Origin: Alphaproteobacteria bacterium
GTDB taxonomy: Bacteria > Pseudomonadota > Alphaproteobacteria > RF32 > CAG-239
Reading direction: 5' to 3'
Length of the DNA: 64,000 nt
NCBI GenBank assembly: GCA_047975765.1
Contig: JBKEEF010000013.1
Span: forward strand, 67,727 to 131,726
The position numbers and the translations under genes are program-made. A model generated the notes under the pieces. The model saw only the letters and a program-made list of their open reading frames with translations. It had not been told where the DNA came from and ran no database searches. Positions 1 to 64,000 of the stretch are shown here, piece after piece. Positions within the stretch are counted from its first letter, which is position 1, and each line of letters begins with the position of its first letter.

Positions 1-920
1 GAAATTTTGAATTTTATCAGTTTGAAAAAGAAAGGCAAAAAAACTTGGTTGAAGAAAAAATTGTCACTTTGAAAGAAACTCAAAAAAATCTTCAAAAAAC
101 ATTGATAGAAAATCAGATAAAAGCAGATAAATCTGCCAAACAAGGGAAGTCTAAAATTGCTTCAAAAAAATACAATCCACTACAAGCTGGTGCAATGAAA
201 GGGCTTTCGGTTGTTTCGAATGCAAAGAAAAAGAACAAAGCAGAAAATAAATTAGGTGAAGCAAGAGAAGAGATGAAAAGTTTGGAATTGAGTATTTTAG
301 AAGAAAATATAAAGATTCCGCTTCCAGAAAAACCCTTTATCAAAGCCAAGCTTCTTGAAATTACAAATCTATATTTTTCTTATGGAGAAAGAGAGATTTT
401 TAGACGCTTTAATCTGTTTGTTGGTGGAAAAGATAGGCTTGTTATCAAAGGCAAAAATGGGGCAGGTAAAACAACTTTGCTTAAACTCATTTTAGGGAAA
501 CTGTTACCTGCAAAAGGAGATGTTCGTTTGTATGCAAACGTTGTTTATATTAATCAAGATTTAAGCCTGCTTAATCGAGAAAAAACACTTTTGGAAAATA
601 TGGAAGAAAACAACCCTGAAATATCACTCAATGAGGCTTATAGCATTTTAGCAAATTTCAAGTTTAGAAACGAACTGGCACATAAAAAAGTTTCAGTCTT
701 AAGTGGTGGAGAGCTTTTAAAAGGGTGTCTGGCTTCTGTTTTGGGAACAAACAAGCAACCTGAACTTATTATTTTGGATGAGCCAACAAATAATTTGGAT
801 ATCAAATCTGTTCAGATACTGGAAAGTGCTTTGCAGCAATATCAAGGTGCACTGCTTGTCGTTTCTCATGATGAAAAGTTTTTAGAAAATATTCATATTA
901 GTAGAGAACTTGAGCTTTAA
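1..920 (+). CDS. ABC-F family ABC ATPase, C-terminal linker plus second nucleotide-binding domain (5' partial)
   Basis: The frame is open from the window start. Coiled K/E-rich linker, then Walker A GKNGAGKTT, signature LSGGE and Walker B LIILDEPTNNLD. No transmembrane domain. Confidence 0.7.
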   Translation, partial: NFEFYQFEKERQKNLVEEKIVTLKETQKNLQKTLIENQIKADKSAKQGKSKIASKKYNPLQAGAMKGLSVVSNAKKKNKAENKLGEAREEMKSLELSILEENIKIPLPEKPFIKAKLLEITNLYFSYGEREIFRRFNLFVGGKDRLVIKGKNGAGKTTLLKLILGKLLPAKGDVRLYANVVYINQDLSLLNREKTLLENMEENNPEISLNEAYSILANFKFRNELAHKKVSVLSGGELLKGCLASVLGTNKQPELIILDEPTNNLDIKSVQILESALQQYQGALLVVSHDEKFLENIHISRELEL

Positions 921-1007
921 AGCAATTAGCCACGAACACTTGTTGTTCTGCTAGATGCCATTCTTGGATCCATAGAAATAATATGAGGCGATTTGCGTGG
1001 TTGCTTG

Positions 1008-1913
1008 CTAACAGCATATTCTGTTATTCTTTCGGCAGTAAATTGCGCTGCAGCCATAAATGTTTTCTTCATTTCTGACATTTTGAGTTTCAAAATATCT
1101 CTTTTTGGTTTTCTTTTTTTTTGCTATTTTTTCAAGTTCAAAAAGATCATTTTTAGGGTTTTCTCTGATGAATTTATTGAAACGGGAAAAATGTTTCACA
1201 AAGTCTTCTTTTTTAGAAACTTTCATGAAATAGACATTGAGGCTTTGAGCTAAGATCTCAGAAGTTTGTTCAATAGTTTCAGGATTTTCCTTTGGAGAAA
1301 GGATGTCTGAAAATTTTTTCTTAGTTAAGATGTCTGAAAATTCAAAACCATTGAAAATTGGAAAATTAAACTCATCAGGTTTCGAGCTAATTGGTTCTTT
1401 CAATGCTGCTTTTTTGATTTGGTTATAAATGAATTGATTCAGTGTTGAAACATTTCTTTTGATAATTTCATTATCGGATTTGACATTCAAAGAGCTAATA
1501 AGTTTCCCAATAGATTCTTTTTCTTTCATGTCGTCCAAATTCCAAGTGATTTCATTCTTTGTAGAATCAGCAGTCACGAGAGGTGGTAAAACTTTCAAAA
1601 AAGATTCAGCATATGGTTGTTCAACGAGTTCTTTATCATATTTATCGTTAATTTCTCCAATTTTTTGAAGTGTTGATGTTAGAAATTTATAACTTCCTTC
1701 AACATAAATATCATCAAGATTTGACTTGGTTTTCTGGGCCTCTTCAACACGTGAATCTAATTCAAATTTGTTACCAACCTTGAAAGAAGGGATTTTAAAA
1801 TCACCCAAATTCAAACCTTCTGTATCAAGGTTTAAATCCAGAAAAACATCCTCATTTTTCTGATGAAATTGAGTGTCTTTATATGCTTTTCTATTGAGTT
1901 GTTCTGAAATCAT
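1008..1913 (-). CDS. hypothetical protein
   Basis: 301-aa ORF on the minus strand. No recognisable motifs. Confidence 0.35.
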   Translation of the reverse strand: MISEQLNRKAYKDTQFHQKNEDVFLDLNLDTEGLNLGDFKIPSFKVGNKFELDSRVEEAQKTKSNLDDIYVEGSYKFLTSTLQKIGEINDKYDKELVEQPYAESFLKVLPPLVTADSTKNEITWNLDDMKEKESIGKLISSLNVKSDNEIIKRNVSTLNQFIYNQIKKAALKEPISSKPDEFNFPIFNGFEFSDILTKKKFSDILSPKENPETIEQTSEILAQSLNVYFMKVSKKEDFVKHFSRFNKFIRENPKNDLFELEKIAKKKKTKKRYFETQNVRNEENIYGCSAIYCRKNNRICC

Positions 1914-2077
1914 TTTTCATTCTTTCACTTGGAGTCGTTTTAATAAGTTAAATATACCACAAATTTGGTTATTTTAATATTAATTTTTCTGGAAATTAGT
2001 TATATTATTGACTTGATTTTATATCGTAAAAAGTTTAGGTTTTATGTAGATTTTTATAAATATTCAAAGGAACGAAG

Positions 2078-2530
2078 ATGTTAAGAGATACAATTCAAAA
2101 TGCTTTGAAAGAAGCAATGAAAAATAAAGACACAAAAATAGTTTCTGCAACGAGATTGATTGTTGCTGGTATTAAAAATAAAGATGTTGATGCAAGAACA
2201 AAAGGTGAAAAAGAAGCAACTGAAGCAGATATTTTATCTTTGATGCAATCTATGATCAAACAAAGAAAAGAGTCTCTTAAAATTTATGAAGATGCTAATC
2301 GTCCTGAACTAGCAGCTAAAGAGCAAGATGAAATTGATGTTATTCAAACTTTCTTGCCAAAACAACTTGGTGACGCTGAAACAGAGGCTGTAATTAAGGC
2401 AATTATTCAAGAAACTTGTGCGACATCAGCGAAAGACATGGGTAAAGTTATGGCGGAACTTAAAACAAAATATTCTGGTAAGATGGATTTCTCAACAGTT
2501 TCTGGAAAAGTTAAAGCACTTCTTTCTTAA
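2078..2530 (+). CDS. GatB/YqeY domain protein
   Basis: 150 aa, YqeY-like composition, immediately upstream of dnaG. Confidence 0.7.
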   Translation: MLRDTIQNALKEAMKNKDTKIVSATRLIVAGIKNKDVDARTKGEKEATEADILSLMQSMIKQRKESLKIYEDANRPELAAKEQDEIDVIQTFLPKQLGDAETEAVIKAIIQETCATSAKDMGKVMAELKTKYSGKMDFSTVSGKVKALLS

Positions 2531-2545
2531 GAAGATTGGGTAGTT

Positions 2546-4321
2546 ATGGCAGATTTACAAAGGTTTATTGAAGAGCTTCGCAGCAAAATTTCCATTGCGG
2601 ATGTTGTTGGCGAAAAAGTCAAACTTTCCCGAAAAGGGCGAGAATATACTGGGCTATGTCCGTTTCATAATGAAAAAACACCTTCTTTTACAGTTAATGA
2701 GGCTAAAGGGTTTTATCACTGTTTTGGTTGTGGAGCACATGGAGATATTGTTAAATTTGAAATGGAGGCTAATCACCTTCCATTTATGGATGCTTTGCAA
2801 AAGCTTTCTCGTAAGGGTGGGGTGCCAATGCCTCAGTTTTCGCCTGAAAACAAAGAGGTTTCTGAAAAAAGAAAATCATACTATGATATTATGGAGTTGG
2901 CTGCTAAGTTTTTTGAAAAAAACTTGCGTCTGACAGGCGGAAAACAAGCCTTAGATTATCTTTATAATCGTGGTTTTGATGATGAAATTATCAATAAATT
3001 TAGAATGGGTTATGCGCCAAGCAACAATGGTTTGAAAGCTTTGCTTGCTTCTAAAGATGTGGCGGAAACAGATTTTATTGAACTTGGTTTGGCGGTAATT
3101 TCTGATAATGCTTCACGTCGAGTGTTCGACTTTTTTAGAGATAGAGTGATTATCCCAATTATGGATAAGCAAGGTAGAGTGATTGCTTTTGGTGGGAGAA
3201 TTATGGGTGACGGACAACCAAAGTATTTGAACTCGCCTGAAACACCTGTCTTTAATAAAAGAAAAACGCTCTATAATCTCCATAATGCACGAGATATGGG
3301 CTATGAAAAGAAACAATTGATTATCTGTGAAGGCTATATGGATGTGATTGCTTTGGACAAGTTTGGGTTTTCTAATGCAGTTGCACCGCTTGGAACCGCT
3401 TTGACAGAGGAACAAATTTTAGAAGCTTGGAAAGTTGCCCCAGAGCCAATTCTTTGCTTTGATGGAGATAGTGCTGGAGTGAGAGCAGGGATTAGATCAA
3501 TTGACAGGGCTTTACCAATCTTGAAACCAGGATATTCGCTTAAATATGCTTTTTTACCTGATAGACTTGATCCAGATGATTTTCTGAAAGCTCGTGGACA
3601 AGATGCATTTGAGAAAATTTTGACTGAAACGGAAACACTGACCAACCTTCTTTGGAAAAAGAATATGGATGATGTTGATGTTTCAACACCTGAACAAAAA
3701 GCTTTGTTTGAAAAAAATGTCAGAGAAGAAGTTGCAAAAATCAAAGATGACACGGTAAGAAACTATTATGCTCAAGAAATGAAGAAACGAATTTCTGATG
3801 CCTTTGGGGTTGTTTTGAATCGTAAAACAAGCTATAACTTCAAAAAAACAGAAAAAATCACTCGTCCAAGCATTGATGATAGAAGTTTGAATTTTGTCTT
3901 GGCTGCTATCGTATGTATGCCTAAGCTTATTGCCGTTTATGAAGAAAAAATTATGATGTTTGACATCAAGGATGAAGTGCTTAAAAAAATTATCCTAGAA
4001 GTTTTTGACGTTTATAATCACCGTTCAGATATTACGAGTGATGATTTATTATTGATTCTCAAAGATAAAGGTTTTGAAAAAAATCTTCAAGAAAATTGGG
4101 AAATTAGAATGTTGAAACAACAGCTTCCTACAGATTTGCAATTGATGGAAGATGTTGATGCAAAAATTTTGGAAGCTCAAGTAAAGTTTATTGACGGTGA
4201 AATTAGGGAATGTATGAGAATAATTCAAAATTCTGAAAGCTTTCCTGAAGAAGTCTTTGATAAGTTTGAGAGTTTAAAAAAAGAACGAGAATTGTTGTTT
4301 GTCAAAGAAGATGTTAACTGA
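2546..4321 (+). CDS. dnaG: DNA primase
   Basis: N-terminal zinc finger CPFHNEKTPSF...HCFGCGAHGD, a Toprim region (ICEGYMDVIAL...DGDSAG), and position upstream of rpoD. Confidence 0.92.
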   Translation: MADLQRFIEELRSKISIADVVGEKVKLSRKGREYTGLCPFHNEKTPSFTVNEAKGFYHCFGCGAHGDIVKFEMEANHLPFMDALQKLSRKGGVPMPQFSPENKEVSEKRKSYYDIMELAAKFFEKNLRLTGGKQALDYLYNRGFDDEIINKFRMGYAPSNNGLKALLASKDVAETDFIELGLAVISDNASRRVFDFFRDRVIIPIMDKQGRVIAFGGRIMGDGQPKYLNSPETPVFNKRKTLYNLHNARDMGYEKKQLIICEGYMDVIALDKFGFSNAVAPLGTALTEEQILEAWKVAPEPILCFDGDSAGVRAGIRSIDRALPILKPGYSLKYAFLPDRLDPDDFLKARGQDAFEKILTETETLTNLLWKKNMDDVDVSTPEQKALFEKNVREEVAKIKDDTVRNYYAQEMKKRISDAFGVVLNRKTSYNFKKTEKITRPSIDDRSLNFVLAAIVCMPKLIAVYEEKIMMFDIKDEVLKKIILEVFDVYNHRSDITSDDLLLILKDKGFEKNLQENWEIRMLKQQLPTDLQLMEDVDAKILEAQVKFIDGEIRECMRIIQNSESFPEEVFDKFESLKKERELLFVKEDVN

Positions 4322-4440
4322 TATTTAAAATTATTCGTTTAAGTTTAGGTCTAAGTATCTAAATGTTGATATTGACAAATGAAATATAAGTAACTAAATA
4401 GTCTTAGCTAGCTAAAAATATATACTTTTCAAGGAATGAC

Positions 4441-6489
4441 ATGTCAGAAATAGAAAATCAAGAATTTTATGACGCGGGCAGTAATGATGCTCCTTTAATC
4501 GATTCATTGGGTGCGAATGTCAAAAGACTCATTGAAAAAGGAAAAGTGCGTGGTTTTATCACAATTGAAGAACTAAACAAAACCTTGCCGTCTGAAAGAG
4601 AAACGTCTGAACAGATTGAAGACATTATATCTGAAATTTCAGATATGGGAATTAGTCTCATCTCCGAGTCTGATGCTGATAATTTTGAAGCAGAAGTGAC
4701 TGAAGAAGATGAAGAAGATGAAAGCGGTAACTTTGATGAAAAAGAACTAGGCCGCACAGACGACCCAGTAAGAATGTATCTGAAAGAAATGGGAACGGTT
4801 GAGCTTCTTTCTCGTGAGGGCGAAATTGCCATTGCTAAAAGAATTGAAGCTGGAAAAACAGTTATGATTGATGGACTTTGCGAAAGTCCAATGACACTTC
4901 GTGCAATCGCTTCATGGAAAAATGATTTAATTGAGGGCAAAGTTCAACTGCGTGATATCGTCGATTTAGAGATGATGTATGGTGCAGATGAAGAAGCTTT
5001 GGTGTATGACGAAGAAGAAAATTCAGTTGATGATTTAGAAAAAGTTGCAGCAGATCTTGAAAAAGAAGATAATCTTGATGAAGATGATGATATCTTGGAT
5101 AACGACATTGAATTAAGTGATGCCGATGAAGAAGATGATGAAGAAGATGAAACTGAAGTAACTGAAACTGAAGGTGAAAGCAGTGAAGATGGTGATGATG
5201 AAAATTCTGGTGCCAGAAATGTTGCTTCAATCTCTTCAATGGAAGAAGCTTTGTTCGAACCTGTTTTGGAAACTTTGAACAATATCGGCGGATATCATGA
5301 TACTTTGAAGAAAATTCAAATCCAAAGACTTGAAGCGCTTATCAAGGGAAAACCAGTTAACGCAGCAACTGAGAAAAAATATTTCCAAGTTAAAAGGGAT
5401 TTGGTAGAACTTTTGAGTTCAATTCACCTTAACTCAAACAGAATTCAACAACTTGTTGAGCAGTTGAATGATATCAATAAACGTTTGATGGGTTTTGAAG
5501 GAAAACTGCTTCGCTATGCAACATCTTGCAAAGTTAAACGTGAAGATTTCTTAGAGACATATCGTAAGTCTGAGTTGGATCCTAATTGGGTAGAAAGTCT
5601 TGCGAAGAAAAAAGATAAACATTGGAATATGTTTGTCGAAAAGCATGGAAAAGAAATTGTAGAACTCAGAGAAAGTATTGCTGAAATGGCATACGAATGT
5701 GGTCTACCAATCAGTGAATATCGCCGTATGGTTGAAACAATCAAAAAAGGTGAAAGAGAAGCTGAGCGTGCTAAAAAAGAAATGATTGAAGCAAACCTTC
5801 GTTTGGTGATTTCAATTGCTAAGAAATATACAAATCGTGGCTTGCAATTCTTAGATTTGATTCAAGAAGGTAATATCGGTTTGATGAAAGCCGTTGATAA
5901 ATTTGAATATCGTCGTGGTTATAAGTTCTCAACTTATGCAACTTGGTGGATTAGACAAGCGATTACTCGTTCAATTGCAGATCAAGCAAGAACAATTCGT
6001 ATCCCTGTCCATATGATTGAAACAATTAATAAACTTGTTAGAACTTCAAGACAAATGCTTTCAGAAATGGGCAGAGAACCAATTCCAGAAGAATTAGCAG
6101 AAAGACTTTCTATGCCTTTGGAAAAAGTTCGTAAAGTTATGAAAATTGCTAAAGAACCAGTGAGTTTGGAAGCACCAGTTGGTGATGAAGAAGATTCTTC
6201 TTTGGGAGATTTTATTGCTGATGAAAGTGCATTACAACCTCTTGATTCTGCAATCCATTCAAACTTGAAAGAAACTTGCACGAAGATTTTATCTTCTCTC
6301 ACGCCAAGAGAAGAAAGAGTGCTTCGTATGAGATTTGGTATTGGTATGAATACAGACCACACTTTGGAAGAAGTTGGACAACAATTTAGTGTGACACGTG
6401 AACGTATTCGTCAGATTGAAGCGAAGGCATTGCGTAAGCTAAAACACCCAAGCCGTTCTCGTAAACTTAGAAGTTTCTTGGATAATTAA
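4441..6489 (+). CDS. rpoD: RNA polymerase sigma-70 factor
   Basis: Region 1.1, a long acidic non-conserved insert, and regions 2-4 ([50 protein letters not shown]; [17 protein letters not shown]). Confidence 0.93.
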
Positions 6490-6492
6490 AAT

Positions 6493-6530
6493 AAAAAAGC
6501 CTCCGAAATTCGGAGGCTTTTTTATTTTTT
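6493..6530. terminator. rho-independent terminator hairpin (bidirectional)
   Basis: AAAAAAGCCTCCGAAATTCGGAGGCTTTTTTATTTTTT lies between rpoD and the convergent gene. Confidence 0.65.
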
Positions 6531-6535
6531 ATGTT

Positions 6536-8293
6536 TTAAGGACAGCTTGAACTAGAACAAGATGTCGCTTGATACGCAGGGGTTCCTGTAGAATATGAAT
6601 TTTTACAAATTACTGTATTTCCTGAACTTGGTGCATTTCCCGTTAATGATACAGAACCTGAGAACTGAGCAGTTCCACATAGATAAACAACAGCATTTGT
6701 TGATTTCGGAGTAACAACAGAGCTTCCGTATACTTTTGCATCACCTTGTACATAAAAACCTTTTCCTCCTATCACTGCATTTCCATATACTTCAGCATTA
6801 CCTTGTACATGTGCACTCTCATAAAGTTTTGCAGAACCGTGAACTTTTGCACTTCCACTTACTTCTGCATTACCAAGAATTGTTGCATTCTCATAAACTT
6901 CTCCAAGATATGTAATTCTGCCACAAAGAACTTCTGTTGTAGAACCATAACCTGTGATACCACATCCCATTGTCGCATTTCCGTATATTTTTGGGTTGTT
7001 TGTTGAACCAGCACTTCCAGACCCCCCTAATCCAGCACCAGCATAGATTTGGGCGTTACCATATGCTTCTCCTGCAATAGATATTCTTGCTGCCCAAGAT
7101 GTAGCAGAAGCTGCTCTATCATCACTAGGGTGATGTTTGTAGCCGTGGAATATTGCATTTCCATATACTTTTCCTGCGTAGATTTTTGATCCACCATAAA
7201 TTTTCGCATCACCATATACTTCAGCTGTGTTAGCAACTATTGTTACATTTCCGTAAGAGTCATCTCCATCACCAATTGGTCCGTTTGGTCCACCATAAAC
7301 TTGTGCATTTCCGTAGACTTTTGCCTCTCCAAACACAATTGCACAGCCATAACTATCACAGCCAACCCAAGAATTACCCTCTTGAGATAAGTTGCTTTCA
7401 CTTTCTACATAACCACCTAAATCACCATACTTAACATTGCCGAAGTTTTTAACAGCTTTAATTCTTTTGAATTTTTCTTTGTAATATTCATATGTTACTG
7501 GTGCAAAGTCATTTTGCATGATGACATATTTTTTAGTAGTGCTACAGCTACAAGTAGCCTCTGTTGCATTTGCAATTGTCCAGTCGCCAGCCACCCCACC
7601 AATTTCACTTGCACAGATTGCTGTTGTTTTTGTACAGGCAGCCTTACAACTTGTATATTTAGTACCTTGAGTATCTGTACAAGACTTTGCCCCTGTATCA
7701 CCGCCATTATCACACTTCATAAAAGTAGTATTACATGAACAAGAAGCAAATTTATCTTTTCCATCATTACAAACAGTTCCAACACCAATTTGATCGCTTG
7801 AACAAACATCATATCCAGTAGGACATGAACAAGTGTCATAGAGTATTTTAAGTGAACTATTAGGACCACCATCAGGATTGTTATTACATTGGTTTCCAGT
7901 TAATTGTTTTGGAGAAGTACAAGTGAGGGAACTCCATTTATAGGTGCTTTCATTACATCCACAATTTTCATATTTTCCACCGCATTGCTCACCTGTTAAA
8001 CTTTTTCCGCCTGTACAATTTGTAGCATCATATTTAAATTTTGCATCACAAGCACACGTTTTTCCATAAGTAGGATCCGTTGGGCAAATATCTTTTAGGG
8101 CTTTTCCCTGAGCAGTGCAATCCTTGCTCGTATATTTATAACCACCAAGTTGACAAGGTTTTTGGTTGCCAACTGTTGCAGGGGTATCCTCTTTGTCAAT
8201 AAACCAAACACGCGCATACGAATTATCTATGTTGATGAATGTTAAAATAAAGAGAGAAAATATCCCTAAAATAAAAATATAGCGTTTTTTCAT
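6536..8293 (-). CDS. secreted cysteine-rich protein with C-terminal hexapeptide (YGNA-type) beta-solenoid-like repeats
   Basis: Signal peptide MKKRYIFILGIFSLFILTFINIDNSYA. The N-terminal half is rich in Cys, Thr and Gly. The C-terminal half has a 6-residue periodicity (AKVHGS AKLYES AHVQGN AEVYGN AVIGGK). Confidence 0.6.
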   Translation of the reverse strand: MKKRYIFILGIFSLFILTFINIDNSYARVWFIDKEDTPATVGNQKPCQLGGYKYTSKDCTAQGKALKDICPTDPTYGKTCACDAKFKYDATNCTGGKSLTGEQCGGKYENCGCNESTYKWSSLTCTSPKQLTGNQCNNNPDGGPNSSLKILYDTCSCPTGYDVCSSDQIGVGTVCNDGKDKFASCSCNTTFMKCDNGGDTGAKSCTDTQGTKYTSCKAACTKTTAICASEIGGVAGDWTIANATEATCSCSTTKKYVIMQNDFAPVTYEYYKEKFKRIKAVKNFGNVKYGDLGGYVESESNLSQEGNSWVGCDSYGCAIVFGEAKVYGNAQVYGGPNGPIGDGDDSYGNVTIVANTAEVYGDAKIYGGSKIYAGKVYGNAIFHGYKHHPSDDRAASATSWAARISIAGEAYGNAQIYAGAGLGGSGSAGSTNNPKIYGNATMGCGITGYGSTTEVLCGRITYLGEVYENATILGNAEVSGSAKVHGSAKLYESAHVQGNAEVYGNAVIGGKGFYVQGDAKVYGSSVVTPKSTNAVVYLCGTAQFSGSVSLTGNAPSSGNTVICKNSYSTGTPAYQATSCSSSSCP

Positions 8294-8413
8294 GATGGTA
8301 TTCCTTAGTGATTTAAGAATCTAAAAAAATAATACTCATTCAACCAATTATATAATAAATATTTTTTTACTACAATAAAAATTAAATATGAGATTATGAA
8401 GATTTTATAATCA

Positions 8414-8451
8414 TAAAAAAAAAGCCTCTGAAATTCGGAGGCTTTTTTTTA
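8414..8451. terminator. rho-independent terminator hairpin, near-identical to the one at 6493
   Basis: AAAAAAAAAGCCTCTGAAATTCGGAGGCTTTTTTTT. It shares the stem and the GAAATTC loop with the hairpin at 6493-6530. Confidence 0.6.
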
Positions 8452-8463
8452 TTCAAATTAGAC

Positions 8464-9624
8464 TTATGCAGCTTTTGTTTTTGATGCAAAAGAGTTCAAG
8501 CATTCAATGATGTAGTCTTGTTCTTCTTTTGTCAAATATGGGTGCATAGGAATGCTCAAAACGCGGCTTGCCATTTTTTCGCAAACTGGAAGTGAACGTT
8601 TGTTGTAGTGTGTGTATGCAGTTTGAGTGTGAACTGGTCTTGGATAGAAGTTAGCAAAAGGAATGCCACACTCTTTCAAGTGATCTTGAAGTTCAGCTCT
8701 GTTGTCAACCAAGATTGTGTAAATTGCATAAGCAGAAACACAGTTATCCAAAACTTTTTGTGTTTGGAAAGCAGAGCTTAAATTTGCTTCATAATATCTA
8801 CCAATTTTTTCACGGTTAGAAAGTTCTTCATCAAATACTTTCAATTTTTCAATTAAAACGGCAGCTTGGAAACTGTCCATACGAGCTGTCATGCCGAGAC
8901 GCGCATTGTCATATTTGTCTTCAGGGTTTGAACCATGAACACGGCAAGATTTGATGATTGAAAGTTCTTCATCACAGTTTGTGAAAACAGCACCACCGTC
9001 ACCATAGCAACCCAAAGGTTTTGTAGGGTAAAAACTTGTTGCAGTAATATCTGCAATGTCAGCATGTCCAACTTTTTTAGAATTATAAACTGCACCGTAG
9101 CTTTGAGCCGCATCAGACATATATTTCATGTTGTTTTCTTTAGCAATTGCATGAATTTCTGAATAGTTTGCAGGGTTTCCAAAAATATCAACAGAAATGA
9201 TTGCTTTTGGAGTAAGTTTACCTTCGCTCTTAACTTCTGCAATTGCCTTTTTGAGGTCAGCAACATCCATATTCCATGTTTCTGGATTAGAGTCAACAAA
9301 CACAGGTGTTGCACCTAAGAAAGCTACAGCTTCAGCTGTTGCAACAAAAGTGAAAGATGGAACAAACACAGCATCACCAGCTTTTACGTCCCAAGCCATC
9401 AAGCCAAGAATGAGTGCATCTGTACCAGAAGAACAAGTTGCACAATGCTTAACACCAGAATAGTTGGCAAGTTGTGTGTCGAGTTCTGCACATTCAGGAC
9501 CTTGAGCATATCCACCATGGTTCAAGATTTTTTCAAAAGCTTTCAAGAATTTTTCTTGTCCGATAACTTTTTGATTTGATGGAATGTCAAAAAGACCAAT
9601 TGGTTTTGAAGGTTTGTTTGTCAT
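8464..9624 (-). CDS. DegT/DnrJ/EryC1/StrS family PLP-dependent sugar aminotransferase
   Basis: 386 aa with family-typical N-terminal motifs and spacing (GPECAELDTQLANYSGVKHCATCSSGTDALILGL; DVFGNPANY). Confidence 0.8.
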   Translation of the reverse strand: MTNKPSKPIGLFDIPSNQKVIGQEKFLKAFEKILNHGGYAQGPECAELDTQLANYSGVKHCATCSSGTDALILGLMAWDVKAGDAVFVPSFTFVATAEAVAFLGATPVFVDSNPETWNMDVADLKKAIAEVKSEGKLTPKAIISVDIFGNPANYSEIHAIAKENNMKYMSDAAQSYGAVYNSKKVGHADIADITATSFYPTKPLGCYGDGGAVFTNCDEELSIIKSCRVHGSNPEDKYDNARLGMTARMDSFQAAVLIEKLKVFDEELSNREKIGRYYEANLSSAFQTQKVLDNCVSAYAIYTILVDNRAELQDHLKECGIPFANFYPRPVHTQTAYTHYNKRSLPVCEKMASRVLSIPMHPYLTKEEQDYIIECLNSFASKTKAA

Positions 9625-9819
9625 ATTTTTAAATCCTATATATTGATTAACACTAAAGGGATACTACTTTAAAATTGTTCAGATTGCAAAACACAAAAGA
9701 TTTATATTTGTTACAAATCAAAAAATGTTGCTAATCGACTTATTTTGTTGATTTTGTCTTGTTTACTGCTATATTTACAAAAATTGTAATGATATATAAT
9801 ACTATATAAGGATGTAGAA

Positions 9820-10587
9820 GTGACCATTTCTCTCAAAAGATTTTTAGGAACAAACACTCTTGTTTTGACCGTTTTTGGCTTTTCTTCAATGGCTTTTTCT
9901 GAAACTCAAGACAATGAAGATAAATTTGAAACATTCAATCGCGCAATGTTTGGCTTCAATATGACTGTTGATGACTATGTTTTAGAACCTGCTGCTCAAG
10001 GGTATCGTAAGGTGACAAATCAGTATGTCAGAAACAGAGTAAGCTCGGTCATTTCAAACATCAGAGAGCCAGTTTCAGCTGTGAACCATTTGTTTCAAGG
10101 TGAGTTTATAAAAGCTGGAAAAAACATTGGAAGATTTGTTTTGAACTCAACTTTGGGTTTGTTTGGTATGTATGATGTTGCTAGTGGCGGTTGGGATATG
10201 TCTCCTGCCAAGACAGGTTTTGATGAGACCCTTGCAACTTGGTGTGTGAAAGATGGTCCATATATTGTTTTGCCAATTTTTGGCGGGAACACAATGAGAT
10301 CTGCAACGGGTGAAGTTGTTGATAGCTATATGAGTCCAGTTTACATTGCAACTTATGATCAAGCAGATATTAGTGCAAAAATTGTATATCCTTATGCTGC
10401 TACTGTTGCTATTTCAAAAAGAGAAAGAAGTATGGATTTAGTCAATGATTTTAAGAAAAACTCTGTTGATTTATATGCTATGTCTCGTTCTGCTTTCTTG
10501 CAAAGTCGCAAGAATATGCCAAGATGTGGGATAGTTGAAGAAAATACTGCCCCAGATTATGATTTTGATTTTGATGAAGAAGAATAA
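9820..10587 (+). CDS. mlaA: MlaA/VacJ family outer-membrane lipoprotein
   Basis: GTG start, signal peptide, and MlaA-like core (FNRAMFGFNMTVDDYVLEPAAQGYR...LGLFGMYDVAS). Confidence 0.7.
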   Translation: MTISLKRFLGTNTLVLTVFGFSSMAFSETQDNEDKFETFNRAMFGFNMTVDDYVLEPAAQGYRKVTNQYVRNRVSSVISNIREPVSAVNHLFQGEFIKAGKNIGRFVLNSTLGLFGMYDVASGGWDMSPAKTGFDETLATWCVKDGPYIVLPIFGGNTMRSATGEVVDSYMSPVYIATYDQADISAKIVYPYAATVAISKRERSMDLVNDFKKNSVDLYAMSRSAFLQSRKNMPRCGIVEENTAPDYDFDFDEEE

Positions 10588-10608
10588 GTTTATTTAGGAG
10601 AAATAAAA

Positions 10609-11208
10609 ATGAAAAAATTTGCTTTGATGCTCGTTGGTTTGATGTTCATTTCAACAAACTCTTTTGCAGATATAGACTCTCAGAAAGCAGAAAGTTTTGT
10701 TAAAAACCTAACATCAGAAGGAATTGAAGGTTTAGTCAACTCTAATGCTTCCAAAGAAGTTAAACAAGAAAAATTCCGTAAGCTTTTCAATCAAGATTTA
10801 GACTTGGATTTCATTGGAAAATTTGTTCTGGGTCGCTACTGGAGAACAGCAACACCAACTCAACAAAAAGCTTTCTTAGATGCCTATAGAGAACTCAACA
10901 TTCAAACTTGGTCTGGTAGGTTTGATGAATTCAAAGGCAAAACATTTGTATTCCAAAATGTGACACCTTCCACAAGTCAAGATCAAGTTTTTGTAAATAC
11001 AACAGTTGATATGCAAAATGGTCAACAACCAGCTAAAGTGGTTTGGAGAGTGAGAGAAAAAGGCGATAAATATAGAGTTGTTGATATCATCATTGAAAAT
11101 GTGAGTTTAGCAATTTCCGCTCGTAATGAATATGCTGGATATATCAAAGCAAATGGTTTAGATGCGTTGATTAAAGACTTGCAATCTAAAGCCAAAGCGG
11201 TGAAATAA
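10609..11208 (+). CDS. mlaC: MlaC/Ttg2D-like periplasmic phospholipid-binding protein
   Basis: Signal peptide, about 200 aa, FVLGRYWRTATPTQQKAFLDAYREL motif typical of toluene-tolerance Ttg2D, and position next to mlaA. Confidence 0.6.
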   Translation: MKKFALMLVGLMFISTNSFADIDSQKAESFVKNLTSEGIEGLVNSNASKEVKQEKFRKLFNQDLDLDFIGKFVLGRYWRTATPTQQKAFLDAYRELNIQTWSGRFDEFKGKTFVFQNVTPSTSQDQVFVNTTVDMQNGQQPAKVVWRVREKGDKYRVVDIIIENVSLAISARNEYAGYIKANGLDALIKDLQSKAKAVK

Positions 11209-11669
11209 TGACTGTACTTGTCAGAAAATTTGAAGAAAAAGACATGGCTCCAGTTTTGGAGCTATGTTCTTATGTACGAGATTTTCATATCAAAATTTTA
11301 GATGGTGTTTTTAAACCACAAGCTGATGAAATTGAAAAGAGCATATTGAATAGAGTTTTTTTTGATGAAAACTTTATAGGATTTGTTGCTGAAAAAGATA
11401 ATGAAATTTTAGGATATGTTTTTGCTGAAAAAAGATTTCCGCCTTATTTGCTTTTACCTCACTTTAATATTGTAAATATTGGGGTTAGTGAAAAGGCTCA
11501 AAATTTAGGAATTGGAAGACAGCTAATGGATGTTGTTGTTTCAGTTGCAAAAGAACAGGGTGTTTCAGAAATTAAGTTAGGCGTTTATAATAAAAATATA
11601 AATGCACATAAGTTTTATGAAAAATATGGATTTGAACCAGAAGAACAAAAAATGGTCCTAAAACTCTAG
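11208..11669 (+). CDS. GNAT family N-acetyltransferase
   Basis: 153 aa with an acetyl-CoA binding-like segment (NIGVSEKAQNLGIGRQLMDVV...HKFYEKYGF). Confidence 0.6.
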   Translation: MTVLVRKFEEKDMAPVLELCSYVRDFHIKILDGVFKPQADEIEKSILNRVFFDENFIGFVAEKDNEILGYVFAEKRFPPYLLLPHFNIVNIGVSEKAQNLGIGRQLMDVVVSVAKEQGVSEIKLGVYNKNINAHKFYEKYGFEPEEQKMVLKL

Positions 11670-11690
11670 AGAAAATAAAAAGCCACTTTA

Positions 11691-12155
11691 TTAAGTGGCT
11701 TTTTTACGTTTAGTTTTGAAGAATTCTTTAAGAATTTGAGAACATTCTTCCTCCATAATCCCAGAATAAACGCTTGGTTTGTGATGACAAGTTGGAGAAT
11801 TGAAAAACTTTACACCATTTTCAATTGCTCCACCTTTAGGGTCATAAGCTCCAAAATAGAGGTTTTTAATTCTGGCAAAAGAAATTGCTGCTGCACACAT
11901 GGTGCAAGGCTCCAGAGTTACATATAAATCTAAATCCCAAAGGCGGTTTGAACCAAGTTTTTGACAAGCTTGATTAATAGCTAAAATTTCTGCATGAGCA
12001 GTGCAACAGTCAGAATGTTCACTCAAATTGTGCGTTTCACTGATAATCTCTCCTGTCTGAGAATTGACAATTAGTGCTCCAATTGGAACTTCATCGGTTT
12101 CAAAAGCTTTTTGAGCGAGTTCTATAGCTCTTTTCATATAAATATTTTCGGTCAT
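11691..12155 (-). CDS. tadA: tRNA-specific adenosine deaminase
   Basis: HAEILAI...TLEPCTMCAAAI zinc-binding CDA motifs, 154 aa. Confidence 0.88.
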   Translation of the reverse strand: MTENIYMKRAIELAQKAFETDEVPIGALIVNSQTGEIISETHNLSEHSDCCTAHAEILAINQACQKLGSNRLWDLDLYVTLEPCTMCAAAISFARIKNLYFGAYDPKGGAIENGVKFFNSPTCHHKPSVYSGIMEEECSQILKEFFKTKRKKAT

Positions 12156-12230
12156 ATTTATTCCTTTTCTTTCTCAATATTTTATATTATGATGTGGCAA
12201 AATAAACAAGATAAAATTAGGGAAATTCAA

Positions 12231-12953
12231 ATGGCAGAAAGAATTGCAAAGTTTATTGCTCGTAGTGGCGTTTGTTCTAGAAGAAAAGCTGAGGAGCTTA
12301 TTCTTCAACAACGTGTGAGCGTGAACGGTGAATTTATTACATCTCCAGCTTTTAATGTTGAGGGAAATGAAAAAATTTGTATTGATGGCGAAAAAATTTC
12401 GGAAAAAGAAGAAACAAGAGTTTGGTTATATCACAAACCAGTTGGTTTGGTGACAACGCATAAAGACGAAAAAGACCGTCCAACCGTTTTTGATAATTTG
12501 CCATCTGTTATGCCTCGCGTGATTTCTGTCGGCCGTTTAGACTTGAACTCTGAAGGTTTGTTGATTTTGACAAACAATGGAGAACTCGCTCGTAAATTGG
12601 AACTTCCTGAAAATGGTTGGATTCGTCGTTATAAAATTAAGGTTCATGGTACAATTAGCCGTGATAAATTTGCTGAAATTTCTAAAGGAACTTCTGTTGA
12701 TGGTGTTAGATATGCCCCAACTAAGATTGAAGTGGAAAGTACGCAAGGTTCAAACTCTTGGTTGGTTATTTCCATTTCTGAAGGAAAAAATCGAGAAGTT
12801 AGAAAATTGATGAAATATGCTGGTCTTGATGTGGCTCGTTTGATTAGACTTTCTTATGGACCTTTCCAGCTTGGAAGCTTGAAAAGAGGGGAAGTGAAAG
12901 AAGTTCCAATGAAAGTGTTGAAAGAACAACTTGGTGAAGGTTTTGAGCTGTGA
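12231..12953 (+). CDS. RsuA/RluB-family pseudouridine synthase with S4 domain
   Basis: Start trimmed to the ATG at 12231 (RBS AGGGA). The longer ORF would overlap tadA. N-terminal S4 domain (RIAKFIARSGVCSRRKAEELI) and catalytic GRLDLNSEGLLILTN. Confidence 0.78.
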   Translation: MAERIAKFIARSGVCSRRKAEELILQQRVSVNGEFITSPAFNVEGNEKICIDGEKISEKEETRVWLYHKPVGLVTTHKDEKDRPTVFDNLPSVMPRVISVGRLDLNSEGLLILTNNGELARKLELPENGWIRRYKIKVHGTISRDKFAEISKGTSVDGVRYAPTKIEVESTQGSNSWLVISISEGKNREVRKLMKYAGLDVARLIRLSYGPFQLGSLKRGEVKEVPMKVLKEQLGEGFEL

Positions 12954-13495
12954 GAATAATTGCTGGAAAATATCGTGGAAAAAAACTTTTCACTCCAACA
13001 ACAGATACTATTCGCCCAACATCTGATAGGGCGAGAGAAAGTATATATAATATTATAAATTCTAAAATTGATGGGGATTGGGAAGATATCTCTTTGCTTG
13101 ATGTTTTCTCTGGCACAGGAGCTTTCTCTCTTGAAGCTGTTTCAAGAGGCGTAGGAGAGGTTGGTCTGATTGATTTAGATATTACGCTCTCTTCCAAAAA
13201 TGCAACTCTCTTTTCGGCTGAAAAATCCAAAATTAAAATCATCAAAGCAAATGCACTCAATTTGCCTCTTTCCAATAAGCAATATGATATTGTCTTTCTA
13301 GATGCGCCATATTTCAAGGATATGAGTCCAAAAGTTTTGGAAGAACTTTCAACAAAAGGGTGGCTCAAATCGAATGCACTTTGCATCATCGAACTTGAGA
13401 AAAAAGAAGACTTAGTCTTGCCTAAAAATTTTGAAGAACTAGATGAGCGAAGATATGGGTTAGCAAAAATTATTTTTGCAACATATCATAAATAG
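12950..13495 (+). CDS. rsmD: 16S rRNA (guanine966-N2)-methyltransferase
   Basis: GTG start overlapping the upstream stop (GTGA). RIIAGKYRGKKL...DVFSGTGAFSLEA...FLDAPY motifs. Confidence 0.8.
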   Translation: MRIIAGKYRGKKLFTPTTDTIRPTSDRARESIYNIINSKIDGDWEDISLLDVFSGTGAFSLEAVSRGVGEVGLIDLDITLSSKNATLFSAEKSKIKIIKANALNLPLSNKQYDIVFLDAPYFKDMSPKVLEELSTKGWLKSNALCIIELEKKEDLVLPKNFEELDERRYGLAKIIFATYHK

Positions 13496-14486
13496 GCACA
13501 TTTTCCAAAAGAACTTTAGAGCCTTTAATCATCACAGAAGTTGTAGATGTTTTATAGTCATCTTCTTCTTTGAGTTTATAGGCTTTATTTTCAATGAGAA
13601 GTTTCACGACATAATATGAAGCACTATCAATAGTTTTTTGTTCATTAAGCATTTCAAGTGTCTCTAATAGACCTTTAGATGTTGTATTGAGTTTGATATT
13701 ACTTTCTTTGTTGCTATCAAAAGTCAAGTTACCCTTTCCAACTAAAACAAGTGGTTCCCAGCGGATAATTAGCTTGTCTATGTTTGCAGAACCATTGTTT
13801 GCAATCCATTTCCCCCAAATGTTGTCGCTTGTATCTTCGCTTTTGATTGTTCCAAGAGTACTAAATTTGAGTAAAATTCTATCAATTTTTCTCAAAAGAG
13901 GGGTTTGTACATTGTCACTAATTTGGACTTGCTTAAATTCAATAGAATTTTGAGAAGTGATTCTTCCTTGCTCAGGAATTTTGAGCTTGAGATTGATTTC
14001 TTCAGCATCAAACAGATTCCCAACAGTTACATTTTTGAGTTCAAAAGAAAGTTTGTTTATATTTTTTTCATCATGTTCTTCGACAATTCTAAACTCATTT
14101 ACACCAAAATCATATTTGTGATTGTTAATTGTGATTGTTTCTTTTTGTGCAGGAAAAAGAGAAAGTTTGCCGAAATTGAAAAAATTGTCTTTAATGGTCA
14201 CATTTCCCAAGTTCCAGTCAAATTTGGCTACATCATAAACATCATAAACCCTAAAATTTTCAACGGACATAATCGGTGCAAAGGGAACACGCGAAAAAGA
14301 AAGATTCTCATACGAAACGTCAATACCTTGTGCATTTAAGAGTTCTGTCGAACGAGTAATTTGTTTTTTGATTTCAGAAATGAAACTGTTTCTTTTGATA
14401 AAAAAGCCAAAAGCTGCCATTGTTAAAACAAAAGTTAAAACAAAAGTAAAAAGAGCAAATCTGTATTTTTTTATAATTGAAAACAT
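13470..14486 (-). CDS. hypothetical membrane-anchored protein
   Basis: 338 aa with an N-terminal transmembrane helix and no recognisable catalytic motifs. Confidence 0.4.
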   Translation of the reverse strand: MFSIIKKYRFALFTFVLTFVLTMAAFGFFIKRNSFISEIKKQITRSTELLNAQGIDVSYENLSFSRVPFAPIMSVENFRVYDVYDVAKFDWNLGNVTIKDNFFNFGKLSLFPAQKETITINNHKYDFGVNEFRIVEEHDEKNINKLSFELKNVTVGNLFDAEEINLKLKIPEQGRITSQNSIEFKQVQISDNVQTPLLRKIDRILLKFSTLGTIKSEDTSDNIWGKWIANNGSANIDKLIIRWEPLVLVGKGNLTFDSNKESNIKLNTTSKGLLETLEMLNEQKTIDSASYYVVKLLIENKAYKLKEEDDYKTSTTSVMIKGSKVLLENVPIYDMLQK

Positions 14487-14501
14487 TTTCTCTAAATAAC
14501 C

Positions 14502-15281
14502 TTATTTTTCTATAAATTTTTCAGTATAGGGATAATTTTTAACCGTTTCACGATTGATTTCATTGCATTTTGTTTCTATCGCATCTCTTAGTTTATCCAT
14601 AAAATCTTTCTTATCAAGGTTTTTTTCGATAGGTGGCATAAATTCGAAAATAATCTTTCCTGGGTATTTCAAAAATGAACGTTTCTTCCAAAAAAGACCT
14701 GTGTTATGGGCTACTGGAATAATAGTTGCATCAAGGTTTTGATAAAGAAAAGCAACACCTGGTTTATATGGTACGATTTTCCCTGGTTTTGTTCTTGTTC
14801 CTTCAGGGAAAATAACGATTGAACGACCTTTTGCAAGAAATATCTTCGCAACGTTCAACATATTTTTCATCGCACTGCTTCCTCCACTTCTGTCAATTGG
14901 AATAGCACCATAAGCAGCAACAGCCCAACCAAAAAGTGGAATATATGAAAGTTCTTTTTTGAAGATATATGTTGCTCCACCCTTGACGAAGGATGTAATC
15001 ATATATGTTTCTAATTCAGATTGATGACGAGAAGCATAAATTGCACCTTGTCCTTTAAGGATATGTTCTTCACCTCTAACTTCAATTTTCAAACCACAAA
15101 CAATATGGAGCAAATATCTGAAGAAAACGAGCATGAAGCTATTCCAAAAAGCTGTTTTGATTTTTGTTGGTAAAAACCAACCAAGAACAGAATATAAAGC
15201 CAAGGCACTAAATCCTGTGATATAAAAGATAATATTAAAAATTAAGGAACGTATAAAAGTGAGGATAATCATGATTTTCAC
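14502..15281 (-). CDS. plsC: 1-acyl-sn-glycerol-3-phosphate acyltransferase
   Basis: N-terminal transmembrane helix, acyltransferase HX4(D/E) block (YASRHQSELE), and a later FPEGTR motif. Confidence 0.75.
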   Translation of the reverse strand: MKIMIILTFIRSLIFNIIFYITGFSALALYSVLGWFLPTKIKTAFWNSFMLVFFRYLLHIVCGLKIEVRGEEHILKGQGAIYASRHQSELETYMITSFVKGGATYIFKKELSYIPLFGWAVAAYGAIPIDRSGGSSAMKNMLNVAKIFLAKGRSIVIFPEGTRTKPGKIVPYKPGVAFLYQNLDATIIPVAHNTGLFWKKRSFLKYPGKIIFEFMPPIEKNLDKKDFMDKLRDAIETKCNEINRETVKNYPYTEKFIEK

Positions 15282-15286
15282 CTAAA

Positions 15287-15859
15287 TTATAAAAGCGTTT
15301 TTAAATAGACATAGAGAAATTTATTATATTCTGATGCCAAGAAATAGAAACTATGCCAGTCTTGCCACCAGTTTTTTGTGAGATTATCCGTAAAAACAGG
15401 GTGAGCAATAATTTGCACGTTTTTATTTTTTGCAGAAATCTCTTGAATGCTTCTAAACATATGATAGTTCGAAGTGACAAGCCTTATGGATTTTATATTA
15501 TTTTTCTTTATCCAGTTGTCAACCTCAATTGCGTTTTCCACCGTGTTTGTTGCTTCATTTCCAATTTGAACTTTTTCAAAATGGATGTTTTCAATATTAT
15601 TAATATCAATAATTTTTTGCAGAGAGATTTTTTTATCTACGCCTGAGATGAAAAGTTTTTCTGCTAAATTTTCGTTTAGGAGGACCATAGCTTCGTGAAG
15701 GCGATATTTTCCTCCTGTCAATACCACAATAGCATCTGTTTTGCTATCTTTGTCAATTCTCAAGTCATAAATTCGATGCGAAAAAATGGCAAATCCAATA
15801 AACCAAGTACAAAGAAAGAAGATAAAGCTGAAAAAGAAAATTCGTCCTATTTTTTTCAT
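15287..15859 (-). CDS. DUF218 (YdcF/SanA/ElyC-like) domain protein
   Basis: N-terminal transmembrane helix plus AIVVLTGGKYRLHEAMVLL...LVTSNYHMFR. Confidence 0.6.
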   Translation of the reverse strand: MKKIGRIFFFSFIFFLCTWFIGFAIFSHRIYDLRIDKDSKTDAIVVLTGGKYRLHEAMVLLNENLAEKLFISGVDKKISLQKIIDINNIENIHFEKVQIGNEATNTVENAIEVDNWIKKNNIKSIRLVTSNYHMFRSIQEISAKNKNVQIIAHPVFTDNLTKNWWQDWHSFYFLASEYNKFLYVYLKTLL

Positions 15860-15874
15860 TTTTGAACAGTTCCT

Positions 15875-16801
15875 CTACATCATCTTTTCAAGTGTTTTCT
15901 TAACAGTGTAATAAGCTGTAACCATTGCAATCCCTGCACTAAAAAGTGGAAGAGACAAAATAGAAGCCCAAGAAAAGGCAGAAAGGGAAGCTTCACTGAT
16001 AATTCCCCCCTCAATGCTTTCAGAGAGTTTTGAAATTACAAAAATAGTTGGAACAGCAAAAGCAATGCCAATCAGACCACCAATAAATGAAATATAACCG
16101 ATTCTTCTTGCAAATTGCTTGGCAATATATGCATCTTTTGCACCCATAATGTGCAGAATATTAATCACATACTTATGAAGTCCAAGAGATGATTTGGTTG
16201 TATAGACAATTCCTCCAGCAGAAATGCTAAGAACAAGAGCCAAAGTGACAAGTGCCAAATTTTTAAGCCCATCAGCAAATTCAATGAGTTTTGCTAGCCA
16301 AAGCTTGTGGCTATCCAGAGATGCTAAAGGCGAAACATCAGCAAGTTTTTTTGCCAGTTCTTTGAAATCAATTGCAGCGTTTTTTCTGACTTTAACATCA
16401 ATCAATCTTGGAATAGGTAAGTCTTGAAGGTCTATACCATCTCCAAGCCAAGGTTTGAGAAGTTTTTGAAGTTGTTTATCTTCAAGTGGTGTAACACTTT
16501 CAATGCCATCAATTGTTTTCAAAAGTTCAATTGCTTTCTTTTGATGAATGAGGGTTTCTTCAATTGCTTTTTCTTTGTTGACATTATTGACAGGTATAAT
16601 TTGAACAGTCAAAGCACCTAGAATGCTGTCGCTCCAGTTAGAGAGCATAGAATTAATAGCGAGAACACCCGCAAGCGTCACACCAAAAAGAAAAACAGAA
16701 ATGGAAATCATTACCTCTAAAAAGAGATTAGAACTATCTCCTTTGAGCGGAATTTCATCTTTATTGAATTTGATATCATTGATGTTCTTAATTTTCTTCA
16801 T
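15875..16801 (-). CDS. ftsX: cell division permease FtsX
   Basis: 308 aa with 4 transmembrane helices and a periplasmic loop. Adjacent to, and overlapping, ftsE. Confidence 0.8.
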   Translation of the reverse strand: MKKIKNINDIKFNKDEIPLKGDSSNLFLEVMISISVFLFGVTLAGVLAINSMLSNWSDSILGALTVQIIPVNNVNKEKAIEETLIHQKKAIELLKTIDGIESVTPLEDKQLQKLLKPWLGDGIDLQDLPIPRLIDVKVRKNAAIDFKELAKKLADVSPLASLDSHKLWLAKLIEFADGLKNLALVTLALVLSISAGGIVYTTKSSLGLHKYVINILHIMGAKDAYIAKQFARRIGYISFIGGLIGIAFAVPTIFVISKLSESIEGGIISEASLSAFSWASILSLPLFSAGIAMVTAYYTVKKTLEKMM

Positions 16802-17538
16802 TATATGGTATCCATTTCAATTTTGTCGTTTGGATAGTATATTCTCAAATTTTTATTTTCTAAATTGAGACGTGGATAGCTGAAGTCGTGGATAAGTTTT
16901 TCACTATGTGTTGCAATTACAACAGTTGTTCCCAATTTGTTGAGTTCTACAAAAAGGTTCATCAATTTTGGTGCAATGTAATTATCTACGTTTCCTGTCG
17001 GTTCATCGGCAAGTAGAAGTTCAGGACGGCTGATAACGGCACGAGCAATTGCTACTCTTTGCTTTTCTCCACCGGAAAGCGTACTGGTTTGTGCGAACAT
17101 ATTCTTGTCAAGCTCAACCCATTCCAACATTTCTTTCACACGTTGCTTGATTTCTCTTTCTTCCATCCCCATAATTCTGAGTGGTAAAGCCACATTTTCA
17201 AAAGCAGTAAGGTGTTCAATGAGACGAAAGTCTTGAAAAACGACTCCAATTTTTCTACGAAGCATAGATAAGTTATCGCGGTTGGCAAAATTGACATTAT
17301 GTCCAAAGACACTCACGCTTCCTCGACTTGGTTTTTGTGCCAAATACATCATAGAAAGCAATGAAGTTTTTCCAGCACCACTTTTTCCAGTCAAAAAATG
17401 GAAAGAGCCTTTTTTAAGAGAAAGCTTAATGTCGCTCAAAATCTCTGGTCCATGACCATATCTAATGCCAACATTTTGCATTTCGATGATAGAAGATATT
17501 TTGGATTTAGTTTGCATTTTTGCTCCGATAACATTCAA
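16801..17538 (-). CDS. ftsE: cell division ATP-binding protein FtsE
   Basis: Walker A GKSGAGKTSLL, LSGGEKQRVAIARA and LLLADEPTGNVD. Confidence 0.9.
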   Translation of the reverse strand: MNVIGAKMQTKSKISSIIEMQNVGIRYGHGPEILSDIKLSLKKGSFHFLTGKSGAGKTSLLSMMYLAQKPSRGSVSVFGHNVNFANRDNLSMLRRKIGVVFQDFRLIEHLTAFENVALPLRIMGMEEREIKQRVKEMLEWVELDKNMFAQTSTLSGGEKQRVAIARAVISRPELLLADEPTGNVDNYIAPKLMNLFVELNKLGTTVVIATHSEKLIHDFSYPRLNLENKNLRIYYPNDKIEMDTI

Positions 17539-17682
17539 ATAATATATGTATATAACAACATTTAAGAACTCTATACAAGATTAATATTGAGGTTATTATA
17601 CTAAAGACATAAATTTTTTACTTGGATTAAATCTTTTTTGTACATATATTAGTAAAAAAATAAATCTAAAGAGGAAAAAACG

Positions 17683-18450
17683 ATGATAATTACCTGTCCG
17701 ACATGTGGAACAAGTTTCAAAGTTCATGATGATGTTGTTCCAGAATATGGAAGAAAAATGCGCTGCTCAAGTTGTGGCGAAGTTTGGCTTGTGAAAAAAG
17801 AACAAGAACCAGAAATTATCAGAGAAGAATTAGTGATAGAAGAACCAACAAATGAAAGAGTTGAACCAACATTTGATGCAAAATCAGATAAAAGTTCAAC
17901 CGAAGAATTTGGTGACATCTATCAAAGACTTAATGCAAAGTCTGAGTCGATTGAAAGCGAATATGAAAAAATGTCTGGTTTCAGAAAATTCACAATGGCA
18001 TTTAAGAAAAAAACAGGTTTGGATAGTCGTTTCAATCGTATCCTATTTTATATTGCATTGCTTGGTGTGGTTGCTTTGGGGCTTCTTCAGTTTAGATTTG
18101 ACATTGTTCGTCACTATCCAAAAGCAGCATATTACTACAATCTAGTTGGTATTAAAGTCACAGCAATTGGCTATGGATTGGAATTTAAAAATGTTTCTCG
18201 TTCTGAAATTGAGCTGAATGATAAAAAATTTATCATTGTTAAAGGTTTTATCCATAACAGAACAGAAAAAGAAATTGTTTTGCCAAAACTTCAAGTTCAA
18301 ATGTTTGGCACAAGTGGTAATTTGATTAAAGAATTCAGTTTTGAAATGAAAGAAAAAACACTTGCTGAAAACAACCAATTTCCATTTGATGTTTTAATAG
18401 AAAAGCAAAAAGCCTTTGTTAAATATATCATTTTAACATTTACAGAATAA
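17683..18450 (+). CDS. MJ0042-family zinc-ribbon domain protein with transmembrane helix
   Basis: N-terminal double CxxC (ITCPTCGTSF...RCSSCGEVW) and a mid transmembrane segment. Confidence 0.6.
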   Translation: MIITCPTCGTSFKVHDDVVPEYGRKMRCSSCGEVWLVKKEQEPEIIREELVIEEPTNERVEPTFDAKSDKSSTEEFGDIYQRLNAKSESIESEYEKMSGFRKFTMAFKKKTGLDSRFNRILFYIALLGVVALGLLQFRFDIVRHYPKAAYYYNLVGIKVTAIGYGLEFKNVSRSEIELNDKKFIIVKGFIHNRTEKEIVLPKLQVQMFGTSGNLIKEFSFEMKEKTLAENNQFPFDVLIEKQKAFVKYIILTFTE

Positions 18451-18452
18451 GA

Positions 18453-18486
18453 AAAAAAGACCTCTCAAAGAAGAGGTCTTTTTTAT
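18453..18486. terminator. rho-independent terminator
   Basis: AAGACCTCTCAAAGAAGAGGTCTTTTTT. Confidence 0.6.
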
Positions 18487-18581
18487 ATCTATATGCCGAA
18501 AGTCGGGTTTGATAATATTTTCTATGTATAATATTATATAGTTTCAAAGGTATTATTGAGGAATTTTTAATTTTTATTTTT

Positions 18582-19064
18582 ATGAAAAGTTTTATATTAG
18601 TTATATCGTTTTTGTTGACAAGCTCTTTTATAACTGCTCAAGCTATTGAAATTTTTCCTTCATCTCTTGATGTTGTTAATATTGTTGAAGAAGATGTTTT
18701 CAATCATTTAGATACAATGGTTCAAGCCAAAGGTTTGAATTTTATATCTGAAGATAACTATTTTTCATCAAAAGACTTAATCGCTTATAATTGGGATAAG
18801 GAAATGAAAGTTGACATCTTTGATGGTTCATTCAGTGTTCTTATCTTCAAGAATGGTGACTTTGTCCAAAAGGCAGTGATTTATCACAAAATTGAACAGA
18901 GTGTTGAAAAAATTTCATTAGAGAATTTCGAAGATGCTGTTATGACAAAATTGGGTGACTATGAAATTATGGTGAGTAAAAGGGTAGTAGGGGTGAAACA
19001 TATTCCTACCGAAAGTTCTTCCTATACTCACTTCCTATCCAAGATAAAAAAGCCTCTCAATTGA
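18582..19064 (+). CDS. secreted hypothetical protein, paralog A
   Basis: Signal peptide. Shares an approximately 70-aa core with the next gene (FPSSLDVVNIVEEDVFNHLDTMVQAKGLNFISED... vs FPTSSKSVEAIQKEVFSKLDTIVQAKGLNFVSAE...). Confidence 0.5.
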   Translation: MKSFILVISFLLTSSFITAQAIEIFPSSLDVVNIVEEDVFNHLDTMVQAKGLNFISEDNYFSSKDLIAYNWDKEMKVDIFDGSFSVLIFKNGDFVQKAVIYHKIEQSVEKISLENFEDAVMTKLGDYEIMVSKRVVGVKHIPTESSSYTHFLSKIKKPLN

Positions 19065-19184
19065 GAGGCTTTTTTAGGTGAAATGTAGAAGTTTTAGAAA
19101 ATATATAAGATTGTAAAATTTATCAAATATGATACAATTGTCATGTTATATATAATTATGTTAAATTTTTAATTTTTTAAATTC

Positions 19185-19685
19185 ATGAAAGTTTTTTTTA
19201 TTATCCTAGGTATGATGTTGATATTTCAGGTCAATGCTCAGTCTGTAAAAAATTTTCCAACATCTTCCAAATCAGTTGAAGCAATTCAAAAAGAAGTGTT
19301 TAGTAAGTTGGATACAATTGTTCAGGCAAAAGGTTTGAATTTTGTTTCAGCTGAAGGAGAATTCTCTGCTGAAGATTTAATTGTTTATGATTGGGAAAAA
19401 AGTGTTGAAATGGATTTGTTTGATGGCTCTTTTGGTGTTCTTCTCTATCAACAAAATAGCAATGAGAATGTTGTGAAATCTGTTGTCATATACTATGAAC
19501 AAGCAGGTAAACAAGATGTTCAAAAGATTGCTTTTGAAAACATTGGAGAAGAAAAAATTTCTAATAAAATAAATGATTATGAAATTTCTGTGAGCAAATG
19601 GGGAGTAACCATTTTACACATCCCATCTCAGAAAGAATTTTCGGTTTATTTTTTGTACATGAATGAAATGCCAAAGTACTGTTAA
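19185..19685 (+). CDS. secreted hypothetical protein, paralog B
   Basis: Signal peptide. Tandem paralog of 18582-19064. Confidence 0.5.
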   Translation: MKVFFIILGMMLIFQVNAQSVKNFPTSSKSVEAIQKEVFSKLDTIVQAKGLNFVSAEGEFSAEDLIVYDWEKSVEMDLFDGSFGVLLYQQNSNENVVKSVVIYYEQAGKQDVQKIAFENIGEEKISNKINDYEISVSKWGVTILHIPSQKEFSVYFLYMNEMPKYC

Positions 19686-19729
19686 AAACAACCCGCTTAA
19701 ATCTTAGGATTTTAGCGGGTTTGTTTTTT
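19685..19729. terminator. bidirectional rho-independent terminator
   Basis: AACCCGCTTAAATCTTAGGATTTTAGCGGGTT hairpin flanked by A and T runs, between convergent genes. Confidence 0.55.
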
Positions 19730-21449
19730 AAGCTTTGAGCATGATTTCTGGTGATTTAATGCCAAGTAAATCTAGTAGAAGAACCATTACATCTCTGGTG
19801 AGTTTTGCAAGGTTCAATCTTGAAGCTGCAACTTCTTTGTTTTCTTCGCCCATAATTTGAGAAGCATTATAAAAGCTACTGAAGCTTTGTGCCAAATTAT
19901 AAGTATAATCAGAAAGAATACTCGGTTCAAATTCATCATATGCACGGTGAATTGTAGCATAAAATTGAAGAAGTTTGAGCGTGAGTTCTCTTTCTTCTGG
20001 ATTGGTAATAATTGTTTTTCCAAAGCCAAGACCACTTTCATCTGCTTTTCTTAAAATAGAGTTGATACGAGCAATTGCATACTGAATATATGGACCCGTT
20101 TTTCCTTCAAATTTTGCAAAATCATCAACTTCAAAAACATAACCAGAAGCAATGTTATTTTTCAAATCTTGGAATTTGATAGCAGCAATTGCTACTTCAT
20201 TCACTAAATTATCAATGTAGTCTTGAGAATATTCTTCTGAGGCTTTTGGCATAGATTCGCGAACTTTTTCTTTTGAAAGTTCAATCAAACTGCCCAAAGA
20301 CATCACGCCACCGTCACGTGTTTTGAAAGGTTTTCCATCAGAACCATTAACTGTTCCAAAACCAATATGTTTCAATTCCAGATTATTTGCAAGACCAAGT
20401 TTTTCAGCAGCTTCAAAAACTTGTTCAAAGTGAAATTCTTGTCTTTGGTCTGTGAAATAGACAATCTTATTTGCTTTCAAATCTCTTGTTCTAAGCAAGA
20501 TTGTTGCAATATCTGTTGTGTGATATGTAAAACCACCATCTCTTTTTACCAAAATGACTGGAGGTTTAGGCTTATTGCCTTCATCAAGACGAATAATGTT
20601 TGCACCATCATCAATTTCGGAAAGTCCCTTTGTTTCTGCTAGTTTAACAATTTCGGAAGAGGCATCATGCGCATCACTTTCACCCCACCAGAGACTGAAG
20701 TTTACATCAAGTTTTTCATAGTTACTACGAACATCATCTACGGAAACTTTGCGGATATACTCCCAAATTTTGCGATATTCTGCATTTCCATTTTGAAGTT
20801 CTGCAGTCACAATACGAGCTTTTTCTCTTGCTGTTTCATCTTCTTTGCATTTTGTGGTTGCTTCTTTGTAGATATTTGTGATGCCTTGAACATCCAAAGA
20901 AAAAGCATCAATTCCTTGGTTGGAGATTTCAGCAATGATCATGCCCATTGGAGTTCCCCAGTCGCCGAGGTGAACATCGGAGATGACGTTGTTTCCCATA
21001 AATTTTTCAATTCTCTGAACAGATTCACCAATCACGCCAGAACGCAGGTGTCCAACATGCATGGTTTTTGCCACATTTGGGCCGCCAAAATCAAGAATGA
21101 CTGTTTTAGATTCTTTTTCAGTTGGTACACCAAATCTTTTATCTTCTCCCATTTGATTAATAATAGAAGTAATAAAGTCGTTTTTCAAAGTGAGATTGAT
21201 AAAACCTGGGCCATCAATGGAAGTTTTTTCAATATCTGTATCTTTTTCAAGTTCAGCAACAATTTGAGTAGCAATTTCGCGTGGATTCTTCTTGAGTTCA
21301 CGTGTAAGAGCTAAAGCCCCATTACATTGAAAATCGCTCAAGTCAGGGCGGTCAGAGTTTTTTACAATTGCAAATTTTTCATTAAATCCAAGGCTTTTAA
21401 AAATATTTTCAAATTTTTGATTGATAATTTTCTCAACAGATAATTCCAT
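19728..21449 (-). CDS. argS: arginine--tRNA ligase
   Basis: 573 aa with a class I HIGH motif (MHVGHLRSGVIG) and an anticodon-binding C-terminus. Confidence 0.9.
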   Translation of the reverse strand: MELSVEKIINQKFENIFKSLGFNEKFAIVKNSDRPDLSDFQCNGALALTRELKKNPREIATQIVAELEKDTDIEKTSIDGPGFINLTLKNDFITSIINQMGEDKRFGVPTEKESKTVILDFGGPNVAKTMHVGHLRSGVIGESVQRIEKFMGNNVISDVHLGDWGTPMGMIIAEISNQGIDAFSLDVQGITNIYKEATTKCKEDETAREKARIVTAELQNGNAEYRKIWEYIRKVSVDDVRSNYEKLDVNFSLWWGESDAHDASSEIVKLAETKGLSEIDDGANIIRLDEGNKPKPPVILVKRDGGFTYHTTDIATILLRTRDLKANKIVYFTDQRQEFHFEQVFEAAEKLGLANNLELKHIGFGTVNGSDGKPFKTRDGGVMSLGSLIELSKEKVRESMPKASEEYSQDYIDNLVNEVAIAAIKFQDLKNNIASGYVFEVDDFAKFEGKTGPYIQYAIARINSILRKADESGLGFGKTIITNPEERELTLKLLQFYATIHRAYDEFEPSILSDYTYNLAQSFSSFYNASQIMGEENKEVAASRLNLAKLTRDVMVLLLDLLGIKSPEIMLKA

Positions 21450-21808
21450 TATTCTTTTCCTTCAGTATTTTTATCTTCTTCATTTTCGTAAACACATTTG
21501 TAGTAGATGTGATTTGGTAACATCAAACGGCAAGTGAAATAAGTCTGTTTTTCCATAACTGCTTTGTTACCAGTCTTTTGTTTGACACATTCTTCATCTG
21601 CCAATTTTTGAATGTCTTCAATGTCTGCTGTGAAATAATTATAGCAAATGGCAGGGTTTGTTGGAGTCGATTGTCCAACATAAAGTTTTGTCATATCTCT
21701 TTCGCCTGCATTTCGTCGTCGATCAACAAAAGGATCAAACAAGGAACAGCCACTCAAACCAATGAGAGTGAGTGAAAGGCATAAAACTTTAAATCTGGAC
21801 AATTTCAT
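21449..21808 (-). CDS. lipoprotein
   Basis: Lipobox LIGLSGC after the signal peptide, 119 aa. Confidence 0.55.
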   Translation of the reverse strand: MKLSRFKVLCLSLTLIGLSGCSLFDPFVDRRRNAGERDMTKLYVGQSTPTNPAICYNYFTADIEDIQKLADEECVKQKTGNKAVMEKQTYFTCRLMLPNHIYYKCVYENEEDKNTEGKE

Positions 21809-21826
21809 AAACTCCGCTATATATAT

Positions 21827-22471
21827 TTGTGTTTTTACAATTTATATATGAAGAAGAATAAAATGCAAAGTCAAAATAATTATATTGGTGATGATAAGTT
21901 CAAAAAACTATTAGAACATTATAATTGCCCAACTTCGGTTGAAGTGATTAAGATGAAGTTTTTAGGTGCAATTTGCAGTCCTAATCTTGAGCTTCGTCCA
22001 ACAGATGTCATCTCTTCTTTTTGGGAACAAGGAAAAGAGCCTCGCTTAGAAACCAAAGATGAGGCAGATTTGTTTTTCAAGTTTTTTATGGGACTTTGGG
22101 ACGAAATGTTTACTTTGATGAAAGAAAATAAAGTCAAGTTCGGAAAATCTAAATATAAGACAAAAGAAGAGTTTCTTACGCTTTGTGAACAGAGATTCCA
22201 AGAGATTGAACTAGGATTCGTTGAAGGATTCTGGGGTGGAAAAGATGATTTAGATATTCCTTCATATTTGGCAGAATTGATAGATTCTTTGACAAGCCTA
22301 GCAGAGGTTTATGTTACACTTGCCAAAAAAGTTTCAAAATTAGAAAATATGGATAAAAAAGTTCAAGATTCCTTTGAACATACTGACAGTATGGTGCTAA
22401 AAGGAATCAGTTTTATCATTGAAAATAGTGTACATCCAAGAATTGAAGAAATTTCTAGGACAGTCAATTAG
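21827..22471 (+). CDS. hypothetical protein
   Basis: 214-aa ORF. The start is ambiguous (21827, 21849 or 21860). Confidence 0.4.
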   Translation: MCFYNLYMKKNKMQSQNNYIGDDKFKKLLEHYNCPTSVEVIKMKFLGAICSPNLELRPTDVISSFWEQGKEPRLETKDEADLFFKFFMGLWDEMFTLMKENKVKFGKSKYKTKEEFLTLCEQRFQEIELGFVEGFWGGKDDLDIPSYLAELIDSLTSLAEVYVTLAKKVSKLENMDKKVQDSFEHTDSMVLKGISFIIENSVHPRIEEISRTVN

Positions 22472-22482
22472 GAGAAAATCTT

Positions 22483-23016
22483 ATGGATTTAATGCAAGGT
22501 CTTTTAACCCGTCGTTCTGTCAGAAAATATCAGGCAGATAAGAAAATACCACATCATGAATTGAAAGAAATTATCAAGGCAGCTCAATATTCTCCATCAG
22601 CACACAATTCTCAGCCATGGGAGTTTTTGGTGGTTGAAGACAAAGAAGATTTAGCAAAATTTAGAACACTTCAACGAGCTTCTCTTTTTGCAGAAGGTGC
22701 CTCTGCTGTGATTTTGGTTTGTGTTGACGAAACAAAATCTTTTAGTCGTGAAAAAGAAGGTTGGAGCTATGTAGATATTGATGGCTCATCTGCAACCTCA
22801 AATGTTTTGCATGCAGCACATGCACTAGGAATTGGAGCTTGTTGGTGTGGTTGTTCGCCAATGACAAAACCAATTGTTGATGTTAAAGAATATTTCAAAC
22901 TTCCTGAACATATTAGACCTTTTTCAATTGTGGTTTTGGGTTACCCTGAAGGGGAAGTTAGACAGCCAGAAACAAGATATGATGAAACGAAAATCCATTT
23001 TGGTAAATGGGAATAA
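22483..23016 (+). CDS. nitroreductase family protein
   Basis: LTRRSVRKY...AAQYSPSAHNSQPWEF typical of the FMN nitroreductase fold. Confidence 0.78.
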   Translation: MDLMQGLLTRRSVRKYQADKKIPHHELKEIIKAAQYSPSAHNSQPWEFLVVEDKEDLAKFRTLQRASLFAEGASAVILVCVDETKSFSREKEGWSYVDIDGSSATSNVLHAAHALGIGACWCGCSPMTKPIVDVKEYFKLPEHIRPFSIVVLGYPEGEVRQPETRYDETKIHFGKWE

Positions 23017-23104
23017 AAAAAATCGGAAGTTAAAGCTTCCGATTTTTTTTATTCCTAGCGATTGTTAAAATTTAACAAGGGCTTGGTAAGGATAACATAA
23101 GTTA

Positions 23105-23398
23105 TTAAATGCGACAGGTCCGCAGATTTGCCACCCTTCTTCGATTTTTTTTACAAACATTTTGCTCCAAAGGTGCAATAGCATGTTCTTTGAAAATGAG
23201 ATAATCTGCAAGTTCTTGCGATTGGTCTTCATAAGCAACAACTGTTTGGTGGGCAACTCTGGATTCATCAACAACAACATTTCCTACAGGAAGGTAAATA
23301 AGAGAATCTGCTTGTTTTTTTCCCAGAGCCTTCACTTTTTTCACAAGTTCTTCAATTTCTTTTGATGATAAAATTTTGTACCCGATTTCTTTTTTCAT
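23105..23398 (-). CDS. hypothetical protein
   Basis: 97-aa ORF. The true 3' end is uncertain. Confidence 0.3.
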   Translation of the reverse strand: MKKEIGYKILSSKEIEELVKKVKALGKKQADSLIYLPVGNVVVDESRVAHQTVVAYEDQSQELADYLIFKEHAIAPLEQNVCKKNRRRVANLRTCRI

Positions 23399-23589
23399 TT
23401 CTTTGGTTTTTTAATGTGGATAAACTAATATATAAATAATTATGATTCCCTAGGAATTTGAGGGAAATCTAAGAAACAGTCAAGTAAATTATGTGTAATA
23501 AAGTGAAATTTTTCTTGAATAATCTTCATTAAATGCTAGATTATTGGCGAATTTAGAATAAACCGTGCAGGGTTTCTGCATAAACATAA

Positions 23590-24618
<1,029 letters not shown>

Positions 24619-24692
24619 TCATAAAATTAATGACATAGGGGCAAAGCGATTTTGCCTCTATGTTTTTTATTTATAACTATTAAGGAATAAAC

Positions 24693-25934
24693 ATGAGTAA
24701 GTTTAGAACAATTGAAGATTTGGGAAATTTGAATGGTAAAGTAGTTATGCTTCGTGCAGACCTCAATGTTCCTGTAAATGAAAAATTTGAAGTTACCAAC
24801 ACAGCTCGTATTGACAGAACAGTTCCAACAATCAACGAATTGATGTCAAAAGGTGCTAAAGTTGTTGTTATCTCTCACTTCGGACGTCCTGAAGGCAAGG
24901 GTGATGAAGCAAACTCTTTGAAACACATTGTGAAAAATTTGGAAAAATCATTGGGCAAAAAAGTTGTTTTTGTTGATGATTGTATTGGTCCAAAAGTTGC
25001 TGATGCGATCAAAAATATGAGTGCTGATGAAGTTTTACTCTTGGAAAATCTTCGTTATTACAAAGAAGAAAGCAAAGGCGATGAAGGTTTTGCAAAAGAA
25101 CTCGTTGCTCCTGTTGATGCTTATGTTTCAGATGCTTTCTCAACAGCTCACCGTGCACATGCTTCTATGGTTGCTGCAGTTAAGTTGAAACCTGCCTCTT
25201 TTGGTCGTTTGATGGAAGAAGAAGTTAATGCGCTTGATGGTGCTTTGTCTAATCCAAAACGTCCATTAATGGCGATTGTTGGTGGTTCTAAAGTTTCTAC
25301 AAAATTAGATTTGCTTAACAATTTGGTTAAAAAAGTTGATAAGCTTGTAATTTCTGGTGGTATGGCTCATACATTTATGAAAGCTAGCGGAATTAATACA
25401 GTTAATGAAAAAAATTCTCTTGTTCAAATGGATATGTTGGACACTGCAAAAGAAATTATGGCAACAGCAAAAGCTAATAATTGCGAAATTATCTTGCCGG
25501 TTGATGTTGTTGTTTCTAAAGATTTCAAAGCAAATGCAGAGCACAAAACTGTTGGTCTTTCTGATATTCCTGCAGAAGGTTGGATTTTGATGGATGTTGG
25601 CGAAAAAACAATTGCTGCTATCAATTCTAAACTCGACGAATGCAAAACACTCGTTTGGAATGGACCTTTGGGTGTGTTTGAACTTCCTCCATTTGACACA
25701 GCAACAAATGAAGTTGCTCAATATGCAGGTAAATTGACTAAAGAAGGCAAACTGATGTCTGTAGGTGGTGGCGGTGACACTGTTTCAGCTTTGGAACATG
25801 CTGGTGTTGCTGAAGTATTCACGTATATTTCAACAGCTGGTGGTGCTTTCCTTGAATGGATGGAAGGTAAAGAGCTTCCTGGTGTTGTGGTTTTGAAAAA
25901 ACAGACAGTTTTGTCTAATAAAGCTTGCTTGTAA
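24693..25934 (+). CDS. pgk: phosphoglycerate kinase
   Basis: Conserved PGK segments (LRADLNVP, HFGRPEG, ENLRYYKEE, GGGDT) and gap-pgk synteny. Confidence 0.92.
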   Translation: MSKFRTIEDLGNLNGKVVMLRADLNVPVNEKFEVTNTARIDRTVPTINELMSKGAKVVVISHFGRPEGKGDEANSLKHIVKNLEKSLGKKVVFVDDCIGPKVADAIKNMSADEVLLLENLRYYKEESKGDEGFAKELVAPVDAYVSDAFSTAHRAHASMVAAVKLKPASFGRLMEEEVNALDGALSNPKRPLMAIVGGSKVSTKLDLLNNLVKKVDKLVISGGMAHTFMKASGINTVNEKNSLVQMDMLDTAKEIMATAKANNCEIILPVDVVVSKDFKANAEHKTVGLSDIPAEGWILMDVGEKTIAAINSKLDECKTLVWNGPLGVFELPPFDTATNEVAQYAGKLTKEGKLMSVGGGGDTVSALEHAGVAEVFTYISTAGGAFLEWMEGKELPGVVVLKKQTVLSNKACL

Positions 25935-26069
25935 ATAAGCTAATCGAAAGGGTTGTATAGAGATATATGACCCTTTTGTGACAAAAAAATATTTTCGACA
26001 AAAAAGATTGTGTTTTATTAAAAAATATGCTAAATATAATTTATTATCAATGAATTCAAGGAATTTGAC

Positions 26070-27992
26070 ATGGAAGAATTTAAAATTCAATCTCTTGCTA
26101 GCAATGATCCTCTTTCTGACACAGATAAACTAAATCTTTCTATGGATTATCTGGAAAAAACAGATCGTAGTTTGGATGAGTATTTGAAGTCTATTTCTGA
26201 AAATAATGTTGAGCATAATCGTAAGATTTATGCAACTTTTACATCTATTAAAAGTGATACATCATATGATGAAAAGTTTGGTAATACGAAGTTCAAACTC
26301 AAAGATAAGGACAATGAGCTGTATCTTGCAATTGAATTGTCTAAGCCAAGTACATGGAGTTTTGAAATTCATGATGGTAAAGTTTGCTTTCCTGAAAATG
26401 CAAATCCAGAACAATTGAAAGAAATGCTTTCTTTTTTAAGTGCTCGAGGTATTAAAAGTTTTAATCTTCCTACGAATTTACTGGAGCAGCAAAAAAAGAT
26501 TGAAGATGAAAAAAGACCTCTTGATAATGAAGATTTAAAGAGAGGAAATGTTCAAGAGTTTGAAAATAGATCTTCAGGTTCTTCCACTTCTGATTCTAAA
26601 GGAATTAGAAGAAAAGATTATGTCAATTCCATGAGAACTTGGTATGAGAAAAGTGGAAAGAGAAAAAATCAAAGTGCTTTCCATTCTTCTCGTATCATTG
26701 GTGGTTGGGATGTTTGGACAGTTTTTCCAAATGAAAATCGCAATAATATGAATATGCTTGGAAAAAGAGATAAAGATGGCAATATTAAGGTTAATATTGA
26801 GGCTCAAATCTTTGCTAGAATTAAAAGAGGAAAACTTCAAGTAGAATTCTATCTTCCACCTCAAGGTAAAATGACGCCAATGGTTGCAGAACAGTTGGTT
26901 GAACTTCATACAATGAATGGTGCTAAAAAAATCAAATTTACTGGTCTTTGTGATACAGATTTAAAAGAAGTTAGAATGGCATGTGGTAAAAAGATGGTTG
27001 TTCCAACAGGAATTGGTCTGAATATTGCACAAGTTCAAGAAATGTTACAAGAAGCTCGTAAAAAGAACAATATTGGTCCTGAAATCTTAGACTATGAAAG
27101 ACGTTTGGCTGAACAAATTAGAGAAAATGCTGAAAATAAAGGTTCTTCAATGAGCCAAACAGAAGCAAAATTTTATAATGATACAATGGAAAAAGTTAAC
27201 ATTGCAGCTTATAAATCAAAGTTTGAACAAGGTATTAATTCATTTTTAGCTAGTGTTGATAAAGCAGGAAGCAGTGTTTCAGATGTAATGGCATCAAGAT
27301 ATACAGCTGCAGATGTTTTTACAATTTATTCAAATGTTGTTAATTCAAATAAAGATAAAACAGTTAGGGGTGTTTTAGGACAAATTGAAGAAGTTAATGC
27401 ACGTTTTGGGGTTCAAGGAAAAGTTAAGGCTCAAGAGCAATATAATAATTTCATTAAAGCCGCTGGACTAAAGGGTAATGAAAAAATGGTTGATTTGGGA
27501 CCAGAGCAAATTGCAGCTTTATATGACTCTTTACGCCATTCTAGAAAAGTTACGGCTGAAAAAAGAATGGAAAAACTTTATCTTGATAATACACGTCATA
27601 ATTCAACAGATAATACGGACAGACTTGTTAAAACAGGGTTAGGAGAAGCTAATAAGTATTTTGATACATTCTTTAGTAAGGCTTATAGTGGTGTTGTTGA
27701 TAAGGAATATCCAATCATTCCTTCTTCTAATGAAGGGTTACCTTTTGATTTGCCTGATAATGTTAAAGAGCTTATTGAAGAGAAAAGAGTTGCAAAATTA
27801 GAAAATTCTGTGGCTAAGTCAGGTAATGAGGGTAGAAAAAATAACTATCAAACTAAAGTTAATCAAATTAACAGTAGTAAAGCTCCTGAGGCTAATACAA
27901 GCACTCAACAAGGGCAAAAGAATAAAACGAAACAAACTCAAGTTGATATGAGTCAAGTATATAATTCAACAAGAGGCGGTATTAATTCATAG
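26070..27992 (+). CDS. large low-complexity hypothetical protein (ORFan)
   Basis: 640 aa, K/N/E-rich, no signal peptide or transmembrane helix, no recognisable enzyme motifs. Followed by a terminator at 28001-28037. Confidence 0.5.
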   Translation: MEEFKIQSLASNDPLSDTDKLNLSMDYLEKTDRSLDEYLKSISENNVEHNRKIYATFTSIKSDTSYDEKFGNTKFKLKDKDNELYLAIELSKPSTWSFEIHDGKVCFPENANPEQLKEMLSFLSARGIKSFNLPTNLLEQQKKIEDEKRPLDNEDLKRGNVQEFENRSSGSSTSDSKGIRRKDYVNSMRTWYEKSGKRKNQSAFHSSRIIGGWDVWTVFPNENRNNMNMLGKRDKDGNIKVNIEAQIFARIKRGKLQVEFYLPPQGKMTPMVAEQLVELHTMNGAKKIKFTGLCDTDLKEVRMACGKKMVVPTGIGLNIAQVQEMLQEARKKNNIGPEILDYERRLAEQIRENAENKGSSMSQTEAKFYNDTMEKVNIAAYKSKFEQGINSFLASVDKAGSSVSDVMASRYTAADVFTIYSNVVNSNKDKTVRGVLGQIEEVNARFGVQGKVKAQEQYNNFIKAAGLKGNEKMVDLGPEQIAALYDSLRHSRKVTAEKRMEKLYLDNTRHNSTDNTDRLVKTGLGEANKYFDTFFSKAYSGVVDKEYPIIPSSNEGLPFDLPDNVKELIEEKRVAKLENSVAKSGNEGRKNNYQTKVNQINSSKAPEANTSTQQGQKNKTKQTQVDMSQVYNSTRGGINS

Positions 27993-28385
27993 TTTTATAT
28001 TTGTTTTCTTAAACATCCCTTTTCTTGGAAAAGGGATGTTTTTTTATGAATATCCTAGAACATAATCGCGTTAATGAGGGTGTTCTATATAAAAAAGTGT
28101 ATTTGTCATTAGTATTAGCTTGACTGAGAATCTATCTTTTTCTTTGTCATTCCCAACTTGATAGAATTCAGTGTATTATGGATACTCGGGTCAAGCCCGA
28201 GTATGACACTAAAAAACTCAGATATGATGATTAAAAAGGTTTCCAAAGTATGACAATTTTTTGTTGTTGTTTCCAGATTTTCACTCTATCATTCCCAACT
28301 TGATTGGGAATCCACCAGAATAAATAGCTGTAAGTTTGTAAAAACCCCGAGAGTATCGGGGTTTTAGAGGATTTTTTTCTAAAGA

Positions 28386-29840
28386 TTATCTTCTTGCAGA
28401 TTTTTTAGATTTGCCTTCAGCAAACATACTTTTATGATTACTTTTAAGCTCTGCAACAACAGCTTGGAATTTTTTCATACTGTTGCCAACCAAATTTTCA
28501 CCTGTTGCAGCTTTGATTGCTGTTGGGTTAACACGTTTTCCATTTTTAACCACTTCATAGTGAAGGTGAGCGCCTGTTGAACGTCCTGTATTACCTACAT
28601 AACCAATAATTTGTCCTTGTTTAACTCTTGTTCCACTACGGACACCTTTAGCAAAACTTTGCATGTGACCATAAGCTGTTGAATATTCAGAGTTGTGACG
28701 AATTTTGATATAGTTACCATAACCGCCATTATATTTTGCAACTTGAACGACACCATCCCCAGCAGCAAAGATTGCAGTTCCTCTAGGAGCGGCATAGTCT
28801 ACACCCCAGTGAATTCTTGTATCTTTATAAATTGGGTGACGTCTGCGTCCAAATGGAGACGAAATTCTAGCATTTTGGAAAGCTAAAGGTTTACGGTGAA
28901 GTGTTCTTTTTAAAGCAACACCTTTTTCATTATAATAGTCAACGTTTCCTTTAGAGCTTTCAAAACGGAAAAGTTCAATTTTATCATTATGAAGATTGAG
29001 TGCTGCATACAAAATGTTACCAGTCTTTACAACTTTTCCATTTTTATTGATTTTGTTTTCATAGATAATTTCAAACTTATCGCCATTTCTCAAATCTTTT
29101 CTAAAATCAATAGAATATGAGAAAATATTGATGAAGTTTGCAATAACTGTTCTAGGAACACCATTAGAATTCATAGCAGTTGAAAGGCTACCATTAACAG
29201 TCCCTGTTGCACTAACAACTTCTTCTATGAGTTCGTCTTCTTCAACTTGAACCTTATATTTATTCTCACCTTCTTTTTTAAGAATGATTCGTTTTGAATG
29301 TCCTTGAGAGATAATCATCTTTTCAAGAGAAACGAGTTCTTTATTGGATGTTTTTTCTAGAACTTCAAACTCAATATTTTGACCAACTTTGATGCTTCTT
29401 GGGTTGAATTTACTTTTGAGTGTAGAAACAATTGTGTGAGCCTCATTTGTATTAACACCAATTTTTTGGGTTAAAATTCCAATAAAATGATCGCCTTTAC
29501 CAACTTCTACAGATTTTTTAACAAGTTCTTCAGTTTTTTGAGCTTCTGGTTTCTTTTCTTTTTTGCTATCAGACTTGATGAGAACTTTAAGGTTGTCTAA
29601 GATTCCGAATTCATTATCAACGTAATTATTATTAATATTGATAAGTGCAATTTCTTCAGCTTCTTGGTCAAGCATATTAATATAATCAATAGAATCAGTA
29701 GAAACCGACGCAATAACATTATTATTGTTTGTTGTAGATAAAACAAAAGCAAAAATAATTGCAGCGGCATAGCCCATTGCAATAAATCTTGGTTTGTGTT
29801 TGTTTTTAATCTTAATATTAAATTTCTTAGTTAATCTCAT
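28386..29840 (-). CDS. M23 family metallopeptidase with N-terminal membrane anchor
   Basis: C-terminal HxxxD and HxH motifs (HWGVDYAAPRGT...GNTGRSTGAHLHYEV). Confidence 0.82.
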   Translation of the reverse strand: MRLTKKFNIKIKNKHKPRFIAMGYAAAIIFAFVLSTTNNNNVIASVSTDSIDYINMLDQEAEEIALININNNYVDNEFGILDNLKVLIKSDSKKEKKPEAQKTEELVKKSVEVGKGDHFIGILTQKIGVNTNEAHTIVSTLKSKFNPRSIKVGQNIEFEVLEKTSNKELVSLEKMIISQGHSKRIILKKEGENKYKVQVEEDELIEEVVSATGTVNGSLSTAMNSNGVPRTVIANFINIFSYSIDFRKDLRNGDKFEIIYENKINKNGKVVKTGNILYAALNLHNDKIELFRFESSKGNVDYYNEKGVALKRTLHRKPLAFQNARISSPFGRRRHPIYKDTRIHWGVDYAAPRGTAIFAAGDGVVQVAKYNGGYGNYIKIRHNSEYSTAYGHMQSFAKGVRSGTRVKQGQIIGYVGNTGRSTGAHLHYEVVKNGKRVNPTAIKAATGENLVGNSMKKFQAVVAELKSNHKSMFAEGKSKKSARR

Positions 29841-29990
29841 ATATTTAGTCTCTTAATCGCAAAAAAAATACTTACACCAACATATATAACTTTTTTTAAA
29901 ATACAACATAAAAAGTTGTTTTGCTATACTATATTTAGTGAGACTATAACCTTAGTATTAAAAAAAATATAATTTTATTGAAAAAAGTTC

Positions 29991-30019
29991 TTGCAATTAT
30001 AAATTTTGCCCTGTATAAG
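29991..30019 (+). promoter_or_regulatory. sigma-70-type promoter for tRNA-Asp
   Basis: TTGCAA-N17-TATAAG, ending about 18 nt before the tRNA 5' end. Confidence 0.45.
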
Positions 30020-30037
30020 GGTTAACGAAACGACATT

Positions 30038-30114
30038 GGGGGTGTAGCTCAGTTGGTTAGAGTGCTTGCCTGTCACGCAAGAAGTCGCGGGTTCGAGCCC
30101 CGTCACTCCCGCCA
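30038..30114 (+). tRNA. tRNA-Asp (anticodon GTC)
   Basis: 77-nt cloverleaf folded by hand: GGGGGTG acceptor stem, anticodon loop CTGTCAC, T-loop TTCGAGC, encoded CCA. Confidence 0.9.
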
Positions 30115-30147
30115 TTCAAAGCCTTGCTTTTGCAAGGCTTTTTGTTT

Positions 30148-31296
30148 TCATTCTGACTTTTTATTTTTCTCATTCTGACTTTTTACATATTCAACTAATT
30201 TATTTGTTGCAGTAAGTCCTATTTTTTCAGTTGGGCTTTTGTATGTGCTATTAAACATTTTTTCGCTTTCGTGACCTGTTATTACGATTGCAGCAGCACT
30301 TGTGACACCAGCTTCTATATATGCAGTGCTTCCAGAATGTCGCATTAGTCTGAAGGTATAGTTAAACCCTAGTTCTTGACAAACATTTCTAAAGTAATCT
30401 TGAAAACGTCTGACTGTGAAATCTCCAAAATCATCACAAATGATGAAATCTTTTTTAGATAATATTTCTCTTTCCAGATGTTTTGGTACAGGAAGAATTA
30501 CTTTCTTGCCTAGTCTTTCCATTTTGTTTTGAATTATGCTAAAGAAATAATGGCCATCTTTTTTGTAAAGGTCATCTTTTCTTAGTTTTAACACATCAGC
30601 TGGCCTTTGAGCAAAATATAAATCAAGTTCAGTTCCTAGCGCTATTGCTCTATATGCTTCCGCTTTGTTTTTATATTTTTCATCTTCAGCCATTTCTTTA
30701 GCTTTATTAATAATTGCATGAACATCTTCAATTGGAATATATAGTTTTTCTGGTTTTTTTCTTCTTATTCTCATATTCTCAAAAGGATTTTTCTTTGAAA
30801 GTCTTTCTTTTCTTAGTCCAAAATTGTATATTAACCTTAGAAAATCCATACAGTTTTTAGCCCATCTTTCTTTTATTTCTTCAACCAGATTTTCATATAG
30901 TTTATATGCGATGTCATAATTGAATAAATCTAAAGGAGTGTCGCTTAACATTACTCCTTTTTTGTTTTTCTTTTTTGAAAGAATTTTATAAGCATTTTCA
31001 TAATCTTTCTTTGTTCTTGCTGCTAAATCTTTGTAAAAACGGCTATCAATATATATTGTCCAGAGATAGGATAGAGATTTATTGATGATTAGATCTTTTT
31101 TGTTTCTAAATTCTTTAATCTCTTTATTTAGTTTTTCAGCTTTTGCGTATGCTTCCCACTTTCCAGAGCCAAGTGGAATTGACTTTCTTATTTCTAAACC
31201 TTCAGGAACAAGGCGAGCAGGCATAACGAAGTAATAAGATATTACTCCGTTAGCAAGTTTCTTTTCTTGAACATATTTAGGTTTATCTCTTTTCAT
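30148..31296 (-). CDS. int: tyrosine-type site-specific integrase
   Basis: 382 aa. The C-terminal catalytic region contains LMRHSGSTAYIEAGV and HESEKMFNSTY (R-H-R-Y type). Confidence 0.9.
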   Translation of the reverse strand: MKRDKPKYVQEKKLANGVISYYFVMPARLVPEGLEIRKSIPLGSGKWEAYAKAEKLNKEIKEFRNKKDLIINKSLSYLWTIYIDSRFYKDLAARTKKDYENAYKILSKKKNKKGVMLSDTPLDLFNYDIAYKLYENLVEEIKERWAKNCMDFLRLIYNFGLRKERLSKKNPFENMRIRRKKPEKLYIPIEDVHAIINKAKEMAEDEKYKNKAEAYRAIALGTELDLYFAQRPADVLKLRKDDLYKKDGHYFFSIIQNKMERLGKKVILPVPKHLEREILSKKDFIICDDFGDFTVRRFQDYFRNVCQELGFNYTFRLMRHSGSTAYIEAGVTSAAAIVITGHESEKMFNSTYKSPTEKIGLTATNKLVEYVKSQNEKNKKSE

Positions 31297-31529
31297 TATG
31301 CTGTTTCACTAAAATCCATGTCAAATTCTTCATTATTGTTGTTGTTGTTGTTGTTGTTTCCATTTTCAATAGTAGGGAAGCGATATAGTTTTATTTTTCT
31401 TGAAAACTCTTTGATTTCCAATTTTCCCATAACAACATATTTATTCAAAGTTCTGTTGTCGCCATTTTTGGCAAGAATACCAAGTGTTTCTTTCATCTCT
31501 TTCGGAGTTTTCCAATCGTTATCATTCAT
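31296..31529 (-). CDS. putative excisionase-like small protein with poly-Asn tract
   Basis: 77 aa immediately upstream of int. Contains N9 encoded by an (AAC)7(AAT)2 run. Confidence 0.3.
   Translation of the reverse strand: MNDNDWKTPKEMKETLGILAKNGDNRTLNKYVVMGKLEIKEFSRKIKLYRFPTIENGNNNNNNNNNEEFDMDFSETA
31336..31357. repeat. trinucleotide microsatellite (GTT)7 / (AAC)7 inside the xis-like gene
   Basis: An uninterrupted GTT repeat is visible in the sequence. Confidence 0.8.
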
Positions 31530-31942
31530 ATTTTTTCTCCTAATTTAATCTCAAAAACCTTTTCAAGGTTGAGGTCGTTTTTGTTGCGTGTGACAGAAAT
31601 TGAGATAATCTCAAAAGTCATTTTTCTGCCACCATATCCCAAAGAAAACTCAATGTATTTGAATGGTTGCTTTTTAAGTCTGGTTATCCAGTAAGGCTTA
31701 AATTCTCTGAACTCGCTTGTCTTTGAACCGTTTTCAATCTTTTCGAACCATTCAGCTTTCAAGATGATGTTCTTGAGAGTTCCGAACCTTGCTTGACCGC
31801 AATCGCAATATTCATCATATCCGTTTTCGGTATCGATATTTTTTGAGCCACAAGTTGGGCAAATAAAACTACTCATCGTCAAGCCGCACCTATTACAAAC
31901 ATAAATTGGTTCATTACTCATTGTTTGGTTGCTCCTTATCAA
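31526..31942 (-). CDS. zinc-ribbon plus ASCH (PUA-like) domain protein
   Basis: N-terminal CNRCG...CPTCG zinc ribbon. C-terminal ILKAEWFEKIENGSKTSEFREF resembles the ASCH GxKTxExR core. Confidence 0.45.
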   Translation of the reverse strand: MIRSNQTMSNEPIYVCNRCGLTMSSFICPTCGSKNIDTENGYDEYCDCGQARFGTLKNIILKAEWFEKIENGSKTSEFREFKPYWITRLKKQPFKYIEFSLGYGGRKMTFEIISISVTRNKNDLNLEKVFEIKLGEKI

Positions 31943-32144
31943 AATTTCTTACAAAGCCTTCAATAAATCTTCCAATTACCTCTTTTTCATAAGATGATAG
32001 TTCTTTTTTAGAAAAAAAATTGAATGTTGCAGAATAGGAATCACTACCTTGAATGGAGACACCTCTTTTCTGCTTTTTCACTTCACAGCAAGTTAAGTCA
32101 AAAACTTTTACTTCATTGCCGTTAATTTCCAATGTCATACTCAT
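31914..32144 (-). CDS. hypothetical phage protein
   Basis: 76-aa ORF in the early-left operon. Confidence 0.3.
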   Translation of the reverse strand: MSMTLEINGNEVKVFDLTCCEVKKQKRGVSIQGSDSYSATFNFFSKKELSSYEKEVIGRFIEGFVRNFDKEQPNNE

Positions 32145-32344
32145 TGCTGCATCTCCGAAATTATTTGATATGTCGTTGTTGTTCCGTCGGGATACACAAT
32201 CCCTGTTTGTTCGCCTTCTTCTAGGCTTTTTCTGAATTGGTCAGTGTCTTCGACCCTTTCTTCAATTCGTTCTAGGTATTCATCAAGCTGTTGTCTATTC
32301 ATGAGAACAACGCTAGTAACGAGCAATTTTATTTTGTCACTCAT
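32141..32344 (-). CDS. hypothetical phage protein
   Basis: 67 aa. Its start overlaps the stop of the upstream ORF. Confidence 0.3.
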   Translation of the reverse strand: MSDKIKLLVTSVVLMNRQQLDEYLERIEERVEDTDQFRKSLEEGEQTGIVYPDGTTTTYQIISEMQQ

Positions 32345-32506
32345 CTTTGAACATCCTTAAAATATAAATTATTGCGCATATAGCCCATGCGGAGAATGAA
32401 ATAAACCAAGCAAAAATTGTTTTGTTTCCCAAAATTTCAAAAACTGGTAAAAATAAAAACATCAAACCGTTGAAAAGATACATAAGGAAAAGAAATTTTT
32501 TGTTTT

Positions 32507-33142
32507 TCATGCTACCTCCTTGTTAATTATCTCTAGTATTTCTCGGGCTTTCATCTTTATATCTTCCAACCTAGCGTGAGGGTCACAATTACAATCGCTG
32601 TAAATTTCTATGTCATTTATCCCGTCTTTAGCCTGTTGGAGCTTAGCTTGAAGACTACCAACTTGATTAGATAATCTAAATATAACTTCTGTAGCCGTGT
32701 CGTATTCAAGTTCTTTGGCTTCTAGTTGTTGCTCTTGATTTCTTATAGTTTTTCCAAAATCTATCAATTCTTTTGAATCTCTATTCTGTGTCTGAACAAG
32801 CAATTCAATTTGTGAATTTGCAGTGAGGAGTTGTTCTTCCTTTTTCTCAAATTCTTCACAAAGTCTTGAACGCAGCTCATCAAGAGCCATAAGGTCTTTT
32901 TTGTGATCTTCTGAAAGTTCTCTCTCGGAGTTTTCAAAAACCACTATTCCTTCCATTTCTTCAAGGAAATTTCTTTCTAATATTTCTACAGGAGCTTTCT
33001 TTTCTTCCTTACCAACAAAGAAGTCAAAGTCTTTATTAATTTCTCTTGTACTTTCAGATACGCAATCAGTTATTGTAGCGACACCAACGATACCTCCAAA
33101 ATCTAATTCTTTAGGTAAATCTCTTAATCTTTTAATAGCCAT
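32507..33142 (-). CDS. hypothetical coiled-coil phage protein
   Basis: 211 aa with a heptad-rich middle region. Confidence 0.4.
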   Translation of the reverse strand: MAIKRLRDLPKELDFGGIVGVATITDCVSESTREINKDFDFFVGKEEKKAPVEILERNFLEEMEGIVVFENSERELSEDHKKDLMALDELRSRLCEEFEKKEEQLLTANSQIELLVQTQNRDSKELIDFGKTIRNQEQQLEAKELEYDTATEVIFRLSNQVGSLQAKLQQAKDGINDIEIYSDCNCDPHARLEDIKMKAREILEIINKEVA

Positions 33143-33178
33143 AATTACTCTCCTAAAACTGCTTTAATTTTATTAACC

Positions 33179-33631
33179 CTAAGAGCCAGAGCCATCGCCA
33201 AAGCCATCGCCAAAGCCAGAGCCATCGCCAAAGCCATCGCCAAAGCCAGAGCCAGAGCCAAAGCCAGAGCCATCGCCAAAGCCATCGCCAAAGCCAGAGC
33301 CAGAGCCAAAGCCAGAGCCAGAGCCAAAGCCATTGCCATCGCCATTGCCATAGCCATCGCCAGAGCCATTGCCAGAGCCATTGCCATCGCCAAAGCCAGA
33401 GCCAGAGCCAAAGCCAAAGCCAGAGCCAGAGCCAGAGCCATTGCCATTGCCAAAGCCAGAGCCAGAGCCAAAGCCATCGCCAGAGCCATTGCCATTGCCA
33501 GAGCCATTGCCATTGCCAAAGCCAGAGCCAGAGCCAAAGCCATCGCCAGAGCCATTGCCATTGCCAAAGCCAGAGCCAGAGCCAAAGCCATCGCCAGAGC
33601 CAAGACCTAGATATTCATCTTCTTTATTCAT
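33179..33631 (-). CDS. glycine-rich (GSG/GNG/GDG/GFG) low-complexity protein
   Basis: ATG with an AAGGA RBS. 150 aa, almost entirely G-x repeats, encoded by a hexanucleotide repeat. An alternative MALAMAL frame (33145-33603) is also open but lacks an RBS. Confidence 0.4.
33180..33600. repeat. hexanucleotide-based tandem repeat (GCCAAA/GCCAGA/GCCATC/GCCATT units), about 420 bp
   Basis: Direct inspection. Three of the six frames are open across it. Confidence 0.85.
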
Positions 33632-34139
33632 AGGAAATCCTTCTTAAAATATCTGAACCATAATTATTTTTACAAATTTCTAAAAACTCCAAAGGTGTGA
33701 ACCCTTTTTGTAAGTCAATACTTTTATTTTTTACAAAATTTTCTCTTCCTTGTTCGCATGAACCAGTTAAGATAAAATGCCAATTGAAGAAATCTTGACC
33801 TTTATATTTCTTGTTTTTTTTGAAAATATTTTTGAATTCTTTTATCTTTTCATCTATATGCATATTTGCAAAAAATTTTGCCATTGCACTATCTGATGAT
33901 TCTTTTATAGTTTTCCCGTGTGCAGTAAACCCATTAAAACTTGATACAAAACATTCTTCTGTTGTCATATTGTCGTTTAGGATAAATCCTTTTATAATAC
34001 CCTTTTTTATAGATTTTATAAGTGTTGGGACTTTATCTATATAAATAACCTCCATACCAAAAATCTTTTTAAATATTGGTTTTGTATTATTTGGATTTCC
34101 ATTATATTTGAAATCAATTGCCATGTTTAAGCTCTCCAC
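33624..34139 (-). CDS. hypothetical phage protein
   Basis: 171-aa ORF. Confidence 0.4.
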
Positions 34140-34477
34140 TCTGGGACGTTATCTATATTTGCTTGAGCTTCTTTTGTTACTGGGAGCACCTCTATAACGT
34201 TAGGTAGATATATCCCTCCTTCATCTTTTATGGTGACACAAAACTTACAATTTGAAGGGCTTTTAGTTCCGTAAACTGCTAATTCAGAAAGGCTCGCAGC
34301 TCCAGACCAATACCATATACGACGTGCATTTTGTAATATACATTCTCCTTTTTCTAGTTGTTTGATATTGCCATACCAAACACCAGCAGAATATGTTCTT
34401 ATAATGTATTTTTTTGTAGAATTTGTTTCAGTCATTGTTATTTTCCTTAAAAAAATTAGAATATTTTTCTGAACCAT
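34127..34477 (-). CDS. hypothetical phage protein
   Basis: 116-aa ORF. Confidence 0.35.
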   Translation of the reverse strand: MVQKNILIFLRKITMTETNSTKKYIIRTYSAGVWYGNIKQLEKGECILQNARRIWYWSGAASLSELAVYGTKSPSNCKFCVTIKDEGGIYLPNVIEVLPVTKEAQANIDNVPEWRA

Positions 34478-35762
34478 ATTGACCTTTAGTCAATTCGATT
34501 ACGATTGCAGGTGTAATCTCCTTTAGAGATTTTATTTTTTCTGAATTATTACTACAGAAGTTCTTTATTCCAAATTCGCAAGCACCAGTTATAATTCTAT
34601 AACTTTCAATCGCATCTTTTAGAGATATCTTTGTCTTGAGATTCCATTTTTTGAATTTACTAGTATCTTTTGAAGATATCTTGTAAATCAAACTTTCTTT
34701 TGCTTGCTTGATTGTTTCGCCGTGGGAATAAACATTTCCATCAGTGACGATGTAAGTTAATTTTCCTCTAACTTTAACCTTCATAGCATTTTTAAGCTGC
34801 TTAACGACTTCGCAGAAAATTCCATCAATTTTACGGTATTTTCCATTTTGCCAAGAAAATTCAATATTGATTGTTATGCTTGCTCTTATTCTTGAAGATA
34901 TATTGTATGTAGGTTTATTTACTTTAACTTTTTTATGTAGATCACTTCTGAGGTCTAGATAACCACCAACAGTTGGATTAAATCCCTCTGGAATTGATGT
35001 CAAACTACTGAGGTCTAGATAACCACCAACAGTTGGATTAAATCCCTCTGGAATTGATGTCAAACTTCTGAGGTATAGAGAACCGCCAACAGTTGGATTA
35101 AATCCCTCTGGAATTGATGTCAAACTTCTGAGGTCTAGATAATCACCAACAGTTGGATTAAATCCCTCTGGAATTGATGTCAAACTACTGAGGTCTAGAG
35201 AACCGCCAACAGTTGGATTAAATCCCTCTGGAATTGATGTCAAACTACTGAGGTCTAGAGAACCGCCAACAGTTGGATTAAATCCCTCTGGAATTGATGT
35301 CAAACTTCTGAGGTATAGAGAACCGCCAACAGTTGGATTAAATCCCTCTGGAATTGATGTCAAACTACCGAGGTATAGAGAACCGCCAACAGTTGGATTA
35401 AATCCCTCTGGAATTGATGTCAAACTTCTGAGGTATAGAGAACCGCCAACAGTTGGATTAAATCCCTCTGGAATTGATGTCAAACTTCTGAGGTCTAGAG
35501 AACCGCCAACAGTTGGATTAAATCCCTCTGGAATTGATGTCAAACTACTGAGGTCTAGAGAACCGCCAACAGTTGGATTAAATCCCTCTGGAATTGATGT
35601 CAAACTACCGAGGTATAGAGAACCGCCAACAGTTGGATTAAATCCCTCTGGAATTGATGTCAAACTACTGAGGTCTAGAGAACCGCCAACAGTTTCTTTA
35701 CCGAAAAATTGGTCTTCCGTTAAATTGTATTTTTTACAAAAATTTTGCTGTTCTTTATTCAT
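34428..35762 (-). CDS. tandem-repeat protein with 12.5 x 20-aa LRR-like repeats (..SL[D/Y]L[S/R/G]SLTSIPEGFNPTVGG..)
   Basis: A 60-bp near-perfect DNA repeat array translates into 20-aa units. The C-terminal 180 aa is non-repetitive. Confidence 0.6.
   Translation of the reverse strand: MNKEQQNFCKKYNLTEDQFFGKETVGGSLDLSSLTSIPEGFNPTVGGSLYLGSLTSIPEGFNPTVGGSLDLSSLTSIPEGFNPTVGGSLDLRSLTSIPEGFNPTVGGSLYLRSLTSIPEGFNPTVGGSLYLGSLTSIPEGFNPTVGGSLYLRSLTSIPEGFNPTVGGSLDLSSLTSIPEGFNPTVGGSLDLSSLTSIPEGFNPTVGDYLDLRSLTSIPEGFNPTVGGSLYLRSLTSIPEGFNPTVGGYLDLSSLTSIPEGFNPTVGGYLDLRSDLHKKVKVNKPTYNISSRIRASITINIEFSWQNGKYRKIDGIFCEVVKQLKNAMKVKVRGKLTYIVTDGNVYSHGETIKQAKESLIYKISSKDTSKFKKWNLKTKISLKDAIESYRIITGACEFGIKNFCSNNSEKIKSLKEITPAIVIELTKGQYGSEKYSNFFKENNND
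34941..35700. repeat. 60-bp tandem repeat array, about 12.5 copies, coding
   Basis: Units such as AATCCCTCTGGAATTGATGTCAAACTTCTGAGGTATAGAGAACCGCCAACAGTTGGATTA differ at only a few positions. Confidence 0.9.
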
Positions 35763-35829
35763 TGATTTTATATCCTTTTATTGTTTGTAATTTGTGAGCC
35801 TTTTCTCAACTTGCTTAGGTTGGTTGTAA

Positions 35830-36897
35830 CTAAACTTCTGTAATCCTTACACCTCGATTTTGGTTTTCAGCAAAAAGTAAAATGTTGCCGATATGTCCAG
35901 CCCTAGCGTTAGCTCTAACTTCCGACAATATTGTTTCGTAGCTGACAATCTGATTCGACACCCCTTTTAGGATTCGGCAGAATATTTCTACGCTTTTAGT
36001 TCTCTCGATTTTATCAAAAGACTTAATGAAATAGTTCAAACAGTCCACCACTTCATAAGGTTTTAACATTGTACGAGTTAGTAAGAATTCCATGTCATTT
36101 AGGAACTCGAAACGATCGACACTTGTGTTTTTTGCTATAGTTGGGAGTTTTTCATCTAAAGCATGGTTTACAACTGATTTAATTATACCGCCGATTTCTT
36201 GTCTGGCTTTGGATGATAAAACAATCTCACGCTTGCTACTTGGCTTTTTACGTAAGTGCGTAGAGACTTTAACTAGGTCATTGCTTGTAGAATAAGAGCC
36301 TGTTTTACGAATACTAGGGAGTACTTCTTCACATACCCAATCAGTAAATGCCTCAGCCTCTGGTTTTCGGCTTTGAAAAGCAACTTTATAAACGTTCTTC
36401 TCGTTTATAAATGAAACTGATTGAGTTCTACCTAAGTTGTCGATGGTGTCCACAGTACGGACGCCATCTTTTAAACGGGCAATAACATTGCGATTGTTTT
36501 TGATTGATAAAGCTTCACACACATCCACACCGCAAAAGTATGGTTCGTTGTTAACTAGCTCAGCTCTTACTTGATTGTTTTTGAAATTAAATATAGTTAA
36601 TGAATTTGTCATTTTGTATACTCCTTGAATGATTAGGAGCAGTCCGAAACGACATTTTTCTAAGAATGGCGTCCCGAAGTTAGAAAACCCGTATTCAAGG
36701 AAACGAGCAACATAGCCTTTAGCTTTCGCTTGGACATAGCTAAGTTCTTCGGGACATAAAAAATTCGCCATATAATTAACGATTGGCGATTGTCCGCCTT
36801 GAATAAAGGAGTTTCTACGCTCCATTACAGCATTTACTGTAACAACTCCATTGTATCTATATTTAGAATCTATTGTCAACATATTTTTATTTCTCAT
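35830..36897 (-). CDS. Bro-N domain protein (putative antirepressor) with N-terminal extension
   Basis: The central FNFKNNQVRAELVNNEPYFCGVDVCEALSIKN...KPEAEAFTDWVCEEVLPSIRKTG matches the Bro-N consensus. A possible internal start is MTNSL. Confidence 0.7.
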   Translation of the reverse strand: MRNKNMLTIDSKYRYNGVVTVNAVMERRNSFIQGGQSPIVNYMANFLCPEELSYVQAKAKGYVARFLEYGFSNFGTPFLEKCRFGLLLIIQGVYKMTNSLTIFNFKNNQVRAELVNNEPYFCGVDVCEALSIKNNRNVIARLKDGVRTVDTIDNLGRTQSVSFINEKNVYKVAFQSRKPEAEAFTDWVCEEVLPSIRKTGSYSTSNDLVKVSTHLRKKPSSKREIVLSSKARQEIGGIIKSVVNHALDEKLPTIAKNTSVDRFEFLNDMEFLLTRTMLKPYEVVDCLNYFIKSFDKIERTKSVEIFCRILKGVSNQIVSYETILSEVRANARAGHIGNILLFAENQNRGVRITEV

Positions 36898-37002
36898 TTT
36901 TATTAAGTTGTTAAGAGTTAGTACGTTTTAGTTTATTATTTAGAATGGGATATCATCATCAAAATTGTTATCCATTTGCTCGGGTGGTCTTGGGGCATTT
37001 CG

Positions 37003-37863
37003 TTATGCGAGAGGGTCTACATCTCCTTCAATTACTTCTCCCGTCTCAGCATTAAAGTTTTCTTCAATTTGTTTTTGATGTTGATTTGTAGTTTCCTCAA
37101 AGTCGGCGTCAATGTAATTAGGTTCGCCTTTGTCGTTCAAGACAGCCATGTCGTTCTCGTAGGCTTTTTGCATATCAACGGACATGATTCCCCATTTACT
37201 GATGAGCTGACGAAGCATTGTTTTGAACGCCATTCCGTCAAAGTCCTTTTCCCAAAAAGTGTAGCCTTTCTTTGCTTTGTAACCCATCGAGTATTTAAGG
37301 GCATGAGCTTCCATTTTTGCTTTAGACCAGTACATAGTCTTTCTAAACCCATTCATGTACTCAAACATTGCATAGTAGCCAATTGTAGTAGCATTTTCTC
37401 TTGCTTCTTCATCATCAATGAGCTTGACTTCAATTTCTTCGTTGAGAGGATCATACTTAATTAGTTCACCCTCTTTGATAGCGATAACGTTCAGTTTTTT
37501 GTATTGTCCTGAGCGGATAGCAAGCTGAATATATCCCTTGTATCCAAGTTGGAATTGAGCCACTGTGCGACCAAGTTTGTTGTCTTTGAATGGCACAAAA
37601 TAATATTGACCGAGCTGAGGGCTTGGAGATAGCTTCAAAGCTTCCCCGAGCATTGCTGCCGACAAAACTGTTCCGTGGTCACATTCTGCAATAGCAGGGT
37701 TTGTGCTGACTGCAGAAATTACAGATGTAATAAAACGTTGTCCGTCTTTTCCTCCAATCACTTCATTGATTTTAGCTTTCACTCCTTCTCCCGTTAAAAA
37801 AGTGCTGAAAGTTGCTTTTTTTTGGACTAAAGAATTTTTGTTTTGATTTGCTACCGTGTTCAT
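37003..37863 (-). CDS. recT: RecT family single-strand annealing recombinase
   Basis: 286 aa. RecT-like core GQYYFVPFKDNKLGRTVAQFQLGYKGYIQLAIRSGQY. Confidence 0.85.
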   Translation of the reverse strand: MNTVANQNKNSLVQKKATFSTFLTGEGVKAKINEVIGGKDGQRFITSVISAVSTNPAIAECDHGTVLSAAMLGEALKLSPSPQLGQYYFVPFKDNKLGRTVAQFQLGYKGYIQLAIRSGQYKKLNVIAIKEGELIKYDPLNEEIEVKLIDDEEARENATTIGYYAMFEYMNGFRKTMYWSKAKMEAHALKYSMGYKAKKGYTFWEKDFDGMAFKTMLRQLISKWGIMSVDMQKAYENDMAVLNDKGEPNYIDADFEETTNQHQKQIEENFNAETGEVIEGDVDPLA

Positions 37864-38696
37864 TATTTTACGCTCCCGTATTTAATGTTGTTTTTTGTTA
37901 AAAATTCTTTCAAATCTTGTTTTTGTTTTTCACTTACCCAAACACGAAAATCAATTTGTTGTAGACTTTCAGGTTGTTCTGCCTGTTTAATTGGTGTTTG
38001 GATAAAATCTGTTTTTGCTTCAACAGCTGGTTGTGGTGTTAAAGCTATTTTGCTTTCTTCATAAGCTTTGAGCTTTGCTCTCTGTTCTTCAAGCCTATTT
38101 TTTTCTTGAAGTGCAGCTGAAAGGTCAAAATTCTTTAGGTAAAAATCTTTAATTTGTGACTCAAATTCTGATTTCAAATCAGTGATAACCTTTAGGTCTT
38201 TCTCTGTTCTTTCAATAAATTCATTTATTTCATCATTAACAGATGCAATCTTGACAGTGGCATTAAGCCATTTTTCATTAAAGATTGTTTCAAATTGTAT
38301 TAACTCTTTAAGTCCACCAGAAAAGTTATCCCAAAACTCATGAATTTGAGCCTTTTTTTCTTCTTTTTGGGAGTTTTCAAAATTTTTTACTTGCGTATCA
38401 ATCGCAAGAATTGGTTCATCAATCATTGAAACAATTTCTTTGATGTCTTTTTCAAAAGCTTCATAAGGCTCTAAGCATTTTTTCTTAATTTCTTTTCTTT
38501 TTTCTTCAATTGCAGCCTTAAACTTATTAAGAGTAGCTCTATCTGATTTGGCATCTTTAATTTCATTTTCGCTATAAGTTAGACCTTTATATTTTTCCAA
38601 ACTTGCAGATAGTTCCTTCTTGATTTCTTCTTTGTTAAACTCAATAGATTTCAAAAAGCCTTTATCTTCTGTTGGATTGAGGATTATTATTTCCAT
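37863..38696 (-). CDS. coiled-coil K/E-rich phage protein (between RecT and exonuclease; DUF1351-like position)
   Basis: 277 aa, largely heptad repeats. Confidence 0.4.
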   Translation of the reverse strand: MEIIILNPTEDKGFLKSIEFNKEEIKKELSASLEKYKGLTYSENEIKDAKSDRATLNKFKAAIEEKRKEIKKKCLEPYEAFEKDIKEIVSMIDEPILAIDTQVKNFENSQKEEKKAQIHEFWDNFSGGLKELIQFETIFNEKWLNATVKIASVNDEINEFIERTEKDLKVITDLKSEFESQIKDFYLKNFDLSAALQEKNRLEEQRAKLKAYEESKIALTPQPAVEAKTDFIQTPIKQAEQPESLQQIDFRVWVSEKQKQDLKEFLTKNNIKYGSVK

Positions 38697-38709
38697 TGTC
38701 TTTTCCTTG

Positions 38710-39378
38710 TTAAATTTGCGGTAACACTAGGTTTGGTTTAATGTCTTTGGCGACATATTGTTGCCAAAATTTGATTTCTTCTTTTTGCAAGAACTCAATA
38801 TCATCTTGGATATTCTCGCGTTTGAAGAAATAGTGGCGTTGAGTTATACGGATTTGTCCGTCGTAAATGCTCTTTAGTTGAGCTTTAAGGATAGCGAAGT
38901 CATAACCTGTTACGCCGAGATAGTGCAAAATCTGACAGTAGTAATTTTGAGGAATCCTGTCGTTCCATTTTTCAAGCTGCATAGATTGCAAAATGTTAGT
39001 GGTCTTGATCTCTAAGATTCCTTTTCTCCCTGTTGATTTTTCAGTCAACTCACCATCAAGAGATGCTGAAAGAAAATCAAACCTTGGGTGTCTGATAATA
39101 TCAAACCCTTTTTCAACTACTTCGTATTCTGGATAATCCAACTTAAAGAGTTCTCTCAATGGGTTCTCAGCCTTAACGCCATATTGAACACAATCTTTGT
39201 TTGAGATGTCGGCTTGTTCTTTACGGCCTGTTTTGATTTCCCAAAGTTGAACATTGGTCATATATGGATTGCAGCCTACTATTGCTGCAGCATCTGAACC
39301 ACCGATGCCTTTTTTTCTTTCTTCAAGCCACTGTTCACGAGTTACTTCCATCACTCTAATCCTTTTCTTTTTCTTCAA
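38710..39378 (-). CDS. YqaJ-like viral recombinase-domain exonuclease (PD-(D/E)xK)
   Basis: GIGGSDAAAIVGCNPYMTNVQLWEIKTG...LEIKTT matches the YqaJ/lambda-exonuclease family. Paired with RecT. Confidence 0.8.
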   Translation of the reverse strand: MKKKKRIRVMEVTREQWLEERKKGIGGSDAAAIVGCNPYMTNVQLWEIKTGRKEQADISNKDCVQYGVKAENPLRELFKLDYPEYEVVEKGFDIIRHPRFDFLSASLDGELTEKSTGRKGILEIKTTNILQSMQLEKWNDRIPQNYYCQILHYLGVTGYDFAILKAQLKSIYDGQIRITQRHYFFKRENIQDDIEFLQKEEIKFWQQYVAKDIKPNLVLPQI

Positions 39379-39616
39379 TCATCTTCAATATCGTTTGCCT
39401 TAAAATTCTCATCTCATACCTAACTTCAGGAACATCACTTTCTTTTTCGATTTTTAGGCAATAACCAATAATTTTATGTAATTCATTCATAACCCACCCC
39501 ATTCACCAGTTAAAATCCCGATTGTTAAAACACTTCCCCAGACGATTATTGTTGCAATAATCAACATGACTGAAATTGGGTGTGACAGGTCCATATTTGA
39601 AAGAAATTGTTTCATT

Positions 39617-39928
39617 CTAATTCTCCAAAATTTCTTTGATTAAAATTCTTGCAAGCTCTGTTAAATCATCTCGGATTTTGTCCTCGTGGATAAAGTCTTC
39701 AAAACAGCCACTATTGTCAGACAATAGTTTTTCAATAGCTTTATCTTCGACTTCTTCCTCGGAAAGTTCATAGGGAAAGTATTTGTTGCTATCTCTGTCA
39801 AAGATCATTCCTTTCTTTTCAGGTTTGAAATCCCTTACAAAAGAATTGTTTATATTGAGATTTTCCTTCACTCCTTTTTCGAAAGAAATGAACGCTGGTA
39901 TGTTTCTTAATTGTTGAATGATTTCCAT
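39617..39928 (-). CDS. hypothetical phage protein (first gene of the leftward early operon)
   Basis: 103 aa, acidic. Confidence 0.35.
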   Translation of the reverse strand: MEIIQQLRNIPAFISFEKGVKENLNINNSFVRDFKPEKKGMIFDRDSNKYFPYELSEEEVEDKAIEKLLSDNSGCFEDFIHEDKIRDDLTELARILIKEILEN

Positions 39929-39957
39929 TTTGTTTGCCCCGTGTTAACTTATAGAAC

Positions 39958-40012
39958 TAGATTATGATATTCGTAATTTAATGTCAATAATAAAATTATT
40001 AAAATCGTAATT
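39958..40012. promoter_or_regulatory. putative OL operator cluster (2 x TCGTAAT sites)
   Basis: ATATTCGTAATTTAAT and AAAATCGTAATTATTT share the core found three times in the cI/cro intergenic region. Confidence 0.4.
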
Positions 40013-40168
40013 ATTTAAACATGGAGCATTCAACCGATTGATTTTCAATGAAAGATTTTTTAATTTTGATATGAGATAATGCCAATTATGACGAATATTT
40101 CATGATTAAATTTGAAATTGTGCATAAAAAAAAGAGCCTTAACTGGCTCTTTTTGGGTAAATGTTATA

Positions 40169-40645
40169 TTATTTTTTATCTTTATGAATTGATTTAGATT
40201 TTATTCTTGCTACCCCAGATATTACAGAAACAGTTGCTAAAATTGATAAGAGAACTTTTACAATCCAAGATTTATCTAAATAAATTGCATACGATGAGAG
40301 TAATAAAACTCCTATTACTATTATGAAACCCATTATTGTGCCAAATAAGCGATATTGGTTATCTTTCATTTGAAAAGTATGTGAAAAGTTTTGTTCTTTT
40401 TCTGCCATCGAAATAATTCTATCCATAGATCCTGGACATGCTTTTTCATAATCTGCTAATATTTCTGGTGGAGGTAATGGGCCTCTATGAATGGATTGAC
40501 TCGTCTGTTCAACTCTTACAGTCAACTTTGGGTCTTTACTTAAAGAATCAGCACCACTTAAAAGCCTTTTTTTATTATCTTCAATATTTTTCTTTTGAGT
40601 TATATTTGTCAAAACACTTTTATTTGTTTTTTTGTTCTTTTTCAT
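40169..40645 (-). CDS. membrane protein encoded downstream of cI (lysogeny operon moron)
   Basis: 158 aa. Basic N-terminus and two C-terminal transmembrane helices. Same strand as cI, upstream of the putative OL. Confidence 0.45.
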   Translation of the reverse strand: MKKNKKTNKSVLTNITQKKNIEDNKKRLLSGADSLSKDPKLTVRVEQTSQSIHRGPLPPPEILADYEKACPGSMDRIISMAEKEQNFSHTFQMKDNQYRLFGTIMGFIIVIGVLLLSSYAIYLDKSWIVKVLLSILATVSVISGVARIKSKSIHKDKK

Positions 40646-40796
40646 AATTTACCATACTAGATTTGAGGTAGCTTCCTGTTTTAGCCCAATAGCTATAAAT
40701 ATTACTCTTTGCTGAGTTATTCTCTATTACTCTTGGTATGTAAGATGTAATTCCATATGCAATACCTAATAAAAAGGCTTTGGTTTTTGTTTTCAT
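40620..40796 (-). CDS. small single-transmembrane protein between cI and the membrane protein
   Basis: 58 aa, MKTKTKAFLLGIAYGITSYI..., with a strong AGGAG RBS 7 nt upstream. Below the ORF-track length cut-off. Confidence 0.3.
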   Translation of the reverse strand: MKTKTKAFLLGIAYGITSYIPRVIENNSAKSNIYSYWAKTGSYLKSSMVNYEKEQKNK

Positions 40797-40929
40797 TTCT
40801 CACTCCTGATGGTTAATGAAATAACCTAACTATGTTATTATCACATAAAATATATAAATATACAATCAATAAAAAAGTTCATAATAGAATTGTTGATTTT
40901 TTTCAAGTAAAAATTTATTAAAATATTTT

Positions 40930-41607
40930 CTATAACTCTTTCATTTTGATTTGGTAATCAATCACCACAGCAGCGATATCATATTCTTTGTCGTCGGGGT
41001 GGAGAATGATATTGTTTATTGTTGGGTTGGTCGATTCGGCAACCAGAACAATTGTGTTGTTATCTGTTTTCATATATCTTTTGACAGTAGCTTCATATAG
41101 TCCGTCAGAGCTTTTTCGATATGCAATGATGTAGTCGCCATTTTCAATCTTGCCGTCATAATCATCTATGCAACAACATATAAGCGTTGTTTTTTCTGGC
41201 GGAAAGATTTTATTCATCGAATCGCCACGAACTCCTAGAGCGAAAATTCTTTTGTTTTTGAGGTTATCATTAACAGGATAATATACTTCTTCCCATTCAT
41301 CTTCAGGGAGTTGCGTCGCTTCATTCCATGCACCAGCTTGAACAAAACCGATTTTTGAAATTGTTGTTATTTGATTATTATTTTCATAGTCTAATTCTTT
41401 GGTAACACCTGATATATATTTTGTAAAGTTTTCTAAATTTATGTCTAAAAATTTAGCAAAAGAAACGATTTCTTTTTGCTGAATTTCCCTAATACCTTTA
41501 ATTATAGCACTTAAATGGGGTGGGGCAATGTTAACATAATTAGCTAATTCTTTTTGTGTTTTTCCAAGATCTTTCAATCTATCTTTTATAAACTCATATT
41601 TTGTCAT
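40930..41607 (-). CDS. cI: CI-like repressor (HTH_XRE plus S24 LexA-like peptidase)
   Basis: N-terminal HTH (KTQKELANYVNIAPPHLSAIIKG). C-terminal S24 with ALGVRGDSM and a Lys further downstream. Confidence 0.85.
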   Translation of the reverse strand: MTKYEFIKDRLKDLGKTQKELANYVNIAPPHLSAIIKGIREIQQKEIVSFAKFLDINLENFTKYISGVTKELDYENNNQITTISKIGFVQAGAWNEATQLPEDEWEEVYYPVNDNLKNKRIFALGVRGDSMNKIFPPEKTTLICCCIDDYDGKIENGDYIIAYRKSSDGLYEATVKRYMKTDNNTIVLVAESTNPTINNIILHPDDKEYDIAAVVIDYQIKMKEL

Positions 41608-41643
41608 ATTTTACCTTAATTTTAAATTTTGTCTATAATAATA

Positions 41644-41715
41644 CGATTATCGTAAAAAGTAAATTATTATTATCGTAATTTTTAGATTGACTTGTTATTA
41701 TGATTATCGTAATAT
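41644..41715. promoter_or_regulatory. OR operators (3 x ATTATCGTAA) with rightward promoter PR (TTGACT-N17-TAATAT)
   Basis: Repeats at 41646, 41669 and 41703. The third overlaps the -10 of the promoter that reads into cro. Confidence 0.55.
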
Positions 41716-41747
41716 TCTCTCAGGTTAATTAAATTCGGAGAATATAA

Positions 41748-41948
41748 TTGAAGAAAATATCAGAAATAATAAAGGATTTTGGGGGATTAGCGGAGATGTC
41801 AAGAACTCTTGATGTTGCAATTTCTACAATTCAATATTGGGAAGAAAAAAATAAAATTCCTTATTGGAGAATAGAAGTCGTTTTAAAGAAAGCAAAAGAG
41901 CTTGGCTTGTCAATTAATGAAAAATCAGAAGACGAAAGTGCTGCATAG
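41748..41948 (+). CDS. cro: Cro-like small DNA-binding protein
   Basis: 66 aa, TTG start with a GGAG RBS, divergent from cI. Confidence 0.5.
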   Translation: MKKISEIIKDFGGLAEMSRTLDVAISTIQYWEEKNKIPYWRIEVVLKKAKELGLSINEKSEDESAA

Positions 41949-41966
41949 CATTGTCGTCTTTTTTTG
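41929..41966 (+). terminator. tR1-like hairpin plus T7 immediately after cro
   Basis: Imperfect stem AGACGAAAGTGC / GCATTGTCGTCT followed by TTTTTTT. Confidence 0.4.
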
Positions 41967-41979
41967 TAGGAGAAATAAC

Positions 41980-42270
41980 ATGAATGAAAAAGAAATAAGA
42001 AAAGAATTAGTACTTTTGAATCTACAACGTGATAATCCGCTTTGTATTAGAGAGCTGAAAGATTTTGAAAAATATATTATGGGAAATGAAATAGAGGATG
42101 CGTCAACACCCTCTAAAGCTTGGGAAAAAAGAAATCCAGAGTTAGCAAAAGAAGCAAAAGAAAGAGCTAGAAAAAAGACTCTTCGTTTTCTTCTTGATGT
42201 TGGCGGCCGTGATTTTGTTCGCTTTTGTGGTTCTCATATTCGCAAAGGACATTGTAATGATGCTTCTTAA
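41980..42270 (+). CDS. hypothetical phage protein
   Basis: 96 aa from the ATG at 41980 with an AGGAGA RBS. Confidence 0.35.
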   Translation: MNEKEIRKELVLLNLQRDNPLCIRELKDFEKYIMGNEIEDASTPSKAWEKRNPELAKEAKERARKKTLRFLLDVGGRDFVRFCGSHIRKGHCNDAS

Positions 42271-43001
42271 TGTAATTAAACAAAAAGAATTCATCTTTAA
42301 CAGTTTCTTGCAAGTCGCGGATTCTTTGCTTTGTTTCATAAAGCTCAGTTTCAAGTTTTGCTATCTTGTCATTAAGCTTCATTATTTCAGTCCCTTTATC
42401 GTCCATAACCAATTTCCTTTTGTAGTTTTTACAAAAGGTATCGCTAAACAAAACATGAGTCAATTCTAAAAGGAGATAAAAATGGAAAACAGAACAAAAA
42501 ATAATATCAAAACGATTTATGAAATTTCTCCTACTTTTTTTCTGAAACAAGCCGAAAGAGCCGGAGAAAAACTCAACGAAGCTTTGAAGCTAGGGCTGAT
42601 TGTTTCAGCAAATGACAACATGTTAGAGGACATCATTGCGTAACTTATGATGTTCACAGGGTGTGAAAGTGGCTAGCGTCCTGTTCCTGAAAACAAAATC
42701 TGTTCTGCTATTTAGTTAAAACTCTTTTGAGCATTTGAGGAAAGAACAGAGCCACATTTTTTTTAATTTTATATTAGAGGAAAAGATTATGGCACGAAAG
42801 GAATCAAAGACTTTTATTCTCAATCTTCTTTCTGGAAGACACAGAAGAGTGAAAAAGAATGAAGTTTGTTGTGTCTGCGAACAGGTGAATATTGAAGGTG
42901 CGATTGATACTATCGTTTACATGATAAGCGGGCATTCATATTTGGTACAAGACACAAAAAAAAACAGTTGAAGAGAAAATTATAGTTAAAGGAGAAGAAT
43001 A

Positions 43002-43244
43002 ATGGGTGAAGTTGGTGGAATTGCAGTTGATAGATTGAAATCTCTGATTGAACGAGTTGAAAGACTTGAAGAAGAAAAGAAAGCTTTGAGTTCTGATGTC
43101 AGAGACATTTTTGCAGAAGCAAAATCTGCTGGGTTTGATGTTAAAATTATGCGTATGATTTTGAAACTCAGAAAGATGAATGCAGCAGACAGAGATGAAG
43201 AAGAGTTCTTGCTCGAAACGTATCGCAAAGCTTTAGACATATAA
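43002..43244 (+). CDS. GapR-like DUF2312 protein
   Basis: 80 aa. LKSLIERVERLEEEKKALSSDVRDIFAEAKSAGFDVKIMRMILKLRK closely matches the DUF2312/GapR consensus. Confidence 0.7.
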   Translation: MGEVGGIAVDRLKSLIERVERLEEEKKALSSDVRDIFAEAKSAGFDVKIMRMILKLRKMNAADRDEEEFLLETYRKALDI

Positions 43245-43255
43245 AGGATACAGCA

Positions 43256-43456
43256 ATGGCAGATGAACAGTTGATGGTTGGGAAAGGTGCAGAGCATCAG
43301 ACGAGATGTTTAGTTGATAAATTTAATAGCTATCAACCTACAATTTTTCATATCAAAAAAAATCCAAAGAAAGGTTTTCAGCTTCCTGTTTTGTTCGAGT
43401 TTTCAAAATTGCTCAAAAAATCAGTAATGTATTTAATTGGGGGTGAGAATGTTTGA
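43256..43456 (+). CDS. hypothetical phage protein
   Basis: 66-aa ORF. Confidence 0.3.
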   Translation: MADEQLMVGKGAEHQTRCLVDKFNSYQPTIFHIKKNPKKGFQLPVLFEFSKLLKKSVMYLIGGENV

Positions 43457-43547
43457 CATTGTTGTTTCTCTATTTGATGGCATGTCTTGTGGGCAAGAGC
43501 TATTATTTCAGCTCAGTTGAGTGTTGAAGCATTTTGCATAGGAGAGG

Positions 43548-43892
43548 GTGATGAGTGGGTATATTAAACTTCATAGAGGGCTTTTAGACTGGGAATGGTA
43601 TTCTGATATGAATTGTTTCAGATTATTCACTCATTTGCTCTTAAAAGCTTATAACGGAGAAGACGTGACTTATAATAATAACATAAGGAAAGGGCAGATA
43701 TTTATCTCTATAGCATGTCTTTCTCGTGAAACTGGATTGACTGTTAGCCAAACTAAAACAGCCCTTTCTAAGCTTATTAAAACGGGATTTTTAACTAAAA
43801 GTATTCAAAGAGGACATCAGTTGTTTTCAATTAATAACTATTTCTTTGAAGAAGAGTTTGTTTGTGGAGGTAAAAATGCAAGGGTGGATTAA
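43548..43892 (+). CDS. phage replisome-organizer N-terminal domain protein (short paralog)
   Basis: GYIKLHRGLLDWEWYSD N-terminal signature shared with the next gene. Lacks a C-terminal domain. Confidence 0.5.
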   Translation: MMSGYIKLHRGLLDWEWYSDMNCFRLFTHLLLKAYNGEDVTYNNNIRKGQIFISIACLSRETGLTVSQTKTALSKLIKTGFLTKSIQRGHQLFSINNYFFEEEFVCGGKNARVD

Positions 43893-44607
43893 GCTACATA
43901 GACGTCTTTTAGACTGGAGATGGATTAAAAATCCAAATGTTTTAAGTGTTTTTATACAACTTTTGTTAAGAGTTAATTTTGAAAAAGGTTACTTTGAAAG
44001 TATAGAAATTTCAAGGGGTTCACTTGTTACATCCCTCGAAACCCTAGCAAATTCAACCAACTTGAGTTTGCAACAAGTTAGGACAGCATTAAGTAAGCTA
44101 AAATCAACAGGCGAAATAACAACCGAATCAACAAACAAATTTACTGTTATAACTATTGTAAAATTTGATACTTACCAAGATGAGTATACAGAAAATAACA
44201 AACAAATTAACAAGCAATCTAACAATCAAATAACAAACGAGCAACAAACAAATAACAAACAAATAACAACAATAAAAGAAGAACAAGAATTTAAGAATGA
44301 AAGAATGAAAGAATTTAATTTAAATTATATGCCCGTTGCTGAAAATTTTGAAAAATCTAAATATTACTTTGAAGGTAAAATTATCAAATTAAATTCAAAA
44401 GATTTTTTAGACTGGGAAAAAGCATATCCTGAATTAAACCTTTATGCCGAATTGATGATGTACGACAAATGGCTTTCTGAAAATTCACCTGATGAAAAAA
44501 AATGGTTTCCAAGGGCTAGCAGATACTTGCTAAGCCAAAATGAATTGAGAAAAGAACAAAGAATTAAAACATCAAAAGAAACAGCAGAAGAGGAGTTTTA
44601 TTTATGA
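43876..44607 (+). CDS. phage replisome-organizer / replication initiation protein
   Basis: Start at the ATG at 43876 (GGAGG RBS). GWIKLHRRLLDWRWIKNPN N-terminal domain, then an N/Q-rich linker and a C-terminal domain. Confidence 0.6.
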   Translation: MQGWIKLHRRLLDWRWIKNPNVLSVFIQLLLRVNFEKGYFESIEISRGSLVTSLETLANSTNLSLQQVRTALSKLKSTGEITTESTNKFTVITIVKFDTYQDEYTENNKQINKQSNNQITNEQQTNNKQITTIKEEQEFKNERMKEFNLNYMPVAENFEKSKYYFEGKIIKLNSKDFLDWEKAYPELNLYAELMMYDKWLSENSPDEKKWFPRASRYLLSQNELRKEQRIKTSKETAEEEFYL

Positions 44608-45254
44608 GTGACGAAACAAAAAAAATAATTGACCACATCATTGACCTTTATGGTATAAGTGGCAATGACGCTGAAAAGATGAATAATAATATCTCAGAAT
44701 ATGAAAAAGCTTTTGAAGGGTATTCTTGTAAAGATGTGATTAAAGCTGTTAGTGAATATTGGCGTTGGAAAAGTGATAAAACAAGACCTAGTTTGTCAAA
44801 AATTCTTGCCATGCTTGAAAGTGACAAGGATGTTGAAAAAGATGATTTTAAGCCAAAGAGTTCTACTGATAAAAAATCAATCGATCCATCTTCTGCTTGG
44901 ATGGACCGAGATATTAAACTCGGAAAATGCAAACATTTGAAAAGAATTTATGACTTAGCTACAAAAAGAATTCTAAAAGATTTAGTTTACAACCTAGTCG
45001 GCCATGAGGAATATAAAAAGCTTAGTGATTTTGGAAAGTATCAAATTGCTTTGAGAAACAATCTTTTCACAGATGATATTTTGGAAGAAATCAGCACTCA
45101 AAGAGGAGATGAAGTATTCCAATCTGTAAATGAACTTCCGAAAACAAATGAAAAATTTGCTTATAACGGAAAACTTCTCGCAGCACATTTTTCTGCGAAA
45201 GAAAACCAAAATTTAGTTGGAAATGACAACGATTATTTTGATTTAGCTCAGTAG
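44604..45254 (+). CDS. hypothetical phage protein (replication module)
   Basis: 216 aa. Its start overlaps the upstream stop. Confidence 0.4.
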   Translation: MSDETKKIIDHIIDLYGISGNDAEKMNNNISEYEKAFEGYSCKDVIKAVSEYWRWKSDKTRPSLSKILAMLESDKDVEKDDFKPKSSTDKKSIDPSSAWMDRDIKLGKCKHLKRIYDLATKRILKDLVYNLVGHEEYKKLSDFGKYQIALRNNLFTDDILEEISTQRGDEVFQSVNELPKTNEKFAYNGKLLAAHFSAKENQNLVGNDNDYFDLAQ

Positions 45255-45266
45255 GGGAGATATAGA

Positions 45267-45770
45267 ATGAATACAGCAAAGAAGTTGAAGGCTGAAGAAA
45301 AGGTTGAGTTCACAAAAGAACAAATCGAAAAAAGAAGTTTAGAGAAAGTTCTAGGTCGTTTTCAATCAAAAACAGTTCTGGAAAAATATTGTGACAATGG
45401 AGATTTAGGAATACTCCGAGATGTTTCTCCAAATGATTTGCTGTCTGCTGGTAAAAGGCTCTATCGTGATTGGTATCTTTCTGGACTTCCCGAACTCAAA
45501 GCAAGTCAGTATGATAAGCCAATTGTTGATAGCTCCGTTTCTAGTTATTGCCCAACTAGCAAGGAAGATGCATTTGACCGTTATGAAAAAGCTATGAAGT
45601 CTGTATCTTCTCATTTTAGAGAAATTGTTCGTATTGTTTGTGTTGAGGATAAGCCGATTGTGGCGAATGATAACAACTCAGCCTATCGTAAGTCAATCGA
45701 TATTGGTTCACAAAAAAAAGACCTTTGCAGGGGACTTTTTGAACTTGTTTGTCATTACAGGGGGAGATAA
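45267..45770 (+). CDS. hypothetical phage protein
   Basis: 167-aa ORF. Confidence 0.4.
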   Translation: MNTAKKLKAEEKVEFTKEQIEKRSLEKVLGRFQSKTVLEKYCDNGDLGILRDVSPNDLLSAGKRLYRDWYLSGLPELKASQYDKPIVDSSVSSYCPTSKEDAFDRYEKAMKSVSSHFREIVRIVCVEDKPIVANDNNSAYRKSIDIGSQKKDLCRGLFELVCHYRGR

Positions 45771-45907
45771 CCAATGAATGAAAAAGCAATCGGAAAAATA
45801 AAAGAAAGATGGTATAAAAAATTATGGAAATGATACCGACCGACTACCGACTTTTAAGTTGAATTTTAATATTTTTTTATTTATGATTGCAAAAAAGGGA
45901 GATTGAT

Positions 45908-46876
45908 ATGTTTTGTGGAAAATGCGGAAAAGAGATTTCTGATGATGTTAAGTTTTGCCCCCATTGTGGAAAATCAACATCTAATGAAGCTATAAAACCT
46001 GTTTCAGAAAATAAAAAGGTTGAGTTTAAAGTGAGTAAAAAAGAACTTCCAAAAAATAAATTTGTTTGGTACTTATCCTTTGTTTTATTTCTTTTCGTTT
46101 ATACTTGTGTAAATAATATGGATAATCATAAAAACTCCACAAGTACACCTAAAGTTAGTTATTCAACAAAAGTGGATACTTCAAAAAAGGAAGATGTTAA
46201 AAAAGTTGAGGAAGAAGTTACAATAAAAGAAAATGTACCAGCAAGTGAAGATAATCAGATAGGTGCATTTATCATAAAAGAAGAGTATGAAAATATAAAA
46301 GAATATATTGGATGTAAAACAAAAAAAGAGCTTTCAAAAATAACAGATGCTTATAAAGGTAATATTGATAGATCTAATATTCCTTCTCTTTTAAATTCTA
46401 AAAGATGTATGTATATTGATAATAAAGAAGAAAATTATTATAAAATTCAGCTTTTAGAAAAAAATAAAGAAAATACAAGAATAAATAAAGTTAGATTAGT
46501 TCACTATGCAATTGATGATGTTGATTTATATGTTGATATCTATTTATCCTTAAAAGATATAGAGTTAAAAAGTAAATATGAAGTTTTCTCAGAAAAAATG
46601 AAGATTAAAGAGGAAAGTGAAAATAAAAATAAAATAGTTTATAATGATACGGCCTTTTATATTTGCACTACTATGAAAAATTGGAATGCTCTGTTTTTCT
46701 ATAGCAGCGGCACTCCTGAATTTAAGCGATTATTTAGTAGTGGAAAATGTATAAAAATAAGAAGTAAAACAAAACTTAAGAAATTATTTTATTTTGATGG
46801 TGCTTGGCAATATGAAGTTTTGGATGGTCCACATAAGGGTGAAAAATATTTTGGCACGAACATTGAAGATAAATAA
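45908..46876 (+). CDS. zinc-ribbon membrane protein
   Basis: Start at the ATG at 45908 (AAGGGAGA RBS). N-terminal CGKCG...CPHCG, one transmembrane helix, then a K-rich domain of about 250 aa. Confidence 0.5.
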   Translation: MFCGKCGKEISDDVKFCPHCGKSTSNEAIKPVSENKKVEFKVSKKELPKNKFVWYLSFVLFLFVYTCVNNMDNHKNSTSTPKVSYSTKVDTSKKEDVKKVEEEVTIKENVPASEDNQIGAFIIKEEYENIKEYIGCKTKKELSKITDAYKGNIDRSNIPSLLNSKRCMYIDNKEENYYKIQLLEKNKENTRINKVRLVHYAIDDVDLYVDIYLSLKDIELKSKYEVFSEKMKIKEESENKNKIVYNDTAFYICTTMKNWNALFFYSSGTPEFKRLFSSGKCIKIRSKTKLKKLFYFDGAWQYEVLDGPHKGEKYFGTNIEDK

Positions 46877-46932
46877 ATATTTTGTATAATTGTAGTAATA
46901 AATTAAAATAACAGTAAGGGAGAAAATTAATA

Positions 46933-47391
46933 ATGTCTAAAGAAATAGTCTATCTAAAAAAAGGTTTATCAAAAAATGAAGAAATATTAGGTGTGGCAGA
47001 GATACATTGGAGTTGCTATATCGTACCTAGTTTAATTTTGTTATTTTCTATTATTATTTTTCTTGGTGGGGGAAAAGATTCTTTTATACCAGGCTTATTG
47101 TTTTTATTTTGGTCTGTATTATCTTTTCTTTCCAGATATAAAACAGAATATGTGGTTACAAACAAAAGAGTTATCTCAAAAACAGGAATTATCACTGTTA
47201 AGACAAGAGAAATTAAAAATTCTCAAGTAGAATCGGTTTCTTTGGATCAGGGGGTTTTAGGAACTATTTTAGGATATGCGGATATTTCTTTTAGTGGAAC
47301 AGGAACAACAAAAGTTTCTTTTCAAGATATAAAAGATCCTGTGTTTATAAAATCTAAATTAGAAGAAATAATAGAAGGTAATAAAAAATAG
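46933..47391 (+). CDS. bacterial PH (bPH_2 / YdbT-like) domain membrane protein
   Basis: Two N-terminal transmembrane helices, then YKTEYVVTNKRVISKTGIITVKTREIKNSQVESV typical of bPH_2. Confidence 0.65.
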   Translation: MSKEIVYLKKGLSKNEEILGVAEIHWSCYIVPSLILLFSIIIFLGGGKDSFIPGLLFLFWSVLSFLSRYKTEYVVTNKRVISKTGIITVKTREIKNSQVESVSLDQGVLGTILGYADISFSGTGTTKVSFQDIKDPVFIKSKLEEIIEGNKK

Positions 47392-47690
47392 TATTAAAGA
47401 GAGCATCTAGCTCTCTTTTTTATTGACAGATAGTTTGTAATCTAATAATATTCTAAACAGAGCTAGAAACTCTGTAGTAAAGCGTAACGCACCCAAGACG
47501 AAAAGGTGTCTTTTGTATTTTAAATGAAATTCCACGTTTGCTCCGTGTGAGTGTCAAATTTATACATTTCATCTCTTTCTATGCTAGGAGTGCGAGGAAT
47601 ATATTGAATAACTCCGCACATCTTTGCTTGTGTTTCTAGCTCCTAGCACCTTACTATTTAAGGGAATCCTATAGAAAAGGAAGTAAAGAA

Positions 47691-48332
47691 ATGAAAAAAG
47701 AGTTACAAAATTTATCTATTCATAGTTTAGAAGTGATTGATGATGAACCTAGAATCAAAGATGTGATTTTGGGTGAAAGATTGGGCTTGAAAAAAGCGAG
47801 AGATGTTAGAGTTGTTATTAAGTCAAATATGGCGGAATTGTTAAAATATGGTGGTACGCCGTTACTGACGGCGAACGAGAAATTAGGTTGCTTAACCAGA
47901 ATGACAGAAGCTTATTATCTCAATGAAGCACAGGCCTTGTTGATTTGTATGTTTTCACGAACAACAAAAGCGGCGGAAGTGAGAAAAGAGCTGATTGATG
48001 TTTATATGGCTTATCGGACAAAAGGCTTGGTCAAGGTCAAAGAACATTATCGCAATAGTGTTAAGCAAGTTGAGGAAGTAAAAATCAAGAACAACAATGG
48101 TGTTATTGCAGTTCCTGAGCCAGTTTATAAATATATTCATACTGAGCTTGGTGTTTATGACCCAACAATGAGTAAGTTGTTTTCTTTTATCAAGAATGCT
48201 TGTAAGACAGCCGTTCGGGAAGAATTAAATCTTGAAGCTCTTAAGGTTTTAGAATCTCTTGAAGATAAAGACAGGCAGATTGCCGAACTTGACTTTAAGC
48301 TGATGAATATTAGGAAGCTTGTTGTTAGGTAA
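47691..48332 (+). CDS. hypothetical phage regulatory-like protein
   Basis: 213 aa. Weak resemblance to Rha or antirepressor N-terminal domains. Confidence 0.3.
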   Translation: MKKELQNLSIHSLEVIDDEPRIKDVILGERLGLKKARDVRVVIKSNMAELLKYGGTPLLTANEKLGCLTRMTEAYYLNEAQALLICMFSRTTKAAEVRKELIDVYMAYRTKGLVKVKEHYRNSVKQVEEVKIKNNNGVIAVPEPVYKYIHTELGVYDPTMSKLFSFIKNACKTAVREELNLEALKVLESLEDKDRQIAELDFKLMNIRKLVVR

Positions 48333-48432
48333 AGTTATAAAGCCCCGAGAGATTGGGGCTTTACATTTTATGTAAATTATGCTACCTATGGTGTTAGATA
48401 TAACTTTCGTAAAATCTAACAGGAAAACAATA

Positions 48433-48846
48433 ATGGCTAATGTATATGATGTTGCTAAACACATTTTAGAGAAGATGGGTAAAGTTACAGGGATGAAACT
48501 CCAAAAGCTTTGTTATTACTCTCAAGCTTGGTCATTGGTTTGGGATGAAGAGCCTCTATTTTCTAACCCAATTAAAGCATGGAAATACGGTCCAGTTTGT
48601 CATGATCTATATAATTTGCACGATGGACAATTTATTGTTGAGATAAGTAAAGATCTTACTTCACGTTGTGAGAATAATCTCACAGAGAAACAAGTTGAGA
48701 CAATAGATGCTGTGATTAGAGATTATGGTGATTTCACTGCACAACAATTGAGCGACTTAACACATTCTGAGGATCCATGGAAAAATGCTAAACAGAATGA
48801 AATTATATCTGCTACAGCAATGCACGAGTTTTATAGCAGTTTATAG
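48433..48846 (+). CDS. Panacea-domain (DUF4065, COG3600 GepA/SocA-like) protein, putative PanA antitoxin
   Basis: VAKHILEKMGKVTGMKLQKLCYYSQAWSLVWDEEPLFSNPIKAWKYGPVCHDLY matches the DUF4065 core (KLQKLLYYAQ..W...G.PLF...AW..GPV). Confidence 0.65.
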   Translation: MANVYDVAKHILEKMGKVTGMKLQKLCYYSQAWSLVWDEEPLFSNPIKAWKYGPVCHDLYNLHDGQFIVEISKDLTSRCENNLTEKQVETIDAVIRDYGDFTAQQLSDLTHSEDPWKNAKQNEIISATAMHEFYSSL

Positions 48847-48861
48847 ATATAATGGTGTTGT

Positions 48862-49332
48862 ATGTCCAAGGTAAATAAGAAGGCTAAGGTTAATCGTTCT
48901 AATATAAAATCAAATACTAAAGTATCAAAAATAGGGTCTTTGGCAGATAATAATAGATTTAAGTGGGCTTTGAGAAGTGATATTGTTGACTGGGATTGGA
49001 GACATAATGATTTCAGTTTTGGAGATAAAATAAAAGATTTGCTTATCTTTTATAATAAAATAAAGCCAACTTTAGATAGCTATGCACAAATGACATGGGA
49101 CGAAGTAAATCTAAGAAAGCATTGCCATTCTTGGGACATTACCTATCTTCATAGTGATTTAATTAAAAGATTCAAAGACAGATTTAGGTCTGAGGAATGT
49201 TCAGAAACGCTTTATCAAATAAATATTAATCAAAAACATAGGATAATAGGCTTCAAAGAAGGCGAGGTTTTTTATATTATGTGGAATGACCCTAATCATA
49301 AGGCTTATATTACACAAAAAAAGAATACATAG
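48862..49332 (+). CDS. candidate toxin partner of the PanA-like gene (novel; RelE/YoeB-like C-terminal motif)
   Basis: 156 aa, basic N-terminus, C-terminal HRIIGFKEGEVFYIMWNDPNHKAY. Starts 16 bp after the PanA-like stop. Confidence 0.35.
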   Translation: MSKVNKKAKVNRSNIKSNTKVSKIGSLADNNRFKWALRSDIVDWDWRHNDFSFGDKIKDLLIFYNKIKPTLDSYAQMTWDEVNLRKHCHSWDITYLHSDLIKRFKDRFRSEECSETLYQININQKHRIIGFKEGEVFYIMWNDPNHKAYITQKKNT

Positions 49333-49442
49333 TTAAATAGTTCTTGACATCATTCAGAATGTCGTATTATAAACAAATTAAGATGTAGAAGTGTGTGAAT
49401 GTTTCTGCATCTTTTTTTATGGAAACATAAAATAAAATTCTA

Positions 49443-49472
49443 AAGCCCTGAGTTCGTTCTCGGGGTTTTTTA
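49443..49472 (+). terminator. rho-independent terminator preceding phage tRNA
   Basis: AAGCCCTGAGTTCGTTCTCGGGGTTTTTT. A second hairpin plus T-run lies at about 49385-49425. Confidence 0.5.
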
Positions 49473-49473
49473 T

Positions 49474-49549
49474 TGCGAGATGGAGAAGATGTTATCTCGT
49501 TCCGCTCATAACGGAAAAATCGTAGGTTCAAATCCTACTCTCGCAACCA
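49474..49549 (+). tRNA. phage-encoded tRNA with CAT anticodon (Met or Ile2)
   Basis: Manual cloverleaf: acceptor TGCGAGA/TCTCGCA, D-stem GAGA/TCTC, anticodon stem TTCCG/CGGAA with loop CTCATAA, T-arm GTAGG-TTCAAAT-CCTAC, discriminator A, encoded CCA. Only position 19 is atypical. Confidence 0.6.
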
Positions 49550-49645
49550 ATTTAATTTAAGGAAATATAATGTCGGATATTAGCCAAGTTTGGAATAAGA
49601 ATTCAAACTCAATCGATCAGCAATATAGAGATAACTACAACAATA

Positions 49646-50164
49646 TTGACTGGCCTTCAAAACGAGAGCAAGAAAATGACAACAAAAACACAGAAGAAAG
49701 CGATAACTCCTAAACAGGAGATGTTTTGTCAAAATGTTGTTTCTGGAATGAATAATCTTGAAGCATATCGTGCCGTGTTTTCTAATAATCAATCGGATAA
49801 AACTGCAAGAAATAACGCATACAGACTTACGCAACTTGACCATATTAAAAATAGAATTGAAGAACTTAATAAAAAAATTGAAACGAAACTTATTAAAGAA
49901 CTAGCTTATTCTAAAGAAGAGAGTTTTAGGAACTTTGAAAAGGTTCAAGAGTTGGCACTTGAAAAAACATATTTTGACAAGCCTGCACCTGATTTGAATA
50001 ATTTTATCAAAGCTGAGGAGCTTAAAGGAAAGTTATTTGGACTTTATAATCTAGATAAATCTAATATACCAGCAGTAGATTTTAACATAAACTTAAAACA
50101 ATCTGTTTCCCAAGAAGATTTAGAAAAAATGACGGCCTTAATTATAAAGGAGATTAATGAATAA
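49646..50164 (+). CDS. terS: terminase small subunit
   Basis: KQEMFCQNVVSGMNNLEAYRAV...KTARNNAYRL is Terminase_2-like. Sits immediately upstream of terL. An alternative start is at 49676. Confidence 0.72.
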   Translation: MTGLQNESKKMTTKTQKKAITPKQEMFCQNVVSGMNNLEAYRAVFSNNQSDKTARNNAYRLTQLDHIKNRIEELNKKIETKLIKELAYSKEESFRNFEKVQELALEKTYFDKPAPDLNNFIKAEELKGKLFGLYNLDKSNIPAVDFNINLKQSVSQEDLEKMTALIIKEINE

Positions 50165-50177
50165 TAAGGAGTGAGTT

Positions 50178-51713
50178 ATGAATCCATTGTTGCTAGGTTC
50201 TTTCCTACTTAGTCAGCCATTTGAGATTTGGCTCAGATTCTTGTTTAAGAAAGTGGAAAGTCGTCCTTTTGTTGTTGAAAATGTACATAGGAGTATTTTT
50301 GAAACCTATGAAAACATTTTCAACATGAATGAAGATTACACATTCACAAATTTAAATCTTCCGCCCAGGTCTGGAAAAACTATTATTGCTGAATATTTTC
50401 TTATTTATTGTCTTCTAAAGGCTGCAATAAATAAAAAGGGAACAAATTGGATATATATATCATATTCAATTAAACTTTTGAAAGAAGTATCATCTGGTAT
50501 TAAAAATATTGTAGAATCACAGATATTTAAATTATTGTATGGAGATCAGTATTTCAATATTCATCAATCTGATATTGAATTTACAGATGATGCTTTCGAA
50601 GATTACTATAAATCAATTGGTGAAAGTAAAGAAGTTATTAAATTTTCATCAACAGATATTACGCTTGGTAGAAGCAGAATTGTTCTTTCTCCTCTTGGTG
50701 GGCAAATCACAGGATTTGGTGCTGGTGTTCGTGGTGGAGAAGACTATGTTAGCGGTGGTATATTCTTAGATGATATTAATAAAATTCAAGATACTGTACG
50801 GTCAGAACTTTTAAGAGAAAAAACAAGACAATATTTTTCAGGTGTTATTTTCTCAAGAAGAAACAATCCAAAAGTTTTAATTATGAACATTCAGCAACGT
50901 GTTCATATTGAAGATATGACGGGATATTTAGAAGATACATACAACTTCAAGACAATCAAAGCTCCTTTGATTGGGGAAACAGGAATATGTCAAATTCCAA
51001 GTCAGTATGACCAAAGAACTATAGATATGCTTAAAAAGGATAATTTTACTTTTCAGGCTCAATATCAACAAGATCCAATTCTCGAAGGTGGATATCTTAT
51101 TAAAACAGATTTTATTAAAAGATTTGAAGAACCTTTGGTGACCTATAAACAAATGTTTATTGTTTGCGATACAGCTTTTAGCGAGAAGAAGTCATCAGAT
51201 TTTTCCGTCTTTGGGTTGTTTGGAATAGATGAAAAAAATAATATTTGGCTTGTTGAAGGTTATTGTAAGAGAGTTTCATTTCCAGACTTGAAACGAGACT
51301 TAAGGAGTTTTTACCTTTCTGCAGTATATAAATTTGGTAAATATAACAATATAAGCACAATATATGTTGAAAATAAAGGCTCTGGAATAAGCTTAATTCA
51401 ACAGTTGAGGGAAGATGGACTACCAATAAAAGAGCTATCACCAACATATTATAATGCTGAGTTTAAGAAAGAAGAAGTTTCTGATAAATATACTAGGTTC
51501 TTAGAAATATCCGCTGACATAGAAAGCGGATATTTTTATATGCCTAGAGAAGCTCATTTTTTAATGGAACTTATTCGCCAATGTGAATCTTTTACAGGTG
51601 GTAAACAATCCTATCATGACGATTGGGTTGATGTGCTTATATATGCTTTAAAAATTAGAAGAAAAAATATTCAAGATATTGATTGGCAAAATTTCGGGAA
51701 CATATTTAGATGA
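50178..51713 (+). CDS. terL: terminase large subunit
   Basis: Walker A PPRSGKT. C-terminal RNaseH-like nuclease with CDTAFSEKKSSDFSVFGLFG. Confidence 0.88.
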   Translation: MNPLLLGSFLLSQPFEIWLRFLFKKVESRPFVVENVHRSIFETYENIFNMNEDYTFTNLNLPPRSGKTIIAEYFLIYCLLKAAINKKGTNWIYISYSIKLLKEVSSGIKNIVESQIFKLLYGDQYFNIHQSDIEFTDDAFEDYYKSIGESKEVIKFSSTDITLGRSRIVLSPLGGQITGFGAGVRGGEDYVSGGIFLDDINKIQDTVRSELLREKTRQYFSGVIFSRRNNPKVLIMNIQQRVHIEDMTGYLEDTYNFKTIKAPLIGETGICQIPSQYDQRTIDMLKKDNFTFQAQYQQDPILEGGYLIKTDFIKRFEEPLVTYKQMFIVCDTAFSEKKSSDFSVFGLFGIDEKNNIWLVEGYCKRVSFPDLKRDLRSFYLSAVYKFGKYNNISTIYVENKGSGISLIQQLREDGLPIKELSPTYYNAEFKKEEVSDKYTRFLEISADIESGYFYMPREAHFLMELIRQCESFTGGKQSYHDDWVDVLIYALKIRRKNIQDIDWQNFGNIFR

Positions 51714-53659
51714 ATTTAGTAAATAAGATATTTGGAAAAAATAACAATAAGAATAAAGATAAAATACAAAATGATTGGATAGGTTTCAATTTTTCTCTAA
51801 AATCTTTGGAAGATAAAGATAAAATTGTAGAAATAGTTGAACCAAAAACATTAGCAAATATGCGTCTTGAAGGTAATGCTAATGATTATGGTTCAGGAAA
51901 GGGAATAAAATTATATAATTCTCATAAGCTTAAGATGGATAATCAGTGGGTTAATCCTTTTAGTTCTGTAAACACTGGGTATGGAACTGCCCATCTTTCA
52001 TTATATATGTATCAACCAGTTAATTATTACCAATGTGCTGTTATGGCACAAGATCCACTTTTTGCAAGGCTATTTAGTATTTTATCTGATGAACCCCTTG
52101 CTAAAGGCGGAGAAATAAGAACAAAGGATACAAAAGAAGATAAATTTTTTGATGAAATTGATGTCTTGGTAACAAGATATAAAATTATTGAGACTGTTAA
52201 ATTAGCTCTTAAAAAATCTTATAGCTTAGGTGGTTGTCTGGTTTTAAAAGATTGCGGGTCCAACAATCTAGAGTTACCATTTAGAAAATCAGATTATAAA
52301 AAATTCAAGGGATTTAGAATTATTGAACCTATGAATTGTACAGCTGTTGATGTTAATACTACAGAACCTGCAAAAGAAAATTATATGGACCCAGATAAGT
52401 GGTATATTATTGGTTTAGGAGTCGTCCATAAAAGCCATGTTATTAAATTTTCATTAAATGAACCTGAAGAATTTCTTAAGCCTATTTGTATGTATTTGGG
52501 AATGCCTTTAACGCAAATATTAAAGCAAGATGTAGCAAATTCAAATCTAGCTTCTCAAGGTCTCGCAAATATGATGAACAGATTTAGAAATATATATCTC
52601 AAAGTTGACGATACAAATTTTACTGGATCTGGAGCTTCTAATTTTAGATCGAGACTTGAAGCTATGGGGATATTACAAGATAATTTTAATGTCACTCCTC
52701 TTAAAAAAGATGAAGATGTTGTTCAACTTGTATCATCAATAGCTGGAATGAATGAATCTGTTGAGCTTTTCTATCAAATTGTAGCTTCAAAATCAGGTGT
52801 TCACTTCTCAAAATTATTCAAAACATCTCAAGGTTTAAATAATGATGGAGAAGGTGACAGAACAAATCATTATGATAACCTTAAAGCAGTTCAATCATAT
52901 CTTTCTCCAAAAATGGTTGAGATGTATAATATTATTGGAAAAATATATACTCAAGATGATGATTTTGAATTTATAGCTTATGATTTTAATGAGCTTGAAA
53001 TTCCTACACCAAAAGAGAAAGCGGATCTAATTAAAGCACATATTGAAGCAGGAAAAAATCTAACAGAAATGGGGGCTAAACGTGAACAGGTCTTTGAATG
53101 GATAAAAAGAAATAAAGAATTTGATTTAGAAGATATTGAACTTGATTTAGAAACAGATTTTCTTGATGAATATGAAGAAAAAGAAGTTAGTGTTCATAAT
53201 GAAAAATTTATTGAAAGTGATCATACAAGAGATGAAGATGGAAAATTTACAAGCACTGGTTATTCTCGTGATACATCAGAATATTTATCCAAAGAAACCA
53301 AAGATTTTTTGGGCGAAAAATTTGAAGGATTTAAAGGAAGAGATGCTATTGATAAATTGATGGGAGAAAAAAGAGGATATGTTCCTAATGCATTTAGCCG
53401 TAAAGATATTGGAGATGTTTCTTTAATATGGGGTGATGATGAAATGGGATTGCAACATATTATTAAAAGAAGAAAAGAAACAAACCAGCCCATTGGAAGA
53501 CTTTTCGAATCATTAACAGAAGTTATTGAGAAAGGAAATATTTCAGAAGGCAAGAAAGGAAGATTTGAAATAAACTATAAAGGCAAGTTAGCAATTATTG
53601 AGCCCAAACTTTACAATGAAACGATAAATTTTCTTTTTACTGCTTATTACGAAAGATAA
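51710..53659 (+). CDS. portal protein with C-terminal extra domain
   Basis: 649 aa between terL and MuF, with an ATGA overlap onto terL. An acidic linker at about residues 465-495 is followed by a C-terminal module of about 150 aa. Confidence 0.65.
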   Translation: MNLVNKIFGKNNNKNKDKIQNDWIGFNFSLKSLEDKDKIVEIVEPKTLANMRLEGNANDYGSGKGIKLYNSHKLKMDNQWVNPFSSVNTGYGTAHLSLYMYQPVNYYQCAVMAQDPLFARLFSILSDEPLAKGGEIRTKDTKEDKFFDEIDVLVTRYKIIETVKLALKKSYSLGGCLVLKDCGSNNLELPFRKSDYKKFKGFRIIEPMNCTAVDVNTTEPAKENYMDPDKWYIIGLGVVHKSHVIKFSLNEPEEFLKPICMYLGMPLTQILKQDVANSNLASQGLANMMNRFRNIYLKVDDTNFTGSGASNFRSRLEAMGILQDNFNVTPLKKDEDVVQLVSSIAGMNESVELFYQIVASKSGVHFSKLFKTSQGLNNDGEGDRTNHYDNLKAVQSYLSPKMVEMYNIIGKIYTQDDDFEFIAYDFNELEIPTPKEKADLIKAHIEAGKNLTEMGAKREQVFEWIKRNKEFDLEDIELDLETDFLDEYEEKEVSVHNEKFIESDHTRDEDGKFTSTGYSRDTSEYLSKETKDFLGEKFEGFKGRDAIDKLMGEKRGYVPNAFSRKDIGDVSLIWGDDEMGLQHIIKRRKETNQPIGRLFESLTEVIEKGNISEGKKGRFEINYKGKLAIIEPKLYNETINFLFTAYYER

Positions 53660-53801
53660 AAAAAGCCGTGCAAGAGGGGTTTACTAATGCACGGTTACCT
53701 GATTGACAGACACTGATTGGGGGCTAGCCCCTTCCTCAATCAACTTTTATGAAATAATAGTATATTAATATAATCAAATTGTCAATAAAAAAGGATGTAA
53801 A

Positions 53802-54662
53802 ATGAGAGGTCTAACAGTTGATACTTCACCTAAAAGACCATATTCAGAATATTATTATAGGAATGCTCTTGAAAAAGAGACAGATAAGTTTTTGAAGAAG
53901 ACAATAAGTACCTCAAAAAGACATTTCTTAAACCTTGAGAAAGAAAAAAATAATAGAGGTTTTGAAGACATTATAAAAGCTTTTGTTTCTTTATATGTTG
54001 TCAATTACGGAATATATATAAAAAATTCCGAGAAGATTGTTAATAAGTTTCTGAACATAGCACAAAAAGACTCTGCTGTTGCCTTCAAACGAGCAATGAA
54101 AAAAATTACAAAAGAAAATCTTTCATTTAATTTAAATGCACCTATTTTTAAGGATGTATTGAAACTTAAAATTAGACAGAATGTTTCTTTAATTAAGACA
54201 ATATCAACCCAGTCTTTTTCAAATATAGAAACGATTGTTTATGATGCTGTAACCAAAGGTCAGGGATGGGGAGAGATTGAAGAAAGTTTATTTCATCAAT
54301 ATCATATTTCTACTGAAAAAATAAAAAAGATTGCAAGAGACCAAGCTGCTAAGACAACTCAATCTCTAAATGAACTGTCACAGAGACAATCAGGGATTGA
54401 GTATTTTGAATGGCAGACTATGGAGGATGAAAGAGTATCTGAAGGATTTGGGGGGCATGAAAAACTTAATGGAAAAATATATAAATGGGGCGATACTGAA
54501 AATTACCCCATTATTGATTCATATGGAAATCGTGGTGTTCCTTCTGAAAGGGTGAACTGCAGATGTATTGCTTTGGCAGTTATACTCAGAGAAAATGAAG
54601 TATTGATTAAGCAAAGCGATGGTAGTTATAAAAGGGAAATAAAGAGAAATGCAAAAGTTTAA
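53802..54662 (+). CDS. head morphogenesis protein (Mu gpF / SPP1 gp7 family)
   Basis: ARDQAAKTTQSLNELSQRQSGIEYFEWQTMEDERVSEGFGGHEKLNGKIY...RVNCRCIA matches Phage_Mu_F. Confidence 0.82.
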   Translation: MRGLTVDTSPKRPYSEYYYRNALEKETDKFLKKTISTSKRHFLNLEKEKNNRGFEDIIKAFVSLYVVNYGIYIKNSEKIVNKFLNIAQKDSAVAFKRAMKKITKENLSFNLNAPIFKDVLKLKIRQNVSLIKTISTQSFSNIETIVYDAVTKGQGWGEIEESLFHQYHISTEKIKKIARDQAAKTTQSLNELSQRQSGIEYFEWQTMEDERVSEGFGGHEKLNGKIYKWGDTENYPIIDSYGNRGVPSERVNCRCIALAVILRENEVLIKQSDGSYKREIKRNAKV

Positions 54663-55776
54663 GATTGAAAATAATTCATCTCTTCGTCACAAAGATGATA
54701 ATGGATATCTCTATGTCCAAGAAAGTCCTATCTTAAAAAGTGGAGTTTTAGAATATTATGGAGAAGAACTTATTAGAGGTGGTAGTGACGTAATTGATGG
54801 AGTTAATATAGACCCTGATAAGATATATAAAGTTTATATTTCAGTTGATGAACTTGAAAAATCAAAAGATAGTTTTACTCTCCTTCCGATTGTCAATGAT
54901 CATACTTGGCTTGGAGATGAAGGGGATGATGCTAAGGACTATCAAGAAGGCACGACAGGAGAAAAGGCTGTTGTAAAAGATGGCAAAATTTATGTTCCTT
55001 TAAAATTCACAGGTAAAGAAACAGTTGAATCCTTGGAAAATAAGGAAAAAGAAGAGTTATCTGCGAGCTATACAAATAAACTTAAAAAATCAGATAGTGA
55101 ATATGATTTTGTAGCTACGGAGATAAAAGGCAATCACATTGCCTTGGTTGAACAGGGTCGATGTGGCTCTGATGTTAGAGTATTAAATAACAATATGGAG
55201 ATTTCAAAAATGAAAACCAAAAATGAAGAAGAAAGCAAAGTCGATAATGAAGACAAAAGAAAGCTAATTGATGAAGTTGCTGGAATTTTGAAAGACAAAA
55301 TCGATGATGAAATTTTAAAAAATATCATTAAGAAAATTGAAAAATTATCTTATGATACATCTGAAAATTCAAAAACAGATAATGAAGATAAAGAAGAAAA
55401 GTCTGAAAATGAAGATGATAAATCTGAAAAAAAAGAAGTTAAGTCTGAAAATGAGGACAAAGAAGATGAAAAGGAAATTGCTAAAAAGGTTGAAAATTCA
55501 ATTATAAGCAAAATTTCTAAGGAAAAGGAAGAACTTTCTAAAGCATATAATCATGCAAAAGCAGCAGGTATTGAGGTTGATCCTTTTGGATCAACAGCAA
55601 AAGATATTTATGTATCAGTTCTTAACCATAAAGGTGTAGAAGTTGATGGTAAAGAAACAACTAAGGAGCTTGAGCTTATGTTAAGAACTTGTAATGCTGT
55701 GTCAGTGAAAGTTGATAATGCTTATAATTATGGGTCTTCAGATAAAAATTTAGAAGAAAAAACATTTAACTTTTAA
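54649..55776 (+). CDS. putative scaffolding protein (DUF2213-like N-terminus, acidic K/E/D-rich middle)
   Basis: Position between MuF and capsid. Long charged low-complexity segment. Confidence 0.5.
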   Translation: MQKFKIENNSSLRHKDDNGYLYVQESPILKSGVLEYYGEELIRGGSDVIDGVNIDPDKIYKVYISVDELEKSKDSFTLLPIVNDHTWLGDEGDDAKDYQEGTTGEKAVVKDGKIYVPLKFTGKETVESLENKEKEELSASYTNKLKKSDSEYDFVATEIKGNHIALVEQGRCGSDVRVLNNNMEISKMKTKNEEESKVDNEDKRKLIDEVAGILKDKIDDEILKNIIKKIEKLSYDTSENSKTDNEDKEEKSENEDDKSEKKEVKSENEDKEDEKEIAKKVENSIISKISKEKEELSKAYNHAKAAGIEVDPFGSTAKDIYVSVLNHKGVEVDGKETTKELELMLRTCNAVSVKVDNAYNYGSSDKNLEEKTFNF

Positions 55777-55794
55777 TCATAGAGGAAAATAAGA

Positions 55795-56262
55795 ATGCAA
55801 AATCAAGTATATATTAATAACCCAGTCTTTAGGGTTGGACAAGTAACTCGTGGCAATCCTGCTATTAAGTTACCAAGAATTGTTGAAGGATCTGATGTTA
55901 AAATCGGGTCCTTTGTTTTTGAAGGAACTGAAAAAGGTCAACAAGTAACTGGAAAAGATGCTTCTGCAACATCTGTTGCTGGATTGATTCTTTTTGAAAG
56001 ATATCAAGTAGCAAAGAATGGTTTTGATGATAGTCATAAACTTGAAATCATTGAAGGTTCAGAAGTTGCTACATATCAAACTGGATTTGGTGCTGTAATT
56101 TCTTCAACAGCTTCAACGTATCGTCAAAAAGTAGGTGTTAATCCTACAACTGGTGAAATTGAAACATTTGATGCAACACCAAGTACGGGATTTATCGATA
56201 CTGGATGGTTGGTAGAAACACCTGCAGGGGCAAATGAACCTTGCGAAATCTTTAAAATCTAG
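55795..56262 (+). CDS. putative head structural / decoration protein
   Basis: 155 aa between the scaffold and the major capsid gene. Confidence 0.35.
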   Translation: MQNQVYINNPVFRVGQVTRGNPAIKLPRIVEGSDVKIGSFVFEGTEKGQQVTGKDASATSVAGLILFERYQVAKNGFDDSHKLEIIEGSEVATYQTGFGAVISSTASTYRQKVGVNPTTGEIETFDATPSTGFIDTGWLVETPAGANEPCEIFKI

Positions 56263-56273
56263 GAGAAAAAAAG

Positions 56274-57311
56274 ATGAAGATACAAGTAAATAACTCTGTT
56301 GGTTTGAACCATAGAGACAACACAAAACTTTTAAACGAAGCAATAAGAAAAGGTATTATTGCTGTTGATAACTCTACCCATTTTATTGGTGGCGTATCAA
56401 GCGTAGCTCCGCTTGGTGCTTTGAATTATATCAGACCAGAGGCAATTGAAATTTTGACTGCTCCATTAGAGGCTGATGCAATTGCTACAGCTCAGAAAAA
56501 TGGTAATTGGGGAGACGAATCTGTTACAATTAAATTGAAACAATTTAGTGGCTCTACCTCTCCAGATGACGGAACCCCAGATGATGGGAAAAATTCAACA
56601 GCTAATTATAACACAACTGCTCGCGGAGTTTATTATTATAGAGCAGACTGGAAATCATCTGACAGAGATGAAGCTTCTGTTGGAACAGCGTTCAAGGAAA
56701 ACTATCGTGCAGATCAAGCAAAAGCAGCAATGACAAGTTTGAATATTGATAGAAACTCATTTTTCTTCAGCGGTATTAAACTTAAAAATTCTCCTCTTGC
56801 CGTTTATGGTTTTTTGAATGAACCTTCTCTTGGTGCTTATAAAACGGTTCCTGCAGTAAATAGCAAGAGAAAATGGGAAGAAAAAGAACCTCAAGATATT
56901 GTAAATGATGTTGTTCTTGCTTTTCAAGATATTACTTCTAAATCCAATGGATTAAATAACAAATTTGGAGGTAAATACAAGTTGAATATTGCTACAGATT
57001 CTATTGGATATATTGATAGAGCCAATAGTTACGGTGTAACTGCTCGAAAGCTTTTGAAAGAAATGTATGGTGATAAGTTAGAAATTATTGCAGTTCCTCA
57101 ACTTTCTAAAGCAGATTCAAATTCAGATGTTTTCTATCTTGTTTTTGAGAGCACAATTGCACCAACAGTTATAAACAGCTATGTTGAGCTTGCAAGAGCG
57201 TATCCTTTGTTCCAAAAACATAGTGAGGTTTCTCAGAAAATCTCTGCAGGAACTTCTGGATGTGTTGTTCAATATTCAATGTTTATTACCAGATATAATG
57301 GTATTGGTTAA
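56274..57311 (+). CDS. putative major capsid protein
   Basis: 345 aa. Position after MuF, scaffold and a small protein. The structural-protein-like composition is itself only a weak indicator. Confidence 0.55.
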   Translation: MKIQVNNSVGLNHRDNTKLLNEAIRKGIIAVDNSTHFIGGVSSVAPLGALNYIRPEAIEILTAPLEADAIATAQKNGNWGDESVTIKLKQFSGSTSPDDGTPDDGKNSTANYNTTARGVYYYRADWKSSDRDEASVGTAFKENYRADQAKAAMTSLNIDRNSFFFSGIKLKNSPLAVYGFLNEPSLGAYKTVPAVNSKRKWEEKEPQDIVNDVVLAFQDITSKSNGLNNKFGGKYKLNIATDSIGYIDRANSYGVTARKLLKEMYGDKLEIIAVPQLSKADSNSDVFYLVFESTIAPTVINSYVELARAYPLFQKHSEVSQKISAGTSGCVVQYSMFITRYNGIG

Positions 57312-57356
57312 GTTAAGGGGAGTTTTCTCCCCTTTATTTATTTTTGGAGAAGTAAA

Positions 57357-57686
57357 ATGAAGATTATTATCAAAAAAGGAACGAATGCCTCTGCTTTTAA
57401 ACTTAGTAGTGGCATCATGATTACACTAACACCTGACTTGATTTCACCCATTAAGGATGAAGATTTTGAACTTTTAATGGAAGAATATGGAGATTTTATC
57501 ACTCCTCGCATTCTCTCAGATAAAAACCCTAGTGGATGTTTCATTATTAATAATAAAGAAGCAAACGCACAAGCGCAATCTTCTGAAATTGCTAATGAAA
57601 CTCAAGATAATTCAAGACAATTAACTGAAGAAGAAGCAAACGCACAAGCGCAATCTTCTGAAAAAAAATCTAAAAAGAAAGGTTAA
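57357..57686 (+). CDS. hypothetical phage protein with internal EEANAQAQSSE duplication
   Basis: 109 aa. A direct 33-nt repeat lies at 57551-57585 and 57624-57660. Confidence 0.35.
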   Translation: MKIIIKKGTNASAFKLSSGIMITLTPDLISPIKDEDFELLMEEYGDFITPRILSDKNPSGCFIINNKEANAQAQSSEIANETQDNSRQLTEEEANAQAQSSEKKSKKKG

Positions 57687-57689
57687 TAA

Positions 57690-58100
57690 ATGGAGAATAT
57701 AGCTGTAGAACTTGATGAGTTCTTGCTTAAGTTCCCATATTTTGTAAATAAAAATATATCTCAAGTAGGATTAGATGCTCAATATCCTTTAATTGGAACA
57801 TATATTTCCACAAAATATGGTGAAATTATTTTAGATAGAAACTTACAAAAACAAGGTGTCTATTTAGCGATGGCGCATATTATGTATTTGCAGCTAAATC
57901 CTTCTTCTTCAAGACCTGTTTCAAATGTATCGCAAGGTTCAGAAAGTGCAGGATTTGAAAAAATGCCTACAAATGATTGGCTTGAATATGTTTTAGGAGC
58001 TACTATGTATGGGAGAGACCTTATTTTGATTTTGAGAAAAGTTCAGCCTAAAATGGCTATTAGACCTTCAAGTATTTATCCATATTATGGGGGATTTTGA
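57690..58100 (+). CDS. hypothetical head-tail joining region protein
   Basis: 136-aa ORF in the structural operon. Confidence 0.35.
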   Translation: MENIAVELDEFLLKFPYFVNKNISQVGLDAQYPLIGTYISTKYGEIILDRNLQKQGVYLAMAHIMYLQLNPSSSRPVSNVSQGSESAGFEKMPTNDWLEYVLGATMYGRDLILILRKVQPKMAIRPSSIYPYYGGF

Positions 58101-58690
58101 TGAGGGGGAATTGTGAGGTTAATACTTCAGATGTTGACAAACTTTTTGATGATTTAATTGAAGAATTAAAAAATACTCAAGGAATCAAGGTTGGCTTTAT
58201 GAATGATGACAAATACCCCAATGGAAGATCTTTAACACAAAATGCTATCACTCAAGAATATGGAGCAATTATAGATGTTCCAACAAGGAAAGGCAAAGTT
58301 TATCATTCAATCAATGAAAAAACAGGTAATTTTAAAAGAAGCGGTAAATTTACAAAACTTTCTAAATCAAATTTAGTGAGAGATGTTCTTAGTCCCGCTC
58401 ATAAGATTATCATCCCTTCTCGTGCTTTTATGGAAAAAGCTTTTAATAAGGCTAGTAGTTGGTATGATTTTTTTGTTTCAAGACTAAATGGATTTAGAAC
58501 TCTTCAAGACGCAGTTAATGATGTTGGAGAGGAAATGAAAAAAGATGTGCAACGAGCTATTATGGAAATTGATACGCCTGTAAATGCCTCAAGTACGATA
58601 AGAAGAAAGGGAAGTTCTAAACCACTTGTGAATACTGGTCATATGGTTGGAAACGTTCAAAAAGCGGAGATAACAAAAAATGATAGATAA
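58097..58690 (+). CDS. hypothetical head-tail joining region protein
   Basis: 197-aa ORF with overlapping start and stop. Confidence 0.35.
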   Translation: MMRGNCEVNTSDVDKLFDDLIEELKNTQGIKVGFMNDDKYPNGRSLTQNAITQEYGAIIDVPTRKGKVYHSINEKTGNFKRSGKFTKLSKSNLVRDVLSPAHKIIIPSRAFMEKAFNKASSWYDFFVSRLNGFRTLQDAVNDVGEEMKKDVQRAIMEIDTPVNASSTIRRKGSSKPLVNTGHMVGNVQKAEITKNDR

Positions 58691-59075
58691 TCTTAATGGT
58701 GTTGTTTCAGAAGCTCTTTGTTGCATAAATCCATATAAGGAATTTGTTTTCACAAAAATATCTTCAAACTGGGAAGGCAGTAATAGAGAACCTATCTTAA
58801 CAAAAGAAAATGTTACATTGAAAGGAAAGCTTCAACCCCTAAGTTTAAAAGATATTAAAGAAACAGGCTTTAATTTGATGGATTATACACCTCTTAGAGC
58901 ATACGTATCCTCAGACAAAGATAATATATCATCTCTTGATATCTTGCAACAAAGAGGAGCAGACACTTTTACTTGTGATGGGGTAAAATATAAAGTTATA
59001 AATCAAGAAGATTGGACAAGCCAGAATTGTTGGAAAGCTTTATATTGTTATATTATAGGAAAAGATGATGAATGA
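58680..59075 (+). CDS. hypothetical head-tail joining region protein
   Basis: 131-aa ORF. Confidence 0.35.
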   Translation: MIDNLNGVVSEALCCINPYKEFVFTKISSNWEGSNREPILTKENVTLKGKLQPLSLKDIKETGFNLMDYTPLRAYVSSDKDNISSLDILQQRGADTFTCDGVKYKVINQEDWTSQNCWKALYCYIIGKDDE

Positions 59076-59559
59076 AAAAGAAATATATGACTTTTTACAA
59101 GATCTTCTACCTAAAGAAATAAGATATATTAATCCATATATTGATGAGGGAACAATTCCGAATGGAAGCTTTGTCCAAATGGCGGTTGTTAATATTAAAG
59201 ACTCTGGAGTTTTTGATGAGAGACAAATAGGTTTTAATGAAGAAAATGATAAAATCATTATGGAGTATGATCAAAACAGAATCTATGTTGTTCAATTTGA
59301 TTCTTATGGAATAGATGCTTTTGATAATATTTCAAGAATAAAAGCCATTCTAAATGTAAATTTATGGTATAAAAAAAATCCTTTATTAGATTTAGGATAT
59401 GCAAGTAATATTGACAATTTAACATGGCTACAGCCAAATCAAGAATATATACAGAGATGGTCTTTCAGAATAGAGCTTATTTCGGTATTTACAATTCGAC
59501 AAGAACATGAATATTTTGAAGATATAAAAGTTAAAAATGTTTATATTTCCGATAAATAA
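59065..59559 (+). CDS. hypothetical tail completion-like protein
   Basis: 164-aa ORF. Confidence 0.35.
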   Translation: MMNEKEIYDFLQDLLPKEIRYINPYIDEGTIPNGSFVQMAVVNIKDSGVFDERQIGFNEENDKIIMEYDQNRIYVVQFDSYGIDAFDNISRIKAILNVNLWYKKNPLLDLGYASNIDNLTWLQPNQEYIQRWSFRIELISVFTIRQEHEYFEDIKVKNVYISDK

Positions 59560-59706
59560 ATATTGACCCTTTCAGAATGATAATATATAAATTAATTATT
59601 ATGAAAATTTGTGCCTAAAGATCAAAGAATTAAATCCTTGGTCTTTTTTTGTATAAAAGATTTTTTTTATAACAATGATCCTATTTAGGGTCATTTTTTA
59701 TTTTAA

Positions 59707-61275
59707 ATGGAGAATAAAAAGATGTCAGGTTTACCATATTCCTACTTCGTTCCTATCACTTCAAAAGTTCAAAGTCCTGCTTTTGGTGTTGAGAAGCAAC
59801 ACATGCTTCTTGCGATGGTGAATGATTTAATTCCAACAACACATTCAGGGTATGAACTCTATGGAGCGGCTGCTCTAACAGATTTCAAAAAATATTTTGG
59901 GACTCAAATACCCGAATATAAACAACTTCAAAAATATTTCTCATTCCTTTCAAAAACAGGGACATCTCCTGAAAAAGTAGTTATAGCAAGGTGGTATAAA
60001 GAAACAGCAAAACCTTTTGTGAAAGCCGAAGAAAATCCGACTTCACTTTCAGTTTTGAAGGGCGTTTCAAATGGAAGCTTTATAATTTCTTTCGATGGTG
60101 AAGAAAAAGAAATTATTTGTGATTTTTCTTCTGCAACCTCATATTCAGAAGTCGCACAAATCATTCAAACATCTTTAGATGTTTATTTTTCTGGAGCAAC
60201 TTGTTGTTATAGTTCAATTACTGGTGGTTTTATTATTACAAGTGGAGAATCTGGAAAAGGAAAAACTTGCGATAAAATCACATCAGGATCAACTGGAATA
60301 AATTTATATCCTTTACTTGGTTTTTCAAATCATGTGCTTTCTCAAGGTGCTAATGCTGAAAGCTATGCAGAGTTTTGTGATAGAATGTATCATGCTAACA
60401 CTAGTGGTTTTTCAATCACAACACTTGAGCCTCTTTCTGCTGAAGAAATTGTAGAAGCTTCTGAGTGGATTCAGTTGATCTATGATGGACAGACAGTAAA
60501 TTCAAAAATGAGGCTTGTATTCAATTTTAAAATCAAGACTGAAGCTAAGGTAATATCTTCTTATCTTGAAGAAAAAGAATATACAGGCGTTGTATTAACA
60601 TATGACCCTTTATCTGAATATATCAATATCCTTGATTGTGCAATTTGTGCAAGTATTGATAGAAACGCAACTGATGGAGCAATCAATTTCAATTTCCAAC
60701 CAGCTAAGGGATATACACCAATCACAGATAAAGACACAGTCGTTGACTATCAAAATGGAGATACAAATACTAGTCTTTTTTCTGAACTTGAAAAATATAA
60801 GATTAGTTGTGTTTATAGTGTTGGTTTTGGAACAAATACTGTTAATTATTACGGCATGGGGTTGATGCAGGGAGATTTTGCAACTGAAGGAGCACAGTCT
60901 GACGAATCTTGGCTTACTCAAGATATTCAAGTTTCTGTTATGAATGCTTTTGACACACTAAATAAATTCCCCAATCAGGGAGAGAAGGCTCAATCAATTA
61001 CAACAGCAGTGATTGACCCTTCTTTTAAAAGAGCACAAACTGCAGGTGTTGTTGCAAAGGGTGGAACATTGTCAGATACTGATAAGATTAATATTGCTCA
61101 AGCAACAGGAACAACAACAGCAGCTAGCTCAGTTGAGCAAAATGGATATTATTTTCAACTTCAAGAGCTAACATCTGATGATATTGAAAAAAAACAAGCA
61201 AGGGTAATCACTTGTTATCTCAGACAAGGAGAAGTTAACAAACTTCGCATCACTAACAATATTTATGGAGCATAA
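59707..61275 (+). CDS. putative tail sheath protein
   Basis: 522 aa immediately upstream of a roughly 150-aa tube-like gene, a chaperone and the tape measure. This is the myovirus gene order. Confidence 0.45.
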   Translation: MENKKMSGLPYSYFVPITSKVQSPAFGVEKQHMLLAMVNDLIPTTHSGYELYGAAALTDFKKYFGTQIPEYKQLQKYFSFLSKTGTSPEKVVIARWYKETAKPFVKAEENPTSLSVLKGVSNGSFIISFDGEEKEIICDFSSATSYSEVAQIIQTSLDVYFSGATCCYSSITGGFIITSGESGKGKTCDKITSGSTGINLYPLLGFSNHVLSQGANAESYAEFCDRMYHANTSGFSITTLEPLSAEEIVEASEWIQLIYDGQTVNSKMRLVFNFKIKTEAKVISSYLEEKEYTGVVLTYDPLSEYINILDCAICASIDRNATDGAINFNFQPAKGYTPITDKDTVVDYQNGDTNTSLFSELEKYKISCVYSVGFGTNTVNYYGMGLMQGDFATEGAQSDESWLTQDIQVSVMNAFDTLNKFPNQGEKAQSITTAVIDPSFKRAQTAGVVAKGGTLSDTDKINIAQATGTTTAASSVEQNGYYFQLQELTSDDIEKKQARVITCYLRQGEVNKLRITNNIYGA

Positions 61276-61280
61276 AGATC

Positions 61281-61730
61281 ATGAACGATAATATAGGCTT
61301 TCAAAAGCTAAGCTATACTTTGACAGCAACTCCTATTATCCCTATTTTGGAACTCACAGGTTTTGCAAGTGATGGTATTCAGTGGGATAAAATACAACCC
61401 GCAAAGATAAAAAAAGGAGCAGATGGATTATCTGCAATTAATAAAATTCCTGTTGTTTATCCTGGTACTTTTACTCTACAGGCAAATTCATCTTCAAGAA
61501 AAGTTCTTGATAATCTTATTCAGCTTTCAACTCCTGATTTTGGGAATGCAGGAACAGATTATGAACTTGGTCTTGTTGTAACAAACAAACTGACTAGAGA
61601 AACAACGATTTATTCAGGTGGAGCTGTTACAGAAGCAGATTCAGGAGATAGTGCAAATAAAGATGATGGACAGGCCGATAAAACATATAAAGTTGAGTTT
61701 GCAACTAGAACAATCTTACCAGTATCATAA
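61281..61730 (+). CDS. putative tail tube protein
   Basis: 149 aa, positioned between the sheath and the chaperone. Confidence 0.45.
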   Translation: MNDNIGFQKLSYTLTATPIIPILELTGFASDGIQWDKIQPAKIKKGADGLSAINKIPVVYPGTFTLQANSSSRKVLDNLIQLSTPDFGNAGTDYELGLVVTNKLTRETTIYSGGAVTEADSGDSANKDDGQADKTYKVEFATRTILPVS

Positions 61731-61735
61731 GAGGT

Positions 61736-62131
61736 GTGACTATGGAAAAAATAAAAAAAGTTGTCATTGATGACATGGGTAATAAAAAATATTTCACAAT
61801 TGGTTTGTTTAAGGCTCTTCAAGGTTTGGAGTTTTTTGATAAAGCAATTGAAGATATCATGTCAGGCTCTTTTAATAGGATTGCAACAAAGTATCTTAGA
61901 GATCTTTTACCTTTGTCTGTGATGACAGATCCGACAGGAGAAAAGGCTGTTCAACAAATGTCTATTGAAATTGTTGATACGCTATTTGAAAACCCTATGT
62001 CTGTTGTTGAACTTGGCATGGAGATTTTAGAACACCAAAAGGTTTTTATGAAAGACTCCGAAATATTCCAAAAATTAAAAAGTATAGTACCACATTTATC
62101 CACTATCAAGACTTCGGGGTCAATCAACTAA
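61736..62131 (+). CDS. putative tail assembly chaperone (G-like)
   Basis: 131 aa upstream of the tape measure. The -1 frame is open across its 3' end and the following 140 bp. Confidence 0.4.
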   Translation: MTMEKIKKVVIDDMGNKKYFTIGLFKALQGLEFFDKAIEDIMSGSFNRIATKYLRDLLPLSVMTDPTGEKAVQQMSIEIVDTLFENPMSVVELGMEILEHQKVFMKDSEIFQKLKSIVPHLSTIKTSGSIN

Positions 62132-62277
62132 TTGGGAATTTATTAAAAGAAGATATTTCTATTCTTGAGATCTATAAAATAGACTTGGATGATCTATATA
62201 CACTTTTGATTGTTAAAGCTGTCAATACTCAAAATGAGATATCTTCTTTTAATAAACAAAAGAAGGAATGAGAAAAA

Positions 62278-63660
62278 ATGGAAAAAGAACTTGTTGTTAA
62301 ATTTATTCTCAAAGCACAAGAAGCTAAAAAAGAAATTGATGAAGTTAGAAATAAAATAAAAAGTGCTAAAGAAGAAATAAAAAGTAGTTTTGTTGCTAAG
62401 GCAGGTGGACTTGTCGCTGGTCTTGTAAGCATAAAAGCAATCAAAGACGTATATCAGGAAACATTAAAACTTTCTCAAGTTTCAGAAGCTTTTAATTTAC
62501 CAGTAGAACAAGTGAGTAAGTTCTCTAATCTTCTCTCAATGCTTGGTGGAGATTCAAGTGAGGCAGTAAGTGCACTTGAAAGTTTAGGAAGTGCTATTGA
62601 TGATTATAGAGCAAAAGGTCAGGGTGCTTTGGTTGATACAGCAGGAAGAGTTAATATTTCATTGTTTAAAAAAGATGGTGGAGTTAAAAATCAACTTGAT
62701 TTATTAAGAGATTTAAGAGGTCAACTCGGTAAGATGCGCCCTGACCAACAGAGAACAATTCTTAAAGATATGGGAATATATAGTGTTGCTCTCCTAAGGT
62801 ATATTCGGGCAAGTAATGAAGAATTTAATAAGGCCATTTCAGGTGCTGAGAAAATGGGGGTAATAACTGAAGGTATAAAGGATACAACCATAAGAACACA
62901 AGTTATTTTATCGAGACTACGACAATCATTCTTTATGTTTGGTGCTGCATTATTGGGGGTGGTAGAGCCAGTTCTTAATAAAATAATGTATTTTTTTGAT
63001 TCTAATACTTGGGAAACAATAAAAAGAAACATCTCAGATTTATTCAGTTTTATGCGGAATAATATAAAAAAAGGGGATGATTTTTTGAGAGATGCAGGAA
63101 AGTCATTTGTTACAGGTTTTTTAGAAAGTAGCCCTAAATTAATTACAGATTTTTTATCAGGTGTTAAAATGATTATAACTGATATTAAAAATTTATCTAC
63201 AGATTGGATAAAATACCTAGGTGGTTTGGAAAATATATTATCTAAAATATTTATATTTTTTAAAGCTATAGGTTCTGTTATTGGTGATATAACAAGATGG
63301 GCAAGTCTTATATTTGAATTGGGGTTCGGAAAAATATTAGGTGTTGATGGAAGAACAATATCAGAAATGCAAGAAGACGCAAAAAATAACATTGAAAGAC
63401 AAATCAAACAAGAACAAGATTTAAGTATTGCTCGAAAATATGCCCCTAGTATGTCATATATGCCAACAAGAGCAGAAAGACTTGCTACAACTATGGCAAC
63501 TGTAAATAACCAAAGCACAACAAACAAGCCTTCATACATTGATAATAAGCATGTAAACATCACAGTAAATGAATCTAGAGATGGAAGGCAAACTGCAAGG
63601 AATATATCTTCAGAGATTTCTATACCTTGGAGTTCAAATATGTCGCCAGTAAAATATTAG
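62278..63660 (+). CDS. tail tape measure protein
   Basis: 460 aa. N-terminal coiled coil, central hydrophobic segment, and position after the chaperone. Confidence 0.6.
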   Translation: MEKELVVKFILKAQEAKKEIDEVRNKIKSAKEEIKSSFVAKAGGLVAGLVSIKAIKDVYQETLKLSQVSEAFNLPVEQVSKFSNLLSMLGGDSSEAVSALESLGSAIDDYRAKGQGALVDTAGRVNISLFKKDGGVKNQLDLLRDLRGQLGKMRPDQQRTILKDMGIYSVALLRYIRASNEEFNKAISGAEKMGVITEGIKDTTIRTQVILSRLRQSFFMFGAALLGVVEPVLNKIMYFFDSNTWETIKRNISDLFSFMRNNIKKGDDFLRDAGKSFVTGFLESSPKLITDFLSGVKMIITDIKNLSTDWIKYLGGLENILSKIFIFFKAIGSVIGDITRWASLIFELGFGKILGVDGRTISEMQEDAKNNIERQIKQEQDLSIARKYAPSMSYMPTRAERLATTMATVNNQSTTNKPSYIDNKHVNITVNESRDGRQTARNISSEISIPWSSNMSPVKY

Positions 63661-63669
63661 GTAAAATAA

Positions 63670-64000
63670 ATGAGTATTGTTCTTTCTTTTATGAAAAACT
63701 TTTTCAATTCGGATACTTATGTCATTAAGGAAATAACACCTGATGGAGAAAAGCCAGTTCTAATATCTGATTCTATGGATGAGTTTAAAAGATCTTCTAG
63801 ATCAAATATTGCTAAATTTCCAGTTGAAAGTGGTTTTTTAGCAAGTGATTATAAATATTATGAAGGTGCAAAGATAACTGTAAAGGCAGTTATCTCAAGA
63901 AATAATGCTCTAGCTATTATGGGATTTGGAATTGGTGGAAACTTTGGTGGTGGTGTAACTTCAACAAAGAAAGAACTTATTTCTAACATTGAAAAAGACC
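63670..64000 (+). CDS. putative distal tail protein (3' partial)
   Basis: ORF from the ATG at 63670, open to the window end. Confidence 0.35.
   Translation, partial: MSIVLSFMKNFFNSDTYVIKEITPDGEKPVLISDSMDEFKRSSRSNIAKFPVESGFLASDYKYYEGAKITVKAVISRNNALAIMGFGIGGNFGGGVTSTKKELISNIEKD

Follow-up and report, generated by a model that had tools for sequence, protein, structure and literature searches.

The moron concept and inner-membrane exclusion proteins have both been described (PMC3594210), and the gene-15 moron of HK97 is self-contained, having a promoter and a terminator of its own as well as a deviant GC content (PMC3594210). HK97 gp15, P22 SieA and T4 Imm and Sp are small or bitopic inner-membrane or periplasmic proteins encoded by phages or prophages. 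The two genes reported here, A and B, resemble them in this respect, although neither shares sequence or fold similarity with them, and PHROG and PADLOC returned no match of A or B to exclusion families.

For proteins with the bPH_2 domain (PF03703, formerly DUF304), the YdbS architecture combines two transmembrane (TM) helices with one PH domain in ~150 aa, and the YdbT architecture combines six TM helices with three PH domains in ~490 aa (PMC8657885). Export of the leaderless bacteriocin EntDD14 requires both DdE and DdF (PMC8657885), and the homologs LnqC and LnqD have been studied in lacticin Q secretion and self-immunity, as cited in the same source (PMC8657885). PHb1 and PHb2 (PF08000; PDB 3dcx, 3hsa, 3b77) assemble into oligomeric rings and are found in phage lysogeny modules as well (PMC2817789). 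The domain found in gene B is conserved in lytic Ackermannviridae (PMC3220722), as our own search also showed. Proteins with two TM helices and a bPH_2 domain are common solo cargo of temperate and lytic phages, and constitute a long-standing small gap in functional annotation. A literature match for “DUF304” in a PSP paper proved to concern DUF3046 and was discarded.

The window analyzed here is a 64,000-nt stretch of contig JBKEEF010000013.1. The first-pass annotation had reported two adjacent same-strand genes in it, and both are present on the + strand, A at 45908–46876 and B at 46933–47391, separated by a 56-bp spacer. Their products are a predicted bitopic inner-membrane protein of 322 aa (NCBI protein MFV0627026.1) and a protein of 152 aa (MFV0627027.1). 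Stop-free runs of 322 and 152 codons at 26–28% GC, together with conserved homologs, indicate that these are real genes and not chance ORFs. The features of the cassette are as follows:

45859..45887, + strand: candidate sigma-70-like promoter upstream of gene A (TTGAAT-17-TATGAT; 9/12 positions match)
45895..45901, + strand: Shine-Dalgarno sequence AAGGGAG, located 6 nt upstream of the gene A start codon (read from the sequence)
45908..46876, + strand: gene A, predicted bitopic inner-membrane protein, with an ATG start and upstream AAGGGAG
45914..45967, + strand: gene A, aa 3–20, predicted cytoplasmic zinc ribbon CxxC-x10-CxxC (Pfam PF13240 and Cys positions)
46058..46117, + strand: gene A, ~aa 51–70, single TM helix, predicted N-in/C-out (hydropathy and the K-rich N-terminal flank KKVEFKVSKKELPKN)
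46118..46252, + strand: gene A, aa 71–115, low-complexity linker of 45 aa rich in S, T, K and E, unconserved in the family alignment
46253..46873, + strand: gene A, aa 116–322, predicted periplasmic domain of a rare new family (HMMER, alignment, AF2)
46863..46890, + strand: promoter-like site in the 56-bp A–B spacer (TTGAAG-16-TATAAT; 10/12 positions match), candidate only
46916..46922, + strand: Shine-Dalgarno sequence AAGGGAG, located 10 nt upstream of the gene B start codon (read from the sequence)
46933..47391, + strand: gene B, YdbS-type membrane protein with a bPH_2 domain (PF03703, phrog_3707, homologs, AF2)
47008..47139, + strand: gene B, aa 26–69, TM helical hairpin inserted after the first PH strand (AF2 and hydropathy)
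47396..47424, bidirectional: intrinsic terminator 5 nt past the stop codon of gene B, comprising a 9-bp stem with 4 GC pairs and a T-run after it

Both promoter sites are candidates only, because the whole region is AT-rich and contains 18 promoter-like matches where 12 are expected by shuffling. A strong and clear terminator (at 47396–47418, inside the interval listed) closes the cassette after B, and none was found in the spacer between the two genes. Based on these signals (a ribosome-binding site for each gene, no terminator between them, and a shared one after B), A and B are predicted to be co-transcribed. The GC content of the cassette is 0.259, compared with 0.327 for the prophage and 0.29–0.37 for the flanking genes, a clear deviation from the surrounding phage sequence. 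The A–B cassette thus carries a moron signature of low GC and its own terminator, similar to that of the HK97 gene-15 moron, with the promoter as a candidate. It is also missing from the same position in related phages: L026 lacks A, L014 and L018 lack B, and neither gene was found in any of 80 phages related by TerL. The explanation we prefer, with a probability of roughly 0.55, is that A–B is a horizontally acquired, co-transcribed moron cassette of two independently assorting envelope proteins, with no dedicated two-gene system; as part of this same explanation, the element would be a temperate myovirus-type prophage in a gut-type proteobacterium.

The prophage is integrated at tRNA-Asp in a proteobacterial MAG, and encodes an integrase, RecT/YqaJ, an S24 repressor, a DnaD-like loader, TerS/TerL and E217-like tail genes. 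RpoD places the host in the proteobacteria (PRK05658, 851 bits); the Gram-negative FtsX model TIGR00439 scored 62.9 bits, below its 255-bit cut-off. A–B sits between the replication genes and the terminase, with the DnaD-like loader upstream (43846–44607) and TerS/TerL downstream (49646–51713), and the immediate neighbors of B are A and an anti-repressor-like gene. This slot is a cargo hotspot: it also houses a SocA/Panacea antitoxin–toxin pair after A–B (48379–49332), related phages have other cargo at the equivalent position, and in L018 an A-domain gene is flanked by a signal-peptide PLDc_2 protein and a Panacea pair. The earlier description of the region as a variable slot between replication and packaging genes therefore stands, as does that of A–B as cargo with neither a replicative nor a structural role. 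The flanking proteins of 216 aa and 213 aa, each scanned singly against IMG/VR, gave no matches, and an Rfam scan over 45–50 kb gave only the tRNA and otherwise sub-threshold matches.

The first-pass annotation had further proposed that A and B together form a defence or exclusion module. Comparison of gene neighborhoods does not support this, as the pair never recurs in any data set reached, an outcome that the annotation itself had named as refuting: a bPH_2 gene is present in 0/16 A-family loci (drawn from five of the six remaining A-family clusters, with as much as 8 kb covered on either side), an A-domain ORF or separate Zn-ribbon neighbor in 0/75 B-family loci (66 IMG/VR viral and 9 metagenome), and the 80 TerL-related phages have neither gene. 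In L026, the nearest syntenic phage, B is present and A is absent, and the phages that encode the A homologs P0021 or P0020 keep their A-domain gene in this same slot and have no bPH_2 gene with it. Because A and B are never together elsewhere, we regard them as two separate cargo genes and not as a new two-gene anti-phage system, although the absence of co-occurrence has limited statistical power because the A family is tiny (seven clusters at 90% identity). The annotation had known of no described system with this composition, and in PADLOC (PADLOC-DB 2.0) neither A nor B matched any component model of a known defence system at E ≤ 0.1.

Co-transcription, shared low GC and domain fusions nevertheless still allow for a genuine functional link between A and B in this phage. 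The fusions join bPH_3 and SHOCT to an A-domain (P0020), and a Zn-ribbon to a 2TM-bPH_2 protein (L036, L037). In a genuine two-component exclusion or abortive-infection module, the periplasmic domain of A would sense or block a phage and signal via the TM helix and zinc ribbon to a cytoplasmic PH ring of B that acts on the membrane. Such a module would be consistent with the common strand, short spacer, single terminator and low GC of the two genes, with the predicted cytoplasmic location of both the zinc ribbon of A and the PH domain of B, with the fusions, and with a hotspot position beside a toxin–antitoxin pair. We consider it unlikely, given the absence of the pair from all three sets of loci, the occurrence of each gene alone in the same slot of related phages, and the PADLOC result. 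Furthermore, A-family members with a signal peptide as their sole anchor have no means of signaling to the cytoplasm; and as regards the fusions, Pfam treats bPH_3 and bPH_2 as separate families, and the bPH-SHOCT and Zn-ribbon modules are promiscuous (PMC3581485).

Gene B had been described as a YdbT-like protein with a bPH domain and two TM helices. The domain and the two helices are confirmed, but the architecture is that of YdbS and not of YdbT. The bPH_2 domain (PF03703) matches at E 2e-13 (50.8 bits against a 22-bit cut-off), and PHROG 3707, “membrane-flanked domain,” at E 1e-24. The AF2 model (pLDDT 86.6) has a PH fold, with a beta-sandwich capped by a C-terminal helix, and the TM helices lie at aa 26–45 and 47–69 (AF2 model and hydropathy). 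Size (~150 aa), two TM helices, a single bPH_2 domain and a modeled PH fold are all shared with YdbS of B. subtilis and DdE of E. faecalis. Unlike these, B resides in a Gram-negative prophage and has no adjacent YdbT-like partner: the ORF list and Pfam reveal no adjoining gene with six TM helices and three bPH_2 domains and no second bPH_2 protein, and the ORF list with Pfam and PHROG scans of the neighboring genes reveals no ABC-transporter gene or bacteriocin-type cluster.

A PDB sequence search with the B-family profile detected no entry. By structure (Foldseek), the best PDB matches of the B model are the bacterial PH domains of the PHb1/PHb2 type, 3dcx and 3hsa (probability 1.0, E 3e-4, target-normalized TM 0.62–0.69), and many eukaryotic PH domains also match. 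PHb1 and PHb2 differ from B in belonging to another Pfam family and in being soluble, the TM hairpin after strand 1 being a feature of B. The PH domain of B, interrupted by this hairpin, would lie on the cytoplasmic face of the inner membrane, where, by analogy with PHb1/PHb2, B probably forms an oligomeric ring. Members of the B family are found by themselves in chromosomes and in both temperate phages and lytic Ackermannviridae, and the more distant homologs are solo genes amid housekeeping genes in ordinary chromosomal contexts. B probably has a generic membrane-associated role, as a single gene carried by phages of many kinds.

Gene A begins with a zinc ribbon, as the first-pass annotation had noted, with four cysteines in two CxxC knuckles (C3-x2-C6-x10-C17-x2-C20); the spacer is x10 and not the x14 given previously. 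Zn_Ribbon_1 (PF13240) matches aa 2–22 at E 7e-9 (35.6 bits against a 25-bit cut-off), so that the N-terminus lies above the Pfam threshold and resembles Zn-ribbon-TM anchored proteins. The single TM helix reported earlier agrees with one hydrophobic segment at ~aa 51–70, for which the positive-inside rule and the cytoplasmic Zn site suggest an N-in/C-out orientation. What had been called a K-rich domain of ~250 aa is indeed lysine-rich (16% K in the remainder of A), partly as a consequence of the 26% GC of the gene, but the folded domain comprises ~207 aa (aa 116–322) and follows the 45-aa linker. Anti-sigma factors with a zinc-binding N-terminus, a TM helix and a periplasmic sensor would have a comparable layout. 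Zinc-binding anti-sigma factors carry an HxxxCxxC motif; A has a plain ribbon, and some of its homologs have no cytoplasmic part, and this candidate was rejected.

The C-terminal domain of A represents a rare, previously undescribed family, predicted to be periplasmic. HMMER identified five relatives among 1.84 G representatives, and in total only six further clusters at 90% identity were found among ~15 billion proteins (seven clusters including A). With full-length A as the query, a word-indexed search of 5.8 G proteins matched only A itself, a profile search with the six-sequence domain alignment added a single close relative of P0022, and a metagenome scan with a three-sequence A-domain alignment and a PDB sequence search with the A family found nothing. 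Four cysteines are invariant in the family alignment (C136, C167, C253 and C281), and no His, Asp or Glu is; on the latter basis, an enzymatic function was rejected. We infer that the cysteines form periplasmic disulfides and that the domain binds rather than catalyzes.

The AF2 model of the A domain (pLDDT 87.4) consists of two tandem beta-alpha-alpha-beta4 repeats, supported by an internal repeat at P 1e-4 (hhalign). Foldseek gave no significant fold match in the PDB or BFVD; the weak matches are consistently tandem SH3b or SH3-like modules (best E 0.017, TM ~0.2), headed by those of NlpC/P60 peptidases (PDB 3npf, 3pvq, 3h41). As in these modules, the repeats of A are each modeled as a small barrel of five strands, within a domain predicted to be extracytoplasmic; unlike them, every repeat of A includes a helical hairpin and a pair of cysteines, and A has no attached catalytic domain, and at E ≥ 0.017 and TM ~0.2 the matches fall short of significance.

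An improbable alternative is that the two genes serve lysogenic conversion apart from phage defence, such that B, like YdbS/DdE, would act in peptide export or tolerance to membrane-active antimicrobial peptides and A would tether or reinforce peptidoglycan, the two together or separately giving a lysogen in the gut greater envelope fitness. YdbS/YdbT-like proteins are the only bPH_2 members with experimental phenotypes, the homologs of B are solo genes in ordinary chromosomal contexts, and the weak fold matches of A are peptidoglycan-binding tandem SH3b modules. However, the characterized systems are Gram-positive, need a YdbT-like partner and lie in bacteriocin clusters, none of which applies here; the SH3b resemblance of A is not significant; and the A family is confined to mobile elements.

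The anchors of the A family are diverse: a signal peptide in P0021, which is a soluble secreted form, SHOCT-TM in P0019, bPH_3-SHOCT-TM in P0020, and multiple TM helices in P0022 and P0023. This interchangeability indicates that the periplasmic domain is the working part. The genes are mobile-element cargo, found in prophage cargo slots or beside integrases: two lie between Bro/pRha genes and the terminase, one adjoins a tyrosine integrase, and another adjoins a large serine recombinase.

Returning to the moron-cassette explanation, A would place a cysteine-stapled, non-catalytic binding domain, composed of tandem SH3-like repeats, in the periplasm on a 45-aa flexible linker from the Zn-ribbon and TM anchor, and its activity would reside in this domain, for which homologs substitute a plain signal peptide or other anchors. 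The most likely job of A, which we put forward tentatively, may be to act on the envelope of the lysogen. The domain could bind peptidoglycan or a component of the envelope or of an incoming phage, and so block entry of superinfecting phages, in a manner that would resemble exclusion by HK97 gp15, P22 SieA or T4 Sp. A is thus plausibly a superinfection-exclusion or envelope-binding factor, and a defence or exclusion role is plausible for either gene; the exclusion mechanism for A rests on analogy, as no homolog of the domain has a known function. If the domain has either activity, the few prophage defences that act in the periplasm would gain a new protein family, and its swappable anchors would make the A family a useful example of modular design.

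A further reading is a role in lysis, in which A could be an i-spanin-like or antiholin-like bitopic protein and B a small membrane protein resembling a holin. In lambda, S, R and Rz are located between the replication and packaging genes, and the slot of A–B corresponds to the lysis-cassette position of lambdoid phages. A is a predicted type-II membrane protein with periplasmic cysteines, and two of its homologs adjoin lipoprotein genes, which is reminiscent of i-/o-spanin pairs. We nevertheless regard a lysis function as very unlikely: Pfam, PHROG and a lipobox check found no endolysin, holin or lipoprotein gene near A–B in the window, and the prophage part of the window has no lipobox ORF that could complete a two-component spanin. 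The lipoprotein-paired homologs adjoin integrases and not lysis cassettes, and their lipoproteins are 247–304 aa long. In addition, P0021 is secreted in soluble form, the B family is found in chromosomes amid housekeeping genes, and the cassette is closed by its own terminator.

The conserved lipoprotein neighbor of these two homologs, P0019 and P0023, suggests that the A domain may normally work with a partner, for which B is a possible substitute. A broader proposal, which we consider quite improbable, is that the A ectodomain defines a new family of prophage- and island-borne periplasmic effectors, with disulfide-stapled SH3-like repeats and interchangeable anchors, that would block phage entry or remodel the envelope together with an element-specific second envelope protein: a lipoprotein (two elements), a fused bPH_3-SHOCT (one element) or B (here), with A–B as a trans-membrane pair in which the Zn-ribbon docks on the PH ring. 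Overall, the candidate new two-gene defence system is dropped in favor of sharper hypotheses, namely the A ectodomain alone and the A-domain plus lipoprotein pairing of two other elements.

A contig scan with the Zn-ribbon pattern of A gave N-terminal matches in Bacillota and no additional A-domain locus. Taken by itself, the zinc-ribbon module has its closest matches in gut Bacillota genomes, where they are abundant; these Zn-ribbon-TM proteins match only the first 30–110 residues of A, and their ectodomains are unrelated to that of A.

Genes A and B are best explained as two independent, envelope-acting cargo genes that are transcribed together in one small cassette. A prophage is present in the window, and the two genes are located in it between the modules for replication and packaging, at the positions reported in the first-pass annotation:

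30038-30114: tRNA-Asp, abutting the tyrosine integrase gene
30148-31296, minus strand: tyrosine integrase
After the integrase, leftward: RecT/YqaJ/DUF1351 recombination block
40930-41607, minus strand: LexA-like S24/HTH repressor
43846-44607, rightward: DnaD-like helicase loader, then two more early genes
45908-46876: gene A, 322 aa (NCBI MFV0627026.1)
46933-47391: gene B, 152 aa, bPH_2 (Pfam, E 2e-13) and PHROG 3707 "membrane-flanked domain" (E 1e-24)

TerS, TerL, portal, head and E217-like contractile-tail genes are encoded 3' of the pair. The tRNA-Asp adjoining the integrase (30038-31296) probably marks both the attachment site and the left end of the prophage, whose right boundary is past the window end. 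Sequence models identify the host genes flanking the prophage as proteobacterial, with RpoD scoring 851 bits against PRK05658; FtsX scores 62.9 bits against TIGR00439, a Gram-negative-type model whose 255-bit cut-off this score does not reach. The NCBI source label is "MAG: Alphaproteobacteria bacterium". Another membrane protein that the prophage might express is a predicted DUF2335 protein (40169-40645, minus strand), whose gene adjoins that of the S24 repressor within the lysogeny module. A tRNA-Met (CAT) gene (49474-49549, plus strand) is also located within the prophage, just 5' of the small terminase gene.

Genes A and B form one physical unit. Each has its own AAGGGAG Shine-Dalgarno sequence, the spacer between them (56 bp) contains no detectable terminator, and a bidirectional terminator with a 9-bp stem starts 5 nt past the gene B stop codon. 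Promoter-like hexamers occur 5' of gene A and in the spacer, at a rate near chance for this AT-rich DNA (18 seen vs 12 expected). The GC content of gene A (0.258) and gene B (0.279) is low vs the prophage (0.327) and neighbouring genes (0.29-0.37), and this composition, together with the terminator arrangement, matches the classical moron signature (PMC3594210). Rather than the new defence or exclusion module proposed as a candidate in the first-pass annotation, the cassette most likely represents prophage morons encoding envelope proteins; both this kind of cargo and the gene B family are already known, and the novelty lies in the C-terminal domain of gene A (A-domain).

The gene A start codon (ATG at 45908) is 6 nt from its Shine-Dalgarno sequence. 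The zinc ribbon noted previously is present (aa 2-22; Zn_Ribbon_1, Pfam E 7e-9), although the spacer between its two cysteine pairs (C3/C6 and C17/C20) is 10 residues and not 14. A single hydrophobic helix (~aa 51-70) has a lysine-rich stretch on its N-terminal side, which suggests an N-in orientation, and is followed by an S/T/K/E-rich linker (aa 71-115) that is not alignable with homologs; the conserved part is aa 116-322. A word-indexed search of 5.8 G proteins with gene A returned only gene A itself. Exhaustive HMMER searching of 1.84 G cluster representatives (query aa 72-322) identified five relatives (27-31% identity, E 5.5e-20 to 2.8e-5), to which a profile search with the A-domain added one close variant; the A-domain had no match in Pfam, PHROGs, PADLOC or PDB sequence searches. 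By sequence comparison, it is a rare, previously undescribed family, joined in gene A to a common anchor.

The A-domain alignment has 16 invariant columns, including four cysteines (C136, C167, C253, C281), and zero invariant His, Asp or Glu, which speaks against an enzyme. In the AlphaFold2 model (six-sequence alignment; pLDDT 87.4), a beta-alpha-alpha-beta-beta-beta-beta pattern occurs twice, and the two halves align to one another around a C-x-T ... C core (hhalign P 1e-4). Each modelled repeat places one cysteine at the end of strand 1 and the other at the start of strand 2, with a helical hairpin between, consistent with one disulfide per repeat. Foldseek comparison of the model to PDB and BFVD gave nothing significant (best E 0.017, TM about 0.2); the top PDB matches, themselves non-significant, were consistently tandem SH3b of NlpC/P60 peptidases, tandem SH3-like/Tudor modules and single SH3 domains. 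The model can thus be described, without family assignment, as two SH3-like small barrels, each with an inserted disulfide-closed helical hairpin.

The N-terminal parts of the proteins related to the A-domain (P0019-P0024) vary:

P0019: SHOCT-like helix and TM
P0020: bPH_3 (E 2e-18), SHOCT and TM
P0021: cleavable-looking signal peptide, nothing else
P0022, P0023 and P0024: several TM helices

This variety shows that the zinc ribbon of gene A is a swappable anchor and, combined with the invariant cysteines and diderm hosts (EptA adjoins P0019, and SecB is encoded in the P0021 phage), that the A-domain is periplasmic. P0020 (448 aa; L014 8001-9347) is encoded between a pRha-type regulator and TerS, which is immediately 3', in a phage whose head genes are the same set as in the window. 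P0021 is located between Bro-N genes, in a gene order very similar to that of the window; on its 3' side are a Bro-N gene and a SocA/Panacea pair (Panacea plus a 139-aa protein), then terminase. Two genes directly precede P0021 (L018 7163-7979): one, which may be periplasmic nuclease cargo, encodes a PLDc_2 (Nuc-like) protein that bears a signal peptide, and the other encodes a 93-aa protein with two TM helices. One gene separates P0019 from a tyrosine integrase, and P0023 adjoins a large serine recombinase. P0019 and P0023 both adjoin a lipoprotein gene (247 aa for P0019, pair at L010 7248-8969; 304 aa for P0023, pair at L023 8001-9984); the two lipoproteins share homology with one another (blastp 3e-8, ~159 aa) but not with the A-domain, and have no counterpart in the window. 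The A-domain and lipoprotein may represent a real conserved two-gene pairing of this family.

Gene B is a typical representative of a family already known. In its AF2 model (pLDDT 86.6), a TM helical hairpin (aa 26-45 and 47-69) separates the first strand (aa 18-22) from six further strands, which a C-terminal helix follows; the best PDB matches are to 3dcx and 3hsa (E 3e-4, probability 1.0), bacterial PH domains that form rings, and then to 3b77 and many eukaryotic PH domains. Previously labelled YdbT-like, gene B instead has the YdbS/DdE architecture, not that of YdbT/DdF (PMC8657885). The PH domain and both termini are predicted to be cytoplasmic, based on the short GGGKDS loop and positive flanks. 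The sole experimental precedent is peptide export/tolerance by YdbS/YdbT-type pairs in Gram-positives (PMC8657885), whose defining partner and context are not present around gene B. Seventeen relatives (32-55% identity) were identified. The closest are on short contigs, where a T4SS coupling protein adjoins one of them and a KAP NTPase is encoded near another; remoter ones are solo genes amid metabolic or ribosomal genes. The bPH_2 domain also occurs in 279 isolate phage genomes, mostly lytic Ackermannviridae, in which a conserved bPH_2-domain gene adjoins dCMP deaminase (PMC3220722, PMC10892097).

Genes A and B are not an evolutionary unit. No bPH_2 ORF was found in 16 A-family loci (5 of the 6 other clusters, <=8 kb per side; E <= 1, filters off), and neither an A-domain ORF nor a separate zinc-ribbon membrane gene within two genes in any of 66 IMG/VR loci with gene B relatives; the same applied to all nine metagenome loci of the closest gene B relatives. 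Among 80 TerL-related phages, none had gene A or gene B within 8 kb of terminase. One phage syntenic with the window (L026) has its replication genes, anti-repressor-like gene and a gene B relative (48% identity), but lacks gene A. Judged by the co-occurrence elsewhere that the first-pass annotation itself asked for, its two-gene module is thus refuted, as far as so small an A family allows, and the pair is a one-off. A true functional pair would be favoured by P0020, in which a bacterial PH domain is fused to an A-domain, and by two viral gene B relatives (IMG/VR; L036 3803-4405 and L037 ~3809-4423) in which a CxxC...CxxC ribbon forms an N-terminal fusion with 2TM-bPH_2; from their sequences, such fusions indicate that zinc ribbon, bPH and A-domain are compatible membrane-protein parts. 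However, bPH_3 is a different Pfam family from bPH_2, and zinc ribbons and bPH-SHOCT are promiscuous modules (PMC3581485), for which reason we consider a functional pair quite improbable.

For gene A, as one of two independent cargo genes, we tentatively suggest a product that would be expressed from the prophage and target either the envelope or incoming phages, analogous to HK97 gp15, P22 SieA and T4 Sp (PMC3594210, PMC10883804). This possible role is suggested by the predicted binding domain, which would be periplasmic, non-catalytic and disulfide-stabilised and would hang from a flexible tether, by the restriction of the A family to prophage and island cargo positions, and by proximity to a Panacea toxin-antitoxin pair and, in the P0021 phage, a secreted PLD-like protein. 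A role in lysis is unlikely: endolysin, holin and lipoprotein genes were not found nearby, gene A homologs adjoin integrases, and gene B relatives occur amid housekeeping genes.

The nearest matches to the zinc ribbon and TM of gene A are in gut Bacillota MAGs, not Proteobacteria (<=76% identity over 21-30 residues; L093-L153), and the DnaD-like loader has blastn matches to Bacillus phages, which may reflect, together, module exchange across phyla or mere compositional convergence. Downstream of the cassette are two further features:

47430-47690, plus strand: non-coding gap of 300 bp 3' of the terminator, with a consensus -35 box (TTGACA) at 47423
48379-49332, plus strand: SocA/Panacea-domain antitoxin gene (155 aa, Pfam E 7e-23), 15 nt, then a 156-aa ORF

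The latter is probably a PanA-type toxin-antitoxin pair that shares a cargo slot with genes A and B; the only matches of its 156-aa ORF are a weak one to a PADLOC NsnC-like tail (E 1.4e-5) and one to phrog_8366. The predicted folding of the gap is more stable than that of shuffled controls (z = -2.2), and a sub-threshold Rfam sRNA-Xcc1 match lies at 47583-47655 (32.8 bits vs a 53-bit gathering score); the gap could serve the anti-repressor-like gene as a leader or small RNA.

Follow-up and report, generated by a model that had tools for sequence, protein, structure and literature searches.

A prophage-borne Panacea gene pair in an alphaproteobacterial genome: a diverged T1-type locus with a predicted RelE-like partner protein

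Panacea antitoxins pair with dozens of toxin families. In an alphaproteobacterial prophage, a gene for a small Panacea protein, panA, is followed closely on the same strand by a gene for a 156 aa basic protein, which raises the question of whether the second gene encodes a toxin controlled by the first and, if so, of what kind. The window examined for this purpose, meaning the whole stretch of DNA that was analysed, is 64,000 nucleotides long. The reading preferred here, to which we give a probability of about 60%, is that the two genes form a bicistronic PanA-PanT module of T1 type carried by the prophage, in which the partner would be an RNase that is neutralised by PanA.

The gene pair and its prophage setting

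The prophage setting is confirmed by an integrase gene next to a tRNA-Asp, a CI-like repressor gene, and terS, terL, portal and capsid genes, all within the 64-kb window, with head and tail genes continuing up to the window end. The G+C content is 33% across the whole region. The neighbours of panA are the toxin candidate gene, a Rha/Bro-like gene, a bPH_2 gene, a tRNA and terS. The features of the locus are these:

30.0-31.3 kb: tRNA-Asp and tyrosine integrase, prophage region
40930-41607: CI-like HTH plus S24 peptidase repressor, prophage region
48338..48363, + strand: intrinsic-terminator-like hairpin after the upstream Rha/Bro-like gene, with an 11-pair stem, 5 GC pairs and a T-rich tail
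48392..48421, no strand assigned: 13-nt inverted repeat (I1), TGTTAGATATAAC / GTAAAATCTAACA, 85% complementary, 4 nt between the arms
48433..48846, + strand: panA, stand-alone Panacea/DUF4065 protein, 137 aa, pI 5.1, PF13274 match
48862..49332, + strand: panT candidate, 156 aa, basic, pI 9.6, 15 nt after the PanA stop codon
49380..49413, + strand: terminator-like hairpin 3' of the toxin gene, 15-pair stem then TTTTT
about 49443..49472, + strand: second GC-rich hairpin with a T-run, AAAGCCCTGAG-ttcgtt-CTCGGGGTTTTTT, seen in the sequence by eye
49474-49549: tRNA-Met(CAT), after the third hairpin, with terS, terL and the portal gene next

An earlier note on this DNA had placed the pair between two terminators and a phage tRNA, in what it considered a typical moron context, and both parts of this description hold. 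The hairpins at 48338-48363 and 49380-49413 enclose the pair, which lies inside the prophage ahead of the tRNA-Met and the terminase genes. The upstream hairpin also appears with perfect 9-nt arms in the inverted-repeat scan (I2), and it terminates the Rha/Bro-like gene; the module would be shielded by it from upstream transcription. The hairpin at 49443-49472, which is absent from the terminator scan listing, adjoins the tRNA-Met directly; in a blastn comparison of the region with phages, the tRNA was the sole match. No convincing sigma-70-like promoter was found by the promoter scan between the terminator at 48338-48363 and panA. The 13-nt inverted repeat abuts the panA ribosome-binding site on its upstream side and could act as an operator or form a hairpin in the 5' leader. 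A separate 9-nt perfect repeat, putatively regulatory, reaches from the stop codon of panA across to the ribosome-binding site of the toxin gene.

The panA ORF begins MANVYDVAKHILEK, and an AGGAAA Shine-Dalgarno-like sequence lies 6 nt 5' of its ATG at 48433. An in-frame ATG at 48379, which gives the longest version of the ORF, was considered as the start and rejected. Both the AGGAAA and the N-terminal alignment favour 48433, since related PanA proteins share the N-terminal motif MANVFDVA or a close variant of it (aligned in loci L001, L002, L003, L006, L007, and L010). The ORF at 48433-48846 encodes 137 aa, where 138 had been given, and the toxin ORF starts after a gap of 15 nt, where 16 bp had been given. 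The DUF4065/COG3600 core that the earlier note had recognised is borne out by a Pfam HMM search, in which PF13274 (SocA_Panacea) matches from end to end, with E=6e-23 and 82.4 bits against a cutoff of 25.7, the entire 113-position model being covered. PanA carries no additional N-terminal domain, also matches phrog_1281 (E=8e-38) and PHROG 10390, and has no PADLOC match. It is predicted to act as an antitoxin or as a sensor.

The adjacency of the two genes is not peculiar to this prophage. The related loci come from metagenomes (L001-L010), from plasmid pTH2b of Rhizobium (L011), and from a faecal phage (L012), and a PanA gene of the same subtype is found directly 5' of the toxin gene, on the same strand, in 10/10 related loci inspected; the spacing between the two genes is a 4-38 nt overlap or short gap. 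There is a called PF13274 gene upstream of P0002 (L001), P0003 (L002), P0006 (L003-L005), P0008 (L006), and P0012 (L007). Upstream of P0016, P0030, and P0063 (L008-L010) the contig ends inside the gene, and the remaining fragment reads as the C-terminus of a PanA (...LSDLTH.E.PW...EYY.G). On plasmid pTH2b of Rhizobium sp. TH2, a gene annotated as "SocA domain-containing" overlaps that of a 180-aa hypothetical protein by 4 nt, and the pair is likewise present, with a 4-nt overlap, on the high-GC faecal phage contig. Tail tape-measure or lysozyme genes near several of the related loci give these a phage-like context. Because the order of PanA then toxin is found in all ten loci, the pairing is not due to chance, and the proposal that the downstream gene is the partner of PanA is upheld. 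The charges of the two proteins are complementary (pI 5.1 for PanA, 9.6 for the toxin candidate). Across the related loci the identity to the window proteins is 46-61% for PanA and 26-47% for the toxin.

The family of the partner protein and its link to cluster T1

The C-terminus of the 156 aa protein, ...HRIIGFKEGEVFYIMWNDPNHKAYITQKKNT, carries the HRIIGFKEGEVFYIMWNDPNHKAY motif quoted in the earlier note. The protein has no match in Pfam-A, nor has any of 60 relatives, and neither it alone nor its family profile has a meaningful sequence match among PDB chains. A word-indexed homolog search returned the protein itself only, or 5 proteins when the family profile was used, and an exhaustive HMMER search was required to recover the family, which comprises 232 or more cluster representatives at E<=1e-3, the majority of them 145-170 aa long. 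The deposited protein identical to the panT candidate comes from an Alphaproteobacteria MAG. The longer members (193-237 aa) were read for a fusion of PanA and toxin, and their N-terminal extensions are of other kinds, not Panacea-like. With tblastn the protein has no match in the phage and plasmid collections, where the family consensus finds one record in each.

Three models match, weakly though consistently, at about residues 64-149. Of these, phrog_8366 is found with E=9e-9. The NCBIfam model NF046006 ("MAG6450 family") scores 28.4 bits (E=1.9e-6), below its 40-bit cutoff, and is matched by 56/60 relatives at E<0.01 (best 3e-10); a score below the cutoff makes the panT candidate a diverged relative that goes unnamed under the NCBI annotation rule. 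The third is the PADLOC model of NsnC, which matches with E=1.4e-5 over model positions 206-279 of 284, and the same C-terminal region of NsnC is matched by 41/60 family members (best 3.3e-9). In the Menshen anti-phage system, NsnC is predicted to be the effector, with an RNase activity that is likewise a prediction, and its C-terminal region (PB-BECR1) belongs to the Barnase/EndoU/Colicin/RelE superfamily, with YafQ as the closest structure and an H-R-H triad (PMC12065111). One family member matches CARF_RelE.

Conservation was counted in an HMM alignment of 153 family sequences, with the numbering of the window protein, which retains all six of the residues listed here:

W79: conserved in 144/153
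H89: conserved in 135/153
R127: conserved in 147/153
G130: conserved in 149/153
D143: conserved in 146/153
H146: conserved in 147/153
H89, R127 and H146 together: 130/153 (85%)

H89, R127 and H146, each conserved in 88-96% of the 153 sequences, would correspond to the H-R-H triad described for NsnC PB-BECR1. Among these residues are the R in 'HRII' and the H in 'NHKAY'.

The earlier note had the 156 aa protein matching no recognised family. This does not stand, since the protein matches PHROG 8366, and NF046006 below its cutoff, and has homologues in T1, one of the toxin clusters described by Kurata et al. 2022 (PMC8832971). In that survey, 1,268 predicted PanA-toxin pairs were sorted into 88 toxin clusters, of which T1, with about 217 label occurrences in Dataset S1, is level with the MqsR cluster T2 and one of the two largest. 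T1 consists of "hypothetical proteins" 3' of a PanA without an N-terminal domain, from Mollicutes (including M. agalactiae 5632), Firmicutes, Bacteroidetes, Proteobacteria (including Rhizobium), and phages (PMC8832971). The tested members are labelled "mRNase" in Table S1 of the same study.

Phage Emek and M. agalactiae provide the link to T1. The T1 member Emek gp16 (YP_006560566; L013) aligns with the family profile in hhalign with a probability of 96.8% and E=2.9e-10 over 114 columns, an alignment that spans the FxW, (M/L)TW and G-x-R-x-G-x-x-F-(F/Y)-(I/V)-x-W-x-D segments, and it scores 40 bits against the family HMM. Emek gp16 is also the core of phrog_8366 (E=9e-66), which is the PHROG that the window toxin matches, and phrog_1281 is common to the PanA proteins of Emek and the window. 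On the mycoplasma side, the M. agalactiae pairs belong to T1 and the NCBIfam model bears the name of MAG6450. The neighbour of MAG6450, MAG6440, is annotated "prophage protein ps3", which we take to be an older annotation of DUF4065-type proteins. None of the T1 accessions that were looked for is in the NetFlax supplements. Judged by homology, the window pair is a diverged PanAT member of the catalogued cluster T1.

Predicted fold, proposed mechanism, and alternatives

The AlphaFold2 model of the panT candidate, made with a 60-sequence alignment, has a pLDDT of 84.4 and a pTM of 0.73. In the model, the Lys-rich residues 1-30 are a low-confidence N-terminal tail, which is followed by a short conserved strand around F33-x-W35 and by a core (residues about 57-150) with helices at 57-74 and 98-107 and strands at 89-92, 116-122, 126-133, and 136-142. 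This corresponds to the description of the RelE/ParE (BECR) fold, a compact alpha/beta structure in which an antiparallel beta-sheet packs against N-terminal helices. In a fold comparison the highest score is that of T. thermophilus RelE (6.7, with 83 residues aligned), followed by HigB (5.7), the H. pylori toxin 4ls4 (5.6), YafQ and archaeal RelE (5.2 each), YoeB (5.0), and ParE (about 4). The core is therefore one for which a RelE/ParE (BECR) fold is confidently predicted by the model.

The likeness to RelE and YoeB that the earlier note had seen in the C-terminus stands at the level of the fold, of the conserved Arg/His arrangement, and of the profile matches to the BECR region of NsnC, but it does not extend to membership of the classical families by sequence. 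The curated superfamily models (Pfam ParE_toxin, YoeB, HigB, RelE, YafQ, and MqsR) match neither the window protein nor any of the 60 members. In hhalign comparisons with hand-entered reference sequences of E. coli RelE, YoeB, and YafQ and P. vulgaris HigB, nothing was significant; the best local match, also not significant, pairs 'KHRII' with 'EHRLV' of YoeB. The structure prediction and Foldseek search that had been suggested gave a similarly divided outcome: the model is RelE/BECR-like, and YoeB and RelE head the Foldseek ranking, although no hit is significant (the best has E=0.14 and a target-normalised TM-score of 0.55), and nothing significant was found by Foldseek in BFVD.

In the mechanism that we propose, the 156 aa protein would be an endoribonuclease and would halt translation by cleaving mRNA or some other RNA associated with translation, and its Lys-rich N-terminal tail may aid RNA or ribosome binding. 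The acidic PanA would bind the toxin directly and hold it inactive, a mode of neutralisation by stand-alone Panacea proteins that has been shown for other PanT toxins (PMC10440598). In the lysogen the module would be expressed on its own, independently of its neighbours, and may serve as an addiction element or as an abortive-infection element in defence against superinfection, the RNase being freed when PanA is lost or triggered.

An explanation that overlaps with this one, and differs from it in how the toxin is activated, is that PanA is the sensor of a defence module, in which it would respond to a trigger such as a protein of a superinfecting phage and free a RelE-fold RNase as abortive-infection effector, so that the prophage protects its lysogen. 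That the effector domain is common to NsnC of Menshen is in keeping with such a role, as are the moron position of the pair within the prophage, with terminators on both sides, and the finding of its relatives in phages and prophages. Ernits et al. 2023 (PMC10440598) have proposed that Panacea is primarily a sensor, and the higher identity kept by PanA than by the toxin across the related loci would be unusual for a disposable antitoxin. Yet PADLOC has no model for such a pair and does not match PanA, and the direct neutralisation by stand-alone Panacea proteins (PMC10440598) means that a sensor role would add to that of antitoxin rather than replace it. We regard this explanation as possible, if doubtful.

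Whether the partner is toxic at all is a question raised by the published tests on three T1 members, which gave no validated toxin-antitoxin pair (PMC8832971). The C. cadaveris toxin was toxic in E. coli and its cognate PanA failed to neutralise it, while the members from Emek and E. coli MOD1_EC5558 were not toxic in E. coli (PMC8832971). With two of the three tested members being non-toxic, the 156 aa protein might instead be an RNA-binding or regulatory partner of PanA, without toxicity, in a pair that serves another phage function. An Emek-like pair persists in 48/5426 complete E. coli genomes, and MAG6450 of M. agalactiae tolerates transposon insertion, though this would also be expected of a toxin gene. 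Against this, Emek gp16 stands alone among the 153 sequences in having Ala and Phe at the positions of R127 and H146; the H-R-H set is intact in the window protein and in 85% of members. The loss of these two residues gives a simple explanation of why Emek gp16 is not toxic, and from the alignment the two observations fit a requirement for R127 and H146 in toxicity. The toxicity of the C. cadaveris member and the strong conservation of polar residues on what is predicted to be a nuclease fold would likewise favour a catalytic protein, and a non-toxic partner seems unlikely.

The RelE/ParE fold also contains gyrase poisons without nuclease activity. That the window protein is a ParE-like DNA gyrase poison, or some other member of the fold that is not a nuclease, is very improbable, even though ParE is among the partners of PanA listed by Kurata et al. 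(PMC8832971). ParE is outscored by RelE, HigB, YafQ, and YoeB in the fold comparison, there is no match to Pfam ParE_toxin, and the sole significant sequence links are to a predicted RNase domain, with the one member that matches CARF_RelE pointing the same way. The His/Arg/His residues resemble the catalytic sets of the YafQ/YoeB type, which are absent from ParE (general knowledge and PMC12065111). An RNase held in check by PanA is the reading that we retain.

Significance and comparison with known systems

With the window pair, T1 gains a diverged member from an alphaproteobacterial prophage. What goes beyond the catalogue is the predicted RelE/BECR fold with its H-R-H set, the homology to the NsnC effector, and the loss of two of the three conserved residues in Emek, which provides a rationale for picking intact members for validation. 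The general view of toxin-antitoxin or defence systems is unchanged by these results. More tentatively, T1-type pairs of PanA and a BECR protein might be a widespread phage-borne immune module, in which PanA senses a cue of infection and unleashes an RNase of the lineage of Menshen NsnC. If this were so, the failures in validating T1 would come from degenerate, catalytically dead copies, as in Emek, and from assays in which the native trigger or host was missing, and catalytically intact copies such as the window pair would be the right objects for testing. It would also tie one of the two largest clusters of PanA partners to anti-phage defence, and would mean that effectors are shared between toxin-antitoxin modules and Menshen.

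The SocAB system (type VI, Caulobacter) has an antitoxin with the same Panacea/DUF4065 domain, SocA, which acts as a ClpXP adaptor, and its host is alphaproteobacterial, as is that of the window pair. Equivalence to SocAB was considered and rejected, as PanA scores 56.1 bits with the SocA equivalog model NF047745 against a cutoff of 190 bits and the partner family differs. SocB makes up toxin cluster T10, which is distinct from T1 (PMC8832971).

The ribosome-dependent type II mRNA interferases RelE, YoeB, YafQ, and HigB are small and basic, like the window protein, but have no detectable sequence homology with it, and the window toxin has about 55 extra N-terminal residues in comparison. Its Arg on a predicted central beta-strand and a His/Tyr close to its C-terminus recall R65, H83, and Y84 of YoeB. 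The antitoxins of the four are RelB, YefM, DinJ, and HigA, whereas that of the window is a Panacea protein.

With NsnC of Menshen there is significant profile similarity over a core of roughly 80 residues, PB-BECR1 and the window toxin both having a BECR/RelE-like fold, as predicted for the latter, and an H-R-H set. The N-terminal parts differ, NsnC having an inactive-PIN domain where the window toxin has the Lys-rich tail and the FxW strand. Menshen also comprises genes for NsnA (ParB-DUF262) and NsnB (ABC ATPase), neither of which is at the window locus, and, unlike in Menshen, the partner of the window toxin is PanA. Membership of Menshen was therefore rejected, as only positions 206-279 of the 284 of NsnC match and the neighbouring genes have no PADLOC matches. 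Panacea or DUF4065 is not mentioned in the Menshen paper (PMC12065111), nor is Panacea in the 2025 paper on RelE/ParE defence toxins, so that in the papers examined the kinship of T1 toxins with the NsnC effector domain seems to have gone unremarked.

The T1 pairs, represented by Emek gp15/gp16, C. cadaveris WP_074844973/WP_074844970, and M. agalactiae 5632, share with the window pair the same stand-alone ('noNTD') PanA upstream, the order of antitoxin then toxin, a small gap or overlap between the genes, and a partner of roughly 150 aa, and they are often phage-borne, as the window pair is borne by a prophage. The pair of Emek (vB_SemP_Emek, a Salmonella phage) has 34% identity to that of the window in PanA and 19% in the toxin. 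The host of the window pair, a low-GC alphaproteobacterial MAG, is unlike those of the T1 examples, and the window toxin retains the full H-R-H set, of which Emek gp16 has lost the Arg and the second His.

Probable left end of the prophage and the neighbourhood of the module

The tRNA-Asp and the tyrosine integrase gene that it adjoins (30038-31296) are likely to be the left end of the prophage. A run of accessory genes on the plus strand (45267-48332) lies 5' of the module formed by panA and the candidate toxin gene. The phage-borne tRNA-Met(CAT) is placed after the terminators of the toxin gene and before terS.

Features of the prophage around the panA-toxin module
30038-30114, tRNA-Asp, adjoining the integrase gene
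30148-31296, minus strand, tyrosine integrase
40930-41607, CI-like repressor with HTH_3 and Peptidase_S24 domains
within 45267-48332, plus strand, DUF6456-like gene (weak match, below the cutoff)
45887-46876, plus strand, 329-aa zinc-ribbon protein; its top PHROG match carries the annotation "membrane protein"
46933-47391, plus strand, bPH_2 "membrane-flanked domain" protein (phrog_3707, moron category)
47691-48332, plus strand, 213-aa protein with Rha/Bro/anti-repressor-like matches, all weak
48392-48421, 13-nt inverted repeat directly 5' of the panA ribosome-binding site
48802-48853, perfect 9-nt inverted repeat (ATTATATCT/AGATATAAT), spanning the panA stop codon to the toxin ribosome-binding region
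49474-49549, plus strand, predicted tRNA-Met(CAT), which may be of the initiator, elongator or tRNA-Ile2 type (ARAGORN; Rfam tRNA, 63.8 bits)
51710-53659, plus strand, portal protein (PF06381, E=7e-42)

Of the two inverted repeats around panA, the 13-nt repeat may be an operator and the 9-nt repeat may form a hairpin for translational coupling.

The portal protein carries a PF18809 PBECR1 domain at its C-terminus (residues 561-625, E=3.6e-9), which, as predicted from this domain match, is a second BECR-fold nuclease-like domain within the same prophage as the toxin candidate.

Conservation of PanA and the toxin family

In the related loci that carry a homologous pair (L001-L011), PanA has 46-61% identity to the window protein, whereas the toxins at these same loci have 26-47%. 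The antitoxin is usually the faster-evolving partner of such a pair, and the greater conservation of PanA than of its toxin across these loci therefore looks unusual.

Some members of the toxin family (P0065, P0102, P0104, P0120, P0131, P0136, and P0141) are 193-237 aa in length, with N-terminal extensions that precede the conserved core. Fusion to Panacea was considered for these longer proteins and is probably not the case, the extensions looking unlike Panacea when the sequences were read by eye.

Comparison with gp16 of phage Emek

In Salmonella phage vB_SemP_Emek (L013), the annotated gene of the toxin-family member gp16 (15152-15637) overlaps the PanA gene by 62 nt. In both the PHROG alignment and the family alignment, however, gp16 is matched from residue 23 (MARKSKR...) at the earliest, so that its true start probably lies downstream of the annotated one. 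Where the toxin family conserves Arg and His, R127 and H146 in the window toxin, the alignment has Ala and Phe in Emek gp16.

Follow-up and report, generated by a model that had tools for sequence, protein, structure and literature searches.

A prophage portal protein with a C-terminal PBECR1 domain, a predicted RNase in a swappable cargo position

Does the C-terminal extension of a prophage portal protein belong to the portal, or is it an effector domain carried as cargo? The question was raised by a stretch of DNA of 64,000 nucleotides (the window), in which the portal gene occupies positions 51710–53659 of the + strand and comprises 649 codons and a stop. An earlier inspection of the letters and their open reading frames (hereafter the sequence-only reading) had given the same ORF length of 649 AA and had proposed an extra C-terminal module of about 150 AA behind an acidic linker; it set the start at position 53110, which falls inside codon 467. 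At its start (ATGA), the portal gene shares bases with the stop codon of its upstream neighbour, the large terminase gene (50178–51713, +; Pfam, PHROGs). Downstream, the ORF list and a hairpin check define a 142-bp gap (53660–53801, +) with a hairpin at 53664–53696 that does not represent a canonical terminator. There is no space in it for an immunity gene, and it is just as short in relatives L005, L011 and L012. The gap is followed by a gene for a MuF/SPP1 gp7-type minor head protein (53802–54662, +; PF04233, TIGR01641), whose 286-AA product has no C-terminal extension and no cargo, and by a gene for a DUF2213/Pa193_gp24-type protein (54649–55776, +; Pfam, PHROGs, PMC11456595). The latter is labelled as head maturation protease in PHROGs and its counterpart in Pa193 is a scaffold (PMC11456595); we regard it as a candidate processing enzyme.

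The wider setting is that of a prophage with a GC content of 31%. It is integrated next to a tRNA-Asp gene (30038–30114), which is followed by the integrase gene (30148–31296, minus strand), and the host genes to the left of the prophage include dnaG, rpoD and pgk. The integrase gene is followed by genes for a Bro-N protein and for RecT, DUF1351 and YqaJ recombination functions, and a CI-like S24/HTH repressor is encoded at 40930–41607. The late operon runs from the small terminase through the large terminase, portal, MuF, the DUF2213/Pa193_gp24-type scaffold or protease and cement to the major capsid gene, after which come genes for E217-type collar, neck terminator, sheath and tube proteins and the tape measure.

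The portal core (residues 109–447; 52034–53050, +) matches Phage_portal_3 (PF06381) with an E-value of 6.8e-42, and the protein also matches PHROG 146 (phrog_146, portal; E 5e-50). Homology searches against PDB sequences retrieved the solved portals 8fvh_O (1.3e-19) and 9b41_L (2e-19), so that profile match, homology to solved portals and the place directly after the large terminase gene all assign the protein to the Phage_portal_3 family. Judged by these matches, the core is related to the E217/Pa193 gp19 and Pam3 portals. At E ≤ 1e-3 we found 203 homologues, one identical NCBI record included, and in view of these and of the Phage_portal_3 and PHROG 146 matches the portal gene is real. A DNA similarity search against 50,697 phage records gave no match; in the same collection, proteins of isolated phages were at most 27% identical and matched the portal core only, and no phage matched at least 80% of the portal protein. 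The clade with 46–50% identical cores is represented so far only by metagenomes and MAGs. A full-length AlphaFold model reached a pLDDT of 53, too poor to place the tail relative to the barrel.

Where does the portal end and the added part begin? The acidic segment (EFDLEDIELDLETDFLDEYEEKE; residues 470–492; 53117–53185, +) has D or E at 15 of its 23 residues by direct count. It could be aligned in all 35 of the homologues compared, with K466, D479 and Y488 invariant and F468, K469, F471, L473, D474, T482 and L485 conserved in at least 90% of them. Three short portals of 499–507 AA (P0011, P0013 and P0017) stop just past it. As the segment is present in short portals too, it is the portal's own C-terminal tail, and its proposed role as a linker to the module, made in the sequence-only reading, is refuted by its conservation in portals that have no module. 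The segment may match the C-terminal barrel of E217-type portals, since that barrel points into the head. The added part begins at about residue 494 and consists of a junction motif (499–513), a spacer (514–540) and a folded domain (~541–649); some 155 residues follow the acidic stretch.

The folded domain (53330–53656, +) was identified as PBECR1 (PF18809, phage Barnase-EndoU-ColicinE5/D-RelE like nuclease 1; E 2.9e-10). The match lies at residues 561–625, covers profile positions 1–72 of 104 only, and scores 37.5 bits with the whole protein and 41.0 bits with the tail alone, the cut-off being 27.6. In PHROGs the tail matches segments of giant proteins of unknown function, and a PDB sequence profile search with the module returned only a spurious phospholipase C match. 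Stand-alone proteins of 155–176 AA are 48–60% identical to residues 494–649, junction motif included. Among phage isolates, the module matched only proteins from (pro)phages of Helicobacter and Campylobacter; they are of the jhp1044 mosaic type, which is discussed by Iyer et al. (PMC5512222). A reverse-strand ORF within the module (53260–53553) was set aside as unsupported.

According to Iyer et al. [quoted passage not shown] The predicted catalytic His583 (codon at 53456–53458, +) lies in helix GLQHIIKRRKE (residues 580–590; predicted helix 581–591) and is invariant in an alignment of 21 sequences, and Thr644 (codon at 53639–53641, +), the predicted second active-site residue, lies in the last strand (LFTAYY) and is, like A645, conserved in at least 90% of them. 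Besides His583, the invariant positions are A546, A561, F562, R564, G568, W574, G575, G580, L581, I584, K586, R587, R588 and G609. The basic cluster K586-R587-R588 beside His583 (53465–53473, +) likely provides a contact to RNA phosphate. The helix peptide had been quoted for the module in the sequence-only reading along with GYVPNAF, which starts from residue 556 (556–562), and INYKGKLAIIEPK (621–633).

The AlphaFold model of residues 494–649 has a pLDDT of 72.8 overall and of 80–90 across most of the domain, and in its topology a helix and two strands precede the helix with the His, which is followed by a further helix and four strands; strands added ahead of the His-bearing helix are also described for PBECRs in a 2026 preprint. 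The spacer (53249–53329, +) is predicted to be flexible, with pLDDT values of 42–46 in the module model and below 50 for residues 513–533 in the full-length model. A structure search of the tail had been suggested beforehand as a check. BECR toxins came out on top of the Foldseek matches in the PDB, with CdiA-CT 7m5f_C (E 7e-3, prob 0.94) and RelE 3bpq_B followed by CdiA-CT 5i4r and 6af3 (a Streptococcus pneumoniae toxin-antitoxin module), but none of these solved BECR toxins matches strongly (E > 1e-3, TM 0.3–0.5). Stronger matches were obtained in BFVD with seven phage proteins (E ≤ 3e-6, TM 0.60–0.68), several of which are polyvalent proteins of 873–1193 AA. We accept that the tail domain belongs to PBECR1; that it is an RNase is a prediction, as it is for PBECRs in the literature (PMC5512222).

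Comparison of the homologues indicates what kind of addition this is. Core identity is 46–50% among portal homologues, whatever the cargo. Four short portals without cargo (P0011, P0013, P0017 and P0024) end at 499–537 AA. PBECR1 is borne by portals P0002–P0008 and P0010, and the module is 51–68% identical in seven of the eight aligned PBECR1-bearing relatives and 35% identical in P0010. PBECR3 is found in portals of a 661-AA cluster and LPD13 in those of a 657-AA cluster; LPD3 occurs in one portal (P0088), an ADP-ribosyltransferase (ADPrib_exo_Tox) in P0090 and P0109, and a long extension with no Pfam match in P0012, P0023 and P0038. The terS-terL-portal-MuF-scaffold-cement-capsid order is kept in relatives, and the gene order around the portal is the same for the short, PBECR1 and PBECR3 versions. 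Because the cargo is absent or swapped on equally similar cores, the module is a swappable cargo and not part of the portal fold. Thus both patterns anticipated for related portals, absence and exchange of the module, were found, and the idea that the tail domain could be a fused effector gained a named effector domain in a swapped slot. With portal and PBECR1 in one head-module polypeptide, the protein falls among the polyvalent proteins as defined by Iyer et al. (2017). The extra module itself is confirmed, and its interpretation as cargo is supported.

Two other identities of the C-terminal region can be weighed against these data. If residues 494–649 belonged to the portal fold itself, as crown or barrel, the C-terminal helical barrel known from E217-type portals would offer a precedent, and the acidic segment at 470–492 really is conserved portal sequence. 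Yet the portals of 499–507 AA, whose cores are 47–50% identical, have nothing past ~residue 495, other portals bear unrelated domains at the cargo position, and the region matches a separate Pfam family and has a predicted fold of its own. A C-terminus conserved in all portals as crown or barrel was thus not what we found, and for residues 494–649 the portal-fold explanation is refuted, leaving it practically no credence. The NCBI record of the identical protein (P0001) bears the name anti-CBASS protein Acb1 family protein, and fusions of 2H phosphoesterases to portals do exist (PMC5512222). That the protein is an Acb1-family nuclease is nevertheless extremely improbable, for its C-terminal domain is PBECR1, and nothing about function should be read from the name. 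The Acb1 identity was tried and rejected, as no 2H or Acb1 domain was detected by Pfam (E ≤ 1), NCBIfam or PDB sequences (E ≤ 10).

Between the acidic tail and the spacer lies the junction motif (KFIESDHTRDEDGKF; residues 499–513; 53204–53248, +), which is present in 103 of 114 extended homologues and in a single copy in the window. It consists of 15 residues, [WF]xExxHPRDxxGKF, with the family consensus N-x-[WF]-x-E-x-x-H-P-R-D-x-D-G-K-F; its usual form in extended portals is N-x-W-x-E-x-x-H-P-R-x-x-D-G-K-F. The motif is the last element common to most extended portals, and the cargos diverge after it; the ADP-ribosyltransferase portals diverge just ahead of it. There is no Pfam model for the motif, a literature text search for a description of it returned unrelated papers only, and Iyer et al. 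(PMC5512222) mention neither a motif of this kind nor linkers or glycine-rich spacers.

With a profile of the 35-residue region we searched 1.84 billion cluster representatives; 2,346 proteins matched at E ≤ 1e-3, of which 232 reached E ≤ 1e-10. Two or more copies of the motif were found in 144 of the 150 best matches, with a maximum of 15 by the strict pattern and 18 by HMMER; in giant polyvalent proteins the copies recur at intervals the size of a domain. Among the best matches the median spacing is 265 residues, a copy lies at most 70 residues from the N-terminus in 64 of 149, and the conserved positions are E (95%), H (100%), P (95%), R (99%), G (98%) and F (90%), followed by a G/S-rich stretch. 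Pfam domains lie between the copies, for instance ADPrib_exo_Tox at 126–271 between motifs at 66 and 334, and others are ART-PolyVal, GNAT, Pyr_redox_2, Zeta_toxin and an XkdF-type prohead protease. ADP-ribosyltransferases, NUDIX and GNAT are the commonest partners in 62 further motif proteins, which also include Portal_Mu, MuF, DUF2213, LPD3 and topoisomerase IB. Stand-alone genes combining the motif with PBECR1 sit in the baseplate module of a related E217-like myophage, and the motif occurs also in one distantly related portal, that of Burkholderia phage vB_E159. Neither the portal nor the MuF protein of phage Mu contains it; therefore, Mu provides no link between the motif and cleavage.

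Tentatively, and with somewhat more doubt than belief, we suggest that [WF]-x-E-x-x-H-P-R-[DAG]-x-x-G-[KRQ]-F with its Gly/Ser-rich spacer may be a general, undescribed signal of virion-borne effector cassettes. It could be a cut site at which a head protease splits polyproteins, or a docking peptide by which cargo is brought into the virion. That the motif is kept between the 31% GC prophage and a Burkholderia phage points to a function of the peptide and not just to a recombination joint. For the copies near the N-termini of stand-alone proteins, a targeting peptide fits at least as well as a separator; a simple separator role is poorly matched by an N-terminal motif in proteins of this kind. 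If functional, the motif would give a sequence handle on the cargo boundaries in thousands of giant phage proteins, and if it is a cut site or docking peptide, the release of portal-fused cargo becomes directly testable.

How might such a cargo act? Our preferred reading, held with some reservation, is that the portal of this E217/Pam3-like contractile-tailed prophage at tRNA-Asp is a minimal polyvalent head protein, the PBECR1 domain of which is probably freed, ejected and cuts RNA. The C-termini, crown and barrel of portals face the capsid interior, as in E217 gp19, which places twelve PBECR1 copies inside the head, beside the DNA end. The domain, presumably a metal-independent endoribonuclease, would be detached from the portal at or near the junction, probably through the action of the head maturation protease. 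It would exit with the DNA and cleave RNA, either of the host or defence-related, right at the outset of infection. In this scheme an immunity gene would not be needed, with late genes silent in the lysogen and the producing cell doomed.

The main rival to injection is that PBECR1 is packaged yet remains tethered to the portal, acting in the producing cell (e.g., in late-phase RNA turnover by unassembled portal) or in the head as an RNA/DNA-binding accessory. The portal stays in the virion, no protease site is known, and the C-terminal cargo of E217/Pa193 is not reported to be cleaved, mass spectrometry having missed only the N-terminal 93 residues; moreover, a non-catalytic binding role was proposed for the inactive PBECR of Mu gp30 (Iyer et al., PMC5512222). 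The catalytic His and Thr are conserved here, however, the domains that replace it in other portals (ADP-ribosyltransferase, PBECR3, LPD domains) are typical of early effectors and have no obvious structural role in common, and the same cassette is found as a free protein in a baseplate module. A domain tethered for good is therefore unlikely in our view, though it retains an appreciable share of our credence. Much less probable is that the lysogen employs the protein against competing bacteria as a polymorphic toxin like those on MuF, together with an immunity protein. The combination of a conserved head protein as carrier and a variable, toxin-like C-terminal domain does recall these systems (PMC5576092, PMC11699363), BECR RNases are common among polymorphic toxins, and one relative (L013) has an 80-AA ORF in the portal-MuF gap. 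That ORF is confined to L013 and not conserved; no immunity-sized ORF follows the portal gene either here, where the 142-bp gap leads straight to MuF, or in relatives L005, L011 and L012, whereas 89% of MuF toxin genes do have one, and the carrier is the portal and not MuF. The lack of an immunity-sized ORF downstream argues against a competition toxin and suits an effector whose production is confined to the lytic phase.

Virion-carried effectors act before any expression of phage genes, which makes first-strike counter-defence or host takeover a candidate role for them. This locus is a compact, single-cargo example, with one portal, one junction and one predicted RNase of 110 residues, and cargo-free and cargo-swapped portals with equally similar cores are available as natural controls. 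It could be used to test the release and injection of portal-fused domains, which, here as in the literature, have since 2017 only been inferred. The junction motif is the part of the case most worth pursuing.

Several known systems share features with the portal described here. BECR-fold RNase toxins (colicin D/E5, CdiA-CT, RelE/HigB) are its best structural matches in the PDB and may resemble the PBECR1 domain in predicted fold and active-site logic; unlike them, the domain has two extra strands preceding the His helix, shows no significant sequence similarity, and would depend on virion delivery, if any, and not on secretion or a toxin-antitoxin pair. T4 Alt and the internal proteins lie free in the head, to which they are targeted by a cleaved N-terminal sequence, whereas the cargo here is covalently joined to the portal. 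The likeness to Alt and IPI–III is that of head-carried proteins proposed to be ejected with DNA and to act before phage transcription (PMC5512222). MuF polymorphic toxins (Jamet et al. 2017; Bxa, Apk2) likewise place a variable toxic enzyme at the C-terminus of a conserved head protein and are encoded beside portal and terminase in temperate phages. They differ in having MuF as the carrier and accompanying immunity genes, in place of which we found a portal carrier, a short MuF protein and no small immunity ORF directly downstream.

Closer are the portals of PB1, E217 and Pa193 (gp18/gp19; 8fvh, 9b41), E217/Pa193 gp19 being the nearest portal with a solved structure. They share with ours the portal family and the virion type (cement, collar, sheath and tube match E217/Pam3), and also have a C-terminal enzyme domain past the inward-facing barrel. 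The PB1 portal consists of Phage_portal_3 with an InPase domain at residues 639–757, and cryo-EM of E217/Pa193 left residues 529–765 without density beyond the inward-pointing barrel (Pa193: PMC11456595). In contrast to our portal, the cargo of this type is inorganic pyrophosphatase-like (PF18823) and not an RNase, the HPRDxxGKF motif is absent, and the phage is virulent and not a prophage. The portal of the cultured Burkholderia phage vB_E159 (phiE131/phiE058 group; 759 AA) is composed of Phage_portal_3, an acidic tail, FKEDDHPRDADGKF, a Gly-rich spacer and PBECR3; it thus agrees with ours in the acidic tail, the HPRDxDGKF motif and the Gly-rich spacer, with PBECR3 there vs. PBECR1 here and cores only ~26% identical. 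Finally, PBECR-portal and PBECR-MuF fusions were described computationally by Iyer, Burroughs, Anand, de Souza and Aravind in 2017 (PMC5512222), who call the portal-PBECR fusion 'the simplest architecture' and propose its packaging and injection. Our protein is alike in having a portal with a C-terminal PBECR RNase domain in the head-packaging module and the His/Thr configuration of the active site. Since such fusions have been known since 2017, the portal-PBECR1 protein joins a described class, of which it is a good example and not a new kind.

The PBECR1-bearing portal of the prophage (window 51710-53659, identical to P0001) is labelled 'anti-CBASS protein Acb1 family protein' by NCBI. We found no detectable Acb1 or 2H domain in the product of 51710-53659, and the label looks like an annotation artefact that has stuck to this portal family.

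Between the acidic tail of the portal and its cargo lies the short junction motif [WF]xExxHPR[DAG]xxG[KRQ]F (window 53204-53248), followed by a Gly/Ser-rich spacer. The same motif was found in the proteins P0148-P0297 and in the portal of the locus L007, at residues of about 555-570, and altogether 2,346 protein clusters contain it. Giant phage proteins often carry 3-18 copies each at a domain-sized spacing, and effector domains are bracketed by such copies. Pfam has no entry for the motif, and it was not found in the literature searched.

The cargo itself varies among relatives. In P0009, a close portal relative of 605 AA, an internal deletion takes out the first half of PBECR1 together with the region of the catalytic His, which suggests decay of the cargo in some lineages. 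A stand-alone PBECR1 gene was observed in a different setting at locus L001 (6001-6522), where it is in frame with an upstream Pam3_gp18-like baseplate gene (5698-6522 for the whole stretch) and only a TGA and one codon lie between the two; the shared frame could be a coincidence or reflect a read-through fusion to the baseplate protein.

Directly after the portal stop codon, within the late operon, there is a hairpin with a 9-bp stem (window 53664-53696), which is not a canonical terminator because it has no T-run. Folding of the whole 151-nt intergenic stretch gave a z-score of -2.2. In L013, the locus of one relative with a PBECR1 portal, the portal-MuF gap is filled by an 80-AA ORF with a TTG start (4883-5125); this ORF is absent from the window and from the loci L011 and L012, and may be either spurious or a candidate immunity gene restricted to that lineage.

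The left end of the prophage, with the attachment site, is likely located at window 30038-31296, where a tRNA-Asp gene directly adjoins a tyrosine integrase gene on the minus strand; the right end lies outside the window. Within the prophage, the small terminase gene is closely preceded by a tRNA-Met gene (49474-49549). After a gene whose product has a Panacea (SocA-like antitoxin) domain (48379-48846) comes an ORF of 156 AA without a family match (48862-49332), and the two (48379-49332) may form a prophage-borne toxin-antitoxin pair just before the packaging genes.

An unrelated phage (L009) encodes a protein of 901 AA that contains a 2H phosphoesterase domain (1698-4403) and is probably another head-protein/effector fusion; several genes further downstream, a protein with the junction motif has an XkdF-type prohead protease at its C-terminal end. 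For the PB1/E217/Pa193 portal, residues 529-765 are described as lacking density in the cryo-EM papers, the consulted passages of which leave the pyrophosphatase-like domain unnamed. This portal is itself a fusion protein: in gp18 of Pseudomonas phage PB1 (L022, 3112-5421), residues 639-757 form an inorganic pyrophosphatase-like domain that is joined to Phage_portal_3.
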